From contig JBMFTY010000003.1 in NCBI GenBank assembly GCA_049966795.1, forward strand, positions 3,447 to 67,446: a stretch of 64,000 nt of DNA. Direction: 5' to 3'. Source of the stretch: Thermoplasmata archaeon (GTDB lineage Archaea > Thermoplasmatota > Thermoplasmata > Thermoplasmatales > GCA-001856825). The translations under genes and the position numbers were made by a program. This document shows positions 1 to 64,000 of the stretch, in pieces. Numbering within the stretch: position 1 is the first letter of the stretch; every line of letters begins with the position of its first letter. Under the pieces are notes generated by a model that had not been told where the DNA came from, made no database searches, and saw nothing but the letters and a program-made list of their open reading frames with translations.

Positions 1-870
1 CCGTTCCTCTTCACGAAATGGCTCCAGGATGTTTTTCATGTTAATGTGTACATAGAAATCACTGATGACGAGAAGTTCCTGAGGAATCAGGAATATACGC
101 TCAAGCAGACCTCGGACTGGTCCTATGAGAACATACTGGACATAATTGCGGTGGGCTTCGACCCAGACAGGACATTCATATTCAAGGATACTGAGTACAT
201 AAGGAACATGTACCCGCTTGCCATTTCTGTTGCAAAGAAGCTGAACCTGTCGGAGGTCAAGGCAACCTTCGGCTTCGACAACTCCGCTAACATAGGCATC
301 CTGTTCTACCCTGCAATACAGATCGTCCCCACCATGTTCGAGAACAGGAGGTGCTTGATACCTGCTGCGATAGATCAGGATCCATACTGGAGGCTTCAGA
401 GGGATATTGCGGAGTCTCTGGGATATTTCAAGGCTGCCGAGATTCATAGCAAATTCCTTCCTCCCCTCACGTCGTCGGAGGGAAAGATGAGCTCGTCAAT
501 TCCAGAATCTGCGATATATCTTTCAGACGATTCCCAAACTGTTGAGAGGAAGATAATGAAGTATGCGTTCTCAGGGGGACAGGCCACGGCAGAGCTTCAG
601 AGGAAGCTCGGGGCTGACCTTAGTGTTGACATACCGTATCAGTGGCTCTACTACATCTTCGAGGAGAACGACGAGGAGATTGCGAGGATAGGGGAGGAAT
701 ATTCAAAGGGAAGAATGCTTACCGGCGAGATAAAGAAGATATTGGCCGAGAGGGTGAGCACCTTCCTCGAGGAGCACAGGAGAAGAAGGGGGAGAGCTGT
801 GGAAGATTATTCAAGATACCTCTACGACGGGAAGCTTGCGAGGGTGATGTGGGAGCAGATACACTACTAG
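1..870 (+). CDS. trpS: tryptophan--tRNA ligase (archaeal/eukaryotic type), 5' end outside window
   Basis: Frame 1 is open from nt 1 (PFLFTKWLQDVFHVNVYIEITDDEKF). It has a class I KMSKS-type loop KMSSS. The C-terminal YAFSGGQ...GRMLTGEIK block is typical of archaeal TrpRS. Confidence 0.9.
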   Translation, partial: PFLFTKWLQDVFHVNVYIEITDDEKFLRNQEYTLKQTSDWSYENILDIIAVGFDPDRTFIFKDTEYIRNMYPLAISVAKKLNLSEVKATFGFDNSANIGILFYPAIQIVPTMFENRRCLIPAAIDQDPYWRLQRDIAESLGYFKAAEIHSKFLPPLTSSEGKMSSSIPESAIYLSDDSQTVERKIMKYAFSGGQATAELQRKLGADLSVDIPYQWLYYIFEENDEEIARIGEEYSKGRMLTGEIKKILAERVSTFLEEHRRRRGRAVEDYSRYLYDGKLARVMWEQIHY

Positions 871-2837
871 GAGATTCCTCTCTCGCGCCTTATTTTTTCA
901 GCGATCACAACGAACTCATCCACGGCTTCTGGATTCGCCATTGATCCCCTGTTGAATGCCCTGTCTGGCGGAAAACCCATGAAAAGCTTCTTCAGGGGGA
1001 CCTCCATCTTCTTGCCGTTTATCGTCTTTGGTATCTGGGATACCCTTATTATGTCGTCCGGGACATACCTTGCTGACAGCTCCTCCTTTATCTTCGCTGA
1101 TACAGAAGCCTTTAGTGATTGAAAATCCCCCGTATCCGCAACAACGAAAAGTGGCATGTAATACTCCCCCCCGGGAAGCTCGATCCCTATGATTATGCTG
1201 TCCTTAACCTCTGTGATTTTATCGAGAACATTGTATATCTCAGCAGTCCCTATTCTGATACCCTTTCTTTTAAGTGTGGAATCTGATCTTCCCAGAATGA
1301 CCGCAGACCCCCCTTCCGTGAGGATTATCCAGTCCCCATGCCTCCATACCCCCGGATACTTTGAGAAGTACGTCTCGCGGAGCTTGGTTCCATCGTCGTT
1401 CCAGAGATATATTGGCATAGAGGGCATTGGCTTCCTTATCACCAGCTCCCCAACTTCATTTGTCACTTCGACTCCGTCGTCATCGTAAGCCCGTATGTCC
1501 GCACCGAGATCCCTGCACTGCAGCTCCCCCTCCCTGACAGGCTCGCAGGCGCAACCCCCCAGGAAGGCGGTGCAGAGGTCCGTGCCTCCGCTTATAGATG
1601 CCAGCCATACGTCCCTTTTTATGTCATCGTAAACGTACCTGAAGCCCTCGGGTGAAAGGGGGGATCCCGTGGACCCAATTGCTACCAATTTATCAAGACT
1701 CAGTTTACCTCTGACCCTTACCCCCTCCTTCATGATGGAGGATATGTATGCCGCGCTGGTTCCGAAGAATGAAATGCCTTCTTCATTGGCCATGTTCCAG
1801 AGAGCATATCCATCGGGAAAGGTGGGACTTCCATCGTACAGGATGGCTGTGGCGCCTGTTGCGATGGAACTGACGAGGACGTTCCACATCATCCAGCCTG
1901 TTGTGGTGTACCAGAAGAACCTATCTCCCCTTGACATGTTGTAATGAAGGGATAGAAGCTTCAGGTGTTCCAGAAGAATTCCTCCGTGGCTGTGGACGAT
2001 AGGCTTCGGCGGGCCGGTCGTACCAGATGAATAGAGAATCCAGAGAGGGTCGTTGAATTCAACTCTCTGAAATTTGGGTTCCCTTCCCTTCGTGGATATG
2101 CTTTCCCACGAGAATGTTCTCTCGCCATACTTCCCGTCAGTTCCTACGGTAACTATTGCCTTTAGTGAGGGAAGGCTGTCCACAATCTTTCCTATCGTCT
2201 CCCTTTTCCTGAAGAGCTTGCCGTTATAGCTGTACTCCTCAGTCACGAAGAGAATCTTGGGATCTATCTGCCTGAATCTCTCAATCACCGCCTCTGACCC
2301 GAAGTCAGGAGAGGAGCTGGACCAGATAGCACCTGTTGCCGCAGTTGCATACAGTGCCTCCATTGCTTCTGGAATATTGGGAAGCATCGATGCGACCCTG
2401 TCACCCCTGCCGACACTCATGTCCTCCAAGAATGACTGAACGGAGCCCACAGAATTCATGAACTCCCGCCTGGATACAGCCCTTCTTTCCCCTCCTTCGT
2501 TTCTTGAAATGATGAGAACATCATGGTCACCGAGAAGGAGATTGTTCTCAGCGTAATTCAGCCTGAGACCGCTGAACCACCGGTTTCCCGGCATGCTTCT
2601 GGTGTTTAGAACGCTTTCATACCTTCCTTCCGAGATGATGTGGAAGTACGAAAGAATGCTTTCCCAGAATTCTTCAATATTATCGACTGACCATCTCCAT
2701 AGCTCCTCATATCCCTTGAAATTCTGGGAACGTGTTTCGTTTATCCACTTCCTGAACCTTTCAATATTGGACCTTCTGCATAACTCCTCGGATTCCCACA
2801 GCACAGGTCTTTCTGACACCTGACTGAGATGAAACAC
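867..2837 (-). CDS. acetoacetate--CoA ligase (AMP-forming acyl-CoA synthetase family)
   Basis: 656 aa. The N-terminus (WFSGLRLNYAENNLL) and the YSSGTTGPPKPIVHSHGG AMP-binding motif match acetoacetyl-CoA synthetases. Its stop overlaps the trpS stop in a CTAG tetranucleotide. Confidence 0.8.
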   Translation of the reverse strand: MFHLSQVSERPVLWESEELCRRSNIERFRKWINETRSQNFKGYEELWRWSVDNIEEFWESILSYFHIISEGRYESVLNTRSMPGNRWFSGLRLNYAENNLLLGDHDVLIISRNEGGERRAVSRREFMNSVGSVQSFLEDMSVGRGDRVASMLPNIPEAMEALYATAATGAIWSSSSPDFGSEAVIERFRQIDPKILFVTEEYSYNGKLFRKRETIGKIVDSLPSLKAIVTVGTDGKYGERTFSWESISTKGREPKFQRVEFNDPLWILYSSGTTGPPKPIVHSHGGILLEHLKLLSLHYNMSRGDRFFWYTTTGWMMWNVLVSSIATGATAILYDGSPTFPDGYALWNMANEEGISFFGTSAAYISSIMKEGVRVRGKLSLDKLVAIGSTGSPLSPEGFRYVYDDIKRDVWLASISGGTDLCTAFLGGCACEPVREGELQCRDLGADIRAYDDDGVEVTNEVGELVIRKPMPSMPIYLWNDDGTKLRETYFSKYPGVWRHGDWIILTEGGSAVILGRSDSTLKRKGIRIGTAEIYNVLDKITEVKDSIIIGIELPGGEYYMPLFVVADTGDFQSLKASVSAKIKEELSARYVPDDIIRVSQIPKTINGKKMEVPLKKLFMGFPPDRAFNRGSMANPEAVDEFVVIAEKIRRERGIS

Positions 2838-2849
2838 TGCAATTAAATT

Positions 2850-3881
2850 TTATTGGCCTTTAATATTCTCAGACAGTCCCGCATTCCATCTATCTCTGAG
2901 CGAGGATATCTCAGCACTCTTGAATATCCCGTATTCCGTGATGTATCCCGTCACGTATCTGGCAGGAGTTACGTCGAACGCCGGGTTGTACGCCCTTGAT
3001 TCCTTCGGAGGTATGCTGATGCCGTTGACCTGTGATACCTCCTCCTCGCTCCTGTATTCAATGGGTATATCCCCTCCAGAGTCTATCGTGAAATCGAACG
3101 TGCTGAGCGGTGCGGCCACGTAGAAATCCACCCCGTTCTCCTTAGCAACGACTGCCTTCTCATAGGTCCCGATCTTGTTTGCAAAATCTCCGTTTGCAGC
3201 TATTCTGTCCGCACCAACAATCACCAGGTCCACCTCACCCCTGTTCATCAGAAACCCGGATGCGTTGTCCGCGATGACCCTGTGGTCTATGCCTTCCTGG
3301 ATCAGCTCCCATGCCGTGAGCCTCGCACCCTGAAGGCGAGGCCTGGTCTCATCCACCCAGACGAAGGGATTCTTCCCTTCCCTGTGAGCAATTCTTATCG
3401 GTGAAAGGGCGGTTCCGAAATCCACTGATGCAAGCGCACCTGCATTGCAATGCGTTAGTATCTTGGCATTCCTCTTTATGACCTTGTCTCCATTAATTCC
3501 TATTGCCCTTGACCTCTCTACTATTGAAGAGACGTATTGTTCCGCGTACTTCTTTGTTTCCCCGCGATGCTTCATCACGAAATCAACAGCATAGAATAGG
3601 TCGTACGCAGTCGGTCTTGCGGATTTTATTTTGGCTGCTGCTTCCTCCAGATTCCTTCCCAGAGCTTCTGCCTGTGCGATACCATAGGCAGCGGCCGCAC
3701 CTATGGATGGTGCTCCCCTCACGGTCATGCCTTTGATGGCATCGTAAAGCTCTTCCGTGCTCTTCACATCTACGATCTGAAATTTCCCTGGGAGGGTTCT
3801 CTGGTCTATCATCCTTATTACGGGTTCCTCATACCAGACTGCCCAGTAGTCCTTTGTCCCTTCTGCAAGCCTTATTTTCAT
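2850..3881 (-). CDS. mtnA: S-methyl-5-thioribose-1-phosphate isomerase (aIF-2BI/MtnA family)
   Basis: 343 aa. It carries IDQRTLP...VRGAPSIGAAAAYG and the C-terminal NPAFDVTP motif of the eIF-2B alpha/beta/delta-like isomerases. Confidence 0.8.
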   Translation of the reverse strand: MKIRLAEGTKDYWAVWYEEPVIRMIDQRTLPGKFQIVDVKSTEELYDAIKGMTVRGAPSIGAAAAYGIAQAEALGRNLEEAAAKIKSARPTAYDLFYAVDFVMKHRGETKKYAEQYVSSIVERSRAIGINGDKVIKRNAKILTHCNAGALASVDFGTALSPIRIAHREGKNPFVWVDETRPRLQGARLTAWELIQEGIDHRVIADNASGFLMNRGEVDLVIVGADRIAANGDFANKIGTYEKAVVAKENGVDFYVAAPLSTFDFTIDSGGDIPIEYRSEEEVSQVNGISIPPKESRAYNPAFDVTPARYVTGYITEYGIFKSAEISSLRDRWNAGLSENIKGQ

Positions 3882-3981
3882 AGGGCTTTAAGGCAATGCC
3901 AAAAATAATCTTTTCCCATCTTGCGGCCGAGATCTTAAGAATAGATGTCAAACCTTTTAGTGATGGGAGAGATCGGGATCA

Positions 3982-4599
3982 GTGTCCATAGGTCTCTTAG
4001 TTCTGGTTTTGGTATTCATCCTGATAATTCTTGTTCTCATCTTATATTTTGAAAGGAATATGGGAAGACTTAGAGTGGCGCTTGAGCAGGAGAAAACAAG
4101 GTCTCATGAGATAGCAAAGTCGGAAGCCAATCAGCTTTTCAACCAATGGACTGAGACCACGCTTAAGGAAATGACTGAAAAGATGGACGAATCAATCAGG
4201 CGTGACTACGAGGCCAAGCTGGAATCGTGGAAAATAGAATATGAGGAAAAGATCAGAAAGGATGCCATCCAGAGATCCTTGAGAACCCTGGCCGGAAAGG
4301 TGTCAGAAGAGTTCTCCCCCTTGATTCTTTCTGCAAAGCTTTCCGCAGATATGAGGGATTTCAGGCACCTGGGTTCCCCTGTGGATTTCATTGTCTTCAG
4401 GGGTCTCAGCTCCGGTGAAGATGAAGTGGATGTGGTATTTCTCGAGATAAAGAGCGGGAGTGCCAGTTCCATTGCTGAGAGGGAGAGGCGGGTCAAGAGG
4501 GCTGTGGATATGAAGAGGGTCTCATATCAGGTGGTTAACCTATCTGATATCCTAGGACTTTCATCCGGGACTGAGAACGCTTCGGGGCATGGAATGTGA
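3982..4599 (+). CDS. membrane-anchored PD-(D/E)xK protein related to archaeal Holliday junction resolvase (COG4741/PF10107-like)
   Basis: N-terminal TM helix (IGLLVLVLVFILIILVLILYF), then a coiled-coil segment. The C-terminus VDFIVFRG...VVFLEIKSG fits a D...ExK nuclease core. Confidence 0.55.
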   Translation: MSIGLLVLVLVFILIILVLILYFERNMGRLRVALEQEKTRSHEIAKSEANQLFNQWTETTLKEMTEKMDESIRRDYEAKLESWKIEYEEKIRKDAIQRSLRTLAGKVSEEFSPLILSAKLSADMRDFRHLGSPVDFIVFRGLSSGEDEVDVVFLEIKSGSASSIAERERRVKRAVDMKRVSYQVVNLSDILGLSSGTENASGHGM

Positions 4600-4829
4600 G
4601 AATCCGATAATATGTTCAGCGTAATGCTGTGGATGTCCCTCACATCGTACTCCCCGTCCATGCTGACAAGAAGAAGGGCTGTGATTCCGGCCAGCCCGAT
4701 TCCCCCTAATACCGCGACATTTATCTCTCCCAACGGGAGCCACCCACCCATTAAAGGTGCCTCTTTGATTGTCACGGTATTATCGCGGTTATCCTCAGTA
4801 ATAAGCGGACCCAAAATCATTACCAAAAA

Positions 4830-5881
<1,052 letters not shown>

Positions 5882-5893
5882 CAGGAAGGGAGG

Positions 5894-7031
5894 ATGATGG
5901 AATACATCGATGTCGCCAGGCAAATTGCTTCGGGAATGAGAATTTTCAAATTTCCTGAGAATGTGAGGGGCTTCCCTCTCACCTCGGGTCGAAAGCTATC
6001 GGAGGTGGATATAGCCTTCGAAACCTACGGGAAGCCCAACGAGGATGCATCCAACTGCGTACTGGTCTGTCATGCCCTTTCCGGTGATTATCACGCCTCA
6101 AGTTTAGGTAAGGATAACGAAAAGGGCTGGTGGGAAGGCATTATAGGCTGGGGGAAGGGGATAGATACCAGCAAGTATTTCGTTGTATGCTCCAATGTCC
6201 TCGGTAGCTGCAGGGGGTCTACGGGGCCTTCATCTAATATCCCGGAGACTGGGAGAAGATATGGACTAGATTTCCCGCAGGTGTCCATTGAGGGCATGGT
6301 CAATGCGCAGGCGAGACTGCTGGATTATCTTGGCATCGAAAAAGTCCTTTCTGTCATTGGAGGATCGATGGGAGGGATGCAGGTTGTTCAGTGGATGAAG
6401 TCCTATCCCCATAGGATAAGGTCTGCGATACCCATTGCCACCGCCCTGAGGCATACTCCTATGCAGATTGCATTCAACAAGGTTGGAAGAAGGGCAATAA
6501 TGTCCGACCCAGATTGGAATGGTGGAAACTATTATGACTCAACCACTCCCATCAGGGGTCTGGCAGTCGCAAGGATGCTTGGTCACATCACTTATCTTAG
6601 CGATACTTCCCTGAGAAAGAAATTCGGGAGAATGATCGCTTGTGAATCAGGGAGAGGTTTTTCAACCAATGTTCAAGGTGGAGAAATACCCGAGGTACAA
6701 GGGGGATAGTTTCATAAGGAGATTTGATGCAAATTCCTACCTTTATTTGACAAAGGCGATAGATGCATTCGACGTTCATGAGGAAGACCTAAGAAACCTG
6801 CGAGGGACGAGGGTCCTGGCTATATCATTTACATCAGACCGGCTCTATCCATCCTCCCAGGTGTCCGCGATAGCCGATGCCGCAGCGGAAGCAGGAGCTA
6901 CGACTGACCACGTGGAAATCGATTCGGAGTACGGACACGATTCCTTTTTATTGGACTTTGAGAAGGAATCTAGGGAAATAAGTTCATTCCTAGAGAAGGT
7001 TGCGGATGAGAATTCCATTCACTATAGCTGA
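5894..7031 (+). pseudogene. metX: homoserine O-acetyltransferase, frameshifted
   Basis: ORF 5894-6709 carries the alpha/beta-hydrolase core (GGSMGGMQ) up to HITYLSD. The conserved C-terminus (FKVEKYPRYKGDSFIRRFDANSYLYLTKA..D.FD) continues in another frame, ORF 6642-7031. The frame switch lies around 6625-6665, near a T5 run. Confidence 0.8.
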
Positions 7032-7055
7032 ATGGGAGCTCACTGGATGTATAAA

Positions 7056-7637
7056 TCACACTGTTTTGAGCAGGTCAGATTTCGTGACGATTCCCACGAT
7101 TTTCCCTCCCCTGTTCACCAGGACTGCCTGGTACCCCGTGAGGAGATAAGAAATGATCTTCACAGGTGTATTTTCTGAGACCTGAGGGAAGGGTTCGTCC
7201 ATCACCTCTTTCACGGAAAGTTTCTTTATTTCTTCGTGGTTCTCGTATTTTGATATCACGTCCCTTATTATGTTGTCGGTGATGCTTCCCACACTGACCC
7301 CGTTGTCTATGACTGGTAGTTGTGAGAAACCGCGTTCTGCCAGCCTTCTTATTCCCTTGGTCAGTTTATCTTTACTGTTCACGGAAATTATGGCCCGTGT
7401 CATTATGTCCCTCGCCCTCTTCACAAACTCCTCTCTTCTTGCCAGTTCACCTTCAAGAGCATCGAATATCTTTCTGACGCTTTCATATGTTGGGTTAAGC
7501 TCGTTTCTTTCGAGCCTGGCTATGTATGACTGGCTGAAGCCTGTCATCTTTGAAAGCTCTTTCTGCGTTATATTAAGCTTTTCCCTGAGCCTCTTGATTT
7601 CGCTTAGGCTTGGCATCATTCGCTTTTCTACATACAA
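7056..7637 (-). CDS. XRE-type HTH transcriptional regulator with C-terminal CBS pair (COG3620-like)
   Basis: N-terminal LNITQKELSKMTGFSQSYIARLERNELNPT helix-turn-helix, followed by two CBS-like repeats (ISV...GFSQLPVID, VSE...AVLV..GGKIVGIVTKSDLL). Confidence 0.75.
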   Translation of the reverse strand: MYVEKRMMPSLSEIKRLREKLNITQKELSKMTGFSQSYIARLERNELNPTYESVRKIFDALEGELARREEFVKRARDIMTRAIISVNSKDKLTKGIRRLAERGFSQLPVIDNGVSVGSITDNIIRDVISKYENHEEIKKLSVKEVMDEPFPQVSENTPVKIISYLLTGYQAVLVNRGGKIVGIVTKSDLLKTV

Positions 7638-8093
7638 TAGGTTCCTAAGATATATATTTAGGGCTGATGTAGAACTATATACCGAAGGGAATCTATCATA
7701 AATGTCGAGATTCGTGTGATACGTGCTCTTCTCATCTCCAGTTTTGAGCCGTGACGGATGGCCAATCTAGCAAGGTCCGACTGAGTGCAAAAGATAAATC
7801 GAATCCGAGGTCTTGACAATAATTTTACTATCCAGGACTGTTTCACTTCACATTATTGGATAAATTGTTCACTTTGTCAGGTTTTGAAGCCTCTGTTTAA
7901 ATACCTCAATGCAGGATTCACCTAGTATCCCGAAGGTCTGCTGACATCCTCCCATCCCTGAAGGATTTGAGGTTCCTGATTCGGCGATACTTGGGTAACA
8001 AAACAATATTTGAGCCCTTGTTCAACACACAAAATATCCCTCTCGAGAAGTTGAACAACATTTATAAGTCTCCTAGGGTATCCGAGGTTTGCC

Positions 8094-8741
8094 TTGAAAC
8101 CATATGTGATTATAAATTTCGCCTCCTCATTGGATGGGCGGATATCCGCCAAAGACGGAAAACAGTTCAAGTTCTCCAATCTCGAGGACATGTCCAGGGT
8201 TCACAGGATGAGGGCTGAGGCGGACATAATAGTTGTTGGTAGAAATACCGTTGAGATGGACGATCCAAAGCTCGTCGTGAATGACAAATACTTTCATTCA
8301 GAGAGAATACCGGACGTCGGCATCCTCGACACAATGCTTCTAGTTAATAATAAGGCTAAACTGTTCGATTATCGGAGAAACGTGATCATTTTCTGCGGTT
8401 CATCTGCACCGGAAAGGAGATTCGAAGGGGAAGGGGAGTCAAAGGTAATGGTGAAACGTAGCCCAGAGCTCAGGCCTACCGCACGTTTCGTGACTGAAGA
8501 GCTTGGATCCCTGGGGTACAGGAGGGTGATGGTTGAGGGGGGGAGATCGGTGATCACCTCCTTCATTCTGGAGGATGTGTGGGATGAGATCAGCATCTTC
8601 TACTCCCCAGTTCTGATGGGGGATGATGGGGTCCCAATGCTCGGCCGCATTCCGGAACTGATAAGATTTGAAGGCGTAGAGGTGGGTGGCCTGGGGAACG
8701 GTTTTCTGGTCAAAATCAAAAAGCGTTTAAATGCACGATGA
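8094..8741 (+). CDS. 2,5-diamino-6-ribosylamino-4(3H)-pyrimidinone 5'-phosphate reductase (RibD C-terminal type)
   Basis: PYVIINFASSLDGRIS...VVGRNTVEMDDPKLV...RVMVEGGRSV matches the RibD_C/dihydrofolate-reductase-like fold. Apparent TTG start. Confidence 0.8.
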   Translation: MKPYVIINFASSLDGRISAKDGKQFKFSNLEDMSRVHRMRAEADIIVVGRNTVEMDDPKLVVNDKYFHSERIPDVGILDTMLLVNNKAKLFDYRRNVIIFCGSSAPERRFEGEGESKVMVKRSPELRPTARFVTEELGSLGYRRVMVEGGRSVITSFILEDVWDEISIFYSPVLMGDDGVPMLGRIPELIRFEGVEVGGLGNGFLVKIKKRLNAR

Positions 8742-9966
8742 TTACGATACCATGGAAGGGAAGAACAAGATAGAGTGGGCCAGGAGCTGGATGCCTGTTC
8801 TGGGAACTATAAGGGATAAGTTCTCCAAAGAGAGACCGTTCAAGGGATTGAAGATCGCGATGGCACTCCATCTCGAGGCCAAGACTGCGGTGCTGGCGCA
8901 TACCCTCAAGGTTGGAGGGGCGGACGTGAGGATTGCGGGGTGCAATCCTCTCAGCACCGATGATGAGGTTGCAGCTTCACTCGCGAAGGATTTCCGGGTC
9001 AACGTTTTTGCCCGTAGGGGTGTCAATAGGGAAGAATACTATGAGTTCCTCTCAAAGACACTTGAATTTGGGCCGGATATAATCATAGATGACGGGGGAG
9101 ACCTCACTGCCCTTGCGCTGAAGGACGAAGCCATCCACAGGAACATAATCGGCGGGAACGAGGAAACCACCACCGGCGTGGTCAGACTGAAGAACATGGA
9201 GCGCGATGGCGTCCTGAAATTCCCAATGTTTGATGTGAACGATGCCCTCATGAAACATCTCTTTGACAACAGGTACGGAACGGGGCAGAGCACGATAGAC
9301 GGCATAATCTCCGCAACTAACCTCGTGCTTGCAGGGAAGAGCGTTGTCGTTGCAGGCTACGGGTGGTGCGGCAGGGGGATAGCGAACAGGATGAGGGGCA
9401 TGGGCGCGAGGGTTATAGTGACGGAGGTGGATCCCTTCAAATCAATCGAGGCGTACATGGACGGCTTCGAGGTCAGGAGGATGAAGGACGCAATAGGAGA
9501 GGCTGATCTCGTTGTGACTGCAACGGGCGTGAAGGACATTGTGACCGCTGAGATGCTTAGGAATGCAAAGGACGGTGTAATTCTTGCAAACTCGGGCCAT
9601 TTCAACAATGAGGTTGCGGTGGAAGGGATAGAGAGAAAATTCGGAAAAGGGAGGGAAGTGAGGAGGAACGTGAAGATGTACCGGATAGGCCGCAAGACAG
9701 CTTACATAATCTCAGACGGAAGGCTGGTCAACATAACCGCAGGCCAGGGACATCCCGTTGAGATCATGGACCTCTCCTTCTCCATACAGGCCCTTACCGC
9801 GGAATACATTGCGAAGAACAGGGGTCTGGCTCCAAAGGTCTACTCGGTCCCGGAAGAGATAGACAGGAAGGTCGCAATGCTCTTCCTCGCCTCCCACAAT
9901 CTGAAGATAGATAGATTGTCAAGAGAACAGAAGAAATACATCGGTTCGTGGAGCGAGGGAACCTGA
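8731..9966 (+). CDS. ahcY: adenosylhomocysteinase
   Basis: 411 aa. It has LHLEAKTA..A..L..GGA.V...GCNPLSTDD and the NAD-binding GYGWCGRG motif. It overlaps the upstream gene by 11 nt. Confidence 0.9.
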   Translation: MHDDYDTMEGKNKIEWARSWMPVLGTIRDKFSKERPFKGLKIAMALHLEAKTAVLAHTLKVGGADVRIAGCNPLSTDDEVAASLAKDFRVNVFARRGVNREEYYEFLSKTLEFGPDIIIDDGGDLTALALKDEAIHRNIIGGNEETTTGVVRLKNMERDGVLKFPMFDVNDALMKHLFDNRYGTGQSTIDGIISATNLVLAGKSVVVAGYGWCGRGIANRMRGMGARVIVTEVDPFKSIEAYMDGFEVRRMKDAIGEADLVVTATGVKDIVTAEMLRNAKDGVILANSGHFNNEVAVEGIERKFGKGREVRRNVKMYRIGRKTAYIISDGRLVNITAGQGHPVEIMDLSFSIQALTAEYIAKNRGLAPKVYSVPEEIDRKVAMLFLASHNLKIDRLSREQKKYIGSWSEGT

Positions 9967-10013
9967 AAGTTCAGCCTAGCAAGAGATAAATAACGAATAT
10001 TGAATATCGCCTC

Positions 10014-11072
10014 GTGCCTTTTGAAAAGTTAGCGGAGATGATCCTCCCCAGGGAGGTCATCGGGGGTCATGGGGCGATAGAGAAGGTAGGGGAGGTGTTC
10101 AGGAAGATCACTAGCTCCAACAGAGGTACAATAGTCACGGGAAGCACAACAATGAAGCTTGCAGGGGAGAGGGTGAGGGAAATACTTGAAAGCTCGGGGA
10201 TAGAGGTGGATGTGGTTGTAACGGGTCCAGCGACGGAGGAAAGCGTTGAGTTCGTCAAGGAAAGAACGAAGTCCTTTGGGGCAAAGGTCATCATAGGCAT
10301 AGGGGGAGGGACAAAGATTGACATAGCGAAGAAGAGTGCTTTCGACCTTGGCCTTGATTTCATCTCAATACCCACCTCAGCCAGCCATGACGGAGTCGCA
10401 AGCCCAAGGGCATCGATAAGCAAGAACGGTATGTCAACGTCGATGGAAGCCTCTATGCCTGCCGCAATAATTGCAGATACGGAGATCATAGTTACGGCGC
10501 CGTTCAGATTCCTTGCGTCTGGGGCAGCTGATGTGCTTTCAAACCTGACGGCCCTGAAGGACTGGAGCCTTGCGCATAGACTCAAAGCCGAAAAGATCAG
10601 CAGTTCCGCCTACTCTATCTCCGAGTTCGCGGCAAAGGAGATAATAAACAACGCGGGCCAGATAAAACCTGGAATAGAGGAGAGCGTCTGGCTTGTGATA
10701 AAGCAGATAGTGTTCTCAGGCATAGCGATGAGCGTAGCCGGGAGTTCTAGACCGGCATCTGGATCGGAGCACATGTTTGCCCATGCCGTCGATTCAATAA
10801 GGAAGGGAACGGGCCTTCATGGGGAGCTTTGCGGCATAGGCTCCATAATATCCATGTACCTCCACGGAGGTGACTGGATGCTGATAAGGAACACGCTTCA
10901 GACGATAGGGGCGCCCACAAGGCTGGATCAGGTCTCCCTGACGGAGGAGGATGCTGTTCAGGCCCTCATGATGGCACACAAGACCAGGCCTGACAGATAC
11001 ACGATCCTCGGGGAGAATGGACTGAGCGAGGGGGCTGCAAGGGAGGCACTCCGCATAACGGGTGTTGCCTGA
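10014..11072 (+). CDS. egsA: sn-glycerol-1-phosphate dehydrogenase
   Basis: 352 aa iron-containing alcohol dehydrogenase-like protein with GIGGGTKIDIAK and SHDGVASP/GSEH..AH metal ligands. GTG start. Confidence 0.9.
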   Translation: MPFEKLAEMILPREVIGGHGAIEKVGEVFRKITSSNRGTIVTGSTTMKLAGERVREILESSGIEVDVVVTGPATEESVEFVKERTKSFGAKVIIGIGGGTKIDIAKKSAFDLGLDFISIPTSASHDGVASPRASISKNGMSTSMEASMPAAIIADTEIIVTAPFRFLASGAADVLSNLTALKDWSLAHRLKAEKISSSAYSISEFAAKEIINNAGQIKPGIEESVWLVIKQIVFSGIAMSVAGSSRPASGSEHMFAHAVDSIRKGTGLHGELCGIGSIISMYLHGGDWMLIRNTLQTIGAPTRLDQVSLTEEDAVQALMMAHKTRPDRYTILGENGLSEGAAREALRITGVA

Positions 11073-11495
11073 ATGATAATAACCCTCGTTCCCCTGAGCC
11101 TCTCGAAAACAGGTGCGGTATTCCAGTATATAGCCCCGGTTCAGGAGTGCAACGTGTGCAACCTCAAGAACGTGTGCCACAACCTGAAACCGGGAGCATA
11201 TTACACAGTCTTAAAATCAAGGGAAAAGGAGCACAAATGCCTTGTGCACGAGGGCAACAAGGTTTTCACCGTTGAGGTGGAGGAAACTGAGAGAGCTCTG
11301 ATGATCCCGAAGAGCTCCGCAAAGGAAGGGGCCAAAATCACTTACCGGAAGCCTGATTGCGACGATGTTGATTGCCCACTTGCACTTGAATGCATTCTGA
11401 GCTTCGCAAGGGACCATTCCAAGGTGAAGATCAGTGGCTTAGGCTCAAAGAAATGCCCAAGAGGACTGGATCTTGTTGAGGCCAAGATAGAATGA
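11073..11495 (+). CDS. UPF0179 family Cys-rich protein
   Basis: The ITLV....L.K.G..F.Y......C..C.LK..C.NL..G..Y pattern and C-terminal ITY..P.C....CP....C match archaeal UPF0179. The start abuts the egsA stop (TGAATG). Confidence 0.6.
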   Translation: MIITLVPLSLSKTGAVFQYIAPVQECNVCNLKNVCHNLKPGAYYTVLKSREKEHKCLVHEGNKVFTVEVEETERALMIPKSSAKEGAKITYRKPDCDDVDCPLALECILSFARDHSKVKISGLGSKKCPRGLDLVEAKIE

Positions 11496-12679
11496 GCATC
11501 CTGGTTGGAATCATAGGGAAGCCAAACGTGGGAAAGAGCACCTACTTCTCCGCACTCACCGAGAATCAAGTGGAGATAGCCAACTATCCTTTTACCACAA
11601 TCGCCTCAAATAGGGGGGTGGCATACATACGGGCAAAGTGCCCAGATGCTGAGCTCGGAAAGAGGTGCAATCCAAGGTTCGGGAAGTGCATCAACAGTAC
11701 AAGAATGGTTCCAGTGGAGATAATAGATGTTGCGGGCCTTGTCCCCGGCGCCCATGAAGGAAAGGGGCTGGGGAATAAATTCCTGGACGACCTGAGAAGG
11801 GCTGACGGGTTCATCCAGGTGGTGGATGCCACCGGCTCCCTTGACAGGAACGGCAACCCCGTGAACAGCGGAACCTTCGATCCACTGGAGGACGCGGAGT
11901 TCGTTCACAGAGAAATAGTGATGTGGCTTTCTCAGATCATTTCCGACGGGCTCGACAGAGGTCTGAGGAAACTGGAGAGCGAGGGAGGGAAGCTGGAGAA
12001 CGTGATTTACGAGAGGATATCCGGCCTCGGGATAGATATAAAGGACCTTTCAATCGCAATAAAGAACACTCCGATACCATCGGATCTCAGAAAGTGGGAT
12101 GACGTAGTTACAGAAGCGCTGGCGGAAGAGATCCTCAGGATATCGAAACCCGGTATAATCGTTGCCTCTAAGGGCGACCTGATAAGCGAGGGTGATGCAA
12201 AGAAACTCGAGGAAAGGGGGGCAACTGTGGTGTCAGGGGATTATGAGCTCGTTCTGAAAAGGGCGGCGAAGGCTGGGTTCATCGATTATGTGCCAGGAGG
12301 GAGGAGCTTCACCGTCCTCAGGGACGAAAGCCTAACTGCGAATCAGAGGGAGGCGTTGAGGAAGGTATCCCTTTACCTGCAATCTAGAGGGGGGACGAAG
12401 GTTCAGGAGTCACTTGAATTCCTTGTTCACGATGTTTTGAAGCAGATCGTAGTGTATCCAGTGGAGGACGAGAATCACTGGACCGACAAGAATGGCAACG
12501 TTCTGCCTGATGCCATCCTCATGAAAAGGGGATCCACTGCGCTTGACCTGGCTTACAAGGTCCACACAGACCTCGGGGAAAGGTTCATAAGGGCTGTCAA
12601 CGGCAGGACGAAAAGGACTTTAGGCAGGGACTATGTTCTCGAGGACGGGGACGTGATCAAGATCGTTGCATCGCGCTGA
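11492..12679 (+). CDS. Obg-like GTPase/ATPase of the YchF family with C-terminal TGS-like domain
   Basis: G1 motif GIIGKPNVGKST at the extreme N-terminus, then DVAGLVPGAHEG (G3). The C-terminus ALDLAYKVHTDLGERFIRA...GDVIKI is TGS-like. There is an ATGA overlap with the upstream gene. Confidence 0.75.
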   Translation: MSILVGIIGKPNVGKSTYFSALTENQVEIANYPFTTIASNRGVAYIRAKCPDAELGKRCNPRFGKCINSTRMVPVEIIDVAGLVPGAHEGKGLGNKFLDDLRRADGFIQVVDATGSLDRNGNPVNSGTFDPLEDAEFVHREIVMWLSQIISDGLDRGLRKLESEGGKLENVIYERISGLGIDIKDLSIAIKNTPIPSDLRKWDDVVTEALAEEILRISKPGIIVASKGDLISEGDAKKLEERGATVVSGDYELVLKRAAKAGFIDYVPGGRSFTVLRDESLTANQREALRKVSLYLQSRGGTKVQESLEFLVHDVLKQIVVYPVEDENHWTDKNGNVLPDAILMKRGSTALDLAYKVHTDLGERFIRAVNGRTKRTLGRDYVLEDGDVIKIVASR

Positions 12680-13358
12680 ACTCGTCAAACAGCTCCTCGA
12701 AGTCATTCATGGAAAGCTCTTCTGGTCTCATGTCCCCGTATTTCTCCGAGTTTACAAGCCACCTTATCTTCTTCCTTCGTTGTGAGAAGAGCATTTTCAC
12801 GAAAGAATCGATCCCCTCCTTCATCTCCCCCTTCTTTCTTCTCATGCGGAGAACTGTGCTGTAGACCTTCGGTCTCGGGCTGAAGCTGTATGGAGGGATG
12901 TCAAACATCCTCTCCACGTGAAATTTCATGTTGACCATCACCGTCAGCCTTGAATACTCCTTCGTCCCGGGCTGGGCGGTCATCCTGTCTGCAACCTCCT
13001 TCTGCAGCGTGACAACCGCGACATCGAACTCGCTTCTCCAGAGCTTCTCAAGCAGTGGAGTTGAGATGGAATATGGGGTGTTGGAGATGAACACCTGGAA
13101 TTTCGGCCAATCGACCTTTAGGGCGTCTCCCTCTATGATCCTGGCACCGGGAAACATATCCCTCAGTCTCTCGGCAAATTCTCTTCTCTTCTCTATGATC
13201 GTCAGCGATTTGTAGTTCTTGATGAATCTCGTCAGCTGCCCAAGACCTCCCCCTACTTCCAATACATCCTTGCCGTCCGTGTTCACGGCGCTCACGATCT
13301 TCCTCGCAATCTCTTCATCCACGAGGAAATTTACTCCATCCCTGTTCCCCTTGGCCAT
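12657..13358 (-). CDS. rsmA: 16S rRNA (adenine-N6,N6)-dimethyltransferase KsgA/Dim1
   Basis: VNFLVD..IA.KIV......VLEVGGGLGQLT SAM motif and the NTPYSISTPL motif. Confidence 0.85.
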   Translation of the reverse strand: MAKGNRDGVNFLVDEEIARKIVSAVNTDGKDVLEVGGGLGQLTRFIKNYKSLTIIEKRREFAERLRDMFPGARIIEGDALKVDWPKFQVFISNTPYSISTPLLEKLWRSEFDVAVVTLQKEVADRMTAQPGTKEYSRLTVMVNMKFHVERMFDIPPYSFSPRPKVYSTVLRMRRKKGEMKEGIDSFVKMLFSQRRKKIRWLVNSEKYGDMRPEELSMNDFEELFDEFSAMQRS

Positions 13359-13359
13359 G

Positions 13360-13965
13360 CTAACTCGATACGAAAAGCCTATGCCTCTCTTCCTTGTTCT
13401 TGAGCTCCCTTATGATCCTTTCCGTGATCATCTTCTCAGGATCCCTCAGCCCCTTGACCCTCGCCTTGAGATCCTGGAAGCTCTTGAAGGGACCTTTCTT
13501 CCTCTCATCTAGGATCTCCCACATCAGGCTCCTCCCGACACCGTACAGAAGGTCCAGCTGATGGAGCCTGGTGGTTACGGGCTGTGCATTGTTGAAGAAG
13601 TTCACAAACCTGCCCTCATTCTTCTCAACGATCTGCCTGACTATGAATTCAAGCTCGCTCTGTGCAGCTGGAGTGAGCTCGTCGTACGAAATTCTCCGCC
13701 TCACGCTTCCTATCTTGTCTCTCTTCTCGATGTCCTTCCCTATGTACACTCTATCCCCTATTGCCAATACCCCTCCCGGCTTGGGGATCAGTTCGAAGAG
13801 TTTGAGCTCCTCCTCTCCAAGTGCAAGAACTATGGGGACCCTCTTGAATGCCTTCTCCTCCATCCTTCCCTGAGGTAGGATGTCGAGAATGTAGGCATAT
13901 TCCTCCAAAATATCACCTGCTCTTCTGCAATATCGCCAGTATTTTTTCCCCTTTCTCTGCATCAA
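13360..13965 (-). CDS. DUF655 nucleotide/RNA-binding protein (helix-hairpin-helix C-terminus)
   Basis: EEYAYILDILPQGR...LALGEE.LKLFEL.PK and a C-terminal HQLDLLYGVG HhH-like segment. The ATG at 13962 overlaps rpoF by 50 nt. An alternative TTG at 13908, just after the rpoF stop, gives MEEYAYILD. Confidence 0.7.
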   Translation of the reverse strand: MMQRKGKKYWRYCRRAGDILEEYAYILDILPQGRMEEKAFKRVPIVLALGEEELKLFELIPKPGGVLAIGDRVYIGKDIEKRDKIGSVRRRISYDELTPAAQSELEFIVRQIVEKNEGRFVNFFNNAQPVTTRLHQLDLLYGVGRSLMWEILDERKKGPFKSFQDLKARVKGLRDPEKMITERIIRELKNKEERHRLFVSS

Positions 13966-14227
13966 GGTTCTGGACGTGAGGGTAAACCACAGTCCTCAAT
14001 TCATCAAGTGTCGAAGGCATTATGTCCACTATCTTCACCGCGATATCCTGCTCCAGTCCCAATGAGATGAGCTCCTCGCACATCTTCTCAGCAGTATCCG
14101 CTTCAACCTTTGAAAATTTGCTCAGATGCCTCAGTGCTGATGCCTGTATCGGTGTCAGCTCCCTTGTGCTGGATGCCTCTGCGAGCATTTCCTTTGCCTT
14201 TGCCAAGGGAATGTAGGTGATCTTCAT
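13913..14227 (-). CDS. rpoF: DNA-directed RNA polymerase subunit F (Rpo4)
   Basis: 104 aa helical protein in the conserved position between L21e and DUF655/KsgA. The sequence (PLAKAKEML...LRHLSKFSK...A.K...EL..LGL....AVKIVDI.P....ELR) resembles Rpo4. Confidence 0.75.
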   Translation of the reverse strand: MKITYIPLAKAKEMLAEASSTRELTPIQASALRHLSKFSKVEADTAEKMCEELISLGLEQDIAVKIVDIMPSTLDELRTVVYPHVQNLDAEKGEKILAILQKSR

Positions 14228-14236
14228 AAACTCAAT

Positions 14237-14527
14237 TCACACCCTCTTCAGGTGCACTGGATATGCAATCACGGACTTGGGCTTCCCCTGGTCCCTTATG
14301 CTGACGAGATATGCATCCCCTCTCCTTTCCTCAACAATGCCAGTTAACCCCTGGAACCTCTTGAATGGCATACCCTTGTGAACCGATGGTTCAATATCTA
14401 TGGCTACCCTATCTCCCACCTCGAACCTTCTTATTATCCTGTTGACAGTTAGTGGTCCCTTCTCCTTTGGCTTCTTCCTTAGCTTCGACCTGGTCTTGGA
14501 TCTAGGACCATGAGACATTTTTGCCAT
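14237..14527 (-). CDS. rpl21e: 50S ribosomal protein L21e
   Basis: MSHGPRSKTRSKL...F.VGD.V.I...PS.HKGMP...F.G.TG.V is typical of L21e. Confidence 0.95.
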   Translation of the reverse strand: MAKMSHGPRSKTRSKLRKKPKEKGPLTVNRIIRRFEVGDRVAIDIEPSVHKGMPFKRFQGLTGIVEERRGDAYLVSIRDQGKPKSVIAYPVHLKRV

Positions 14528-14538
14528 CTTGCCATCCC

Positions 14539-15597
14539 CTATTTAACTCTGAGCACATTAAGATAATCTATTTTAACGTTTACTTTTAAATCCCCTGAGA
14601 TGCTTGGCTCCGTTCTGCCTGAATCCCCCGTTATGAATTCCTTCACGTACGTTCCAGCTTCCGCTTCAACGATAATCGTGACGGAACTGCCGGAATGCTC
14701 AATGACATTCAAGCTCTCAATTCTTCTCTTCCTCACAATGTCCCTTCTTATGGGGAGAACCCTGGAGGGTGTTCGCTGCGATATGCAGATGCCTGAATAC
14801 GATTTAAGCTTCTCCAACACGTGGCGATCAACATTTCCGTCCATCGTGAACTTCACCTCGTAGACCTTGTTTGGGCGCATGCTCTTAAGCGCGTTCACTT
14901 CCTCCGACCCCAGGATCTTCGCATCCAAAACATCCACCCTTCCTTCGGATTCCTCCTGTATCCTCTTCCTTAGTTCCTCAGAGTCTAGAGACCTCTTTTT
15001 CGGTTGAATAACTTCCACGTAGAACGGCCTCCCATCGCCTAGCATGAGGGCATCAACGTCCTCCCTTCCTGAGGCATAGAAGACGTAGTCCCTTCCCTCA
15101 AGAAGGACCGCTGCGGCCTCTCCTATGAATTCGGAGATGGATTTCCCCACTCTTCCAGGAGCGGGGGATATCCAGGGGGACTGCGGTATCCCCCTGGCCT
15201 TCTTCAGATATCTGCCCCCAACGAAAACAGGCCTGACCCATATGTCATAGGACATCGTCCTCTGATTCACTGTGAACACCACATCAGGCTGGGAGAAATC
15301 TGCCCTGAGGTTCATATCCTTCTCTATCCTGGAGCCGAGCCTGTACTCAAACTCCTTCTTGAAATTCCTGCAATCCCTTTTGGTTTCCTGCATGATCTTC
15401 AAATCCCTGGACAGCGCATCCTCGTCTGCCTTCACCCCTATGAGAAACGTCCTGAACTCATATCCCTCCGTAGCGGCAATGAACATATCAAAGAATTCCT
15501 GGACATGCTGCAGCAGGCCACCGCAGTACTCGCATTTTCCCTGTTCGGCGCTCCCTTCTATCCCGAGCCTCTCAATGCATGCGGAGCAGACCGGCAT
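14539..15597 (-). CDS. pus10: tRNA pseudouridine synthase Pus10
   Basis: N-terminal Cys4 zinc module (CSACIERL...CEYCGG) followed by THUMP-like and catalytic domains (ASGREDVD.LMLG.GRPF..E). It sits in the conserved position next to L21e. Confidence 0.8.
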   Translation of the reverse strand: MPVCSACIERLGIEGSAEQGKCEYCGGLLQHVQEFFDMFIAATEGYEFRTFLIGVKADEDALSRDLKIMQETKRDCRNFKKEFEYRLGSRIEKDMNLRADFSQPDVVFTVNQRTMSYDIWVRPVFVGGRYLKKARGIPQSPWISPAPGRVGKSISEFIGEAAAVLLEGRDYVFYASGREDVDALMLGDGRPFYVEVIQPKKRSLDSEELRKRIQEESEGRVDVLDAKILGSEEVNALKSMRPNKVYEVKFTMDGNVDRHVLEKLKSYSGICISQRTPSRVLPIRRDIVRKRRIESLNVIEHSGSSVTIIVEAEAGTYVKEFITGDSGRTEPSISGDLKVNVKIDYLNVLRVK

Positions 15598-15729
15598 CTA
15601 CTTTACTTCTACCGTCTTTACTACGTTCCCAGGGACCCTGATGAAGACTTTGGAACCGCACTCGCATTCAAACTGCGCCGTGTCGTTCTCGTCCTTCAGT
15701 TCCCTCCCGCACCTAACGCACTTAAACAT
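15598..15729 (-). CDS. rpoP: DNA-directed RNA polymerase subunit P (Rpo12)
   Basis: Absent from the ORF track because it is under 60 aa. Hand translation gives MFKCVRCGRELKDENDTAQFECECGSKVFIRVPGNVVKTVEVK, 43 aa with a zinc ribbon. The ATG overlaps the L37Ae stop by 8 nt and the stop abuts the Pus10 ATG. Confidence 0.8.
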   Translation of the reverse strand: MFKCVRCGRELKDENDTAQFECECGSKVFIRVPGNVVKTVEVK

Positions 15730-15979
15730 TCTCCAGGTTCACCTTCCTGAATTCAGTGTTGACTTCAGGGGAATAGGCATCTCCGACAAACTCAAAACCG
15801 CACTTCCTGCAGGCCCATATCCCTGGATGAACCCTTTTCACAGAAACGTGGTGGCATCTGGGGCATACGTATGAAGCCTTCCTCAGGTTCTCCATCTCCA
15901 GCCACCTCTTCTTGACAGTGGAACCGTAACGCGGACCGAATCTTCCAGCGCTCCCTACCTTCTTAGTCTTCCTTGCCAT
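15722..15979 (-). CDS. rpl37ae: 50S ribosomal protein L37Ae (L43e)
   Basis: KKVGSAGRFGPRYG...Y.CP.C.......R...GIW.C.KCG..F.G.AY is a canonical L37Ae zinc ribbon. Confidence 0.95.
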   Translation of the reverse strand: MARKTKKVGSAGRFGPRYGSTVKKRWLEMENLRKASYVCPRCHHVSVKRVHPGIWACRKCGFEFVGDAYSPEVNTEFRKVNLENV

Positions 15980-15983
15980 GGGC

Positions 15984-16769
15984 TCACTTCCTGATCAACC
16001 TCTCCCTAATATCCTTTCCCAATCTTATCGACGTGTCAACAGCCGCAAAGAGCTCCTCCTCCGTTATGCTTCCCCCGAGGCCCTTCTGCATCGCAACCAC
16101 GTCACCGTTTTCATCAGTTGCCACTGAAAGCCTTGCGCTTGCAACTTCCTCCTCCTCCAGGCACGGGTCTGCGACGAGGGAAGAACCTATCTTCGCAAAT
16201 GTCACTGTTATTGGAACATGGCTCACCGGCAGTGGGTAATCCGCCTGTCCTATCTTGGAGGCGGGTACCTTGGCTGTCAAAAGTGCGGCAACCGCCCCGA
16301 GGGCACTGGCGTCTATCAGGTTTCCGTCGTAGTCAAGGACATGAATGTCGACGAAGACGACCCACACCTTATTTCCCTCCTCGATGACAAGCTTGTCTAA
16401 GTCTATCATCTTCGATTCCCTTATCCCTCGATCCACGACCCTCGCCAGCTCTATGGAATCTTCATTGGGCGGCCCTGATTCGAACGTTGGTGAGGCCATG
16501 GGAAGAAGTTCCGCGTTCGTTGTCAGTATCCCTGAATTTGGCGTGTCGGGGAACGGCTCACCCTGCTCCACCTTCACACCGACCAGAACCCGTGTGTCTC
16601 CGAGCCTAACTTCTGCGGACCCTTCAGCCCGTGGGACGAAATTCGTCGTGACTGTGAATTTCCTTATCTCGTCAAATTTCCTCCCATCTATCCTGTTTCC
16701 CTGTTGGGATATCTTTTCCAGGTATTCTCTCTTCAGGCCGTAAACTATCTCGTCAGAACTCTTACTCAT
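15984..16769 (-). CDS. rrp42: exosome complex component Rrp42
   Basis: RNase PH-like protein ([12 protein letters not shown]...V.T......EGSA.V.LG.T.VL.G.K) directly downstream of Rrp41. Confidence 0.9.
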
Positions 16770-17520
16770 TTCTCTCGACCTCCTTCTCCTCCCCCTCCTT
16801 GTACTTCGCCAGGAGCGCCTGTCTCTGCAGATTGGCGATATACAGGGACGCCTTCTTCGACATCTCTACAGCTTCCCTAAGCTCGTCCCTGGTCATATGG
16901 CCGTCCATTTGAAGGAGCACTATCTCCTGCGTTCTCGGTATTATTGCCATTGGAAGGTCTGCTTCCCCGTAGTTGTCCTCCTCCTTGTTCAGGTCAAGGA
17001 CAACATGACCGTCTATCTTCCCAGCTGCGCAGCCGACGACCATGTCCCTCATCGGTATACCTGCGTCCACTAGCGCAACCGATGCAGCCGTGAGACCTGC
17101 GATCCTTGTCCCCGCATCCGCCTGGAGGACCTCTATGTACACATCGATGCTCGTCCTCGGGAACTGCTCCGTGAATATCGCGGATTCCAGTGCCTCCCCT
17201 ATCACCTTGCTTATCTCCACCGCCCTCCTGTCTGGACCTGGCCTCTTCCTCTCGTCCACGGAGAATGCGGCCATGTTGTACCTGGCGTTTATCACAGCTC
17301 TCGACGGATTCTGCGTGTGTTTAGGAAACGCTTCCCTTGGTCCGTATACTGCAACCAGTACCTTGTTTCCTCCCCATTCAATGTACGCGGATCCATCCGC
17401 CCTGTTCAGTATTCCTGCCTCTATCCTTATGGGACGGAGTTCGTTGAACTTCCTCCCGTCTATTCTCAACCCCTCCTCATTTATCAGCTTTATACTACCA
17501 ACCATGCCCAATTCCATCAC
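16762..17520 (-). CDS. rrp41: exosome complex exonuclease Rrp41
   Basis: RNase PH domain with [13 protein letters not shown]......G...[18 protein letters not shown] and the DAGTR active-site motif. Confidence 0.9.
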
Positions 17521-18188
17521 CTACTTTCCTCCAACATCCTCTTTACCCGGTCGGTGAGACCCGAAGTATGGGCCTCCTTCTCGATGTATCGAAGAGCCTT
17601 TCTCACTACGAGAAGCTTGTCTGCCTGTCCGTCCAGCCAGACAACCCCGTTCTGCCCAAGCTGTATCTTAACCCCCGTAAGCTCTTTGATAAGGTTCACC
17701 ATTGAGCCCCCTTTCCCTATGATCCTTGACACCTTTGTGGGCTGCACCATTATGATGTGACCCCCTTCTAGCTTCCTGAGGCCCGCATCCTTCATAGAGA
17801 GCCATATCTGCCTGGATTCCGTGATCTCGTTCACCTTAGCGAATACCGTGTCTCCCGTGCCAAGGATTTTGCTCAGGTCCTGGTCAGCGTTCTTCCACGG
17901 AGTATCGTTTATGTGAAGAAAGCCGGGATACGGACCCCTTATGTCCATTATCCAGAATGACGGCGCGATGTCTATGACCTTCGCTATCACCCTGTCGTTC
18001 CTCACTGGGTAGTACTTCCCCGAAAGCGGGATTATGTTCGCGTAGTTGTTGTACGTCTGCAGCACGCCCATCTGGTACGCGTAGTACTTCCCGTTTTCGT
18101 GGTATATTCCGTTCCCCTGTTTCATCCCTCCTAAATCAATCTCCTCGCCCGGTAAAACAATCCTTCTCTCCGTATCCAACACATTCAC
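17517..18188 (-). CDS. rrp4: exosome complex RNA-binding protein Rrp4
   Basis: Architecture of N-terminal domain, S1 and KH ([18 protein letters not shown]), in the conserved position upstream of Rrp41. Confidence 0.9.
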
Positions 18189-18190
18189 CT

Positions 18191-18886
18191 CTATTTAACC
18201 AACCTAATGTTCACGTTCCCCTTCGTTCTTTTGTTGAGGAAATCGTAAAGCTGATCCTGGATGCCAGCGGGTATCTCAACCACCGCATTATAATTACCAT
18301 TGTTCTTCCACTCCTCTTTCAGTATCTGGCCCATCCTCGTTAGCTCGGAATATATCTTCCCGTATTCATTCCCTGGAATCTCTATCTCCATCTTCACATG
18401 CTCGAATTTTATTGGCAAAAGAACCCTTATAGCCTTCAGCACATCGTTAACCTGTTCTTCCGCGCTCTTGAACGGGTCCACCCTCACCTTCGCCTCCTCC
18501 ATTGCCTTCTCTATCCTCTGGGGAGGGTGAGGGGCGCCTGTCTGCGGATTCAGTGATTCTCTGGATATTATCTCGACGATCTGCCTCTTCTTCTCTTCCA
18601 GCATCTTTCTTCTCTGCTCGGTGGTGAGCTGAACCTGCCCGCGCTTCACGATTTCCGAGACCACCGTCGCAAAATCATCTGTCCCGAATACCTCCTTTAT
18701 CACCTCTTCAGATGCCCTGTCTCCCTTGCTGCTGTCCTTGAATATTTCGTCCACCGCAAGGTAGTCCGTTACATTCACACTCTTTCCTGATTTTACAAGG
18801 TCTACAAGCCTCTGGTCAATGAGAACCTCAAACCTGTGACCCTTTGATTCGTATCTGGCTACCAGAGCATCCTCTACCTTGACCAT
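18191..18886 (-). CDS. SBDS-family ribosome maturation protein (Sdo1)
   Basis: ARYESKGHRFEVLID......K.G......D.L....IF.D..KGD.AS is typical of the SBDS N-terminal FYSH domain. Confidence 0.9.
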   Translation of the reverse strand: MVKVEDALVARYESKGHRFEVLIDQRLVDLVKSGKSVNVTDYLAVDEIFKDSSKGDRASEEVIKEVFGTDDFATVVSEIVKRGQVQLTTEQRRKMLEEKKRQIVEIISRESLNPQTGAPHPPQRIEKAMEEAKVRVDPFKSAEEQVNDVLKAIRVLLPIKFEHVKMEIEIPGNEYGKIYSELTRMGQILKEEWKNNGNYNAVVEIPAGIQDQLYDFLNKRTKGNVNIRLVK

Positions 18887-18895
18887 TCTGCCCTC

Positions 18896-19606
18896 TCACT
18901 TAAGGCCCGTGAGCTTGCTGGCTTCCTCGGTAGAAAGTATCCTGAACTTCTGGCCTCTTGTGATCACCCCAACGCTCACAGTCCCGAGGGTCTGGCCCTG
19001 TTCGAGGCCCGCTTTGAGCGCCTTCACTCCGAGGTCTGCTGCCTCCTTGAGATTCATGTTGCTCCTGTATTCCTTCTCAAGCAGCTCCATTGCGGCATCC
19101 CTTCCATACCCGATCGCGTCCGCCTTGTAACCGGTTGAAAGACCGGACGGGTCCGTTTCATAGAGGCTTATTCCCGTCTCGTCTATCCCCGTGATAAGAA
19201 GGGAAGCGCCGAAAGGTCTTACCCCTCCGTACTGGGTGTACTGCTGAAGAAGGTCGCATACCTTCTTGACAAGAGACTCAACAATGATCTCCTGACCATA
19301 GGTGACCTTCTCGGACTGTGCCTGAAGCCTTGCGTGATCTATGAGAATCCTTGCGTCTCCTATAAGACCGGAAGTGGCAGCTCCTATGTGACCGTCTATC
19401 GTGAATATCTTCTCTATGCTCCTCTCATCAATAAGGCCGCTCTTTATTCTCTTGTCCGCCAGCAGTATCGCGCCGTCGCTGAATATTATGCCTATCGCAG
19501 TGGTACCCCTCTTCACAGCCTCTCTAGCGTACTCAACCTGGAAGAGTCTCCCGTCCGGCGAGAATACTGTAATAGCTCTATCATAAGCCATCTGTGCTGA
19601 TTGCAT
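18896..19606 (-). CDS. psmA: proteasome subunit alpha
   Basis: YDRAITVFSPDGRLFQVEYAREAVKRGTTA.G is the canonical alpha-subunit N-terminus. Confidence 0.95.
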   Translation of the reverse strand: MQSAQMAYDRAITVFSPDGRLFQVEYAREAVKRGTTAIGIIFSDGAILLADKRIKSGLIDERSIEKIFTIDGHIGAATSGLIGDARILIDHARLQAQSEKVTYGQEIIVESLVKKVCDLLQQYTQYGGVRPFGASLLITGIDETGISLYETDPSGLSTGYKADAIGYGRDAAMELLEKEYRSNMNLKEAADLGVKALKAGLEQGQTLGTVSVGVITRGQKFRILSTEEASKLTGLK

Positions 19607-19678
19607 TATTCCACCTACTTTCTCCGTATATGTTAACGGAGTAATAAACCTTTATGAGCCTTCCCTCATGAAATACGT

Positions 19679-20398
19679 TCAGACCCTGAAGAGCTCTAGG
19701 GCCTCGCCCTCCTGGAAGTGAAGTTCCCCCGGTATCACTATTGTCACCGGCGTTATCCCTCTCATGTTTCTTATCTTCCCTATTTCACCAAAGGCCAGTT
19801 TTTCGTCCTTGGTTCCCAGGGCCATAACAACGCCAATTTCCCTTTCATCCTTCACTATCCCTTTGTTAATCTGTGATTCCATCCACTGCAGCTCTTCTAT
19901 TGCTTCCTCAATTGTCATTGGCGGCTCCGTGTCGAGGAGCACTACTGTGTGAAGCCCCCTGGATATGTTATCGAGAATCTTGTCATAGGGGGAGGTTGGC
20001 CTGAAGGCCGCGCTGAAGCGAGGCAGCGAAACAGGCGGGCCAATCTTGTAAAGATGGAGGCCAAGGCGAGTTGCGGCAGAGGGGAATATGGAGGAGTTGT
20101 GGAAAACTTTCACCGTTAAACCTCTGTGCACAGCCTCCTTGTATATGGCGAAATGGGTTGTGGCAGAAAAAGAATCTCCGGGGATCACTATTGCCACGTC
20201 TTCCTCACCCAGCATCCACTGAAAGTCCTCAAGGTCCTTCCTTTTGGCGAAGAAGAGTTCTTTGCCCCTGAATTCCCTGAGATAGTTCGGAGATGTGTAC
20301 GTATCCACTACTATCTTCGCGCATTCTTCCATGAAGGAAATCTCCTCCCATGTCAAGCTGTAGGGAGGGTTGAAACCTGATGAAATGAAACCTATCAT
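19679..20398 (-). CDS. dphB: diphthine synthase
   Basis: Tetrapyrrole-methylase fold with VVDTYTS...VAIVIPGD...ATTH........G..V.V.HN.SI and IGPPVSLP. Confidence 0.8.
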   Translation of the reverse strand: MIGFISSGFNPPYSLTWEEISFMEECAKIVVDTYTSPNYLREFRGKELFFAKRKDLEDFQWMLGEEDVAIVIPGDSFSATTHFAIYKEAVHRGLTVKVFHNSSIFPSAATRLGLHLYKIGPPVSLPRFSAAFRPTSPYDKILDNISRGLHTVVLLDTEPPMTIEEAIEELQWMESQINKGIVKDEREIGVVMALGTKDEKLAFGEIGKIRNMRGITPVTIVIPGELHFQEGEALELFRV

Positions 20399-21105
20399 AA
20401 CAGATCGCCCACCCTCCCTAGGTCAATCGTTCCGTAGGCGTCCCAAAGGGCATATACCCTTCCCTCATCCATCTTTACCTTCTTGAGGACGGGGGATGAT
20501 ATCTCATTTTTCAGGATATCGGAGCCTCCCGCATATATGGAAAGCGCTGGAAGGACTATCAGCCCTTCCTTCTTGAAGTAGAGGAAGCACGGAAGCTTTA
20601 TGACTGAGTCCACGGAATCCCTCAGCCCCACCGCGGGATGCTCATTTCCTATCACCGCCAACCCATCCCAGGTGAATGATTTGTGACCGTGGTGGAACGT
20701 GTACCTCCCCTCCCTGTAGATGTCATAGACCCCAACGTTCAGTTTGGAAGCGATGTTCGCAACATAATTGTCATGGTTTCCCTTGACAACGATGGGGGTG
20801 CTCCTCTTAGATATTCTCTGGAGGAGCTCCAGCACGTCCCTCCATTCCTGAGGAGTGTTCCTTGAGAATTCGTGCTTCAGGTCTCCGTCAATTATGAACT
20901 CCTCCGGCTCGTATTTCTCGATGATTTCGTCCACCGTCCCATATATCAGATCGGATTGAACCCTTGGAATGAATATACCGTTCATCGCCAGAACGTCCTC
21001 ATACCCTAAATGCACGTCCGACACTACTACGGCAGAGATATCCTCAAGATAGGCAGCGCCGTACCTTGTCAGGTAAACGCTGTTCTCCACCTCAATCTCG
21101 TCCAT
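20395..21105 (-). CDS. calcineurin-like metallophosphoesterase (archaeal SbcD/Mre11-related family)
   Basis: Motifs VVSDVHLG, DGDLKH, GNHDN and HHGH. Confidence 0.7.
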   Translation of the reverse strand: MDEIEVENSVYLTRYGAAYLEDISAVVVSDVHLGYEDVLAMNGIFIPRVQSDLIYGTVDEIIEKYEPEEFIIDGDLKHEFSRNTPQEWRDVLELLQRISKRSTPIVVKGNHDNYVANIASKLNVGVYDIYREGRYTFHHGHKSFTWDGLAVIGNEHPAVGLRDSVDSVIKLPCFLYFKKEGLIVLPALSIYAGGSDILKNEISSPVLKKVKMDEGRVYALWDAYGTIDLGRVGDLL

Positions 21106-21145
21106 CGATTGATAGTTTATTTAACTACATCTAATTATCTTAGCG

Positions 21146-22045
21146 ATGAAGATAGGGGATGTCGGGGAAAGGAGCTTAATAGAGAGGATATGGTCCGTGG
21201 TAGGCAGGGAGAACGAGGATGAGGACGTTCATTTTTTTTCTGTCGGGAATAGATACGTGCTGCTTGCCATGGATACGATAAATGAGAACTTCCATTTCGA
21301 TAGGGACTGGGACCCTGAACTCGTCGGAAGGTTCCTGGTTGATATCAACCTCAGCGATATAGCCGCAAAAAACGGGTCTCCGCTGGAGATGATGGCATCC
21401 TTCTCTCTTCCAAGGGACCTGGATGAGAGCTGGGTTCTTTCTCTCGTGAAAGGCATCACTGAGGAGGCATCGAGATACGGGGTGACGTTCCAGGGGGGCG
21501 ACCTGAAGGAGAGCCTAGCGGTCTCACTTACTGGTCTCGTGATCGGAGAGGTTGAAGAGGGGAAGGAATTCAGGAGGAGAGGTGCCAGGCCGGGGGATTT
21601 CGTTTACGCAACTTCCCTCATAGGCAGGGTGGAAAGGGCCATCCTGAATTTCTATAGATCTTCCGGGGACTACAGGGGCATACTGGATGTGAGGCCGAGA
21701 TTCGATGCTCTCGAAACGATGAGAAAATACAGGGTCACCTCCTGCATTGACAACTCCGATGGGCTCTACAAATCTCTTGGGCTCATATCGAAGCTGAGCG
21801 GTGTTAGAATATTAATTGAGAACGATGTTTCCGAAGGGGCATCTGACGAGGGCGAGAGGGACCTTTTCTTCTCCATGGGCGGGGATTATGAGCTTATTTT
21901 CACATCTCCTGACGTTATCCGGGAATTTCCCCTGATAGGAAAGGTGAGCGAGGGGGAGGGGGTATTCGACAGGAGTGGAAGGAGGATCAACACGTTTGGC
22001 TACGATCACTTCTCCCCCGTCCTGCTAAGAAGGAAGGGGAGATGA
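21146..22045 (+). CDS. thiL: thiamine-monophosphate kinase (AIR synthase-related)
   Basis: GERSLIERI N-terminus, the D.....HF......P...G......NLSDIAA.G motif, and a PurM-like C-terminal domain. Confidence 0.7.
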   Translation: MKIGDVGERSLIERIWSVVGRENEDEDVHFFSVGNRYVLLAMDTINENFHFDRDWDPELVGRFLVDINLSDIAAKNGSPLEMMASFSLPRDLDESWVLSLVKGITEEASRYGVTFQGGDLKESLAVSLTGLVIGEVEEGKEFRRRGARPGDFVYATSLIGRVERAILNFYRSSGDYRGILDVRPRFDALETMRKYRVTSCIDNSDGLYKSLGLISKLSGVRILIENDVSEGASDEGERDLFFSMGGDYELIFTSPDVIREFPLIGKVSEGEGVFDRSGRRINTFGYDHFSPVLLRRKGR

Positions 22046-22213
22046 TTCCGGAGATTGCACGTGCAAAGGTAGCCCAGTTTTCTGGGATTTAGGGGGAATA
22101 TCTTCCGCCGTGCGCGGGTCTAGGTGATGTCGCATCTGTCCTCACGCTTTGGATTCGCCCCTGCCCCCGGAAAAATTTTTAATCAGGCATCCCTAACAAA
22201 ACGGTAGATAGGA

Positions 22214-22792
22214 TTGATGAAAAAGGTTGTTTTGGTCAGGCATGGTGAAAGCTTCGCAAATGTGAACAACGTTATATCAGAGGACGTGGACAAATATCCT
22301 CTGACGCAGAGGGGTGTTGAGCAGATTTTGTTCACCGGGGAACAACTGAGGGAATTGAATTTTACCGGGATAATCTCCAGCCCTCTCCTGAGGACGAGAC
22401 AGACGGCGAAGACGCTTGCAGAGGTAACAGGGCTACCCGTGAAAGAGGATGAGCGTGTAAGGGAGGCCGGCCTTGGCCCTTACAACGGTTTCAAGGTGGA
22501 TGAGGTACCTAAGCTCAGCAGGGAGGAGCTGGGCATGGAAACATGGGAATCAATACTGAAAAGGATGAGGGGGACGATAGAAAGCTACGAGGGATGCTAC
22601 ATAGTGGTCTCCCATGCCCTTCCCATAAGAGCCCTCGTCGCGAGCTTCCTGGGGCTGGACGAGGTTGGCAGCTTTGGCATAGACATCAAGCCTGCTTCCA
22701 TGACCGCAATAAGCGTGGACGAAGGGAAAGTGCTCACCATCGGCACCCTCCTGCTGACAGAGGAAGTCAAGAAGAAGATGCGTGACTGCTGA
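22214..22792 (+). CDS. histidine phosphatase (phosphoglycerate mutase) family protein
   Basis: VVLVRHGES catalytic RHG motif, SSPLLRTRQTA, and a downstream SHA histidine. Confidence 0.75.
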   Translation: MMKKVVLVRHGESFANVNNVISEDVDKYPLTQRGVEQILFTGEQLRELNFTGIISSPLLRTRQTAKTLAEVTGLPVKEDERVREAGLGPYNGFKVDEVPKLSREELGMETWESILKRMRGTIESYEGCYIVVSHALPIRALVASFLGLDEVGSFGIDIKPASMTAISVDEGKVLTIGTLLLTEEVKKKMRDC

Positions 22793-22823
22793 CCGGCGGA
22801 TGAGCTTCTCTAGACTCGATAAT

Positions 22824-23240
22824 TCACTCGAACGTGAGTTCCCTGAGCCCGGATTTTGAATTCAGGTCCCTCTTCAGGACCATCTCCTCCAGCCTGACCA
22901 CATGAACCTCAAGCAGCGGGTCCGCTACACCAGAGAAGAAATGACCGCCTTTCACAACGTGATCTGGCATCGCTACCGCAACGTGAATGTGAAGCCGCGG
23001 CTCGTTGGAAGTTATGCTTCCGTGGAATGAAACGACCTCCCCTGGGGATTGCAAGACCTCCTTCACGTATTCCTTTCCGTTCCAGTAACCGACTTCAAGC
23101 TGCCTGATCATTCCTATCCCGAAGATGACCAGACCCGAGAATATCCCATAATCATCAAGTAGCTGGAGCATGGATTCAAGAACGTCCTCCCCTCCCTCGA
23201 TCTTGACGACGATGTAGTTCTTCTCTATGTCAGATATCAC
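22824..23240 (-). CDS. PPC/DUF296 domain protein
   Basis: 138 aa. The G.I.S..G.G.......GY......Y......G..E..S..G.I.......HIH pattern matches DUF296. Confidence 0.6.
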   Translation of the reverse strand: MISDIEKNYIVVKIEGGEDVLESMLQLLDDYGIFSGLVIFGIGMIRQLEVGYWNGKEYVKEVLQSPGEVVSFHGSITSNEPRLHIHVAVAMPDHVVKGGHFFSGVADPLLEVHVVRLEEMVLKRDLNSKSGLRELTFE

Positions 23241-23628
23241 GATTCTTTAACCTGAACTCATATATATATGGTTTCCCATCCTTCTCGGAGTTGTAGTGGC
23301 AGGTATCGCACCTGTAGCCAACTATTTTCCTCTTCCCCTGAAGATTGAGGAGCCTCACGGTCTTCAGCTTCGACCCGCATATCGGGCACCTCTTCAATTT
23401 TCCGAACTTCTTCCCGCCGTACTTAACGGTCACGGAAATCTCCGGTATCCTGAATATCAGTCTCCTGAACCTCTTGGGCGAGGGTCGGGAATTCCTTTGC
23501 TCAAGAAGGTCAAGAAAGTTCAGCTCACCGACGACCTCTCCCCTGTCCCTCAGTATGGAGAGTATGTTGAAAACAAGCTCCTCGTCGCTGGCTCTCTTTG
23601 ACACCGAATATGCACCTTTTTCTTGCAT
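23230..23628 (-). CDS. hypothetical protein with C-terminal CxxC...CxxC zinc ribbon
   Basis: CPICGSKL...YRCDTCHY. It lies in line with valS and overlaps the DUF296 gene by 11 nt. No family recognised. Confidence 0.4.
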   Translation of the reverse strand: MQEKGAYSVSKRASDEELVFNILSILRDRGEVVGELNFLDLLEQRNSRPSPKRFRRLIFRIPEISVTVKYGGKKFGKLKRCPICGSKLKTVRLLNLQGKRKIVGYRCDTCHYNSEKDGKPYIYEFRLKNRDI

Positions 23629-23638
23629 AAATCATTTG

Positions 23639-26185
23639 TCATTTCGTTACAGTCACGCATAGATTGTCTGCGCAGTTGGCCCCTTTTCCACCGATGGAAT
23701 ATTCCCTGATAACAGTTACATGGTCCCTCGTTATCCTGATCCCCTCGAATTCAATACCCCCCTCTATAATCCCGGGATTTCTCCTGAGCATATCCTCCAG
23801 TATGCCTGCCTTCCCCCTGAGGGTCTGGTAGACTTCAGGCTTCAGCTTTACGGAAACAATCCTCTCCTCTATCCTTCCTGTTTCTATGGAAACCTTCGCA
23901 GCCCTCAGAGCTCCTCTCACGTCTTCCTCATCTATATTTACCCCCGGCGAAATCACGGTCACCTCCGTGACCTCCTCGGACAACGGGATCCTCTGCTTCA
24001 CCTTCAGGTCCCTTCCAAGTGAGACCGCCTTGGCAGTTAATTCCCCAGTCCCCGCTTCCTTTTCATCACAGCTCATCGCAGAAGGAAAAGGAAGGTCGAA
24101 TATGCTCTTCCTGCCCTCATGCTTCCTGAAGAACCTCTGGTATGAATCCTCCGCAATAAATGGAAGGATGGGCGAGATCATCACTATCGAGGACAGTATC
24201 ACGCGGTACGCATTTTCATAGGCCATCCTTTCGGATAGCCTGTGCTTCACTATTTCCACGTACCCGTCTGCAAGGGTGTGCCATATGAAGTTTTCAAGGA
24301 GTCTTATCGCTTTGTCCATCGAGTAAGAGCTCATTGCGGCGTTGACCTGCGAAATCGTGCTGTTTAGCTCTCTCCGTATCCAGTGGTCTGCCGGCCTCAG
24401 GTTTCCCTCAGATGTCTGCTTTCCGTCGTAGAATTCAAGGAAGGACACCAGGTTGAATATCTTGTTCACGAACCTCTGTCCCCTCACAAGGTCCCTCTCC
24501 CTGAAGGGGGAATCCTCTCCGAGGGAGCATGTCGCGGTGAAGTACCTGAACGCATCCGCTCCGTACTTCCCTATCATCTCCACGGGATCAACAACGTTCC
24601 CCCAGGATGCATGCATGGGCCTCCCGTCCGGGGCCATTATGTTCCCGTCCACCATTATTTCCCTCCACGGGTTCCTTCCGGTCAGGAGGTTGCCTCTGAG
24701 GATGCTGTAATAAGCCCATGTCCTTATTATGTCCTGACCCTGCGGCCTGAGGCTCATCGGGTAAAGCTTTTTGAAAAGGTCCTCGTCCCTCGCATAGAAC
24801 GTGTTGAAAAGTGGGGAGATTGAGGAATCCATCCACGTGTCAAACACTTCCTCAGACCCTCTCAGGGGTGAGCCGCATGTCGGGCAGCCATCATAAGGCG
24901 GCGGGTCAAGAAGTGGATCCACGTAGCACTGCTCTTCCTTTGCAACCACCACGTGGCCGTTGTCGCACTCCCAGACCGGTATCGGGGTTGCGAAATACCT
25001 CTGTCTCGAGACCACCCAGTCCCACGAGAGGGAATCTGTCCAGTCCTCGAGCCTTTTCCTCATAAAGTCAGGGTACCACCTGAGCTCCCTGGCCCACCTT
25101 TTCACATCCTCCTTGAAATCAGTTGTTTTGATGAACCACTGCTCCTTCTGAAGGAATTCGAGGGGGGTGGAACACCTCCAGCACGTTCCGACGTTCTGCT
25201 TTATCTTCCTGTCAGAAACGAAGTACCCTCCATCCTTCAGATCCCGAAGGATTCTCTCCCTTGCTTCCCTGATTGACAGCCCCCTGTAGCTGCCGGCAAT
25301 TTCGGTGAGCCTACCCCTCTCGTCAATAGTTTTCACAAGGGGAAGGGAGTGCCTGTAGATCATCTTCAGGTCCTCCTTGTCCCCGACGGAACAGACCATC
25401 TCCGCGCCTGTCCCGAAGTCAACGACCACGTCCTCGTCCCCTATTATCCTCACCTTCTTGTGAAAGATAGGAACTTCAACTTCCTTTCCTATGAGGCCCC
25501 TGTACCTCTCATCCTTAGGGTTTACAGCTAGGGCAACGCATCCAGGGAGCAGTTCCGGCCTGGTTGTTGATATCGTAATTCTGAAATTGTCACCCTGGAA
25601 CGTTATGTCGTTGAGCATCACATCCCTCTCCTCGTAAACGATCTCCGATTCCGCTATTGCGGTCTCGCATCTCGGACACCAGTTCACCGGGTGCTTGCCC
25701 CTGTAAGCGAGGCCGCTGTTGTACATCCTTATGAATGAAATCTGGGTGTACTTCCTGTACATCTCGGAGCTCGTTTTGTAGTAGAGAGAGTCGTCCGCCG
25801 TTATCCCTAGGGCGCTGAACTGTTCTATCATGTCCGCAATGTTCTTGTCCGCAAACTCCTCGCACAGTTTCACGAATTCCTGCCTGTCGTAATCCTTCAT
25901 CCTTATGCCGTACTTCTTCTCCACGTTCACCTCTATCGGCATGCCGTTCACGTCAAAGCACAGGGGGAAGAACACCTCCTCCCCCTTCAACCTGTGGTAC
26001 TTCGCAACCATGTCTATATGGCTGTAGTGGAAAGCGTGTCCAATATGCATCCTCCCAGAGGCGTATCTCGGCGGAGTATCGATGCTGAATACCTCTTTCC
26101 CCGAATGAAAGTCAAATCTGAATATCCCTTCTTCCTTCCAGTACTTACTCCACTTCCTCTCGCTCTGCTTGAAATCGTAGGGCAT
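23639..26185 (-). CDS. valS: valine--tRNA ligase
   Basis: 848 aa class Ia synthetase. It has IDTPPRYASGRMHIGH (HIGH), WCPRCETAIAESE and KYGADAFRY. The KMSKS position reads PMHAS (see findings). Confidence 0.8.
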   Translation of the reverse strand: MPYDFKQSERKWSKYWKEEGIFRFDFHSGKEVFSIDTPPRYASGRMHIGHAFHYSHIDMVAKYHRLKGEEVFFPLCFDVNGMPIEVNVEKKYGIRMKDYDRQEFVKLCEEFADKNIADMIEQFSALGITADDSLYYKTSSEMYRKYTQISFIRMYNSGLAYRGKHPVNWCPRCETAIAESEIVYEERDVMLNDITFQGDNFRITISTTRPELLPGCVALAVNPKDERYRGLIGKEVEVPIFHKKVRIIGDEDVVVDFGTGAEMVCSVGDKEDLKMIYRHSLPLVKTIDERGRLTEIAGSYRGLSIREARERILRDLKDGGYFVSDRKIKQNVGTCWRCSTPLEFLQKEQWFIKTTDFKEDVKRWARELRWYPDFMRKRLEDWTDSLSWDWVVSRQRYFATPIPVWECDNGHVVVAKEEQCYVDPLLDPPPYDGCPTCGSPLRGSEEVFDTWMDSSISPLFNTFYARDEDLFKKLYPMSLRPQGQDIIRTWAYYSILRGNLLTGRNPWREIMVDGNIMAPDGRPMHASWGNVVDPVEMIGKYGADAFRYFTATCSLGEDSPFRERDLVRGQRFVNKIFNLVSFLEFYDGKQTSEGNLRPADHWIRRELNSTISQVNAAMSSYSMDKAIRLLENFIWHTLADGYVEIVKHRLSERMAYENAYRVILSSIVMISPILPFIAEDSYQRFFRKHEGRKSIFDLPFPSAMSCDEKEAGTGELTAKAVSLGRDLKVKQRIPLSEEVTEVTVISPGVNIDEEDVRGALRAAKVSIETGRIEERIVSVKLKPEVYQTLRGKAGILEDMLRRNPGIIEGGIEFEGIRITRDHVTVIREYSIGGKGANCADNLCVTVTK

Positions 26186-26217
26186 TTAGCGCTTATACTC
26201 CAATGATAAAAAAATGT

Positions 26218-26628
26218 TTAGTGGGATTTCAGTGCCTTAAGGAGTTTCGCAAGTGATTCCACTGCCCTTGTTGAATACTCCTCTATCCTGGCTACCGCCT
26301 GGTCGTGGTCCGCCCCGGGACCTATGATTCCAAGGGTAACGGGCTTCTCCTCTTCGGTGGAGAGATCCACCAACTTCCTCACCGCCTGGTTTATCACAAG
26401 CTCGTCGTGTTTTGTGTCCCCCTTTATCACCGCTCCTATCACAGCAACCCCGTCAATGTCTTTCCTCTTCAGAAGAAGTTTCACTGCCAGCGGAATGTCA
26501 AAAACCCCGGGCACTCTGACGGAATGATGCTCCAGCCCGAGAAGGTCAGCGTGCTCCTCCGCCTTTCTATGCATCATGCTCGTTATGTCATAGTTGAAAT
26601 CTGAAACAACAAGGCCAATCTTCGGCAT
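26218..26628 (-). CDS. ribH: 6,7-dimethyl-8-ribityllumazine synthase
   Basis: IGLVVSDFN......M...A........V.VPG.FD.PLA.K.L......DGV...G.VI.G.T.H is canonical. Confidence 0.9.
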
Positions 26629-26629
26629 A

Positions 26630-27109
26630 TCAATCCTCCCCCTTTAATTGACCCGCGTTCTTATAACCTTGCCTGAGACCTGTACCCGCAAATTTTTGAA
26701 GGGAGGTGCCGCCTCCGGTCACAAGACTCACGAGGTTCCTGGAATGTTTTATCGTCCTGTCCTTGGCTAGCTCAGGAAGCAAGGATTCGTCCACTTCATC
26801 CTCGTGGACCGTCACGTCCATTATGTGCTTCTTTGCCATGAGCTGGGCATTTATGAGTCCTATGCTCGCCGCCAGATAGCTATACTTGTCAAGCATCGTC
26901 TTCCCCACCCATCCAAGCGTGATGACGCCGTCGCACCCCTCGTCGAAAAGCTTCGTCGCTCCCAGAGGGAGGTCCTTTATCCCTGGAACCGTGTACCTCA
27001 CTATCTTCCCGTCCGGGTCTTCGCTCCTTATCGTTTCGTATGCAATCCTCCCCATGTCGATCCTTGAGAATGTTGTATCCACTATCCCATATTTGGCCAA
27101 GGATTTCAC
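26630..27109 (-). CDS. ribC: riboflavin synthase, archaeal type
   Basis: [12 protein letters not shown]......V.VPG.KDLP.....L.....CD.V..LG..G is typical of the archaeal lumazine-synthase-like riboflavin synthase. Confidence 0.85.
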
Positions 27110-27804
27110 ATCCTCAGTATGTCCCTTCCCTCCAGGAAGATAAGGCTGTTCCTGGAAGCGTATGATTCTGCCAGTTCCCTGCTGAGGCTCCTTCCCTGAC
27201 CCAGCATCTCCGCAATCACCATGCTCCTCGGGAGACCGAGGACCTCAGCAAGATGCGTCACCAGTTCAGTGTGCCCCCTCCTCCTTTCCAGACCCCTGGA
27301 GGCAAGAATTGGCACATGGCCCGGGGCATAGAAGTTGTCCAGGAAATATGAGGCCTTGTCCTCCACGTGATCCGTAAGGGTCCTGTGAAGCTCCGCTACG
27401 GTCTTGGCCCTGTCTATATCCGATATCCCCGTGGTCACGGATACATGGTTAACCCATATCATGAATGAGGGAAAATCGCCGTATGAAGGCCTCTTCACTA
27501 AACTCCTGTAAACGGGATGGCTCCTCCATTCATCCGACAGGAAGTTGAGTTTCAGCAACGAAGCCTCCTGACTGCCGGTGACGTAGCATATGAGACCACC
27601 GGCCTCCCTTCTCAGCATGTTTATTGATTCCCATGTCACGGACCCTCCGTAAAAGACCATATCCGCCTCCTCCTCTCTCCCGTCAAAGTCGTAAACTATG
27701 ACCGGCCTACCATTCAGGAGGTCATTTTTTATCTCTGAAAGTGATAACCCGGCTAGATCGCTCATGATTCCAGTATTCGAAGGCGATATTTCAACATTTT
27801 CCAT
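27106..27804 (-). CDS. ribB: 3,4-dihydroxy-2-butanone 4-phosphate synthase
   Basis: GRPVIVYDFDGREEEADMVF......IN.....AGGLIC and HTE motifs. ATGA-type overlap with ribC. Confidence 0.9.
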   Translation of the reverse strand: MENVEISPSNTGIMSDLAGLSLSEIKNDLLNGRPVIVYDFDGREEEADMVFYGGSVTWESINMLRREAGGLICYVTGSQEASLLKLNFLSDEWRSHPVYRSLVKRPSYGDFPSFMIWVNHVSVTTGISDIDRAKTVAELHRTLTDHVEDKASYFLDNFYAPGHVPILASRGLERRRGHTELVTHLAEVLGLPRSMVIAEMLGQGRSLSRELAESYASRNSLIFLEGRDILRM

Positions 27805-27825
27805 ACTTTTGGTTTTACCAATAAA

Positions 27826-28764
27826 TTAGTAAATAAATATCAAGAAACCAACAAATGAAAGGAAATAAAACAGCAGGGGAAAAATCGTTCCCCTCGACCT
27901 TGTTAACCCTATACCTATGGCGACGGAGAACGCGGAGAAAAACAATATAGCAACTATCCCATCCAAAGTTATTATCCACTCGCTCGCCGCCATGCCTATC
28001 GCAGGGAAGATAGTTGTAAACAGAAGTTCCTCCCCGAGGAGGGCGCTGACCGCGAGATTGGTCTTTAACTTCGAGGCCCATATCAATGAATTCATCGTCT
28101 CAGGGACTATGGTACCAACGGGGATGATGAGGATGCTTATCAGCTCCCTGCTTGCCCCGGACTGAGATGCGAATATGTTTATCGACTCCACGAGAACCGT
28201 GGAACCCGCCAGCAGCATCAGGAGGCCGAAAGCAACCAGGATCGCGAGATATCTGTTCGATATCTTCCTCCTGCTTCCCTCCCCCTCGCTCTTCCACAGC
28301 AGCATGAAAAGAACGTATACAATCACGAGAATGGCGGAGGTGAGAATCCTTGCTGCCAGGGAATTGAAGAAATGGGGGATGAGCATCAGTGGAAAAACCG
28401 CACCGAGGAGTATCACCACCCTGGCAAGGGACGGATCGAGCTTCTCAGGATCATTCTTCCTTGAAAGGAGGAGAACGACCACCGCTGCTGGTATGCCTAT
28501 CGAGGAAACCATGAACGGCTCCCCTATTATCGTCCCTGCCGCGATCTCCGATCCCGGACCGCTTCCAACAACCACGATCGCCTCAATCACTATGATGAGC
28601 TCCGGCAGTGCCGTGAACATGGGGCTCAGAATGGCCCCGGTCAGGCTGTCGCTCATCCTCAGCCTGGTCCCTATGCCCTCTATAGCCACCGTGAGAGCCA
28701 GGGAGGAAGCTATGAGGATGAATATCCCTGCCACTATACCCGCGACTGGTGGGATGCCCATCAT
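27826..28764 (-). CDS. Ca2+/cation antiporter (CaCA, sodium/calcium exchanger family)
   Basis: Polytopic membrane protein of 312 aa with two alpha-repeat-like segments (GAILSPMFTALPELI and IIPVGTIVPE). Confidence 0.75.
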   Translation of the reverse strand: MMGIPPVAGIVAGIFILIASSLALTVAIEGIGTRLRMSDSLTGAILSPMFTALPELIIVIEAIVVVGSGPGSEIAAGTIIGEPFMVSSIGIPAAVVVLLLSRKNDPEKLDPSLARVVILLGAVFPLMLIPHFFNSLAARILTSAILVIVYVLFMLLWKSEGEGSRRKISNRYLAILVAFGLLMLLAGSTVLVESINIFASQSGASRELISILIIPVGTIVPETMNSLIWASKLKTNLAVSALLGEELLFTTIFPAIGMAASEWIITLDGIVAILFFSAFSVAIGIGLTRSRGTIFPLLFYFLSFVGFLIFIY

Positions 28765-28838
28765 TTACCCTATGTTCTCATGTTTAATAGTTTAGCTGCC
28801 AATCATTTAATAGTCGCATGCTCATTCTCCCCGTCAAG

Positions 28839-29582
28839 ATGAAGGCTGTAATAACTGCCGCAGGCCTTGGGACCAGATCGGGGCTCAACGGAACCTTCAG
28901 GAAGGAGCTCCTTCCCCTATACGAGGTGAGGGAGGGAAAACTTGTCCTGAGACCTGTCCTGGATATAGTGGCATTCAGGCTTATGAACTTTGGCGTAAGG
29001 GAAGTTGCGATAGTTCTTGATCCTGAAGATAGTGTAACGATAAGCTACGTGGAGAAAGCATGCCCATTCTGCAGAATAATCTACCAGAGGGAAAGAAAGG
29101 GTTTTGGAGATGCTGTGCTGCAGGCCAGGGAGTTCGTTGGAAAGGACAGCTTTATTCTGGCGGCAGGAGACGCGGTCATAATGGATTTTTCCGTGATAGA
29201 GGATCGCCTGCGTGCCTCCATCGCTGAGGATAGAGGGAGCATATTTGTGATGAGGGTGAAGAATGCATCTAGGTACGGGGTGGCAATTCTTGATGCCTCC
29301 GATCCGCCAAGGGTAAGGGGGGCAGTGGAGAAACCGGTAGATCCACCATCAAATTACGCGATTTGTGCCTTCTATTTACTTCCTTCCAGGATATTTGAGT
29401 TCATAGGGAGAACCGGAGGGAAGGAGATGACTGACGCGATAAACCTAGCGGCAAGGGAGGGGGTTGAGTTCATAGCCCTGGAGATATCCAGGAGAAACTG
29501 GATAAGCGTCGGCGTGGCTGGGGAGTACCTGGATGCCCTGAAGACAAGCTACCTTTTCGCAGTGGGGAAGAGAAAGGATTAG
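28839..29582 (+). CDS. sugar-phosphate nucleotidyltransferase
   Basis: MKAVITAAGLGTR......K.LLP is the N-terminal NTP-transferase signature. The ORF is open from 28818, and the ATG at 28839 fits the family N-terminus. Confidence 0.75.
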   Translation: MKAVITAAGLGTRSGLNGTFRKELLPLYEVREGKLVLRPVLDIVAFRLMNFGVREVAIVLDPEDSVTISYVEKACPFCRIIYQRERKGFGDAVLQAREFVGKDSFILAAGDAVIMDFSVIEDRLRASIAEDRGSIFVMRVKNASRYGVAILDASDPPRVRGAVEKPVDPPSNYAICAFYLLPSRIFEFIGRTGGKEMTDAINLAAREGVEFIALEISRRNWISVGVAGEYLDALKTSYLFAVGKRKD

Positions 29583-30805
29583 GGAAGTCCTCTGCTTGAA
29601 ACCCAGAACGTCTTTGGAATCATCACGGGCTTCAGTGATTCACACCTTTCCCTGTATTTCAGGAGGTCGTCGATCATCTCCCGTATCGTCCCCCTGAGGT
29701 CCCCTTTGGGCCTGTAGCCTAGTGAGTGAAGAGTTTCGTGGTCAGGGTTGTAGTAATGCTCCTCCGCCTCCACCCTGGGATTCTTAACATGCTGAATCTC
29801 CGCCCTTTTTCCTGTGGCCTCTTCGTAAACGTCAGAAACCACCTGAGCGAGGTGATTTATGGAGTAGTACTGGTCAAACTGGTTCAGAACCCTGTATCGT
29901 CCTTGATCGGGTGGTTTTTCCATGGCTATGGTAAGGCATTGAATGCTGTCCTCAAGGGGAAGGAAACCTCTCTTCTGGTCCCCCTTGCCGTAAGGGGTTA
30001 TGGGAATTCCTGCAACGGCCTGCGCAACAAACCTGTTCACCGCTGTACCCCAAACCTCATCTATGTCGAATCTTGTGGCAAGGCCCGTTCTCTCTATCTC
30101 ACCTGTCCTAGTACCGTAGACAACCCCCTGCATCACATCGGTTATCCTGAGACCCCACAGCCTGTTGGCAAACATGAGATTGTTCGAGTCGTGCACCTTT
30201 GACCAGTGGTACCAGGAGCTGGCGTTCCTGGGGAAAGGAAGCACGTCCCTCCTCCCCCTGAACTCCACCTCAAAGAAGCCTTCCGTGATGTCTATGTTCG
30301 GGGTGCCATATTCTCCCATAGTTCCAAGTTTTATTATGTGCACATCCGGCGAGAGGTCCTTCGCAGCGTATATCAGATTCATCGTGCTCAGGATGTTCGT
30401 TCGCATCGTTTCGTTTGCCTGCCTGAGGCCTATCATGGAGTAGGGGGCAGACCTCTGCTCCGCAAGGTGAAAAACCACCTCAGGCCTGAACTCCCTGAAA
30501 ATCCTGTACATGAATTCTGGAGAAACGACGTTGCCGCGAAGGAACTTTATCCTCCTTCCCGTCTTCTCCTCAAGACCAGCTATCCTCCGCCCCATGGGGA
30601 GGATTGGTATTGCTGAATCCGAACCGACCTCCCTGACCCTTTTCCTTGTATAGAAATTATCAACGCCCGCAACATCATGCCCCAGGCTAGCGAGATGCTG
30701 CGCAAGGGCCCATCCTATGTAGCCGTCCATTCCAAGGATAAGGACTTTCACTTCCCAACCATCTGATCCGGGCATTTCAACCTTTATAACGTATCTTGCG
30801 TTCAT
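29579..30805 (-). CDS. sqdB: UDP-sulfoquinovose synthase (SQD1/SqdB/Agl3 family SDR)
   Basis: Long collinear similarity by eye to SQD1: LGMDGYIGW, AEQRSAPYSM, KLGTMGEYGTPNIDI.EG, SWYHWSKVHDS (YxxxK), QGVVYG, NPRVEAEEHYYN. Confidence 0.9.
   Translation of the reverse strand: MNARYVIKVEMPGSDGWEVKVLILGMDGYIGWALAQHLASLGHDVAGVDNFYTRKRVREVGSDSAIPILPMGRRIAGLEEKTGRRIKFLRGNVVSPEFMYRIFREFRPEVVFHLAEQRSAPYSMIGLRQANETMRTNILSTMNLIYAAKDLSPDVHIIKLGTMGEYGTPNIDITEGFFEVEFRGRRDVLPFPRNASSWYHWSKVHDSNNLMFANRLWGLRITDVMQGVVYGTRTGEIERTGLATRFDIDEVWGTAVNRFVAQAVAGIPITPYGKGDQKRGFLPLEDSIQCLTIAMEKPPDQGRYRVLNQFDQYYSINHLAQVVSDVYEEATGKRAEIQHVKNPRVEAEEHYYNPDHETLHSLGYRPKGDLRGTIREMIDDLLKYRERCESLKPVMIPKTFWVSSRGLP
30783..30789 (+). 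promoter_or_regulatory. putative TATA box for the GHMP kinase gene
   Basis: TTTATAA is centred about 27 nt upstream of the ATG at 30813, in the very short divergent spacer shared with sqdB. Confidence 0.3.
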
Positions 30806-31808
30806 GAAGAAGATGAGAAGGATCTCCGTTTTCGCCCCATACAGGGTGAGCTTCTTCGGAGGAGGTACCGATATCCCCCCTTTTAGCGACCTCTATGGAG
30901 GATGCGTCATAAATGCAACTATCGACATGGGGATGAGGGTTAGGTACGTTGACGATGGCAAACCGCTTGAGATATCTTCTAGGGACATGCTGAGGAGCTG
31001 GAGCCTATCAGGTCTGTCCGGGAACGAATTCATGGGCCGCATATCTGACCTCTTTGAGATGAACGGCATAACAACGGGACGATTGACTGTCTCGGGGGAT
31101 GTACCTGCAGGCACCGGCTTGGGTTCTTCTACGTCGCTAGTCCAGGCCCTTCTCACCCTCATAAGAAGGATAAAGGGGGAGGCCATTGACACCTGGAAAA
31201 TAGCCCAGGAATCATATAGGACGGAGAGGGACCACTTCCACGTTACCTTGGGGTTGCAGGACCCTTATGCGATACCGTTTCCAGGGCTCAAGTATGTTGA
31301 ATTCTCAAGGTCTGGTGTGAACGTGGAAAGACTGGACCAGAAAAGCAACTTTCTGCGAATGCTGGAGAGATCCTCTATGATAGTTTATACCGGTTCAACC
31401 AGGAACAGCTCGGATGAGCTACAGAATGAGGTGAGCAAACTCAACAGCAACTCGGAAGAGATGATAAACACCCTTCTCGAGATAAAGGCCGTGACCATTG
31501 ACGCGAGGAGCACAATCGTGAGGAACGATATGAGGGCATTCTGCGACCTGATGAACAGGAGCTGGGAGCTGAAGAAGAAACTTGGGAGGAGCATTACAAA
31601 CGAAAGGGTTGAATTTTTAATAAATACAGCGATGAAGAATGGGGCCTGCGCGGCCAAGCTCATGGGTGGAGGCTCCGCAGGTTTCATACTTGCTATTGCT
31701 CCTCCTGAGAAATTATGGAACCTGGAGACGAAGATGATGGAAGTTTCTGAATTTGTCACAAGGGTATCATATGAAAGCGATGGAATCGTGGTTGAAGATT
31801 CCTCTTGA
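30804..31808 (+). CDS. GHMP-family sugar kinase
   Basis: APYRVSFFGGGTD N-terminus and the GHMP motif PAGTGLGSSTS. The second ATG at 30813 sits about 27 nt downstream of a TTTATAA box, which suggests a leaderless start. Confidence 0.7.
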   Translation: MKKMRRISVFAPYRVSFFGGGTDIPPFSDLYGGCVINATIDMGMRVRYVDDGKPLEISSRDMLRSWSLSGLSGNEFMGRISDLFEMNGITTGRLTVSGDVPAGTGLGSSTSLVQALLTLIRRIKGEAIDTWKIAQESYRTERDHFHVTLGLQDPYAIPFPGLKYVEFSRSGVNVERLDQKSNFLRMLERSSMIVYTGSTRNSSDELQNEVSKLNSNSEEMINTLLEIKAVTIDARSTIVRNDMRAFCDLMNRSWELKKKLGRSITNERVEFLINTAMKNGACAAKLMGGGSAGFILAIAPPEKLWNLETKMMEVSEFVTRVSYESDGIVVEDSS

Positions 31809-31810
31809 AT

Positions 31811-33154
31811 TCACCTGGTGAGCCATGAGGACTGTTTCCAGCACGTCAGCATCCCGTAAATCGACGTGAAGAATATTATTAGCAGCGCCACCCCACCGTA
31901 ACCAAGCGTCCTCAGCCTCTCCTTCTTCAGGTTAAGAGCCAGCGCGGAGCCGAACATCACCGGCCCCGGAATGCCTACCAGCGAGATGATGTGCAGTAGC
32001 CCTCTCCTTCCATCGCCAATGAGATTCAGCGTGATGAAATCCTGCACCATGTCCATAAGGCTGGCTGCGTGAGACCCTATGAACCTCAATTCAAAGTAGA
32101 ACCTGAAAACGCCAAGACCAAGGGTTATCAGGGGAAGAACGAACGTTGCGATGGTTTCGAATGTGTAAAAAGCTCCAGCCCTAAGTGCCGTACCATTGGC
32201 CAAGTTCTTGAAGAAGTAATAATAAGAACTTCTGGCCCACCTCACGCTCTGCTTGGTGAACTGCTTGAAGTTCCCGGGCGGCTCAGTCTCCGCCATAACT
32301 TCAAAGCATTTTTCTGCCCTGTAGCCGTGTCTTATGATGAAGGAGGTGATCTGCTGATCGTCCCCCATTATCGCCGATCTTCCAGCAACCTTTGGTTCAG
32401 TGAACTCCTTGGAAAGAATGAGAGGTTTCACCAAATTTGTTCTGTACATTGCGCACTTTCCATCTATCACCATGACGCTGCCACCGTGAGCGGACATGGC
32501 CCTTAGAACGATCTCCCTTGCCCTTTCCATGAATTCTGCGCTGTAGGACGCGCCGCTCGAAGACCTCCTGACCGTAACATTCGCACCGACTCCGCCGACA
32601 TTCTCCTTGAAGTGTTCTACTATCTTTCTTACGGCCTGCTTGGGTATCACGGTGTCGCTGTCCAGGAAGAGGATGAAATCCGTGTCCACATGCCTCACCC
32701 CCTCCGCCACGGCCTTCCTTTTTCCCTGCCTCTCGCGAAGATGAATGAAGCGTGCTCCATAGTTCTCAGCTATGGACTTGTAAGGCTCGTAGCTTGAATC
32801 TCCTACGACAATAATGTCCGCTCCCTGATTGGACGCGCTCTCCATTACCCTTCTAAAAACGTCCTCTTTCTCGTTGTATACCGGAATAACGATGGTGACG
32901 CTTCCCTTTATGCTCTCAGATTTCTCTTCCTTCCCCCTATTGTGCTTGAGCAGGTAGTACACGTTGACAAAATAGTAAATGAGATACACGACCGTCGTGA
33001 CGACGGAGAAGAGAATTAGGTACAGGAATACGTGATTTAGGTGAAACACTTCGCCAGATATCCAAGAGCCATAGATAAATGTTCTTATATATTCGAAGCT
33101 TCCTATAAAATTATTAAGCGGTTTATCGAGACTGTCTCCTGAGAGAACAACCAT
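31811..33154 (-). CDS. membrane-embedded family 2 glycosyltransferase (processive, synthase-like)
   Basis: N-terminal TM, VTIVIPVYNE, the DSD motif, and QSVRWARS (QxxRW), followed by C-terminal TM helices. Confidence 0.8.
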   Translation of the reverse strand: MVVLSGDSLDKPLNNFIGSFEYIRTFIYGSWISGEVFHLNHVFLYLILFSVVTTVVYLIYYFVNVYYLLKHNRGKEEKSESIKGSVTIVIPVYNEKEDVFRRVMESASNQGADIIVVGDSSYEPYKSIAENYGARFIHLRERQGKRKAVAEGVRHVDTDFILFLDSDTVIPKQAVRKIVEHFKENVGGVGANVTVRRSSSGASYSAEFMERAREIVLRAMSAHGGSVMVIDGKCAMYRTNLVKPLILSKEFTEPKVAGRSAIMGDDQQITSFIIRHGYRAEKCFEVMAETEPPGNFKQFTKQSVRWARSSYYYFFKNLANGTALRAGAFYTFETIATFVLPLITLGLGVFRFYFELRFIGSHAASLMDMVQDFITLNLIGDGRRGLLHIISLVGIPGPVMFGSALALNLKKERLRTLGYGGVALLIIFFTSIYGMLTCWKQSSWLTR

Positions 33155-33174
33155 TTCAGCCCGATTTAGGAAGG

Positions 33175-34575
33175 ATGAAAAGTTCCGTCACAATATATAT
33201 CCGGCATCTTGATATTCGCTGGATGGAGTTCTCTTACTTCACACGGAAGCGCGAGCTTGAAACCTTGGATGGGAAGGAATTTGACGCGATCATACTCGGA
33301 GGCGGCATAGCGGGTGCTGGGATCGCAGGCGTGCTTTCCGCGAACGGTCTGGAGGTTCTGATCGTTGACAGGGGTGACTTCGGTTCAGGGACAAGCAGCA
33401 ACTCTTCCAAACTGATACATGGAGGGCTAAGATATCTGGCACAGGGGCACGTCCTTCTTACCAGGGAGCTCCTCCGCGAGAGGAATTACCTGATGGAAAA
33501 CGTGGACATAGTGAGGAAGATGGATTTCGATATTCTCATCGATGATAATTCCTGGTCCAGGAGCTCTATTTTCATCGGTCTTTTTCTCTACAATCTTCTC
33601 GGGGGCAAGCCGGGATTCCCAAGGTTCTCAAGGGGGAAGTATTCCTACAAAGGTTTCTCCGGTTATTTCTCTTACATAGACGCAATCACGGACGATGCCC
33701 TCCTTGTCGCATATAACGTGGTATCCGCGGTAATGAATGGCACAACTGCTCTGAATTATGTATCCGCGGAAAGAATATCTGATTCAGATGGGCGGGTTGA
33801 GGTTCTTCTCAAGGATGTTTTGGGAGGGCGAAACTATTCGGTGAAGGGAGGAATCTTAATAAATGCAACAGGATCCTGGATAAATGAGGTGTACGAGAGA
33901 TACACGGGCAAAAGGATAGAGGGACTGAAGCTCTCCAGGGGTGTTCACCTCATTCTTAAAAACAAAGGGAATGTTGCAAACGCGATCGCCTTCAGATCGC
34001 ACGTTGACGGCAGACAGATGTTCATAATTCCTAGGGGGCAGGTCTTAATAGCGGGTACCACGGATGATTTCACAAACGAACCTTGGGATGATCACGTGGA
34101 GGAGAGTGAGAGGGAATATATCTTCAAGTCAATTTCCAGAATACTCGTCGATATCCGGAGGGAAGATGTTATCGGTGAGTATGTCGGAGTTAGGCCGCTC
34201 TACGGCAGGGGAACTGATCCAGGAAGAGTAACAAGGGATTTTCACGTTGACGTGACGGGAAGGATGGTATCCGTTATGGGTGTCAAGATAACCAATTACA
34301 GGAATGCCTCTAGAAAGGTCTCCAAAAAGATAGGAAGACTCATCGGGCGTGAGATTAGGACCTATGGTCTTCCGGTTATCTCATACAGGAGGGGGAACGG
34401 TGACCCTATTGACGCTGCAATAAGGCAGGAATGCGCCATAACGGTGGAAGATGTAATCAGAAGGCGCACTGGGGCCTTTTACTTCACAATTGATCAGGGA
34501 AGGTCTATTGAGGAGGACGTTAAAAGGAAAATTTCTGAGTTCAGGAGTTCATCAGGGATGCAAGGCCAAGGTTAA
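33175..34575 (+). CDS. FAD-dependent glycerol-3-phosphate dehydrogenase
   Basis: FDAIILGGGIAGAGIA dinucleotide fold and GTSSNSSKLIHGGLRYL. The likely true start is the ATG at 33223 (MEFSYF). Confidence 0.8.
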   Translation: MKSSVTIYIRHLDIRWMEFSYFTRKRELETLDGKEFDAIILGGGIAGAGIAGVLSANGLEVLIVDRGDFGSGTSSNSSKLIHGGLRYLAQGHVLLTRELLRERNYLMENVDIVRKMDFDILIDDNSWSRSSIFIGLFLYNLLGGKPGFPRFSRGKYSYKGFSGYFSYIDAITDDALLVAYNVVSAVMNGTTALNYVSAERISDSDGRVEVLLKDVLGGRNYSVKGGILINATGSWINEVYERYTGKRIEGLKLSRGVHLILKNKGNVANAIAFRSHVDGRQMFIIPRGQVLIAGTTDDFTNEPWDDHVEESEREYIFKSISRILVDIRREDVIGEYVGVRPLYGRGTDPGRVTRDFHVDVTGRMVSVMGVKITNYRNASRKVSKKIGRLIGREIRTYGLPVISYRRGNGDPIDAAIRQECAITVEDVIRRRTGAFYFTIDQGRSIEEDVKRKISEFRSSSGMQGQG

Positions 34576-34597
34576 AGCCTGAAAGTCATTAACACAT

Positions 34598-36103
34598 GTG
34601 CCAAGGTATTCCGCGATTCTTAGGGAGGACCTGATCGAATTCAGGGAGTATCAGCACAACATAGCCACAAAGGCGGTGGAAAAGAATACCTTGATCGTCA
34701 TACCTACTGCCCTTGGGAAAACGATTATAGCGATAATAGCGCTCTCCATTCTCATAGAAAATGGAGGGAAATGCATTTTCCTTGCCCCCACCAGGCCGCT
34801 GGTTCATCAACACGCCGCAACTATAAGGAAGTTTCTTTTTCTCGGCAATGAGGAGATTGTCGAGGTCACGGGAGAGGTGGGGAGAGAGCAGAGGCAGCAC
34901 CTGTACGAGAAGGGACGCGTTATCGTCTCCACCCCGCAGGTGATCAGCAACGACGAAGACCTTCTCTCAGAAATGAAGAAGGATGTGGCTGTCGTTGTTT
35001 TCGACGAGGCCCATAGGGCCATAGGAAACTATGCATACGTGAAGATTGCGGATTTCTTCCGGAATGCGAGGATAATCGCGACCACAGCATCACCTGGAGG
35101 GGATTCCTCGAAGATAGATGAGATAATGCGAAACCTTCACATTGAGCATGTGGAAATCAGGGATGAAAAGTCTCCGGATGTGGCCCAGTACGTTCAGGGG
35201 ATAGAGATAACTCAGATGAAGATACAGATGCCTCCCGGCTGCAGGGAGGTAGTCTCAGGACTCAGGGAGATCTTCGACGATATCGTATCGAAATTCAGCG
35301 ATTTCTCCATAAACGTGCAGATCAGATCCCGGAAGGACCTCATCGCTCTGGGCGACGCCATATCCGCGGAGATAAAGAAGGGGAACAAGTATTTCTTCGG
35401 TGCCGCAAGGCTCAGAACAATGGCAATAGTCCTTGATTATCTGATAGAATTTGCAGAAACACAGGGCCTTCTTCCATTGAGGGAGTACATAAGGGAGATA
35501 AAAAAGGAAAAAAAGGCTGCACTGAACATCTTCAAGGACCCGAGGATGATCTCAATTGAGAAAAAGGTCGAGGAGCTGACATCCCGCAGGATTGAGGATC
35601 ATTCCCCAAAGATAAATGCGATAATCAACATGCTCCGCGAGGGGAGGCAGAGCAAGGTCATCATATTCTGCCATTACAGGATCACAGCGGACATACTCTC
35701 CTCCATCCTCAAGGCTGAAGGTTTTTCCTGCGAGAAATTCATAGGTCAGAGCTCAAAAAGGGATGGAAAGGGGATGAGCCAGAGGGAGCAGTCAACGATC
35801 ATAGGAAAATTCAGGGAGGGGGAAGTTGAGGTACTCGTCGCAACGCAGGTTGGGGAGGAGGGTTTGGACATACCTTCCGCAGATACCGTGATATTTTACG
35901 AGCCTGTTCCCAGCGAGATAAGGTCGATACAGAGGAGGGGCAGGACCGGCAGGTACGGCAAAGGAAAGGTGTTCATCCTGACGATGGAAAACACGAGGGA
36001 CCTCGCTTACCTGTACTCCGCAAGCAGGAAGGAAAGGAAGATGAAGAACATGCTTGCGGACGGCAGGAGGAATGTGCAGACAACTTTTGATATATTTGAG
36101 TGA
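34598..36103 (+). CDS. Hef/FANCM-like SF2 helicase, helicase core only
   Basis: REYQ...TALGKT (motif I), FDEAHRA (motif II), TASPG, and VATQVGEEGLDIP...QRRGRTGR. At 501 aa it ends without an ERCC4 nuclease or HhH2 domain. Confidence 0.75.
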   Translation: MPRYSAILREDLIEFREYQHNIATKAVEKNTLIVIPTALGKTIIAIIALSILIENGGKCIFLAPTRPLVHQHAATIRKFLFLGNEEIVEVTGEVGREQRQHLYEKGRVIVSTPQVISNDEDLLSEMKKDVAVVVFDEAHRAIGNYAYVKIADFFRNARIIATTASPGGDSSKIDEIMRNLHIEHVEIRDEKSPDVAQYVQGIEITQMKIQMPPGCREVVSGLREIFDDIVSKFSDFSINVQIRSRKDLIALGDAISAEIKKGNKYFFGAARLRTMAIVLDYLIEFAETQGLLPLREYIREIKKEKKAALNIFKDPRMISIEKKVEELTSRRIEDHSPKINAIINMLREGRQSKVIIFCHYRITADILSSILKAEGFSCEKFIGQSSKRDGKGMSQREQSTIIGKFREGEVEVLVATQVGEEGLDIPSADTVIFYEPVPSEIRSIQRRGRTGRYGKGKVFILTMENTRDLAYLYSASRKERKMKNMLADGRRNVQTTFDIFE

Positions 36104-36136
36104 ATTCAACATGCTGAAATGAGCGGGTAATCCTAG

Positions 36137-36874
36137 ATGATAGATCACTTGGTAAAATTCATTGAGGAGAAAGGGGGCTTGACGAAGGCGTTTCTGGACT
36201 ACGACGGCACCCTCGTCAATCTCACCTCAGACCCGAAACTCGCGATACCGGATGAGGAAACGATGAGGTTGGTGATGAAAATAGGTGCGAGGATACCCAC
36301 GTACATAATAACGGGCAGGTCCCTGGAAAGCATCCTCTCCCTAATCGGCCCAGGGTACAAGGTGATTGCACTTCACGGAGCCCAGTTCTCTGATGAAAAA
36401 GGGAATGTCAGGATGGTAGATGGGTTCGAGAGATTTGTCGAGAGATCCAAGGTCATAGCATCAAAGTACAGGCATCTAGAGTTGGAGTTTCCCGGGCTCA
36501 GGGTCCTGGACAAGGGAGGGGGAGTACAGTTCCACTACTACAACATTCCAGCCCAGAGGATCCCCGAGCTTGAGAGGGTGATAAGGTCGATAAGGGAGGA
36601 GGGTTTTGAGATGTACAGTGGGAAGTACATTTTCGAGCTCAGGATAAGTGGCGTTAACAAAGGCGTCGCAATCAGGAGGGAGATGGATGATGATTTCGTC
36701 CTCTTTGCGGGAGATGACGAAACAGATGAAGAGGCATTCAGAATGCTTGAGGGTCAGGCCACGGTGAAGGTTGGCGACGGCCCCACGGAAGCAAGGTTCA
36801 GACTAGAATCTCCCTCCGAAATGAAGAAGCTCCTGTCTCTTATCGCTGACAACAAACTCTTCAGGGGTGACTAG
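36137..36874 (+). CDS. otsB: trehalose-6-phosphate phosphatase-like HAD hydrolase
   Basis: LDYDGTL (DxDGT) and C-terminal FAGDDETDE motifs. Confidence 0.7.
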   Translation: MIDHLVKFIEEKGGLTKAFLDYDGTLVNLTSDPKLAIPDEETMRLVMKIGARIPTYIITGRSLESILSLIGPGYKVIALHGAQFSDEKGNVRMVDGFERFVERSKVIASKYRHLELEFPGLRVLDKGGGVQFHYYNIPAQRIPELERVIRSIREEGFEMYSGKYIFELRISGVNKGVAIRREMDDDFVLFAGDDETDEEAFRMLEGQATVKVGDGPTEARFRLESPSEMKKLLSLIADNKLFRGD

Positions 36875-37555
36875 GTGAAATTCTCGTCCATTGAGGAGAT
36901 GAACGGAGTACTGGTGAGGTGCGAGAGGTGTCCGAGGCTAGTAAGGTACAGGGTTGAGGTCGCGGGAATGAGAAAACGGTTTTCGGGAGAGAAATTCTGG
37001 AGCAGACCCGTCCCCGGTTTCGGAAACATCAATTCCAGGCTTCTCATCCTTGGACTCGCCCCCGCTGCAACTGGCGGAAACAGGACGGGAAGGGTGTTCA
37101 CCGGAGATAAGAGCGCCTCATTCCTCTTTTCCTGCCTCTACCAGGTCGGGCTATCGAACAAACCTGATTCAATTTCAGTGGATGACGGCCTCAGGTTGGA
37201 GGATGCCTACATAACGGCGGTTCTGAAGTGCGTTCCTCCCGGTGACAAGCCTGAGAGGGAAGAGATGGACAACTGCCGCGACTACCTGGAATTCGAGATA
37301 GAGTCCATGAAGAATCTTAAGGCAATCCTCGCGCTTGGGAGCGTGGCCTTCGGAAGGCTGAAGCTGTACCTCAAAAGCAGGGGATACAGCGTGGATTCGA
37401 TGAGCTTCGTCCATGGGAGGAGATATGAAGTCGGAGGCATCTCGATATACCCCTCGTATCACCCCAGTCCCAGGAATGTGAACACCGGGAAGCTGAGAAG
37501 GGAGGATATGGTATCCCTTCTCCTTTCTATAAAGAGGGAAATATCATCCAGCTAG
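36875..37555 (+). CDS. uracil-DNA glycosylase, family 5-like (UdgB type, Fe-S)
   Basis: CERCPRL, GLAPAATGGNRTGRVFTGD and HPSPRN motifs. GTG start directly after the otsB stop. Confidence 0.8.
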   Translation: MKFSSIEEMNGVLVRCERCPRLVRYRVEVAGMRKRFSGEKFWSRPVPGFGNINSRLLILGLAPAATGGNRTGRVFTGDKSASFLFSCLYQVGLSNKPDSISVDDGLRLEDAYITAVLKCVPPGDKPEREEMDNCRDYLEFEIESMKNLKAILALGSVAFGRLKLYLKSRGYSVDSMSFVHGRRYEVGGISIYPSYHPSPRNVNTGKLRREDMVSLLLSIKREISSS

Positions 37556-39241
37556 CATCTTTTCCTTCAGCCTGCTCTCCTCCTTCCTCCTGAGGGATAC
37601 CTCCGGGGGCTCTTCTCCCGCCTTCATTTCGAAGGAAAGAAGCCTGTTGTTTCTGAAAAGATGGAGTGTGACCCTCTCCCCAGGTCTGATCCACTTCATA
37701 TCGTCAATCCTGAAATTTCTTATTTCCGGAGAAAGCTCCCTTGTGAAGAAATCTGTGAACCTTTGATTATTGACGGCGACGACCTCATCCCCGGAAAGCA
37801 CGCCGGCCTCAAAGGCTGGATACCCTTTCAGGGAGGACTTCACTATGAGCTTTCCGCCGTTGCCGGACAGCACGAGACCCAGAAAGCCGAGAGGCTTCTC
37901 CCCCCTTCTCCTCCTCTCAATGGAATAGCCTATCGTGCTGAGATAGTAATCAAAATCTATCTCCCCCTCCTCCTCCGTCATCTCTCTCACAAGTTCCCCT
38001 CCCCTGCTGCCTGCCAATCCCTCGATATGAAAGATAAGTTTCCCCTTTTCTATCCCCTCTCCACTTGTCTTGAAGTCTGAGTAAAGAAGCCTGAAGAGGT
38101 CATCCAGGCTCTTTTTCCCTTCCGTTTCCTTCAGCAGGAAGCAGTTCAGGGCGAACGCTATCAGCTCCCCCTTAAGGTAGTAGGAGACATAGCTGTTCAA
38201 GATGTTCCCGTCAGGCTTGTAGAGCTTTATCCATGTGTTAAAAGAGGAGAGATCTGCAGGGTATGTGTGTCCCGGCTGAAGGAGGTAGTATTGGATCATG
38301 ACGGCAAGGTGTTTGAAATATTCTTCCTCCGTGACGATCCCAGCCCTCCAGAGGACGAGCCATTCGTAGTACGATGTGAACCCCTCGCTCAGCCAGAGCA
38401 GGTTGGTGTGAACCTCCTTAGTGTAGTCAAACGGACCGAGTTCCCTGGGCCTTATCCGCTTCACATTCCACGTGTGAAAGAACTCGTGCGAGACTATTGA
38501 AAGGAATAGCTTGTAGGATGTGGGATCAGCCAGTTTTCTTCCATCAGTCATTATGGCCGTGCTGTTCTTGTGCTCAAGCCCTCCGTAAATCTCATCAGGC
38601 AGAGCAATTATGATAAACACATACCTCTTGTAAGGCAGTTCCCCGAATATCTTCCCCTCCTCCTCAACTATCTTCCTGAAGTCCCTTACTATTCCTTCCC
38701 GATCCACGGGGATTAATCCCTGCCATGCTATGAGATGTTCCTTCCCCATTACCTCGAATTTCATGCTTTCGAAGTTCCCTATGAGGAATGGGGAATCAAC
38801 GAGCTGATCATAATCCTCCGCTATGAACATTTCAGATTCTTCATCAAGCCCCGTAGCAACACCCTTTGCTCCAAGGTTTTCCAGCCTCACCTCGCATTCC
38901 TCTCCCTTTCTCCCTTCCACATACAGAAATATGCCCGCACCGTTGAGCAACGCGAAATCACCGTTCGCATAGCTGGTCTGGACGGAGAGCTCGTCGCAGT
39001 ACACATAATACTCCACGCTGACCCTCCCCTGTCCCATTAGGGCCCATCTGTTCTTTGACAGCTGTTCGCTATCGCAGGAGGACTTGAAGCCGAAAAGGTG
39101 ACGGGAGAAGTCTCGGACCGAGTAGGAACCCGGCGTCCATACGGGCATCACAACCTCCTCCCTGCCACGGGAAGAGAATTCCATCGTCACGTGCACGATG
39201 CCTTCATGCGAGTCGGAAAGGTCCACTTGATACAGCACCAT
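37544..39241 (-). CDS. M61 glycyl aminopeptidase with C-terminal PDZ domain
   Basis: HEFFHTWNVKRIRP zinc motif with a downstream E, and a C-terminal PDZ-like segment (GD.VVAVNN). Confidence 0.8.
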   Translation of the reverse strand: MVLYQVDLSDSHEGIVHVTMEFSSRGREEVVMPVWTPGSYSVRDFSRHLFGFKSSCDSEQLSKNRWALMGQGRVSVEYYVYCDELSVQTSYANGDFALLNGAGIFLYVEGRKGEECEVRLENLGAKGVATGLDEESEMFIAEDYDQLVDSPFLIGNFESMKFEVMGKEHLIAWQGLIPVDREGIVRDFRKIVEEEGKIFGELPYKRYVFIIIALPDEIYGGLEHKNSTAIMTDGRKLADPTSYKLFLSIVSHEFFHTWNVKRIRPRELGPFDYTKEVHTNLLWLSEGFTSYYEWLVLWRAGIVTEEEYFKHLAVMIQYYLLQPGHTYPADLSSFNTWIKLYKPDGNILNSYVSYYLKGELIAFALNCFLLKETEGKKSLDDLFRLLYSDFKTSGEGIEKGKLIFHIEGLAGSRGGELVREMTEEEGEIDFDYYLSTIGYSIERRRRGEKPLGFLGLVLSGNGGKLIVKSSLKGYPAFEAGVLSGDEVVAVNNQRFTDFFTRELSPEIRNFRIDDMKWIRPGERVTLHLFRNNRLLSFEMKAGEEPPEVSLRRKEESRLKEKMLAG

Positions 39242-39276
39242 CGATCTTCATTACGATGCAAAGAAATAACTTTCCC

Positions 39277-40194
39277 TTAGGACCTGATATCCTCCATGAC
39301 GGAAGAATTATGCCCGTCGATAAGGAGGAATATGTTCTCCGACTTTCTGGTGAAAACGAGAGACCATATAGGGACGTGCACTAGATACATGTCAGCAATT
39401 TCTACGTTCACCTCCGCGGAGAGAAACCCGTGTACCCTACGTTGCAGTCTTCTGATCACCCACTGCTGCAGCCTGATCTTTCCCTCCACCCTCGCCTTTT
39501 CCTCGCCCATGGTACCGTTCATGAGTTTTACCGGACCTGAGAGGTCCTTCGGGGATAGCTCCCTCTTGTTAGAGAGGTTGAAAATGTAATCGGGCGGTTG
39601 ATACTGGTTCAGATTCTCCACTGCCACCACGGGATAACTGACCTTGTCCACGTCCGTGCCAGATTCTATGACCGTTTGCATGCTCACAGTCGGCCCCCCA
39701 AAACCGCCCCTTCCTCCTATGCCCACTCCCACGAATCCCCCAGGGTTCACCTGTTCCCTCTTGTATCTGTATTGAGCAGAATACCCGGCATCAATAACCC
39801 AGTAGGGAACGTAGCTAAGCTCTACCTTTGAAAGGGTGCTCTTCTCGAAGAGGTGCCTGTGGAACAGGCTTCTGTCCAGGAACTGCTTTGATATCTCCTC
39901 CGCCTGCTCCTTCATCGCAACCTTGAGGTCCAGAATGAAATGCTTCTTGACCCTCGACCAGCCGAGGGAACCGAGGGAAACGGATGTGCCGCAGTAGCTG
40001 CACACGACCATGGCTTCCCCCTCGGCAGGATTCAGGGGAGCACCGCAGCTCGGGCATTTCATTTCCTTGAGCACCTCCACCTGGCCTCCAGCTGTCTGGT
40101 CAGGAGATGCAGTTTGGGAATCCTGCCTGGCACCGCATTTTGGGCAGAATACTGAATCGTCCGGAATTTCCGCTCCGCATTTCCTGCAGTACAT
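39277..40194 (-). CDS. double zinc-ribbon protein with uncharacterised C-terminal domain (YdjG-like architecture)
   Basis: CRKCGAEIPDDSVFCPKCG and CPSCGAP...CSYCG, then about 220 aa containing SYVPYWVIDA and a Gly-rich loop GGFVGVGIGGRGGFGG. Its ATG shares 1 nt with the upstream stop (TGATG). Confidence 0.5.
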   Translation of the reverse strand: MYCRKCGAEIPDDSVFCPKCGARQDSQTASPDQTAGGQVEVLKEMKCPSCGAPLNPAEGEAMVVCSYCGTSVSLGSLGWSRVKKHFILDLKVAMKEQAEEISKQFLDRSLFHRHLFEKSTLSKVELSYVPYWVIDAGYSAQYRYKREQVNPGGFVGVGIGGRGGFGGPTVSMQTVIESGTDVDKVSYPVVAVENLNQYQPPDYIFNLSNKRELSPKDLSGPVKLMNGTMGEEKARVEGKIRLQQWVIRRLQRRVHGFLSAEVNVEIADMYLVHVPIWSLVFTRKSENIFLLIDGHNSSVMEDIRS

Positions 40195-41345
40195 CAGCTC
40201 ACCTTCTCACCACAGTTGGGGCAGAATTTCGCCCCAGGGGGGATGTCTGAGCCGCATTTGCTGCACTTCTGGGCGATGGCCTTCCCGCATTCAGGACAGA
40301 ATTTCGAATTCTTAGGTATGTCCTTCCCGCAGTACGGGCACTTCATCGTCTCCGAGCTTCTGAAGTCGTAGCCGCATGATGGACAGAATCTTGCGTTTTC
40401 GTCAACGTCGCTCTGGCACCTCGGGCATTTCTTTGTCTTCCTTTCCTGGGGCTGCGTCATACCCTGCATGATGTTGCTCGCCATGGGATATGCCATCCCC
40501 CCTCCTGCGCCGATACCCATCCCTAGACCCAGACCCGCGGATGCCCCGCCACTAGGATTCTTCGCGGCATCCTCCATCGCCTTGCCAGCCTGGAACTGGA
40601 GGTAGTTTGCACCTACGACCTTCATGCTCGATCTCGTATCGACGGCCTTCTGAACTTCCTCGGGTAGTGAGATACTGAGACCAGAGATTTTGTTTATCTC
40701 GATCCCGTACTGGTCGAATGCCCCCTTAGAAAGCGCCAGGACAGCCTCCTCAATGTTCATAAGGTTAGAGGGAAGGTCCAGAACGGAGATACCCTGATCC
40801 TTCATCTTCCCCAGGACGTTGTAAATGAGAAGAACGATCTGGTCCCTTATCCTATCTTCCACGTCCGCGCTCGTCTCCGCATTGAATGTACCAACGAACT
40901 GGTTGACAAATATGGACGGATCTGATATCCTGTACCTCATTTCCCCGAAAAGTCTTAGCATGACGACATCGAAATCCTTGTCCCTGAAAGCGTAGGGTTC
41001 CTTCGAACCGAACTTTCCATCTATGATCCTTCTCTGGAGGTAGTACACGTATGCCTGCTGCTGAACCCCGGAGAGAACTTTAACGAGCCCACCCACTATG
41101 GGAGCATTCAGGTCCGTGAGAGCGTATCTCCCAGGCCTGTCAATGTACCAGATCGCCTTCCCATCCCTGAAGAACACTGCGGTCTCATCTTCCCTCACGA
41201 CCACGTTGTCGTTCAGCCTGATCAACCTAGGGACCTTCCACATTATGTTTCCCTGCTTGTACTGATCTTCCCACTCAAAAGTGGTAGAACCGAAGAGACT
41301 TCCCCCCTTGGAGGGAATATCTTTCTGCTTTCCACCTAGAGCCAT
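40194..41345 (-). CDS. SPFH/Band-7-like protein (COG4260/PF13421-like) with three C-terminal zinc ribbons
   Basis: The N-terminal 260 aa fit the family pattern (VREDETAVFFRDGK...PGRYALTD...RDKDFDVVMLRLFGEMRYRISDP..F). A Gly/Ala/Met-rich linker follows. The C-terminus has CPRC..CPSCG, CPYCG..CPECG and CSKCG..CPNCG. Confidence 0.8.
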   Translation of the reverse strand: MALGGKQKDIPSKGGSLFGSTTFEWEDQYKQGNIMWKVPRLIRLNDNVVVREDETAVFFRDGKAIWYIDRPGRYALTDLNAPIVGGLVKVLSGVQQQAYVYYLQRRIIDGKFGSKEPYAFRDKDFDVVMLRLFGEMRYRISDPSIFVNQFVGTFNAETSADVEDRIRDQIVLLIYNVLGKMKDQGISVLDLPSNLMNIEEAVLALSKGAFDQYGIEINKISGLSISLPEEVQKAVDTRSSMKVVGANYLQFQAGKAMEDAAKNPSGGASAGLGLGMGIGAGGGMAYPMASNIMQGMTQPQERKTKKCPRCQSDVDENARFCPSCGYDFRSSETMKCPYCGKDIPKNSKFCPECGKAIAQKCSKCGSDIPPGAKFCPNCGEKVS

Positions 41346-41867
41346 CTAAACACCCCCGTAGAGCAAGGTATCCCTGCTGGTGTTCAGCGATGTTATTTCA
41401 TCAACAAGCGCCTGAATCATGGTCAACCCTGAGAAATCCCCGTTTCCAGAGACGCATGACTTCAGAAGGGAATCCACTGCACCTTCAATCCCCTGGATCT
41501 TCTCGAAAATCTTCATGTCAAGGTCATAGAGGGAAGAGATCTTCTTTGCATCAACCCTCACGGGAGGGGAAATACCTGTGTAGCCGGCAGCGTGGTGCTT
41601 CACGGCCTCCGCTGCAGTCTGCATCTTCGATCTTAGTGAGCCGAAATAATCCAAGTTCTTGAAGATGCCATTCCTCACAAGAGCCTGCTCCGCCTCCTTG
41701 AGCTTGGATATGCAGTTCAGCATCCTTTTGTAAAGCTCGTCCTTCAGTATCACGTCCGCATCCCGAAGGTCCTCGTTTACCCTGTAGCCGTGATAACCTG
41801 GGAATATTAGCTGTATCTTCTTTATTATCCCTCTATCTTCAACGACGCTGTCCCTAAGGTCAGTCAT
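41346..41867 (-). CDS. hypothetical helical protein, first gene of the SPFH module
   Basis: 173 aa from the ATG at 41867 (MTDLRDS...). The upstream part of the 211-aa ORF would run into the divergent malic enzyme promoter. The stop abuts the next ATG (TAGATG). No family recognised. Confidence 0.5.
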   Translation of the reverse strand: MTDLRDSVVEDRGIIKKIQLIFPGYHGYRVNEDLRDADVILKDELYKRMLNCISKLKEAEQALVRNGIFKNLDYFGSLRSKMQTAAEAVKHHAAGYTGISPPVRVDAKKISSLYDLDMKIFEKIQGIEGAVDSLLKSCVSGNGDFSGLTMIQALVDEITSLNTSRDTLLYGGV

Positions 41868-41871
41868 TGTA

Positions 41872-41888
41872 CCCCTATTTAAAAGGGG
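41872..41888 (-). promoter_or_regulatory. GC-clamped AT palindrome just upstream of the SPFH module
   Basis: Plus strand reads CCCCTATTTAAAAGGGG (minus strand CCCCTTTTAAATAGGGG), ending 4 nt before the ATG at 41867. A second TATA-like GTATTTAC lies about 23 nt upstream of the ATG. Confidence 0.3.
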
Positions 41889-41980
41889 ATGTAAATACTT
41901 TCCCAAGGATGCCTCACGGGGAAATGAGGGAAATTTGGCCTTGGGTATAGCGCCTGAACACATTCTAACAAAGTTTAACA

Positions 41981-43342
41981 TTGCGCATGCAATACCCTGT
42001 TATGAGGAATGAAGGGGAGTCTGGTAGTGAGAGGTATTCCACTTTGGCTATAAAGTACGCCAGGGAATTCTTGGGGAAGATTCAGACCATCCCAAAGGTC
42101 CCTGTTACAAGTCTGGATGATTTTTCAGTCTGGTATACTCCCGGCGTTGCCGCAGTATCAAAGGAAATTTCGAAAAACACGGACCTATCGTTTGAGATGA
42201 CTTGGAGGTGGAACTCAGTTGCGATAGTCACGGATGGAACACGCGTTCTCGGACTAGGGAACGTTGGGCCAGAGGCCTCTCTTCCAGTTATGGAAGGGAA
42301 GGGTCTGATCTTCAAGTATCTTGGCGGCGTGGACGCGATTCCCATACCTATAAACGTACATGAGAGGGAGCAGATCATCAGCGTCGTTCAGGCGCTGGAA
42401 CCGGCGTTCGGGGGAATAAATCTTGAGGACATAGAGTCTCCGAAATGCTTCTACCTTCTGGAGAAGCTGAGGGAGTCGATGAAAATACCTGTATGGCATG
42501 ATGACCAGCTTGGAACTGCGGGCGCAACGCTCGCCGGTCTCATCAATGCCCTGAAATTGACAGGAAGGAAGGAGAGCGATACGAAGATTGTGGTCGTGGG
42601 TTCGGGTGCGGCAAACATAGCAACCGTAAACCTCCTATCGCACGCTGGCTTTGACCTGAAAAATATCACGATGGTGGATTCCCATGGGATCCTTCACCCT
42701 GAGAGGGAGGATATGGATACGCTGATGAAGAACAACCCCTGGAAGTACAACCTCGCCCTTAAGACGAACGGCCAGAGGAGAAAGGGGGACATCGCGGAGG
42801 CGATGGAGGGGGCTGACGCAGTGGTCGCGGCTTCAAAACAGGGGCCTGGGGTAATAAAGGGAGAATGGGTGAGGAGGATGGAAAAGAGGGCAATCATATT
42901 CGCTCTCGCAAATCCAATACCGGAGATATGGCCCAACGAAGCGAAGGAAAATGGAGCGGAGATCGTGGCAACAGGCAGGTCGGACTTTCCAAACCAGGTT
43001 AACAACAGCCTCGTTTTCCCGGGAGTGTTCAGGGGCGCGCTGGATGCCCGCGTAACCAAGATAAATGAGAGGATGATAGTGGAGGCTGCAAGGGAACTTG
43101 CAAGGTTTGCGGAGGAGAAGGGAATAAGCGATCAGTACATAATACCGACGATGGAAGAATGGGAGGTGTTCCCACGCGTCGCGGCGGCTATCGGGAACTC
43201 GGGGGTCAAGGAAGGCCTGGCCAGGGTGAGGATGAGCAGGGAGGAATTCCTGGAGAGGGCAAAGGAGATAATAAGCGCTAACAGGCTGATCATAGAAAAG
43301 ATGATTGGCATGAAATTGATAAGGAGTGTGAGTGAGATATGA
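41981..43342 (+). CDS. NAD(P)-dependent malic enzyme
   Basis: KVPV....D.S..YTPGVA, GLGN.GP.A..PVMEGK and a Rossmann GSGAA motif. The start codon is uncertain (TTG 41981, ATG 41987 or ATG 42002). Confidence 0.9.
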   Translation: MRMQYPVMRNEGESGSERYSTLAIKYAREFLGKIQTIPKVPVTSLDDFSVWYTPGVAAVSKEISKNTDLSFEMTWRWNSVAIVTDGTRVLGLGNVGPEASLPVMEGKGLIFKYLGGVDAIPIPINVHEREQIISVVQALEPAFGGINLEDIESPKCFYLLEKLRESMKIPVWHDDQLGTAGATLAGLINALKLTGRKESDTKIVVVGSGAANIATVNLLSHAGFDLKNITMVDSHGILHPEREDMDTLMKNNPWKYNLALKTNGQRRKGDIAEAMEGADAVVAASKQGPGVIKGEWVRRMEKRAIIFALANPIPEIWPNEAKENGAEIVATGRSDFPNQVNNSLVFPGVFRGALDARVTKINERMIVEAARELARFAEEKGISDQYIIPTMEEWEVFPRVAAAIGNSGVKEGLARVRMSREEFLERAKEIISANRLIIEKMIGMKLIRSVSEI

Positions 43343-43809
43343 CCGAGGTAAAGATAAGGGACCTCAAGGAGGAGGACCTGAAAGACGCTACAAATCTGGT
43401 TGTGCGCCTGAAGAAATTCAATTCTGAGCACGATCCTCTTTTCATCGTGACCAGTGATCTAGAGGAGAGGGTCCTAGAATACCTGAGCAGCGCCATCCGC
43501 CTGGACACAAGAGACGTCCTTGTGGCGGAGGCAGGGGGCAAGATCGTGGGAATGATCATGGGGGAGATCGTGGAACGCCACTTCTACGAGCCTCTCAAGG
43601 AACTGAGGGTCACGGAAATATACGTTCTACCGGAATACAGGAAGACAGGCCTGGGGAAGAAGCTTGTAAACTCGCTGATAGAGAAGGAAAGATCGAAGGG
43701 ATGCGGCATGATAACGGTGGAATTCCCCACGGAGAACCTGCTTGCCCACAAATTCTATACTAGCCAGGGAATGAGAAGCATCATCTCCATCTACGGAAAA
43801 AAGATATAG
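43339..43809 (+). CDS. GNAT family N-acetyltransferase
   Basis: EIYVLPEYRKTGLGKKLV acetyl-CoA binding motif (Q/RxxGxG/A type). Confidence 0.8.
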   Translation: MTEVKIRDLKEEDLKDATNLVVRLKKFNSEHDPLFIVTSDLEERVLEYLSSAIRLDTRDVLVAEAGGKIVGMIMGEIVERHFYEPLKELRVTEIYVLPEYRKTGLGKKLVNSLIEKERSKGCGMITVEFPTENLLAHKFYTSQGMRSIISIYGKKI

Positions 43810-43812
43810 CGC

Positions 43813-44133
43813 TCACCTAAAAAACCTGGAAATGTACAGGGAAACGACAAGTATCGCAAAGACAGCGGTTGCAATTGCTACGAAATTCCTGTCCCTCTCC
43901 CTGACGTATATGAAAATCTGCAGGAACATCCTCCCTATGGGGGAGATTATGAGGAGCAGGATTCCAAGCTGTATTATCGCAAACGGTCTCACGCTCAGAA
44001 CTCCAATGCCTATCGCAGCTGGATAGTGCGGAAACACCTGCGTGTTCAGTCCGCCGCTTCTTATCAGGGTGAGCACGGGAAGATTCACGTATCCGCTCGA
44101 ACCCGTTGCGAGAAATTCCAGGGTGCCGAACAC
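43813..44133 (-). CDS. DUF1634 membrane protein, start unresolved
   Basis: Paralog of 47626-48021, directly downstream of a TSUP permease. The first canonical start (GTG at 44133) would cut off the predicted first TM helix, which is encoded upstream in the same open frame. Confidence 0.55.
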   Translation of the reverse strand: MFGTLEFLATGSSGYVNLPVLTLIRSGGLNTQVFPHYPAAIGIGVLSVRPFAIIQLGILLLIISPIGRMFLQIFIYVRERDRNFVAIATAVFAILVVSLYISRFFR

Positions 44134-44199
44134 AATTATTGAGACGGAGATTATTACGCTCCATATCAGGTACTGGGAAAGGATCTTAGAGGATAGGGC

Positions 44200-44266
44200 T
44201 TCCTCCTTCTCCTTCTTCTCCTCAATGACCCTTACTTCCTCTTCCTCCTCCTCTTCTTCCTCCTCT
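44200..44266 (-). repeat. polypurine (GAR)n low-complexity tract
   Basis: The minus strand reads GAGGAGGAAGAAGAGGAGGAGGAAGAGGAAG...GAGGAGAAGAAGGAGAAGGAGGAAG. In the DUF1634 frame this encodes EEEEEEEEEEVRVIEEKKEKEE. Confidence 0.7.
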
Positions 44267-45116
44267 ACACGCGTATTCCCACCCCGTTGAGAAGCATCTC
44301 TACCGCAACCGCCACAACAATAACAGCAAAAACCTTCCTGACTGTTGTACTTCTTATCTTCACTAAGAGTCTAGTCCCCAGGATTGCGCCGGCCAGAACA
44401 CCTATTGCCACTGGCGCCGAGATGAAAGGATTCACGTCGCCATTGAAGAAATATATCCCTGCACTTGCGGCCGCAGTGATTCCTATCATAAAGTTTGAGG
44501 TGGTGGTGGAAACCTTTATCGGAAGCTTCATGAACTCGTCAAGAGCTATGACCTTGAAGACCCCTGACCCTATTCCAAGCAAGCCGGAGAGGAGGCCTGC
44601 AATGAACATCACCGTCGATCCGCCCGTTAGCCCGGTGACATTGTATTTCACCTCCTTCTTCACGTTGGGATCGTAGTAGCTGCCGTTGAGCGATAGCTTC
44701 TCCGCAAGCGGGGAGTTCTTCACCCCTTCCTGAGTTTCCTCACCCATCTTTCTTATGAAAGGAAGAAGGGAGATAAGGAGGACGATGCCAAATGTGATGT
44801 AAACGATCCTCACTGGAGTGACATGCTCCAGAACTGCGCCCGCAATCGCGCCCGTAGTCGTGAATAGCACGAGAAAAGTGCCGACCCTTATGTTCGATAT
44901 CCTGTCCTTCACGTATGCGGATGCTGCCCCGCTGGACGTTGCTATCACCGAGATTATTGATGCACCTATAGCAAGAGAGATTGGTACCCTGAAAAATAGT
45001 GTTAAGAAAGGTACGATAAGGACCCCGCCTCCAAGTCCTGCCAGCGATCCTAAGACGCCCGCGAAGAGGGAGGCTAGCAGGATGAGAATGATATACAGCA
45101 GGGCCAGATCATTCAT
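44265..45116 (-). CDS. TSUP (TauE/SafE) family anion permease
   Basis: Polytopic protein of 283 aa with two LGxGGG(V/I) repeats (LAGLGGGVLIVP, LLGIGSGVF). Confidence 0.85.
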   Translation of the reverse strand: MNDLALLYIILILLASLFAGVLGSLAGLGGGVLIVPFLTLFFRVPISLAIGASIISVIATSSGAASAYVKDRISNIRVGTFLVLFTTTGAIAGAVLEHVTPVRIVYITFGIVLLISLLPFIRKMGEETQEGVKNSPLAEKLSLNGSYYDPNVKKEVKYNVTGLTGGSTVMFIAGLLSGLLGIGSGVFKVIALDEFMKLPIKVSTTTSNFMIGITAAASAGIYFFNGDVNPFISAPVAIGVLAGAILGTRLLVKIRSTTVRKVFAVIVVAVAVEMLLNGVGIRV

Positions 45117-45193
45117 TTGCCGCTAATCCAGTATTATGGAATTAATCTTTCCATGCCACGGGAAGAATGATCCGGCGCCTCTTGGAATAGAGG

Positions 45194-45652
45194 TCACACT
45201 ACCTTTATCTCGTCCACGAACCTCAGTTTCTCAAGCACCTTGAATTTGGGAATATCCTTCGGGATGGAAAGGGTCTTCACGTTGACTATGGAATCCACAA
45301 GCTCCTCGAAATCCTTCTCGCTGACATCCACTAGTGAGAGCTTTTCGATGTTCCTGAAGGCGACCTTCTTGTTGTATCCCCTTAGCTCCGGCCCGGTTAT
45401 CTCCAGGGATTTCAGGTCGCGTATCATGGCCACTCTCCCCTCAGAGAGCCCCTGAAAGAACTCCTGGCCAACCTTTCTTGTCTCCGTGGCTGCCGCTAGT
45501 GCGAGCTTGTATGCGTCATTTGTTACCTCCCCAACCGTCCTCCCAGTTTCCCTTGCCAGGGTTTTCATCCTCTCGTACAGGTTTTTCTGTATTCCCTTTA
45601 TTGATATGTTCTCTCTGTCCTCGTCCTCTTCCTTCTTTTTGTCTGCTGCCAT
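45194..45652 (-). CDS. hypothetical protein, possible ribbon-helix-helix N-terminus
   Basis: Acidic N-terminal tail, then ISIKGIQKNLYERMKTLARETGRTVGEVTNDAYKLAL, which has a strand-helix-helix pattern by eye. No family recognised. Confidence 0.4.
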   Translation of the reverse strand: MAADKKKEEDEDRENISIKGIQKNLYERMKTLARETGRTVGEVTNDAYKLALAAATETRKVGQEFFQGLSEGRVAMIRDLKSLEITGPELRGYNKKVAFRNIEKLSLVDVSEKDFEELVDSIVNVKTLSIPKDIPKFKVLEKLRFVDEIKVV

Positions 45653-45682
45653 ATAGAGTGATGTGATTCTTGATTAAAAAGA

Positions 45683-45700
45683 TTTCTGGAAATCCAGAAA
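45683..45700. promoter_or_regulatory. perfect 8-bp inverted repeat
   Basis: TTTCTGGA-AA-TCCAGAAA lies between the stop of the hydrolase gene (45701) and the start of the 152-aa gene (45652). Confidence 0.3.
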
Positions 45701-46408
45701 TCAGGAAAGCAAAAAATCGTTCAAAATTCTTCCAACGTGTTCCGGGTGTGTAACATGGGGCACATGCCCCCCATCACTGATTTCAACGTATGTGCTGTTC
45801 GGGATGAGCTCCTTAAATCTTAGACCGTTTTCCCTAGGTATAACGCTGTCCCTCCCTCCCCATAGAATCAGGGTCCTGCTTTTCAACGACTGAAGTTCCT
45901 CCACCTTCAATTTCCATTTTGGATCAGCGTTGTTTACCACGATGCTTCTTATCACTCGCTCCTCGTTCATTCTGTTTGAGGCCATAATTCTTCTTATCAG
46001 GACCTCCCTCTCCCCGACATCCAGTTCCCCAAAAGTTCTGTTTATGCCTGCACTGTCCTCAAGAACGATCTTCTCCGGCTCGAGGATATCAACTGCAAAT
46101 CTGAGCGAGATCCAGCCACCGTATGAATTGCCGATCAAGGAAAATCTCTCGAATCCCATACCCAAGATGAACTCCCTCAGTGCTGCCTCTTGAAGGGATA
46201 TAGTGTATTCTGTCTCGGGTTTTGAAGATCTGCCGTGGCCTAAAAGGTCCAGGAAATATAGAGCCAAATCCTCGCTGAGGTACCTCTGAAGCTTGATCCA
46301 GGAGTTTCCCGTTCCGCCCAGACCGTGGAGAAATATGGCAGGGTATTTTCCTTTGCGCTCAAGGAAAGATATCCTTCCAAGTGAGGTCTGAAATTCACTT
46401 CTCTCCAT
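45701..46408 (-). CDS. alpha/beta hydrolase
   Basis: FLHGLGG oxyanion region, GNSYGG nucleophile elbow, and a C-terminal GGH catalytic histidine region. Confidence 0.8.
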   Translation of the reverse strand: MERSEFQTSLGRISFLERKGKYPAIFLHGLGGTGNSWIKLQRYLSEDLALYFLDLLGHGRSSKPETEYTISLQEAALREFILGMGFERFSLIGNSYGGWISLRFAVDILEPEKIVLEDSAGINRTFGELDVGEREVLIRRIMASNRMNEERVIRSIVVNNADPKWKLKVEELQSLKSRTLILWGGRDSVIPRENGLRFKELIPNSTYVEISDGGHVPHVTHPEHVGRILNDFLLS

Positions 46409-46762
46409 ATTTCCTTAACGTGAATCCCGATAAATCGTTATTCATTCTTCCCTGACGTTGAATATATGTTCTGCGGATTCAATTTTTTATCTGTTCATCG
46501 CTACCTTTTAGCCCCCTTAACCGGTAAGGTTAATCGTTTATATGAAGTGAAAGTTTTTTTACAGGATGTCGATTTTCTTCTTCCGGGGAGATTTCTCAGC
46601 ACGGGAACGGCCTAGCTGTTCCTCCTTTTCAATGTACCTTAATGATGAGGTCCTCGAGATGGTAAGGGAAAGTGTTCAAAACCTCCCGCTTTCGCTCCAC
46701 TGTGAGGAGCCTAGTAGCCTTGGCTCAACCGGGTATCGACTTCGCTTTTAGAGAGGTGCTCA

Positions 46763-47638
46763 ATGTTTCCACTTTCATTTCTTGATTACTTCTTTCTCGT
46801 GCTCCTCATCGCCTTCGGGGCGGGCTGCCTGGGAGCCCTCGTTGGAATTGGTGGGGGCATAGTGATCTCACCCGTGGTAACTCTCTTTGGTGTCCCGCCC
46901 GTTTATGCCATAGGCGCGAGCCTGATCGGCGTAATAGCAACGTCCTGCGGTGCAGGAATCACATCGTTCAACAGGGGCTCCCCTGCAAACTACAGGGTCG
47001 GCACATTGCTCCTCATCACAATAACTGCAGGGGCCATAATCGGAACTCTTACTACGATAACCCTCTCGAGAATGCACATTGACTGGATTCTCTACCTCGC
47101 GTTCGGTTGCGTCCTGCTTTTCTGCGCAGTTGACCTGATCAGAGGTGGCGTTACCACGGATACCATCTCGACAGTCCCGGCCCAAGGTTTCACGGAGAGG
47201 CTAAAACTGGGATCGAAATATCTTGATCCTATACAGAACAGGGAGGTGGAATACCATCCCCACAGGGTTGCCGAAGGAATGACAGCCATGTTTGGCGCAG
47301 GAATTATTTCGGGCCTGCTTGGCGTTGGGGGTGGGGTTTTCAATTCCCTCGCTATGAACTCCGTCATGAAAATCCCGTTCAAAGTTTCAGCGGCTACAAG
47401 CAATTTCATGCTTGGCGTTACGGCCGCAACGAGCGCTGGGATCCTGTTTTCATCAGGGTTCATATTTCCCCCCATCGTAGCGCCGGTGATTCTAGGTATC
47501 CTTCCTGGATCAATCGTGGGCAGGAAATTGCTGAATAGGGTGAGAACCCCCATAGCAAAGACCGTTCTGATTCTAGTCCTTCTAGCAGTGGGAGTGGAGA
47601 TGCTCTTGAAGGGAGGTTTGGTGACTTGGTTCAGGTGA
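46763..47638 (+). CDS. TSUP (TauE/SafE) family anion permease
   Basis: 291 aa paralog of 44265-45116, with roughly 40 percent identity by eye and the same LVGIGGGIVISP / LLGVGGGVF repeats. Confidence 0.85.
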   Translation: MFPLSFLDYFFLVLLIAFGAGCLGALVGIGGGIVISPVVTLFGVPPVYAIGASLIGVIATSCGAGITSFNRGSPANYRVGTLLLITITAGAIIGTLTTITLSRMHIDWILYLAFGCVLLFCAVDLIRGGVTTDTISTVPAQGFTERLKLGSKYLDPIQNREVEYHPHRVAEGMTAMFGAGIISGLLGVGGGVFNSLAMNSVMKIPFKVSAATSNFMLGVTAATSAGILFSSGFIFPPIVAPVILGILPGSIVGRKLLNRVRTPIAKTVLILVLLAVGVEMLLKGGLVTWFR

Positions 47639-48021
47639 ACGTCAGGAAGGTCATAAGATCCGTGCTTCTTTACGGTGTCACTGCTGGTGTTGCCTTCGTT
47701 GTCGCTGGCCTGGTGCTCTCCTTTGTGATAGAGTGGACGTTCTCCTGCTCCATGTCTTACATAATTTCCGTGGCCCAGCTGAATTTCAGTCTTTTAAAAT
47801 TCACGTCAATGATCGATGTAACAAGAGACTTCCCCCTTGCACTCATGAGCATAGGGATCACGATACTCATTTTCGTTCCCGTCGTCAGGGCAATGTTGAC
47901 AGTGCTGATGTTCATAGTGGATGATGACAAGCTCTATGCCTTTTTGTGCGCACTGGTAGTTCTGATTGTGCTCTTGAGCTTCCTCGTGGTCGGACCTATC
48001 ATGCATGGGTTCGGGCGGTGA
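47626..48021 (+). CDS. DUF1634 membrane protein
   Basis: 131 aa with 3-4 TM helices. It overlaps the TSUP gene by 13 nt and has a TTG start. Confidence 0.65.
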   Translation: MVQVNVRKVIRSVLLYGVTAGVAFVVAGLVLSFVIEWTFSCSMSYIISVAQLNFSLLKFTSMIDVTRDFPLALMSIGITILIFVPVVRAMLTVLMFIVDDDKLYAFLCALVVLIVLLSFLVVGPIMHGFGR

Positions 48022-48057
48022 GGTAATTTAATTAACAGCATATTCAATATATTTCCC

Positions 48058-48636
48058 ATGGCAAAGATTGCATCGAGAAGGAGCCTGAGTGTTGCCGGAA
48101 TCATTCTCTTCCTTGCTACTGTGCAGTTTGTGATAATGCTTTTCGTGACCGAGGCTATGTATTCAGGCTACAGCGTCTCAGGAAACTATATAAGCGACCT
48201 TGGGGTCGGACCGACCGGACCATACTTCAACGCATCCATCTCCGCACTCGGCCTCGCGGTGATGGCGGATTCCTTCTTCATTCACAGAGGTTTCAGGTCT
48301 TCTGTGTTCACAGCGCTGATCGCCATGACAGGCCTGGGTGCACTGCTCGTTGGGGTCTTCAACGAAAACTTCGGGGTGATTCACTCTTACGTTTCATATT
48401 TCACCTTCATAGTTGGCCCGCTGACCGCGATTTACGCCTATAGGTTTGAAAGTGGGGCAATGACATTCATTTCAATCATCCTTGGGATCCTGTCGTATGT
48501 GGCCATCGTGTTTTACCTCGTGTTTCATGCTCCAGTCATCGGAAGGGGAGGGTGGGAAAGGCTCATCGTCTACCCGTTCCTTCTCTGGGGAGTCGGGTTC
48601 GGAGGATACCTCGCTGGCCTCGGAGACAAGAGATAG
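48058..48636 (+). CDS. DUF998 family membrane protein
   Basis: Six predicted TM helices, with the GYS...NYISDLG loop typical of DUF998. Confidence 0.6.
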   Translation: MAKIASRRSLSVAGIILFLATVQFVIMLFVTEAMYSGYSVSGNYISDLGVGPTGPYFNASISALGLAVMADSFFIHRGFRSSVFTALIAMTGLGALLVGVFNENFGVIHSYVSYFTFIVGPLTAIYAYRFESGAMTFISIILGILSYVAIVFYLVFHAPVIGRGGWERLIVYPFLLWGVGFGGYLAGLGDKR

Positions 48637-48637
48637 G

Positions 48638-49768
48638 CTATTCTCCCCCTTCATCGGGGAAACCAAGCTCCTTTATGTCCTGAAGTGTTGGCCCCACGAT
48701 CCCCTGAAGCTCTCCAAACATCGAGGTGACACCGATCTCAGCCCTCTCTATCTCCTTTGCCCTCTTTGCCCAGAGCCTCTCCATTGCCCTCTTTTCCGCG
48801 TCAAGGTCTTCCTTCATCTTCCTTATTGAACCGACGACACTCTCTATCCTCTGCCTGAACTGCGGGCTGGTGAAGTATCTGTATAGTATATCTTTGGATT
48901 CGTCGGTGCTCTGCCCTATCCTCTTCTGCCTCGCTATCTCGATGAGATTGGACCTGATTATATGCGCAAGCGGGACCGCACTTTCAAAATTCGTGACAAG
49001 GATTCCGTCCTTCATCCCGAAGGATCCCATGTCCCTGGGCATGGTCCTTGACACTATTATTCCCACCTCAGCCTTGTAATTCAGAAGGTCATCCTTCAGC
49101 TTCCCTATCCACTCGTCCTTCCAGTCCTTCGTCCTCTTAGCCTCCCAGGCGATGGAACCCGCGTCAAAACCTGCGGGCGATTTGACCCGGTGTATGATGT
49201 CAGGTCCCTTCGTTCCCACCTTAACTGGCTCAATAATATCCATTGGGAACGCGTTCCTGAGAAACTCTTCAAGCTCTATCTCAAGCGCCTCCCCCTGCAG
49301 CTGCTGTGAACCCTGTTCCAGCTTTCTCTGAAGCTCCTGAACCTTGCGCACCAGGTCCTCGTTCTTCTCCTGCATTTCCCTGCTCTTCAGGTTGAACTCA
49401 TCTTCCAGCCTTTTCCTTGTTGCATCCTCTATTCTCCTCCTTTCCTCTTCAACCCTCCTCTCTATCTCCAATTTCTGTTCCTGCATAGCCTGTTCCAGTT
49501 CCAGCCGCCTCTTTCTCTCCTCGCTCTCCCTTTTCATGGCATCTTCTAGCCTCCGGCTCTTCACCTCTAGCTGCTCCTCAATGATCTTATACTTCTCTCC
49601 CAGCTCCTCTTCCCTTTTCTCAATCTCGATCTTGAGCCTTCTATCAACTTCCTCTCTCATCTTCCTGCGATACTCCTCCTCCATTTCCTTCCTTACTGAT
49701 TCCCTAAGAGCATCTGTGACCGGTATCTCTGCCCCGCATCTCGGGCATGTTATGATTCCCTCGTCCAT
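48638..49768 (-). CDS. DUF2130-like protein: zinc ribbon, long coiled coil and PD-(D/E)xK-like C-terminal domain
   Basis: CPRCGAEIP N-terminus, about 150 aa of E/K/R-rich heptad-like sequence, then GPDIIHRV...IAWEAKRTK (D...ExK). Confidence 0.7.
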   Translation of the reverse strand: MDEGIITCPRCGAEIPVTDALRESVRKEMEEEYRRKMREEVDRRLKIEIEKREEELGEKYKIIEEQLEVKSRRLEDAMKRESEERKRRLELEQAMQEQKLEIERRVEEERRRIEDATRKRLEDEFNLKSREMQEKNEDLVRKVQELQRKLEQGSQQLQGEALEIELEEFLRNAFPMDIIEPVKVGTKGPDIIHRVKSPAGFDAGSIAWEAKRTKDWKDEWIGKLKDDLLNYKAEVGIIVSRTMPRDMGSFGMKDGILVTNFESAVPLAHIIRSNLIEIARQKRIGQSTDESKDILYRYFTSPQFRQRIESVVGSIRKMKEDLDAEKRAMERLWAKRAKEIERAEIGVTSMFGELQGIVGPTLQDIKELGFPDEGGE

Positions 49769-49898
49769 GGATAAATCATCTTTCCTTCGTATTAATCCTT
49801 TATTAACTGCGGTGAAAAAATAAGAAATGTTTTAATAAAGTGATTCCAATTCCCCCTCGGGGTGATCGGTTCCATGTCCATAAGGAGAAGGCCGGACG

Positions 49899-49925
49899 AT
49901 GACGACGATGAGGACGATGACGACG
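49899..49925 (+). repeat. 9-nt tandem repeat x3, each unit starting with ATG
   Basis: ATGACGACG ATGAGGACG ATGACGACG at the 5' end of the GNAT ORF. Confidence 0.8.
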
Positions 49926-50396
49926 ACTTCTGACATCATTGTGCGAAGGGGATCAATTCTTGACATCGAGGCCGTCCAATCCATTGAGTGCAGGGCCTTC
50001 GGTGTTCATGCGTACAGCAGGGGAGAGATCGAGAATATGCTCACCTTCGAAAATTCCGTGACTTTCATCCTTGAGGTTGATGGGAGGGTCGCCGGATACT
50101 CCTCTCTTTTTTTCAGCAGGAAGGGTAAAATTGCCCATGTGGAGAGCATCGCCGTTGATCCTGTGTTTCAGGGAAGCGGGCTAGGCAGGAAGCTGATGGA
50201 TGCAATGGAGAATGAGGCGCGGGACAGGGGATGCGAGAAGATTGTCCTCGAGACTTTTGAGAAGAACGAGAGGGCCCTCAGGATGTACCTGAAGAGAGGC
50301 TACCTTGTAAAGGGAATAGTGGAAGGGTATTACACAATTCCATATGAAGGTTCAAGGAACGCTGTAAGGCTCGAGAAGGACATTAAGGTGAAATAG
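49899..50396 (+). CDS. GNAT acetyltransferase (RimI-like)
   Basis: IAVDPVFQGSGLGRKLM motif. Which of the three repeated ATGs is used is undetermined. Confidence 0.8.
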   Translation: MTTMRTMTTTSDIIVRRGSILDIEAVQSIECRAFGVHAYSRGEIENMLTFENSVTFILEVDGRVAGYSSLFFSRKGKIAHVESIAVDPVFQGSGLGRKLMDAMENEARDRGCEKIVLETFEKNERALRMYLKRGYLVKGIVEGYYTIPYEGSRNAVRLEKDIKVK

Positions 50397-50416
50397 TCAT
50401 CCCGCATACGGAACCA

Positions 50417-50836
50417 ATGACAAGAGTTCTAGCCACTGGAGTTTTCGACATACTTCACCCGGGACATGTGTATTATCTAACGGAATCAAAGAAGCTTGGA
50501 GATGAGCTGATTGTGGTTGTTGCGAGGGACTCCGTGGCTGAGAAGATGAAACGCCTTCCCCTGATACCGGAGAACATCAGGGTGAAGATGGTTGAAGCCC
50601 TCAAACCCGTGGATAAGGCGATTTTGGGCCTTGAGGGGAACATATATGACATTCTGCCAATAGTGAAGCCTGATATTGTTGCCTTGGGTTACGATCAGGA
50701 CTTTGATAGCGAGGAGATAGTAAGGGAGGCAAAGAAGAGAGGCATAGACCTGAAGGTAGTGAGGATCAGCCAGTATTCAGAGACGGAGTTCAACGGGACC
50801 AGGAAGATAATAAGCTACCTCAAGGGAAGATCATAG
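50417..50836 (+). CDS. ribL: FAD synthase, archaeal RibL type (cytidylyltransferase fold)
   Basis: VLATGVFDILHPGHVYYL (HxGH) and the size of 139 aa match RibL. Confidence 0.85.
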   Translation: MTRVLATGVFDILHPGHVYYLTESKKLGDELIVVVARDSVAEKMKRLPLIPENIRVKMVEALKPVDKAILGLEGNIYDILPIVKPDIVALGYDQDFDSEEIVREAKKRGIDLKVVRISQYSETEFNGTRKIISYLKGRS

Positions 50837-51577
50837 GTCGGGCCACTCTTTCATTTTTGAAAGTCGCTCGCCGATGAACCCTATAGCCCTCGTCGTGTTC
50901 TCCCTATTGTTGTAGTGAAGGGAAGAGCCTGAGAATTCCTCCTTATTCATTGCATTGAAATTCCTGAAGACGCGCTGCACGTCATCCATTATCGTGATGT
51001 CCCCGTATCTCGAGGTTCTCGAGAGGGGGTTGAGATCGATCGCTATGATGAACTTGCCCATCCTCCTGAGGGCTTCAGCCCTGTCCCCGTCCTCAAGGGG
51101 AATTAAGACTGTGTCTGCGCTGAATATTCCTTTGGATTCGCATTTCCCCCTGTTGCTCTCAAGACCGGGAATGGATGCATCCTGGTTGAGCCCCAGGATG
51201 TCAAGTCCCAGAGATTTGAAGTGATCCACTATGAGCTTCATCCTCTCCTCAGACCAGTAGAATATGTTGGCCTCAACAGTGACCCCGTATTTCCTGGCAA
51301 ACTCAACTATTTCCTCCCCCGCAAGGGCTGCAACGTTACCGTTCACTGATAGCACTGGCTTACTGGATCTGAGAATTTTGTCCAGGGCAGCCTTTTCTGC
51401 CTCGTAGGCGAAAGGCTGCGTTTTTTCACCGATGATGTAGTCAAAAGCTTCCCCCCTCCCATGGGATATAAGGCCCGATATCGTGACTATTCCTCTTTTG
51501 TAAAAATCGATCAGCCTCTCCCTCCGTACGAGGCTCTCATACCTTGGATGTCCCCTTGGCAGCTCCAACCTGCTCAC
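50831..51577 (-). CDS. 4-phosphopantoate--beta-alanine ligase (archaeal phosphopantothenate synthetase)
   Basis: HPRYESL....L........I....GLI.HGRGEAFDY.IGE is the hallmark N-terminus of the COG1701 family. Confidence 0.85.
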   Translation of the reverse strand: MSRLELPRGHPRYESLVRRERLIDFYKRGIVTISGLISHGRGEAFDYIIGEKTQPFAYEAEKAALDKILRSSKPVLSVNGNVAALAGEEIVEFARKYGVTVEANIFYWSEERMKLIVDHFKSLGLDILGLNQDASIPGLESNRGKCESKGIFSADTVLIPLEDGDRAEALRRMGKFIIAIDLNPLSRTSRYGDITIMDDVQRVFRNFNAMNKEEFSGSSLHYNNRENTTRAIGFIGERLSKMKEWPDL

Positions 51578-52862
51578 CCACGATCCTGTTCACTATTCCG
51601 AGAAATTCATCCTCCTTCCCGAAGGGGATCTCCCCGCCTGCGGCTATGTCATGGCCTCCCCCATGACCACCCACTTCCTTCGCAGCCGTTCCTATGGCTT
51701 TGGAAAGATCAACCCCAGCAGCGACCTGGTCCTTGGTTGCCCTCCCAGATATCTTGTATTCTTTGTTTCTGTACATCGCGACAACGGGCTTCCTGACTTT
51801 GGAAACGTATATTGCTAGTGTGCTCGCCGTCACTCCGGCAAGGAATGGGTTGTCAACATAAGTTGTCATAACCTTTCCAATGTCCTTGAGCAGCTTTGAG
51901 GATTTGTCGATCTGCTCAAGGGTTTCTTCCCGGAATTTTGAGAAAATGGAGTTCATCTCCTCTACAGCTTCATCATTTCCCAGGAACCAGGATACAGGCA
52001 GCCCCATCCTTCCGTTCCTGCCCGAAGCATCCATGTATTCAAAAAGAAGGTTGCTTGACATCCTTATCTCCGGGAAATTGAATATGTCAGATACGAGAGT
52101 TTCATACCCTTCGCGGGACACATCCTGTTCTATGAGCTTCATTGTAAGGGCTTCCACCACCTTTTCCTTCTCGTCAGTCTTGAGATTTAAGACAGGGGCA
52201 TCAGGGTCTATTCCCAACCCTTCCACGAAGAACCTGGAAGCCTCCATGTTACCGCTTAGCCCGATGAAATATGGGTCTATTGACAGGTAGATCCCTTCTG
52301 AAATTGATCTTCCGACAAGCGCTATATCCTTGGTCGCGGGATATTTCTGTTTCAGGCTGGAAACTAAGGCTGAATTTATCCCCTGAAACCCTCCTATGTT
52401 TTGCTTGTCCCCTATGACCCCTGCTATAAACGCGGGAAACAGGTCTTCGTTGGACTGGTCTATCCTTAGGGAAAGGAGGAATGCGACAGTGCTGGAACAC
52501 GCTTCCCTTGTACCATCGTAGCCGAACTTCCTTGGATTCAGGTTTGTCAGGGGTCCGGGTGAAGAGAACATGTGATGGTCCACTATCACCCCCTTCGCAT
52601 TGGGCAGCGGAGGCACATCCGATCCCAGGTCGCTCAGGATGAGAATCGAGTCCCCGGCCTCCCTGATTGAGTCCCCATCCATTGACCGGAGGAACGAAAG
52701 ATGAAAATCCTTGTTCAGGCGTCTTAGGGTCTGCGATATTATTACGGCTGAAGCAACGCCGTCCGCGTCATAATGGGAGAAAACCCTGAAGAAGCTTCCC
52801 TCTTCGATTAGCTTTGCCGCCTTTCCCAGTTCTTCGTCGTAGTTTTCTGTTACAGCTATCAT
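51537..52862 (-). CDS. DHH/DHHA1 phosphoesterase, archaeal RecJ-like
   Basis: SHYDADGV (DHH motif I), DHH in VIVDHHM, and C-terminal GGHGGGHDIAAGG (DHHA1). Confidence 0.8.
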   Translation of the reverse strand: MIAVTENYDEELGKAAKLIEEGSFFRVFSHYDADGVASAVIISQTLRRLNKDFHLSFLRSMDGDSIREAGDSILILSDLGSDVPPLPNAKGVIVDHHMFSSPGPLTNLNPRKFGYDGTREACSSTVAFLLSLRIDQSNEDLFPAFIAGVIGDKQNIGGFQGINSALVSSLKQKYPATKDIALVGRSISEGIYLSIDPYFIGLSGNMEASRFFVEGLGIDPDAPVLNLKTDEKEKVVEALTMKLIEQDVSREGYETLVSDIFNFPEIRMSSNLLFEYMDASGRNGRMGLPVSWFLGNDEAVEEMNSIFSKFREETLEQIDKSSKLLKDIGKVMTTYVDNPFLAGVTASTLAIYVSKVRKPVVAMYRNKEYKISGRATKDQVAAGVDLSKAIGTAAKEVGGHGGGHDIAAGGEIPFGKEDEFLGIVNRIVGEQVGAAKGTSKV

Positions 52863-53314
52863 CTGGCCGTTATCTCTTGCTCTGCCCTTACATATGACCA
52901 GCTAGGCTGCAGCAAGTTCTTCCTCTTATAGTAGTCGGAAAGCCTCTTGATCTTCGCCTCTATCAGTTCGAGACCCCTCCTGTTTTTAAGGTCCTTGGGG
53001 TTAGATGCCAGGTGCTTGATCAGGCTCGATGCCTTTTCCACGAGGGCCGCAAGGTCTTCAGGAACCTGATCCTTCAAATTCCCCCTTTCAAGTATCTTGG
53101 ACATCCTTTCCCCTGCAACCTCTTTCACCTTCGGGATTCCGTACTGATCCCTAAGAATCATCCCTATCCTGGATTTTGTGAAACCTTCATTTCTCAATTT
53201 GATAACGAGTTGCTCTAACTCTTCCTTTCCTATGCTAACCCAGTTTGGTTTTCCCTCTCTCAGGGGACGTTTTGACCCAGCTTTTCCACGCTTTCTGGTA
53301 TGCATCCGAGCCAT
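52859..53314 (-). CDS. rps15: 30S ribosomal protein S15 (S13e)
   Basis: MARMHTRKRGKAGS..P.......W..........V..L...G...S.IG..LRDQYGIP. Confidence 0.95.
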   Translation of the reverse strand: MARMHTRKRGKAGSKRPLREGKPNWVSIGKEELEQLVIKLRNEGFTKSRIGMILRDQYGIPKVKEVAGERMSKILERGNLKDQVPEDLAALVEKASSLIKHLASNPKDLKNRRGLELIEAKIKRLSDYYKRKNLLQPSWSYVRAEQEITAR

Positions 53315-53370
53315 TGTTGCACCTTTTCTCGTCCATTCAATTTTAATACTTAAATTTTGATTAGGCAGCC

Positions 53371-54453
53371 GTGCTCGATTTTTTGGTCATTGGGGCCGGG
53401 CCCTCCGGATCCCATGTTTCGGCCTTGCTGGCCCGCATGGGATTCTCGGTGAGGATCGTGGACCTGAAGGAGGAGATAGGGATCCCGAATCATTGTTCCG
53501 GCCTAGTTGACAGGAGGGTGGTGGAAATAGTTGGGGATGACCTAGTGATTGATAGACCGTTATCCGCGACTGTCTTCACTCCATCGGGCTCGTTCACGCT
53601 AAGATCGGAAAGGATGTTCGTTCTCGACAGGATTTCTCTGGATAGAAAACTGGCGGAGAGTGCCCTGTCGGAGGGTGCAACGCTGGACAGGAGAACGATG
53701 CTGATAGGCCTCAGGCAAGAAAATGGGAGCGTTGCCTCGCACCTCAGAAGGGGCGGCTCCTCCGAGATAGTGAGGTCCAAATACGTGATAGGCGCAGACG
53801 GCCCAACTAGCGCAGTAAGACGATTCCTCGGATTTCCCAAGCCTAAGCTATTGAGGTCCATTCAATATGATCTGAGGGGAAAAACGGACTCCGTCAAAAT
53901 ATTCCTTGATAGGAGCAAGCTTCCCGATTTCTTCGCATGGGAGATTCCCCATGGTGGAGAAACGGAGATCGGGGCATCCGGCGGGGGCTCCCTCGAGATC
54001 GTCAATGCTCTTGCAAAGGGAGAAGTAATAAGAAAAAGAGGTGGGGTGATACCCATTGGAAACGTAACCCCAGGCTCGGGAAACTGCTTCCTTGTGGGAG
54101 ATGCCGCCGGAATGAACAAGGCAACAACCGGAGGAGGTCTGTACGGTTCCCTCGTTTCTGGAGGGGTTCTCGCCGCTTCCATTTCAGACGGAGGTGATGT
54201 AAAGGAATACGGAAGAAGGCTCCTGAGGGGTTTCGGCGGGGAGGTGAACAGGGCCCTGAAGCTCAGAAACATTCTTGACTCTGTGGAAAGGTACTACGGA
54301 TTATGGGTCCCTTTCGTTAAAAGAAGCATCAACGGGATAAATAATGTGGGGGACGTGGACTACCCCTCAAAGGCATTCCTCTATCTCCTTGCAACCTCAC
54401 CCCTGACTTTCCCCCTGGCATTCAGGAACGTGATAAAGAATTTCAGTCCTTGA
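53371..54453 (+). CDS. geranylgeranyl reductase family FAD-dependent oxidoreductase
   Basis: VIGAGPSGS dinucleotide motif, GADG and GDAAG motifs. GTG start. Confidence 0.8.
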   Translation: MLDFLVIGAGPSGSHVSALLARMGFSVRIVDLKEEIGIPNHCSGLVDRRVVEIVGDDLVIDRPLSATVFTPSGSFTLRSERMFVLDRISLDRKLAESALSEGATLDRRTMLIGLRQENGSVASHLRRGGSSEIVRSKYVIGADGPTSAVRRFLGFPKPKLLRSIQYDLRGKTDSVKIFLDRSKLPDFFAWEIPHGGETEIGASGGGSLEIVNALAKGEVIRKRGGVIPIGNVTPGSGNCFLVGDAAGMNKATTGGGLYGSLVSGGVLAASISDGGDVKEYGRRLLRGFGGEVNRALKLRNILDSVERYYGLWVPFVKRSINGINNVGDVDYPSKAFLYLLATSPLTFPLAFRNVIKNFSP

Positions 54454-54928
54454 CTGTTTGAAAGACCACGTGGGATATCGTGGTTTCAACGCCTGGATAG
54501 GATCTTATCTTGTTCACAACCTTCTCTCCGAGCTCCCTTATGCTCTTCGCTCTCACTTTCACAAGAATATCGAACTCCCCGGCCATAATGTAGACCTCGT
54601 CAACACCCTCTATCTTCGATATTGCTGCTGCAAGCTTCTCCTGAGAAAGCTCCTCATTCTTCTTGTACGAGATTAAAACGAAGGCAAGAACCTGCTGGCC
54701 TATCGCCTCGTAATTAACGCTTACGGTGAAGTTCCTTATGACACCGAGTCTGAGAAGTTTTTCAATCCTCTCAGCAACGGTGACCCTATTTATTCCTAGG
54801 GAGTCTGATATAGCGGTAACCTTCTCCCTCCCCCTCGTTTTCAGATACTCTAAAATTTGTAAATCAATATCATCAATTTCCTTCATGTTGTTAATATTTA
54901 CTTCATATATATAACATTTTGACTTCAA
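54443..54928 (-). CDS. Lrp/AsnC family transcriptional regulator
   Basis: IDDIDLQILEYL...S..LG....TV..RI..L...GVI wHTH, plus a RAM-type C-terminal domain. Confidence 0.9.
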   Translation of the reverse strand: MKSKCYIYEVNINNMKEIDDIDLQILEYLKTRGREKVTAISDSLGINRVTVAERIEKLLRLGVIRNFTVSVNYEAIGQQVLAFVLISYKKNEELSQEKLAAAISKIEGVDEVYIMAGEFDILVKVRAKSIRELGEKVVNKIRSYPGVETTISHVVFQTVKD

Positions 54929-54980
54929 ATTGCAAATTTTTCAAACGTTAATTTTATACCTTGATCATGATGAAAGCAGT

Positions 54981-55913
54981 ATGTTTCAGGAAAACCTACC
55001 AAAGCCTGTTGCAGAATTCTTCAACAGGGATCCGGAAACACTGAAGACCGGAGTGGTTGTGAACACGATAGTCAGGGCTTCCATGAAAGCGTACCTTGAC
55101 AGGAGGGGATTTGTGGAGATAAATCCTGTGATCATCAGTCCCATCTCTGACCCCTTGAATCATCCCGTTGGAGACCCGGTAATAGACTACTACGGCCACA
55201 GATACAGACTCACCAAATCTATGATCTTCCACAAGCAACTTGCGCTGACGTATTTTGACAGGATATACTCCTTCTCTCCTAACATAAGGATTGAGCCAAT
55301 CGAGAGAGCCAAAACGGGCAGGCATCTGGCAGAATTCACGCAGCTCGACCTTGAGGTGAGGGGGAAACCAAGGGAATATGTGATGAGGCTGGCTGAGGGG
55401 ATGATTAACAGGGCCATAGAGGATGTGCTGAAGAAAGTTGATAGGTCCCGCCTCAACCCTCGCATCCGACCCTTCCCGGTCCCCTTCAAGAGGGTCAGCT
55501 ATAGTGAGGCTTTCGAAAGGTTTGGGAAGAGCTTCGAGGATGAGCTGAGCCGCCTTGCGAAGGCCCCCTTCTGGATTGTGGACATCCCGCTGCCAGAGAG
55601 GGAATTCTACGACAGGGAGATTGAGGATTCCGGGTTCCTCAGGGACATGGACCTGATTTATCCTTATGGTTTCGGCGAAGCCATAAGCGGCGGAGAAAGA
55701 GAGTTTCAATACGAGAAGATCAGAGAGAGGATAAGGAAGAAGGGTCAGAGGGAGGAGGAATTCTCACTCCTACTGGCAGCCTCCAAGGTTGGTCTTAGCC
55801 CGTCATCTGGGTTCGGAATTGGGATTGAAAGATTTGTAAGGTTCATCGTTGGAGCCCGGGACATAGCAGAGGTGTCCATTTTTCCCAAGAAGATAGGAGA
55901 GCTCGTATTGTAG
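54981..55913 (+). CDS. class II aaRS catalytic-core paralog, archaeal asparagine synthetase A-like
   Basis: No anticodon-binding domain. Motif 1 region is GFVEINPVIISP, motif 2 is RIEPIE....GRHLAEFTQLDLE, and motif 3 is GFGIGIERFVRF. The ORF is open from 54930, and the ATG at 54981 is preferred. Confidence 0.7.
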   Translation: MFQENLPKPVAEFFNRDPETLKTGVVVNTIVRASMKAYLDRRGFVEINPVIISPISDPLNHPVGDPVIDYYGHRYRLTKSMIFHKQLALTYFDRIYSFSPNIRIEPIERAKTGRHLAEFTQLDLEVRGKPREYVMRLAEGMINRAIEDVLKKVDRSRLNPRIRPFPVPFKRVSYSEAFERFGKSFEDELSRLAKAPFWIVDIPLPEREFYDREIEDSGFLRDMDLIYPYGFGEAISGGEREFQYEKIRERIRKKGQREEEFSLLLAASKVGLSPSSGFGIGIERFVRFIVGARDIAEVSIFPKKIGELVL

Positions 55914-55977
55914 GGATTCAGGAATATAATTATCTTTATTAAGAAGAAGCCGATTCACGGAAGTCAGTGAACCCCCA

Positions 55978-57072
55978 ATGAAGCTGTATGTTTATGTGAT
56001 AAGAAGATTGATACTTCTTATACCTGTCATTATCGGAGTTACACTGATTACATTTGCTCTTTCGCACGCGAACATCACTCTCCTCATAGACGGGTATCTT
56101 GGAAGGATAAGGACACCACAGCACATTGCAATCGTCAAACAGCAGCTCCACTTAAACCTCCCAGTATATGAGCAGTATTTCTACTACCTGGGAAATCTTT
56201 TCACGGGAAACTGGGGCTATCTGGCTCCAACGGAGGTGTTCGATGCTGGAACTTCCGTATTCCTGGAGTTTCAGAGGAGGTTCCCTCCAACCCTGGAACT
56301 TGCGCTTCTCGCAACATTCCTCGTTTTCCTCATGGGCCTTCCCCTAGGAGTCTTCAGCGCTGTGAAGAAGGACAGGCTCACTGACCAGATCACTAGGGTC
56401 ATCGCGATGCTTGGCGTATCGCTCCCAGTGTTCTGGCTCGGGCTTCTTATTCTCATGGCCGTCGGTCCCAATTCCATCCTTCCCATGCAACTGAGGCTTG
56501 TCGGAGTGGGCCAGATACCTCCCTCTTATTACTATTACCCGCACACGAACATTCTTGAACCATGGGTCAATACGGCCGTCAGTGGACTGACCAGGCCCAC
56601 CGGCTTCCTTCTTGTCGATACTTTGCTATATGGAGACTGGTCCGCCTTCCTTGCCGGGTTGTACACACTGTTCTGGCCATCGCTCACTGTGGCCTTCACG
56701 TCATTCGGCCTCATAGTAAGGTTCCTGAGATCGAGCATGCTTGAAGTGATGAATCAGGACTTCATAAGGACCGCAAGGTCGAAGGGTGTTCCGGAATACT
56801 TTGTCGTGAGGAAGCACGTGAGGAGGAATGCGCTTGGCGCCACCACGACCGTCATGGGCCTCTTCTTCGCCGGCCTGCTCGGTGGCGTTGTTGTGACAGA
56901 GACGGTCTTCGGCTGGCCTGGCATGGGAAGGTGGCTGTTCTATGCGGCGGTGGGAGGGGACATGGTTTCTATAATGGCAACCACTTTTGTGTTCACTATA
57001 GTTATAGTTGTGGCAAACCTGATCGTAGATATCATATACTCCTACCTGGATCCGAGGGTGAGGCTTGAATGA
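55978..57072 (+). CDS. peptide/nickel ABC transporter permease (DppB/OppB type)
   Basis: N-terminal YVIRRLILLIPVIIGVTLITF and the EAA-like loop DFIRTARSKGV. Confidence 0.9.
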   Translation: MKLYVYVIRRLILLIPVIIGVTLITFALSHANITLLIDGYLGRIRTPQHIAIVKQQLHLNLPVYEQYFYYLGNLFTGNWGYLAPTEVFDAGTSVFLEFQRRFPPTLELALLATFLVFLMGLPLGVFSAVKKDRLTDQITRVIAMLGVSLPVFWLGLLILMAVGPNSILPMQLRLVGVGQIPPSYYYYPHTNILEPWVNTAVSGLTRPTGFLLVDTLLYGDWSAFLAGLYTLFWPSLTVAFTSFGLIVRFLRSSMLEVMNQDFIRTARSKGVPEYFVVRKHVRRNALGATTTVMGLFFAGLLGGVVVTETVFGWPGMGRWLFYAAVGGDMVSIMATTFVFTIVIVVANLIVDIIYSYLDPRVRLE

Positions 57073-58004
57073 GCTCAGAAGTTGCCGGTAGTCTATCAAG
57101 GAGCCTGAGAGCCAGATACGAATCATTCAAGAAAACGTTTTTCTTCTTCACAAGAAGCCCGATCGCAACAATCGGTCTTGGCGTGGTGATATTCTATGTC
57201 CTAGTAGCCATATTCGGGCCAATAGCTCTTGGGGGGAACCCGTGGAAGACCACTCAGGTTTTCCAGTACAACGGTATTTACATCTACAACGTCCCACAAC
57301 CCCCATCGCTTCACTTCCCGTTTGGGACAACTTTCGAAGGGTACAACCTTTTCAATGGAGTCGTTAAGGCCGCACGTATCGACATTGGCGTAGCAGCGAT
57401 CGTGGTGTTCAGCGGCGCGCTTATAGGAACGTTGCTCGGAAGCATAGCCGGATACAAGGGAGGGGTTCTCGGGGATGTGATCATGAGGGTCACGGACATC
57501 TTCCTCTCAATACCATTCCTCGTCCTCGCAATAGCCTTCCTTGTGATATTGGGAAGGAGTCTGACCGTAATGGTCGTAGCCCTTATGCTGATATGGTGGC
57601 CCACCTACACAAGGATAGTGAGAGGACAGGTTCTCTCCGTCAGGGAACTGAAATACGTGGAGGCCTCAATTGCCGCCGGTTCATCTTCCTTCAGAACCAT
57701 AGTGAAGCATGTGATCCCTAATTCCATTTACCCAATATTCGTTCAGATTTCCCTGGATTTCGGCAACGTCATATTGACACTGGCTGCGCTCTTTTACCTT
57801 GGTGTGGGCTTTGCCGGATACTACACGCCAGAGTGGGGAAATCTGATAGGTCTAGCTGCCTCACTTGGAGGGGGGCTACCTGCAATAACGCAGTACTGGT
57901 GGACGGTGACCATCCCAGGATTAACAATACTGATTCTCGTTGTGAGCCTCAACCTCCTGGGTGATGGACTCAGGGACGTGATGGACCCCAGGCTGAGGAG
58001 GTAG
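57069..58004 (+). CDS. peptide/nickel ABC transporter permease (DppC/OppC type)
   Basis: BPD-type membrane domain with the YVEASIAAGSS EAA loop. ATGA overlap with the upstream permease. Confidence 0.9.
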   Translation: MSSEVAGSLSRSLRARYESFKKTFFFFTRSPIATIGLGVVIFYVLVAIFGPIALGGNPWKTTQVFQYNGIYIYNVPQPPSLHFPFGTTFEGYNLFNGVVKAARIDIGVAAIVVFSGALIGTLLGSIAGYKGGVLGDVIMRVTDIFLSIPFLVLAIAFLVILGRSLTVMVVALMLIWWPTYTRIVRGQVLSVRELKYVEASIAAGSSSFRTIVKHVIPNSIYPIFVQISLDFGNVILTLAALFYLGVGFAGYYTPEWGNLIGLAASLGGGLPAITQYWWTVTIPGLTILILVVSLNLLGDGLRDVMDPRLRR

Positions 58005-58009
58005 GTCTT

Positions 58010-59443
58010 ATGGAAAATGCACTTGTTGTTAGGAATCTCAAGACTCAGTTCTTCATCTACGAGGGCGTGGTCAAGGCGATTGACGATGTTTCATTTGAGC
58101 TGAGGCAGGGGGAGGTGCTGGGCCTGGTTGGAGAAACGGGTTGCGGGAAGTCCGTCACTGCCTTCAGCATCATGAAACTGATTCCAGATCCTCCGGGGAG
58201 GATAGTGAGCGGAGACGTTTTTCTCGGGAATCTGAACATCATGAAGGATGTCAGCAAGGAAGCAAAGATAATAGAGGGGAAGAGGGTAAGGGTAAAGCAT
58301 TTCTACCGCGTGATGAGGAGGAACGAATACTTCTTCAACAAGATAAGGGGGAAGTACATATCAATGATATTCCAGGAGCCTATGGCCGCGCTGAACCCCG
58401 TTTACACGGTGGAGGACCAGATCGTTGAAACCCTTCTCCTCCACAACAAGACAAGTATGCTGAAGGTTGTAAGGGCGGCATCGGAGCATCTGGACGAATT
58501 GAAGGGCATGCTGGAGAAGGGGGATATAAGCTACAACGGCGACGATGATCTGGGAAGGGAGCTTGCAAGGATAAAAGGGGGAAACGGAGGAAAGGAGTCA
58601 ATAAGGAGGCACCTTGAACTTCTGGTCGAGGAGGCCTCTCACTACATAAGACACAGGGGGAGATACGAATCCATGCTCTCAAGATCCGAAGAACTTGATA
58701 GGCTTGAGGAAAAGCTTCTCTCGAACATAAGCGAGGAGGAGCAGATGGAAATAATAAGGATTCTCTCGAAGGAGGCGAGGAAGGTTAACCTCATAAAGAT
58801 GTCGAAGCAGCTCAAGAGAAAAGTTCATGACCCCCTGCTCCTCGAGGGGAGAAGGGAAGCGCTGTTCCTTCTGGAATCTGTTGAGATACCGAATGCATAC
58901 GGGGTCCTGAAGCTCTATCCCCACGAACTCTCAGGCGGAATGCTTCAGAGGGTGATGATTTCGATAGCGCTTGCAAATAATCCGAGGATTCTGATAGCAG
59001 ATGAGCCCACCACAGCGCTAGATGTGACCGTGCAGGCGCAGATACTCCGCCTCCTCAGGAACCTCCAAGAAAACTTGGGAACTTCGATAATTCTGATCAC
59101 TCATGATTTAGGGGTAATAGCAGAAACATGCAACAGGGTCGCAGTGATGTACGCGGGGAACATAGTTGAGACTGCGTCAGCAGAAGAGCTTTTCAAGAAT
59201 CCTAAGCACCCGTACACCATTGGCCTTCTCCAATCGATACCGAGGGTTGACAACCCCAACAAAGTTCTCAAGTCCATAACGGGGAATGTACCTAACCTCC
59301 TCAACCCTCCGGCGGGATGCAGATTCCATCCCAGGTGCCCATTCGTTTTCGACAGATGCCGTGTGGAAAAGCCGGAGACCATCGAGGTGTCTCCTGGACA
59401 CACGGTGGCCTGTCACCTGTTCTACGGCAAGGGGGTGAACTAG
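58010..59443 (+). CDS. peptide ABC transporter ATP-binding protein (OppD/DppD type) with a large internal insertion
   Basis: Walker A GETGCGKS, Q-loop FQEP, signature LSGGMLQR, Walker B ILIADEP, and the C-terminal oligopeptide domain (HPYT...GCRFHPRC). At 477 aa it is far longer than the roughly 320-330 aa I recall for this type. Confidence 0.9.
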   Translation: MENALVVRNLKTQFFIYEGVVKAIDDVSFELRQGEVLGLVGETGCGKSVTAFSIMKLIPDPPGRIVSGDVFLGNLNIMKDVSKEAKIIEGKRVRVKHFYRVMRRNEYFFNKIRGKYISMIFQEPMAALNPVYTVEDQIVETLLLHNKTSMLKVVRAASEHLDELKGMLEKGDISYNGDDDLGRELARIKGGNGGKESIRRHLELLVEEASHYIRHRGRYESMLSRSEELDRLEEKLLSNISEEEQMEIIRILSKEARKVNLIKMSKQLKRKVHDPLLLEGRREALFLLESVEIPNAYGVLKLYPHELSGGMLQRVMISIALANNPRILIADEPTTALDVTVQAQILRLLRNLQENLGTSIILITHDLGVIAETCNRVAVMYAGNIVETASAEELFKNPKHPYTIGLLQSIPRVDNPNKVLKSITGNVPNLLNPPAGCRFHPRCPFVFDRCRVEKPETIEVSPGHTVACHLFYGKGVN

Positions 59444-59444
59444 A

Positions 59445-60641
59445 GTGAAGGATGTTCTCATTCAAGGAATAGGGATCAGGAAGTACTTCCCCATCAAAGG
59501 AGGGATTTCAGGAAGGACCGTTGGCTACGTCTACGCGGTGGACGACGTGAACGTGAAGATTTACAAGGGAGAAACCGTTGGACTCGTTGGAGAATCGGGG
59601 TGTGGCAAGACCACGCTCGGAAGACTTCTCCTGGACCTTGTGGAACCCACCGCGGGCGTCCTCTTCTTCAAGCCGGACCCGGACCTTAGCAGGAGGGTCG
59701 AGGACCTCTACGCGAGAATCTCCACGAACAAAATCACGGAGATAAAGAGAGAGGAGAAGGAGATCATCAGGCTGGCAAAGAGCAGGGACATCTACAGAAA
59801 CAAGAGACTGAGGAAACAGTTCAGGAAGAAGGTGCAGATAGTGTTCCAGGACCCTGTATCCTCGCTGGATCCGAGGATGCTGGTCAAGGACATCATTGCT
59901 GAACCAATCCTCATAAACGGCCTGCCTTCTGAGGAATTGCAGGAGGAGAAGAGGACAAGGGTTGACAAGAGAAAGGCTGAAGAGTTTGTCCTTAAGACCA
60001 TATATGAAATGGGGCTAAACGAAGACCACATGTTCAGGTTCCCGCACGAATTCAGCGGTGGGCAGAGGCAGAGGATAGCAATAGCGAGATCAATTTCAAT
60101 AAGGCCTGAGTTCCTAGTGCTCGACGAGCCAACCTCCGCTCTTGACGTCTCTGTTCAAGCGCAGATACTCAACCTTCTGAAGGACCTTCAGAAAAGATAT
60201 GGGATGACTTATCTTTTCATCTCACACAACCTCGCCGTCATAAGAGCGGTGAGCGACAGAATAATGGTGATGTACCTCGGAAAAATAGTGGAGGAGGCAA
60301 CCACAGACGACCTCTTCGAATATCCGGTGCATCCCTACACTCAGGCGCTGCTGAGCGCGATACCTATACCTGATCCGACGAGGAAGAGAAACAGAATTGT
60401 GCTAAGCGGGGACGTACCTTCTCCCGCTAACCCTCCCTCCGGATGCAGGTTCCACACCAGGTGCAGGTTTGCCAAGGAAATATGCTCCCAAAAGGAACCA
60501 AGGCTGGAGGAGGTAAGGGAGGGACACATGGTTGCGTGTCATTTCGCGAAGGAGATAGCTGAGTCGGAGAGCCAACTGATTGCGATAAAGAAAGTTGATT
60601 CAGGAGCACTCCAGAATCTCAGCGAAGTGAGGGCAGATTAG
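59445..60641 (+). CDS. peptide ABC transporter ATP-binding protein (OppF/DppF type) with insertion
   Basis: Walker A GESGCGKT, FQDP, FSGGQRQR, LVLDEP, and HPYT...GCRFHTRC. 398 aa. GTG start. Confidence 0.9.
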   Translation: MKDVLIQGIGIRKYFPIKGGISGRTVGYVYAVDDVNVKIYKGETVGLVGESGCGKTTLGRLLLDLVEPTAGVLFFKPDPDLSRRVEDLYARISTNKITEIKREEKEIIRLAKSRDIYRNKRLRKQFRKKVQIVFQDPVSSLDPRMLVKDIIAEPILINGLPSEELQEEKRTRVDKRKAEEFVLKTIYEMGLNEDHMFRFPHEFSGGQRQRIAIARSISIRPEFLVLDEPTSALDVSVQAQILNLLKDLQKRYGMTYLFISHNLAVIRAVSDRIMVMYLGKIVEEATTDDLFEYPVHPYTQALLSAIPIPDPTRKRNRIVLSGDVPSPANPPSGCRFHTRCRFAKEICSQKEPRLEEVREGHMVACHFAKEIAESESQLIAIKKVDSGALQNLSEVRAD

Positions 60642-60665
60642 CTGGAGGGTAGCAAATCCACGTTC

Positions 60666-60938
60666 GTGAAGAAGCTTGAAGGTGAGGAAAGGAAGCGTGC
60701 AATCGAGGAGCCTGGCAAGAGCTGGCGGCAGTGGGCCAGAGAGGATTTGGCCAGATACTGGTACGCAATCCTATGCCTGTTCGTGGACATTGTTTTCTAC
60801 ATACAATTCGTCCAGAATTTCTTCAGATATGGTGGTGAAATGAGCCTGATTTACGTTGTTCTAGCCACGTTTGCCCTGGCACCGATGATATACGTTGAAT
60901 TCCTCATATACAGGAGGCTCTTTCCTGAGAGGTTCTGA
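60666..60938 (+). CDS. hypothetical small two-TM membrane protein
   Basis: 90 aa, a charged N-terminus followed by two hydrophobic helices. It lies in line between the ATPase and binding-protein genes. GTG start. No family recognised. Confidence 0.35.
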   Translation: MKKLEGEERKRAIEEPGKSWRQWAREDLARYWYAILCLFVDIVFYIQFVQNFFRYGGEMSLIYVVLATFALAPMIYVEFLIYRRLFPERF

Positions 60939-61039
60939 CCTCGCTCCTCATTTGGAGAATTATCTTGCGCAGGGCTCTATAATCCGAGGGAAGTGGGAAA
61001 TGTTTAAGTATGGATTTTGTGTAGAGGCTTTGAGGTTTT

Positions 61040-63790
61040 ATGACACAACAAGAAAGTCCACAGCCTACTCCTCCTCAGCCAAAGAGGAGTTCAGCTGCTA
61101 AATGGATAGCAGTTGTTGTGGTTGTGATAATAGTCATCGCAGCAGTAGTAGTTGTGGTGAGCTATCATCCACCTACACCAAAGAAACCAGTACCTACAAC
61201 GCTTGCGCTAACCATAACAACGTCAGGAGTGACAACGCAGGCAGGGACTCCTACAACGTTCACGCCCAACATTCCCTCAACGTTCAAATGGACAAAGATG
61301 GTATGGAACTTCGGTGACGGGACCACGTCCGTCCTCACATCCGGAAACGGTGTGGTGACGCACACATATGGTTCCCCTGGAAGCTATCTCGTCTCAGTGT
61401 ATGCGGTTAACTCAACGTCCACAGCGACAAGCAACGCCTCTCTGCTTCAGATTACTGTGAACCCGCCTTTGACTCCAAATCCAGCGGCAATATACGGCCC
61501 GATTGCCATACAGGCATCGTCCTCCAACGGTAACGCAACCATAAGCGCGGGAGGATGGATAAACCTTACATTCGCAGGTCTCCTCGCAGGGATACCAGTC
61601 ACAGTTGGCTCCCCAGTTCCTGGCGACGTGGCATACACCGTGAAGTCATTCGTCTGGAACATAGACAACGGCTCCAAGATAATCAACGACAACAACACAA
61701 AGAAGCCTGAAACTGTGAACCTGACATTCTCAACGCCTGGACTGCACACTGTGAACCTGACTACAACCACGCAGAGCGGCAGCAGCATCGTTACGGGCTC
61801 TTACGTGCTTACAGTGGCAGTTGGGAACTATACAATAGGTGCTCCGCCTACTGTTTCTGCGGTAAACAAGAATGTCCTTCTGAATGCTGAATATGTTCCT
61901 GGAGGACCCAGGACTCTGGACCCAGCGATAGCTTACGACACGGTTTCATACGAAGTCCTTTATGAGATATACGAGCCCCTTATCTATTACAATGGAACGT
62001 CGCTGACGCAGTATCACCCGGTGGTGGCAAAATACGTGCCGTCCGTGGAGAATGGCATGGTGACGAGCAACTACCTTAACTGGACGTTCTACATCAACAG
62101 CTCCGCAACGTTCTCCAACGGAGACCACGCTACAGCATACGATGTTTACGAATCAATGCTCAGGACTCTTCTCTTCTCCAACGATCCTGGAACGCCCGGA
62201 TGGATCGTTGCACATGCCCTCCTGCCTGCACCCACAATATACGGCCCGTTCAACCTCAGCTTCTACTGGATTCATCACGCTATAACGTGGAACAACACAA
62301 CGAATTCCGTAACGTTCCACCTTCTTCCGTCAACCCCAACCTGGCTGCCTAACACCACCGCAACGTATGCAGGAGTGAGCTATGGGGTTCTGAACCAGTC
62401 ATACCAGGTGCAGAACTTTGGCGCAGCTTCCTACTTCCTCCAGCTTCTTGCGGGGCCTGTAGCTTCATACGTGATGGACTATAAATGGCTCGTCGCAAAC
62501 AACCATACTGCTCCTCAGCCAACCCTCCCACAGAACACAAGCGCATCCTACCAGAATTTTGAGCAGTACGGTGTTGAGGGAAGCTTCAACACGTTCCTTG
62601 AATACAACACCATGGGCAGCGGCCCGTATCAGCTCTCACTGTACGAAGCGGCCCAGCTCGTTGTTCTTACAGTGAACCCGTATTATAACCAGACGAGCTC
62701 ACAGCTTCCTGCCAGGTCCGCCCTCATTCCCAAGGTGGAGCTTGAGTACCTGACGAACGAGGCCACGGCACAGCAGGATCTTGCATCTGGAACCGCGCAA
62801 TTTGCTGCCGGTGCATATCCGCCTGATGCCACTCCTCAGGCTCTCGCACTCATAAAGAAGGGTGTCATTGCAGCGGCAACAGCTTCCGAGATGTCCGTCT
62901 TCTTCTGGGCATTCAACATGAACATAAATGTCAGTGGGGCAAAGCAATACGATTCCTCGATAAACATATGGCCCGGATTCTTCGATAATCTGAGCATAAG
63001 GAAGGCGTTCAGCTATGCCTTCAACTACAGCTATTACATCAACGTGGCAGAGTACAGCTCTGGGGAATACTTCATGAACCAGATAACGGGCATCCTGCCG
63101 CAGGGCATACAGTACTATCCATCCGATATATCGCAATATGCGATAAACTACAATCTTACCTTAGCAAGGTTCTACTACAACCAGTCGGGATACAGCAACG
63201 GAACATGGAACTTCCCCGCATTCAATTCCCAGGGCCAGCCACCACAGGATGAAATGTACTCAGTCTGGGAGCACGCGCTTTCAGTGATGAGCGGCGGGAA
63301 GATACAGATGCAGACCGTTGATATACCTTTCTCATATACCGTGGAGTACACCACAGTGGGACCGGGAGATAACCTGATGCCTATATACTTCCTCGGCTGG
63401 ATAGACGACTATCCTAACCCGACTGACTTCGTGGCACCAATGCTCCAGGAATACGGTATCTACACGTATCCTGATGGCATCTTCTACAACAGCACGGTGA
63501 CAACGTTCAGCCCGGTTGTGCATCCCCAGTATGCAGCCCAGTGGCAGAACATAACCGAGATGTGGAATCTGCTCCAGCAGGCAAATGAGGTAACGAATGC
63601 AACACAAATAACGCAGCTCTACTTTGAGGCTGAGAAGATTGCCGCCGAGCTGTGCATATACGTTGGTACCGCGCAGCCCATAGGAATCCTATACTACAGC
63701 ACTGCCCTGAATCCAGCTGGCTTAACGCCGACGCTCAACACAGCAGTGGGAACTTCGTTCATAATATACTACTCGCTCACCTACAAGTGA
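61040..63790 (+). CDS. membrane-anchored ABC substrate-binding protein (family 5, peptide/nickel type) with N-terminal PKD-like domain
   Basis: TM anchor WIAVVVVVIIVIAAVVVVV and a Thr/Pro-rich linker. The PKD signature is WNFGDGT...HTY..PG.Y.V...A.N. An SBP_bac_5-like body of about 600 aa follows (LDPA.AYD..S.....IYE.L). Confidence 0.85.
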   Translation: MTQQESPQPTPPQPKRSSAAKWIAVVVVVIIVIAAVVVVVSYHPPTPKKPVPTTLALTITTSGVTTQAGTPTTFTPNIPSTFKWTKMVWNFGDGTTSVLTSGNGVVTHTYGSPGSYLVSVYAVNSTSTATSNASLLQITVNPPLTPNPAAIYGPIAIQASSSNGNATISAGGWINLTFAGLLAGIPVTVGSPVPGDVAYTVKSFVWNIDNGSKIINDNNTKKPETVNLTFSTPGLHTVNLTTTTQSGSSIVTGSYVLTVAVGNYTIGAPPTVSAVNKNVLLNAEYVPGGPRTLDPAIAYDTVSYEVLYEIYEPLIYYNGTSLTQYHPVVAKYVPSVENGMVTSNYLNWTFYINSSATFSNGDHATAYDVYESMLRTLLFSNDPGTPGWIVAHALLPAPTIYGPFNLSFYWIHHAITWNNTTNSVTFHLLPSTPTWLPNTTATYAGVSYGVLNQSYQVQNFGAASYFLQLLAGPVASYVMDYKWLVANNHTAPQPTLPQNTSASYQNFEQYGVEGSFNTFLEYNTMGSGPYQLSLYEAAQLVVLTVNPYYNQTSSQLPARSALIPKVELEYLTNEATAQQDLASGTAQFAAGAYPPDATPQALALIKKGVIAAATASEMSVFFWAFNMNINVSGAKQYDSSINIWPGFFDNLSIRKAFSYAFNYSYYINVAEYSSGEYFMNQITGILPQGIQYYPSDISQYAINYNLTLARFYYNQSGYSNGTWNFPAFNSQGQPPQDEMYSVWEHALSVMSGGKIQMQTVDIPFSYTVEYTTVGPGDNLMPIYFLGWIDDYPNPTDFVAPMLQEYGIYTYPDGIFYNSTVTTFSPVVHPQYAAQWQNITEMWNLLQQANEVTNATQITQLYFEAEKIAAELCIYVGTAQPIGILYYSTALNPAGLTPTLNTAVGTSFIIYYSLTYK

Positions 63791-63798
63791 GCGGGTCC

Positions 63799-63822
63799 TT
63801 TGATTTTTTTATTTTATTATTC
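63799..63822 (+). terminator. T-rich putative archaeal terminator between convergent genes
   Basis: TTTGATTTTTTTATTTTATTATT follows the binding-protein stop almost directly and includes a T7 run at 63804-63810. Confidence 0.4.
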
Positions 63823-63824
63823 TC

Positions 63825-64000
63825 TTATTCTCCCCAGATGTCCCTTTTGATGTCCTGATCCTTAAAGCCTTCCGCCATGAATTCCGCCACAAGGTCCTTC
63901 ACGAATTTTATTCCACCGCACAGATATACCGTCCTTCCCTTGAAATCGGGGACATGCCTCTTTATCATATCAATATTTATCCTCCCGTGTTCCCCCTTCC
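63825..64000 (-). CDS. FAD/NAD(P)-binding oxidoreductase (ferredoxin-reductase-like), C-terminal fragment only
   Basis: Hand translation of the minus strand gives ...GRINIDMIKRHVPDFKGRTVYLCGGIKFVKDLVAEFMAEGFKDQDIKRDIWGE*. This resembles the NAD-binding C-terminus of FNR-like reductases. The 5' part lies outside the window. Confidence 0.45.
   Translation of the reverse strand, partial: KGEHGRINIDMIKRHVPDFKGRTVYLCGGIKFVKDLVAEFMAEGFKDQDIKRDIWGE

Follow-up and report, generated by a model that had tools for sequence, protein, structure and literature searches.

Three minus-strand genes, which we call g1, g2 and g3, occupy positions 41867-39277 of the window, that is, the whole 64-kb stretch of DNA analysed here. 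As the earlier note had described, they are packed without spacers and tightly coupled, and the junction bases are those that it gave. The stop codon TAG of g1 (41348-41346) lies directly against the ATG of g2 (41345-41343), and base 40194 is common to the stop codon TGA of g2 (40196-40194) and the ATG of g3. The genes and associated features are as follows.

41891-41902, minus strand: putative BRE/TATA promoter element GAAAGTATTTAC, whose end lies 23 nt ahead of the g1 ATG
41872-41888, no strand assigned: imperfect AT-rich palindrome with GC clamps, CCCCTTTTAAATAGGGG (as read on the minus strand), located after the TATA box and before the ATG
41346-41867, minus strand: g1, 173 aa, all-helical, member of an unnamed but widespread family found as the partner of Band_7_1 SPFH genes
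40194-41345, minus strand: g2, 383 aa, cytosolic SPFH protein of the YdjI/SamI type
40617-41222, minus strand: SPFH (Band_7_1) domain of g2, residues 42-243 (Pfam)
40458-40550, minus strand: conserved Gly/Ala/Met-rich linker of g2, about residues 266-296
40212-40427, minus strand: three tandem zinc ribbons of g2, CxxC-x10-CxxC, residues 307-378
39277-40194, minus strand: g3, 305 aa, homolog of YdjG/SamG made up of two zinc ribbons plus an alpha/beta domain, without a membrane anchor
39991-40188, minus strand: N-terminal zinc-ribbon pair of g3 (residues 3-20 and 47-68) with the intervening linker
39691-39747, minus strand: Gly-rich loop at the tip of a long beta-hairpin of g3, about residues 150-168
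39262-39274, minus strand: second element of this type, GAAAGTTATTTC(T), in the 35-nt gap after g3, ending about 21 nt before the ATG of an M61 peptidase gene

A 211-aa version of g1, starting at an ATG at 41981, was rejected because nearly all homologs are 173 aa long and begin at the equivalent of MTDLRD. The module has a GC content of 52.5%, compared with 50.5% for the window, and is flanked by housekeeping genes (malic enzyme, GNAT, UDG and trehalose phosphatase). The M61/PDZ peptidase gene is on the same strand and begins 35 nt past g3.

Upstream of g1, the element GAAAGTATTTAC is the putative operon promoter. The motif GAAAGTATTTA(G/C)A is kept at equal spacing in L014, L015 and L019, which are the closest orthologous loci, and AT-rich TATA-like boxes are found at comparable distances in L016-L018. 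Because the BRE/TATA element lies only ~23 nt upstream of the g1 ATG, the operon mRNA would be leaderless. The three genes form one operon, probably transcribed from the box at 41902-41891 as a leaderless mRNA. The palindrome reported in this region is clamped perfectly by CCCC/GGGG, but only part of the 9-nt AT core is self-complementary. Given that CCCCTTTTAAATAGGGG is not conserved in L014, L015 and L019, all of which retain the BRE/TATA element, we regard it as lineage-specific, with nothing to mark it as a regulatory site, and rejected it as an operator. The GAAAGTTATTTC(T) element beyond g3 is probably the M61 peptidase gene's own promoter, and its T-run may mark the end of the operon.

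Pfam bears out the identification of g2 as a PF13421-type SPFH protein with three zinc ribbons: the match to PF13421 scores 117.6 bits (E 7.5e-34; gathering cut-off 24) and that to PF01145 has an E of 4.3e-7, making the likeness to SPFH clear by profile. BLASTP aligned g2 with B. subtilis YdjI (E 3e-12; 22% identity over 316 aa), and the alignment takes in the SPFH domain, the low-complexity G/M-rich linker and one zinc ribbon. The linker GGASAGLGLGMGIGAGGGMAYPM is present as had been reported; it aligns to the low-complexity G/M-rich region of YdjI, and its glycines G273, G275, G277, G279 and G281 are invariant in archaeal and bacterial homologs. The ribbon spacing had been read as CxxC-x11-12-CxxC, whereas the real spacing is x10 (x14 in the second ribbon of g3). 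No transmembrane segment is predicted in g2, whose highest 19-residue Kyte-Doolittle mean is 1.22, compared with 0.70 for YdjI and 2.59 for the transmembrane helix of YdjH. Sequence searches found no solved-structure relatives of the SPFH domain. Some bacterial g2 homologs carry an HTH_17 tail in place of the zinc ribbons, hinting at a nucleic-acid or regulatory role beyond what a membrane model explains.

The g3 protein starts with two zinc ribbons, the second with the spacing CxxC-x14-CxxC, and contains the motif SYVPYWVIDA, as the earlier note had recognized. The note had left the domain that follows unassigned: hhalign identifies it as the YdjG domain, aligning the g3 family with YdjG at 98.4% (E 5.8e-15; 279 columns). 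In hmmsearch, YdjG was matched by the g3 C-domain profile (E 2.9e-6) and by the profile of a one-ribbon variant (E 4.7e-14). Among the relatives of g3, some have a hydrophobic Gly-rich insert and others a hydrophobic tail at the C-terminus. The insert, ~60 aa long, is present in most family members, and the g3 loop is its shortened remnant (alignment A3); in the AlphaFold2 model, residues 156-165 have low pLDDT and lie between strands 120-151 and 170-190. No C-terminal transmembrane anchor is present in g3, which ends with the aligned domain and reaches a Kyte-Doolittle maximum of 1.28. Sequence searches for solved-structure relatives of the C-terminal domain returned zinc-ribbon matches only. 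A Foldseek search of the PDB with the g3 model gave TldD/PmbA, beta-pore-forming toxins and secretins, all non-significant and driven by the long beta-hairpin; TM-scores were <=0.15 for all matches spanning the C-terminal domain, and only short zinc-ribbon matches scored higher.

The first gene had been taken for an orphan. Its all-helical nature is borne out by an AlphaFold2 model with five helices, but a profile search (A1; E <= 1e-3) recovered 1,423 cluster representatives of its family from bacteria and archaea. Family members share the motifs PGYxGYR..ED.R.AD, H..(Q)GY.G, LY..D and a C-terminal R, colinear over ~170 aa, and g1 matches them. Confidence in the model is moderate overall (pLDDT 79), with values <65 over the first 30 residues and the conserved 91-106 loop. 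In the model, the invariant residues sit in loops and helix ends, all at one pole of an up-down helical bundle. The family has no Pfam model, and a Pfam scan of g1 gave no match. The NCBIfam model NF047596 ("LIMLP_15305 family protein"), a narrow equivalog model for Leptospira without an assigned function, describes a branch of the same superfamily: it was matched colinearly by 35 of 35 sampled family members (best E 3.7e-20), and weakly by g1 itself (21.9 bits; cut-off 210). We found g1 in no characterized family. Sequence searches for solved-structure relatives returned designed helical bundles only, and literature searches for PF13421, COG4260 and LIMLP_15305 yielded nothing about g1.

The earlier note had left the joint conservation of the three genes to be established, and it is extensive. 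We compared 80 archaeal loci from Thermoplasmata, Methanomassiliicoccales, Nitrososphaerota, Bathyarchaeia, Marsarchaeota and Methanocellaceae, of which 77 could be assessed on the g1 side and 78 on the downstream side. A g1 gene lies directly upstream of the SPFH gene in 77/77 loci, and the SPFH gene adjoins in 10/10 contexts anchored on g1. A YdjG-like gene lies directly downstream of the SPFH gene in 72/78; 52 of these genes are of the two-ribbon type, and the other 20 encode a single ribbon and a hydrophobic tail at the C-terminus. This one-ribbon type aligns with g3 at 98.7% and with YdjG at 95.2%. Dozens of independent archaeal genomes show the order g1, SPFH, YdjG-like, and the gaps between the genes are very short (<=10 nt between g1 and g2 in about 43/77, start calls being approximate); the module is single-copy and syntenic over whole archaeal classes. 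Its five zinc ribbons, called unusual in the earlier note, are typical, as 67 of 69 triads have 4-6. The g1-Band_7_1 pairing extends to Anaerolineales and Chloroflexi, and further contigs (L009, L010 and L099) carry it as well. Two independent bacterial contigs, L095 and L096, encode a g1::DUF4178 fusion, then PspA_IM30, then Band_7_1, an order that ties g1 to the PspA-SPFH network.

The likeness to the B. subtilis pspA-ydjGHI operon (renamed pspA-samGHI), which the earlier note pointed out, reflects true homology, as shown by the g2-YdjI and g3 family-YdjG alignments. Each system is a single operon. In both g2 and YdjI/SamI, an SPFH domain is followed by a low-complexity G/M-rich linker and by C-terminal zinc-ribbon sequence (three ribbons in g2, one in YdjI), and neither protein has a transmembrane segment. 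The g3 protein and YdjG/SamG agree in their pair of N-terminal zinc ribbons and in the alpha/beta domain, but YdjG has a C-terminal transmembrane helix that g3 lacks. The gene order is g1, SPFH, YdjG-like in archaea and pspA, ydjG, ydjH, ydjI in Bacillus; the Bacillus operon has pspA and the TPM-domain protein YdjH, neither of which is in the archaeal module, and lacks the extra first gene g1. The absence of PspA and YdjH equivalents had been noted for the module and extends to the whole window. A PspA (PF04012) HMM matched nothing in the window and nothing in the sequence flanking about 90 archaeal loci. Genes for PspA or ESCRT-III are absent from the window and, at all archaeal loci, from the surroundings of the module out to 6 kb, and the Pfam-annotated neighbourhoods contain no TPM gene of the YdjH type. 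The L095/L096 clusters resemble the archaeal module in combining a g1 domain with a YdjI-type SPFH protein with zinc ribbons, but differ in the DUF4178 fusion, the PspA_IM30 gene between g1 and SPFH, and the lack of a YdjG-like gene. An SPFH scaffold beside a dedicated small partner is likewise seen in the SPFH-NfeD operons (FloT-YuaF/NfeD2, FloA-YqeZ/NfeD1b, QmcA-YbbJ) and HflK/C-FtsH. However, the SPFH proteins (PF01145) of those systems are membrane-anchored, unlike g2, and the partners there are either NfeD membrane proteins with an OB fold or a protease, whereas g1, which does not resemble NfeD, is a soluble bundle of helices.

We conclude that the module is an archaeal variant of the SamGHI-type SPFH system that lacks both PspA and YdjH and comes with a new obligate partner family. 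To our knowledge, the SamGHI/YdjGHI system has been studied in Bacillus only, and Psp-type systems for envelope stress are virtually unexplored in archaea. In Bacillus, YdjI is soluble, binds PspA and reaches the membrane only with YdjG and YdjH (PMC8581546), and SamI, for which a higher-order oligomer is predicted, curbs SamGH signalling (bioRxiv 10.64898/2026.02.06.704340). Any Psp domain is missing from more than half of archaeal genomes (Popp et al.). The YdjI-YdjG pair proves widespread in archaea, and the most constant partner of the Band_7_1/YdjI SPFH subfamily in both domains is a ~175-aa helical protein that has no Pfam model and is neither PspA nor YdjH.

Taken together, our findings make it reasonably probable that this operon is an archaeal SamI/SamG (YdjI/YdjG) SPFH stress module in which g1 is the SPFH-binding partner. 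By homology to YdjI/SamI, g2 would be a cytosolic SPFH scaffold, expected to form a higher-order oligomer under the membrane, and g3 a YdjG/SamG-type double-zinc-ribbon protein that may dock with this scaffold. Since no transmembrane helix is predicted in g1, g2 or g3, and the operon encodes no membrane protein, membrane association would follow from homology. In this lineage the insert has shrunk to the 18-residue glycine loop, so any membrane contact would be peripheral or via another protein. The g1 protein takes the slot held by PspA/YdjH in Firmicutes and may bind the SPFH oligomer through its conserved pole, which comprises the PGYxGYR and GYxG loops, an E/R/D stripe where helix 2 begins and the C-terminal arginine. 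It could then act as a regulated adaptor or output subunit that connects to PspA where the organism has one. We infer physical interaction, oligomerization and a stress response from these comparisons, and by analogy the function would lie in membrane stress, membrane damage or scaffolding. The hypothesis of g1 binding to an SPFH oligomer is thereby opened up, the link from g1 to PspA via the DUF4178 fusions is now open to test, and the minimal, apparently soluble three-protein system is suited to reconstitution and structural work.

A bolder version, which we advance only tentatively, is that the g1 family is an ancient unrecognized core subunit of cytosolic SPFH (Band_7_1/YdjI/SamI) machines in bacteria and archaea. 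The triad would then provide self-sufficient membrane surveillance without PspA/ESCRT-III, with g1 as output or effector and the zinc ribbons as an assembly tag common to all three proteins.

It seems unlikely that the module is mainly a regulatory or nucleic-acid device, in which the ribbons or HTH_17 tails are binding sites for DNA, RNA or a transcription factor, that factor is sequestered or released by the SPFH oligomer, and g1 is the sensor. The swap of zinc ribbons for HTH_17 in the C-terminal tail of g2 homologs and the lack of predicted transmembrane segments in all three proteins would fit such a device. Small PF13240-type ribbons, however, are generic interaction modules, and most g3 homologs have hydrophobic or transmembrane segments. 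The Bacillus evidence points both ways: SamI loss causes global transcriptional changes (bioRxiv 10.64898/2026.02.06.704340) and the YdjG zinc ribbon was called a DNA-binding type (Popp et al.), but YdjG as well as YdjH is a membrane protein, and foci of YdjI appear at the membrane (PMC8581546).

We consider it improbable that g1 represents a hidden counterpart of PspA/ESCRT-III, either a functional analog or a very distant homolog, that polymerizes on damaged membranes to which g2 and g3 recruit it. Its place in the first operon slot, like pspA in B. subtilis, its all-helical nature, the lack of a PspA gene near the archaeal loci and the similar hydrophobic moments of the N-terminal helices (0.39 for g1, 0.42 for PspA) would suit this idea. 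Against it, hhalign of the g1 profile gave 0.55% with E. coli PspA and 0.23% with a four-sequence PspA profile, with no PF04012 match, and we rejected g1 as PspA; YdjH was rejected likewise (0.26%). The fold comparison suggested by the earlier note returned no PspA, Vipp1 or ESCRT-III entry among the top 50 Foldseek PDB matches of the g1 model, the best being generic four-helix bundles with E > 0.1. Helix lengths of 36, 19, 34 and 25 residues match the long ESCRT-III hairpin poorly, and g1 stands alongside a true PspA in L095 and L096, so it has not replaced PspA there.

That the g2 SPFH protein regulates the adjoining M61 peptidase, in the manner of HflK/C with FtsH or of the pairing of stomatin with NfeD, is suggested by the same-strand gene 35 nt after g3 but is very improbable: we rejected this link as local synteny, given that it is kept only in the closest relatives (L015, L016, L018 and L019, with the M61 gene >2 kb away in L016 and L018) and is absent from every distant locus, and that the gene has its own BRE/TATA-like element. 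SPFH and zinc-ribbon domains are found in some conflict systems, yet anti-phage defence is hardly credible here and was rejected, as PADLOC gave no meaningful match, with weak ones confined to the zinc ribbons, and the flanks, the GC content and the single-copy synteny over archaeal classes, unlike patchy defence islands, all speak against it.

The closest relatives of the locus include acid-mine-drainage Thermoplasmatales such as I-plasma. These organisms are probably wall-less acidophiles, in which membrane integrity should be critical.

Minus-strand positions 41867-39277 of the window, whose source is a Thermoplasmata MAG, hold three ORFs:

41346-41867, minus strand: g1, ORF for the helical protein, 173 aa (protein identical to NCBI ACP5UO_01395)
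40194-41345, minus strand: g2, ORF for the SPFH/zinc-ribbon protein, 383 aa
39277-40194, minus strand: g3, ORF for the double-zinc-ribbon protein, 305 aa

The TAG/ATG junction of g1 and g2 and the TGATG overlap of g2 and g3 are both present in the sequence as claimed, and SD-like motifs (GGGGGTG and AAGGTGA) lie a few bases 5′ of the g2 and g3 start codons, respectively, which is consistent with coupled translation. On the best-supported interpretation, the window encodes an archaeal SPFH module of the SamI/SamG (YdjI/YdjG) type, with g1 as its obligate adaptor or output partner.

The g2 protein matches the SPFH subfamily Band_7_1 (PF13421; E 7.5e-34) as well as PF01145, and carries three Pfam zinc ribbons. 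The ribbons of g2 and g3 have the spacing CxxC-x10-CxxC, except for x14 in the second ribbon of g3, rather than the x11-12 first read. We located the B. subtilis pspA-ydjGHI locus by a DNA pattern search with a cloning primer from the literature, and g2 aligned with its YdjI over 316 residues (E 3e-12), including the Gly/Met-rich linker and a terminal ribbon. Among g2 homologs in loci retrieved for comparison, three have an HTH_17 (PF12728) tail in place of the zinc ribbons (L009:6562-7620, L010:1248-2312 and L099:6567-7616), an Anaerolineales homolog (L008, 6583-7650) has neither, and a PF13421-SHOCT fusion is also known; the C-terminal "tag" is therefore interchangeable. The HTH_17 tails, found on bacterial homologs, suggest a rival reading in which the module has a regulatory or nucleic-acid role.

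The g3 domain that the earlier note had left unassigned is the YdjG/SamG domain, because both a profile alignment and a plain hmmsearch with the g3 family match YdjG. The profile alignment (98.4% probability, E 5.8e-15, 279 columns) spans both ribbons and the entire alpha/beta domain, which Ravi et al. described as YpeB-related and NTF2-like (PMC11237479). With the g2-YdjI alignment, it bears out the resemblance to pspA-ydjGHI raised in the earlier note. In most g3 relatives, a long beta-hairpin is tipped by a Gly-rich hydrophobic insert of ~60 residues; in the window clade this insert has shrunk to an 18-residue glycine loop. In the AF2 model of the g3 C-terminal domain (39295-39945), residues 120-151 and 170-190 form a very long beta-hairpin whose tip is Gly-rich. 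A Foldseek search of the PDB ranked beta-pore-forming toxins, secretins and TldD/PmbA highest, but these matches, which span the domain, were all non-significant (TM-scores ≤0.15). Whereas Bacillus YdjG has a C-terminal transmembrane helix, the window g3 does not, and no segment as hydrophobic as the YdjG/YdjH transmembrane helices was detected in g1, g2 or g3.

Among loci anchored on g1, ten distinct contexts were examined. A Band_7_1 gene lies immediately downstream of g1 in eight (three Thermoplasmata lineages, one Anaerolineales, one Chloroflexi and three other contigs), while the remaining two have a g1::DUF4178 fusion followed by PspA_IM30 and then Band_7_1:

L095, 345-1361: g1::DUF4178 fusion, pspA then Band_7_1 gene downstream
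L096, 702-1721: g1::DUF4178 fusion, pspA then Band_7_1 gene downstream

PspA-polyamine operons are known to include DUF4178 (PMC11237479). A g2-anchored scan with one genome per species yielded 584 relatives, of which the best 80, all archaeal, were examined. Directly upstream of the g2 homolog lies g1 in 77 of these 80 loci (in the other three, g2 is at a contig edge), and a YdjG-like gene directly follows the SPFH gene in 72 of 78 assessable loci. The co-conservation of the triad (g1, SPFH, YdjG-like) supports treating the three genes as one module, as had been proposed. Fifty-two of the 72 downstream genes are of the two-ribbon g3 type; the other 20 encode a 247-aa type, typical of Methanomassiliicoccales, which has a single ribbon, ends in a hydrophobic tail and is homologous to g3 (98.7%) and YdjG (95.2%). 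Nitrososphaerota loci found through g3 also hold the full triad. Since 67 of 69 triads carry four to six zinc ribbons, a total of five, previously called unusual, is ordinary. The earlier note had seen no PspA equivalent in the module, and none was found in the 64-kb window or near any archaeal locus examined.

In one Thermoplasmatota lineage, the YdjG-like gene (L004:9951-10724 and L005:7464-8282), which matches the g3 profile at E 5e-37, lies not beside the SPFH gene but ~2.3 kb downstream, beyond two opposite-strand genes; the triad can therefore be split. In some lineages, further small genes in tight linkage with the g1-SPFH pair encode a small hydrophobic protein (L004:5651-5998), a protein with a faint YccF-like match (L099:5526-5921), one with a YdjG-like zinc ribbon at its end (L011:1930-2451) and, in the third slot, a DUF2085 protein (L007:7708-8367); these may be lineage-specific membrane anchors.

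Far from being an orphan, g1 had 59 relatives by direct search, mostly of 173 aa, and its profile retrieved 1,423 representatives at E <= 1e-3, 816 of them also passing E <= 1e-10, from a database of 1.84 billion cluster representatives, with sources in both archaea and bacteria (e.g., Chloroflexota, Anaerolineae). No g1-family member examined matched Pfam. NCBIfam NF047596 ("LIMLP_15305 family"), a model specific to Leptospira, was matched by all 35 sampled members (best E 3.7e-20); the window g1 did so at E 1.3e-4, with a score far below the model cut-off. Sharp motifs mark the g1 family: PGYxGYRxxEDxRxAD, HxxxGYxG, LYxxD and a C-terminal Arg. The AlphaFold2 model (pLDDT 79, pTM 0.75) has an N-terminal helix and a four-helix up-down bundle, a topology that places all invariant residues at one pole, which suggests a putative binding site there. 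The alternative that g1 is a cryptic ESCRT-III analog is made less likely by Foldseek, whose best 50 PDB matches include no PspA, Vipp1 or ESCRT-III entry, only generic four-helix bundles being found (best E 0.14). Profile-profile comparison led us to reject g1 as PspA (0.2-0.6%) or YdjH (0.26%).

In one Thermoplasmata clade, g1 itself has an N-terminal PF13240 zinc ribbon (15 of the 77 g2-anchored archaeal loci). Such ribboned g1 proteins include L001:6001-6732 (protein P0053) and, with the ribbon ahead of the g1 domain, those in L066, L068, L076, L082, L083 and L085. Genomes with a ribboned g1 have the same ribbon type on all three triad proteins. In homologs P0241 and P0315, g1 is joined to a long low-complexity tail rich in Gly, Gln and Pro.

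Across all cluster configurations, the YdjI-type SPFH protein is the constant element and its partners vary; the B. subtilis operon, unlike the archaeal triad, lacks g1.

Configurations of SPFH clusters
Firmicutes: PspA, YdjG, YdjH, YdjI
Some bacteria (L095, L096): g1::DUF4178, PspA, SPFH
Chloroflexi and others: g1, SPFH
Archaea: g1, SPFH, YdjG-like

Bacillus YdjI is a soluble, PspA-binding protein recruited by YdjG and YdjH (PMC8581546), and SamI restrains SamGH signaling, likely as a higher-order oligomer (bioRxiv 10.64898/2026.02.06.704340). In an archaeal SamI/SamG-type module, g1 would stand in the place held by PspA and YdjH in Firmicutes. The analysis establishes the homologies and the co-conservation; we infer interaction, oligomerization, membrane association and a stress role for the module. 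The SamGHI system and the Band-7/ZnR/YdjG architecture have been described (PMC11237479, PMC8581546, PMC9239133, 2026 preprint). Our search of the accessible literature, incomplete in coverage, found no published description of the g1 family or the archaeal triad.

Control of the M61 peptidase and anti-phage defense are both poorly supported as roles of the module, given that synteny with M61 (and malic enzyme) is confined to close relatives, a PADLOC scan for defense systems returned nothing, and the flanking genes are housekeeping. Two elements precede g1 and the peptidase gene:

41902-41891, minus strand: g1 BRE/TATA element (predicted), GAAAGTATTTAC
39262-39274, minus strand: near-duplicate element GAAAGTTATTTC, ~21 nt 5′ of the M61 peptidase ATG (39241)

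Nowhere else in the 64-kb window does GAAAGT[AT]ATTT match, and both elements are probably leaderless promoters. The presence of GAAAGTTATTTC before the M61 ATG suggests that the peptidase gene forms its own transcription unit. A conserved element, GAAAGTATTTA(G/C)A, ends 22-23 nt before the g1 ATG in the closest orthologous loci (L014, L015 and L019) and is a predicted archaeal BRE/TATA with the spacing expected for a leaderless mRNA. The palindrome CCCCTTTTAAATAGGGG, which falls in the interval from the TATA box to the ATG, is not conserved in these three loci; its GC clamps are perfect, but its AT core is just partly self-complementary. An in-frame upstream ATG (41981) was rejected as the g1 start, nearly all homologs being 173 aa long and beginning MTDLRD. 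In the region 41868-41987, the mechanical g1 ORF that reaches it overlaps the 5′ end of the divergent malic-enzyme ORF, which starts at TTG 41981, ATG 41987 being more plausible. Because the g1 extension is an artefact, the real divergent intergenic region is ~115 nt.
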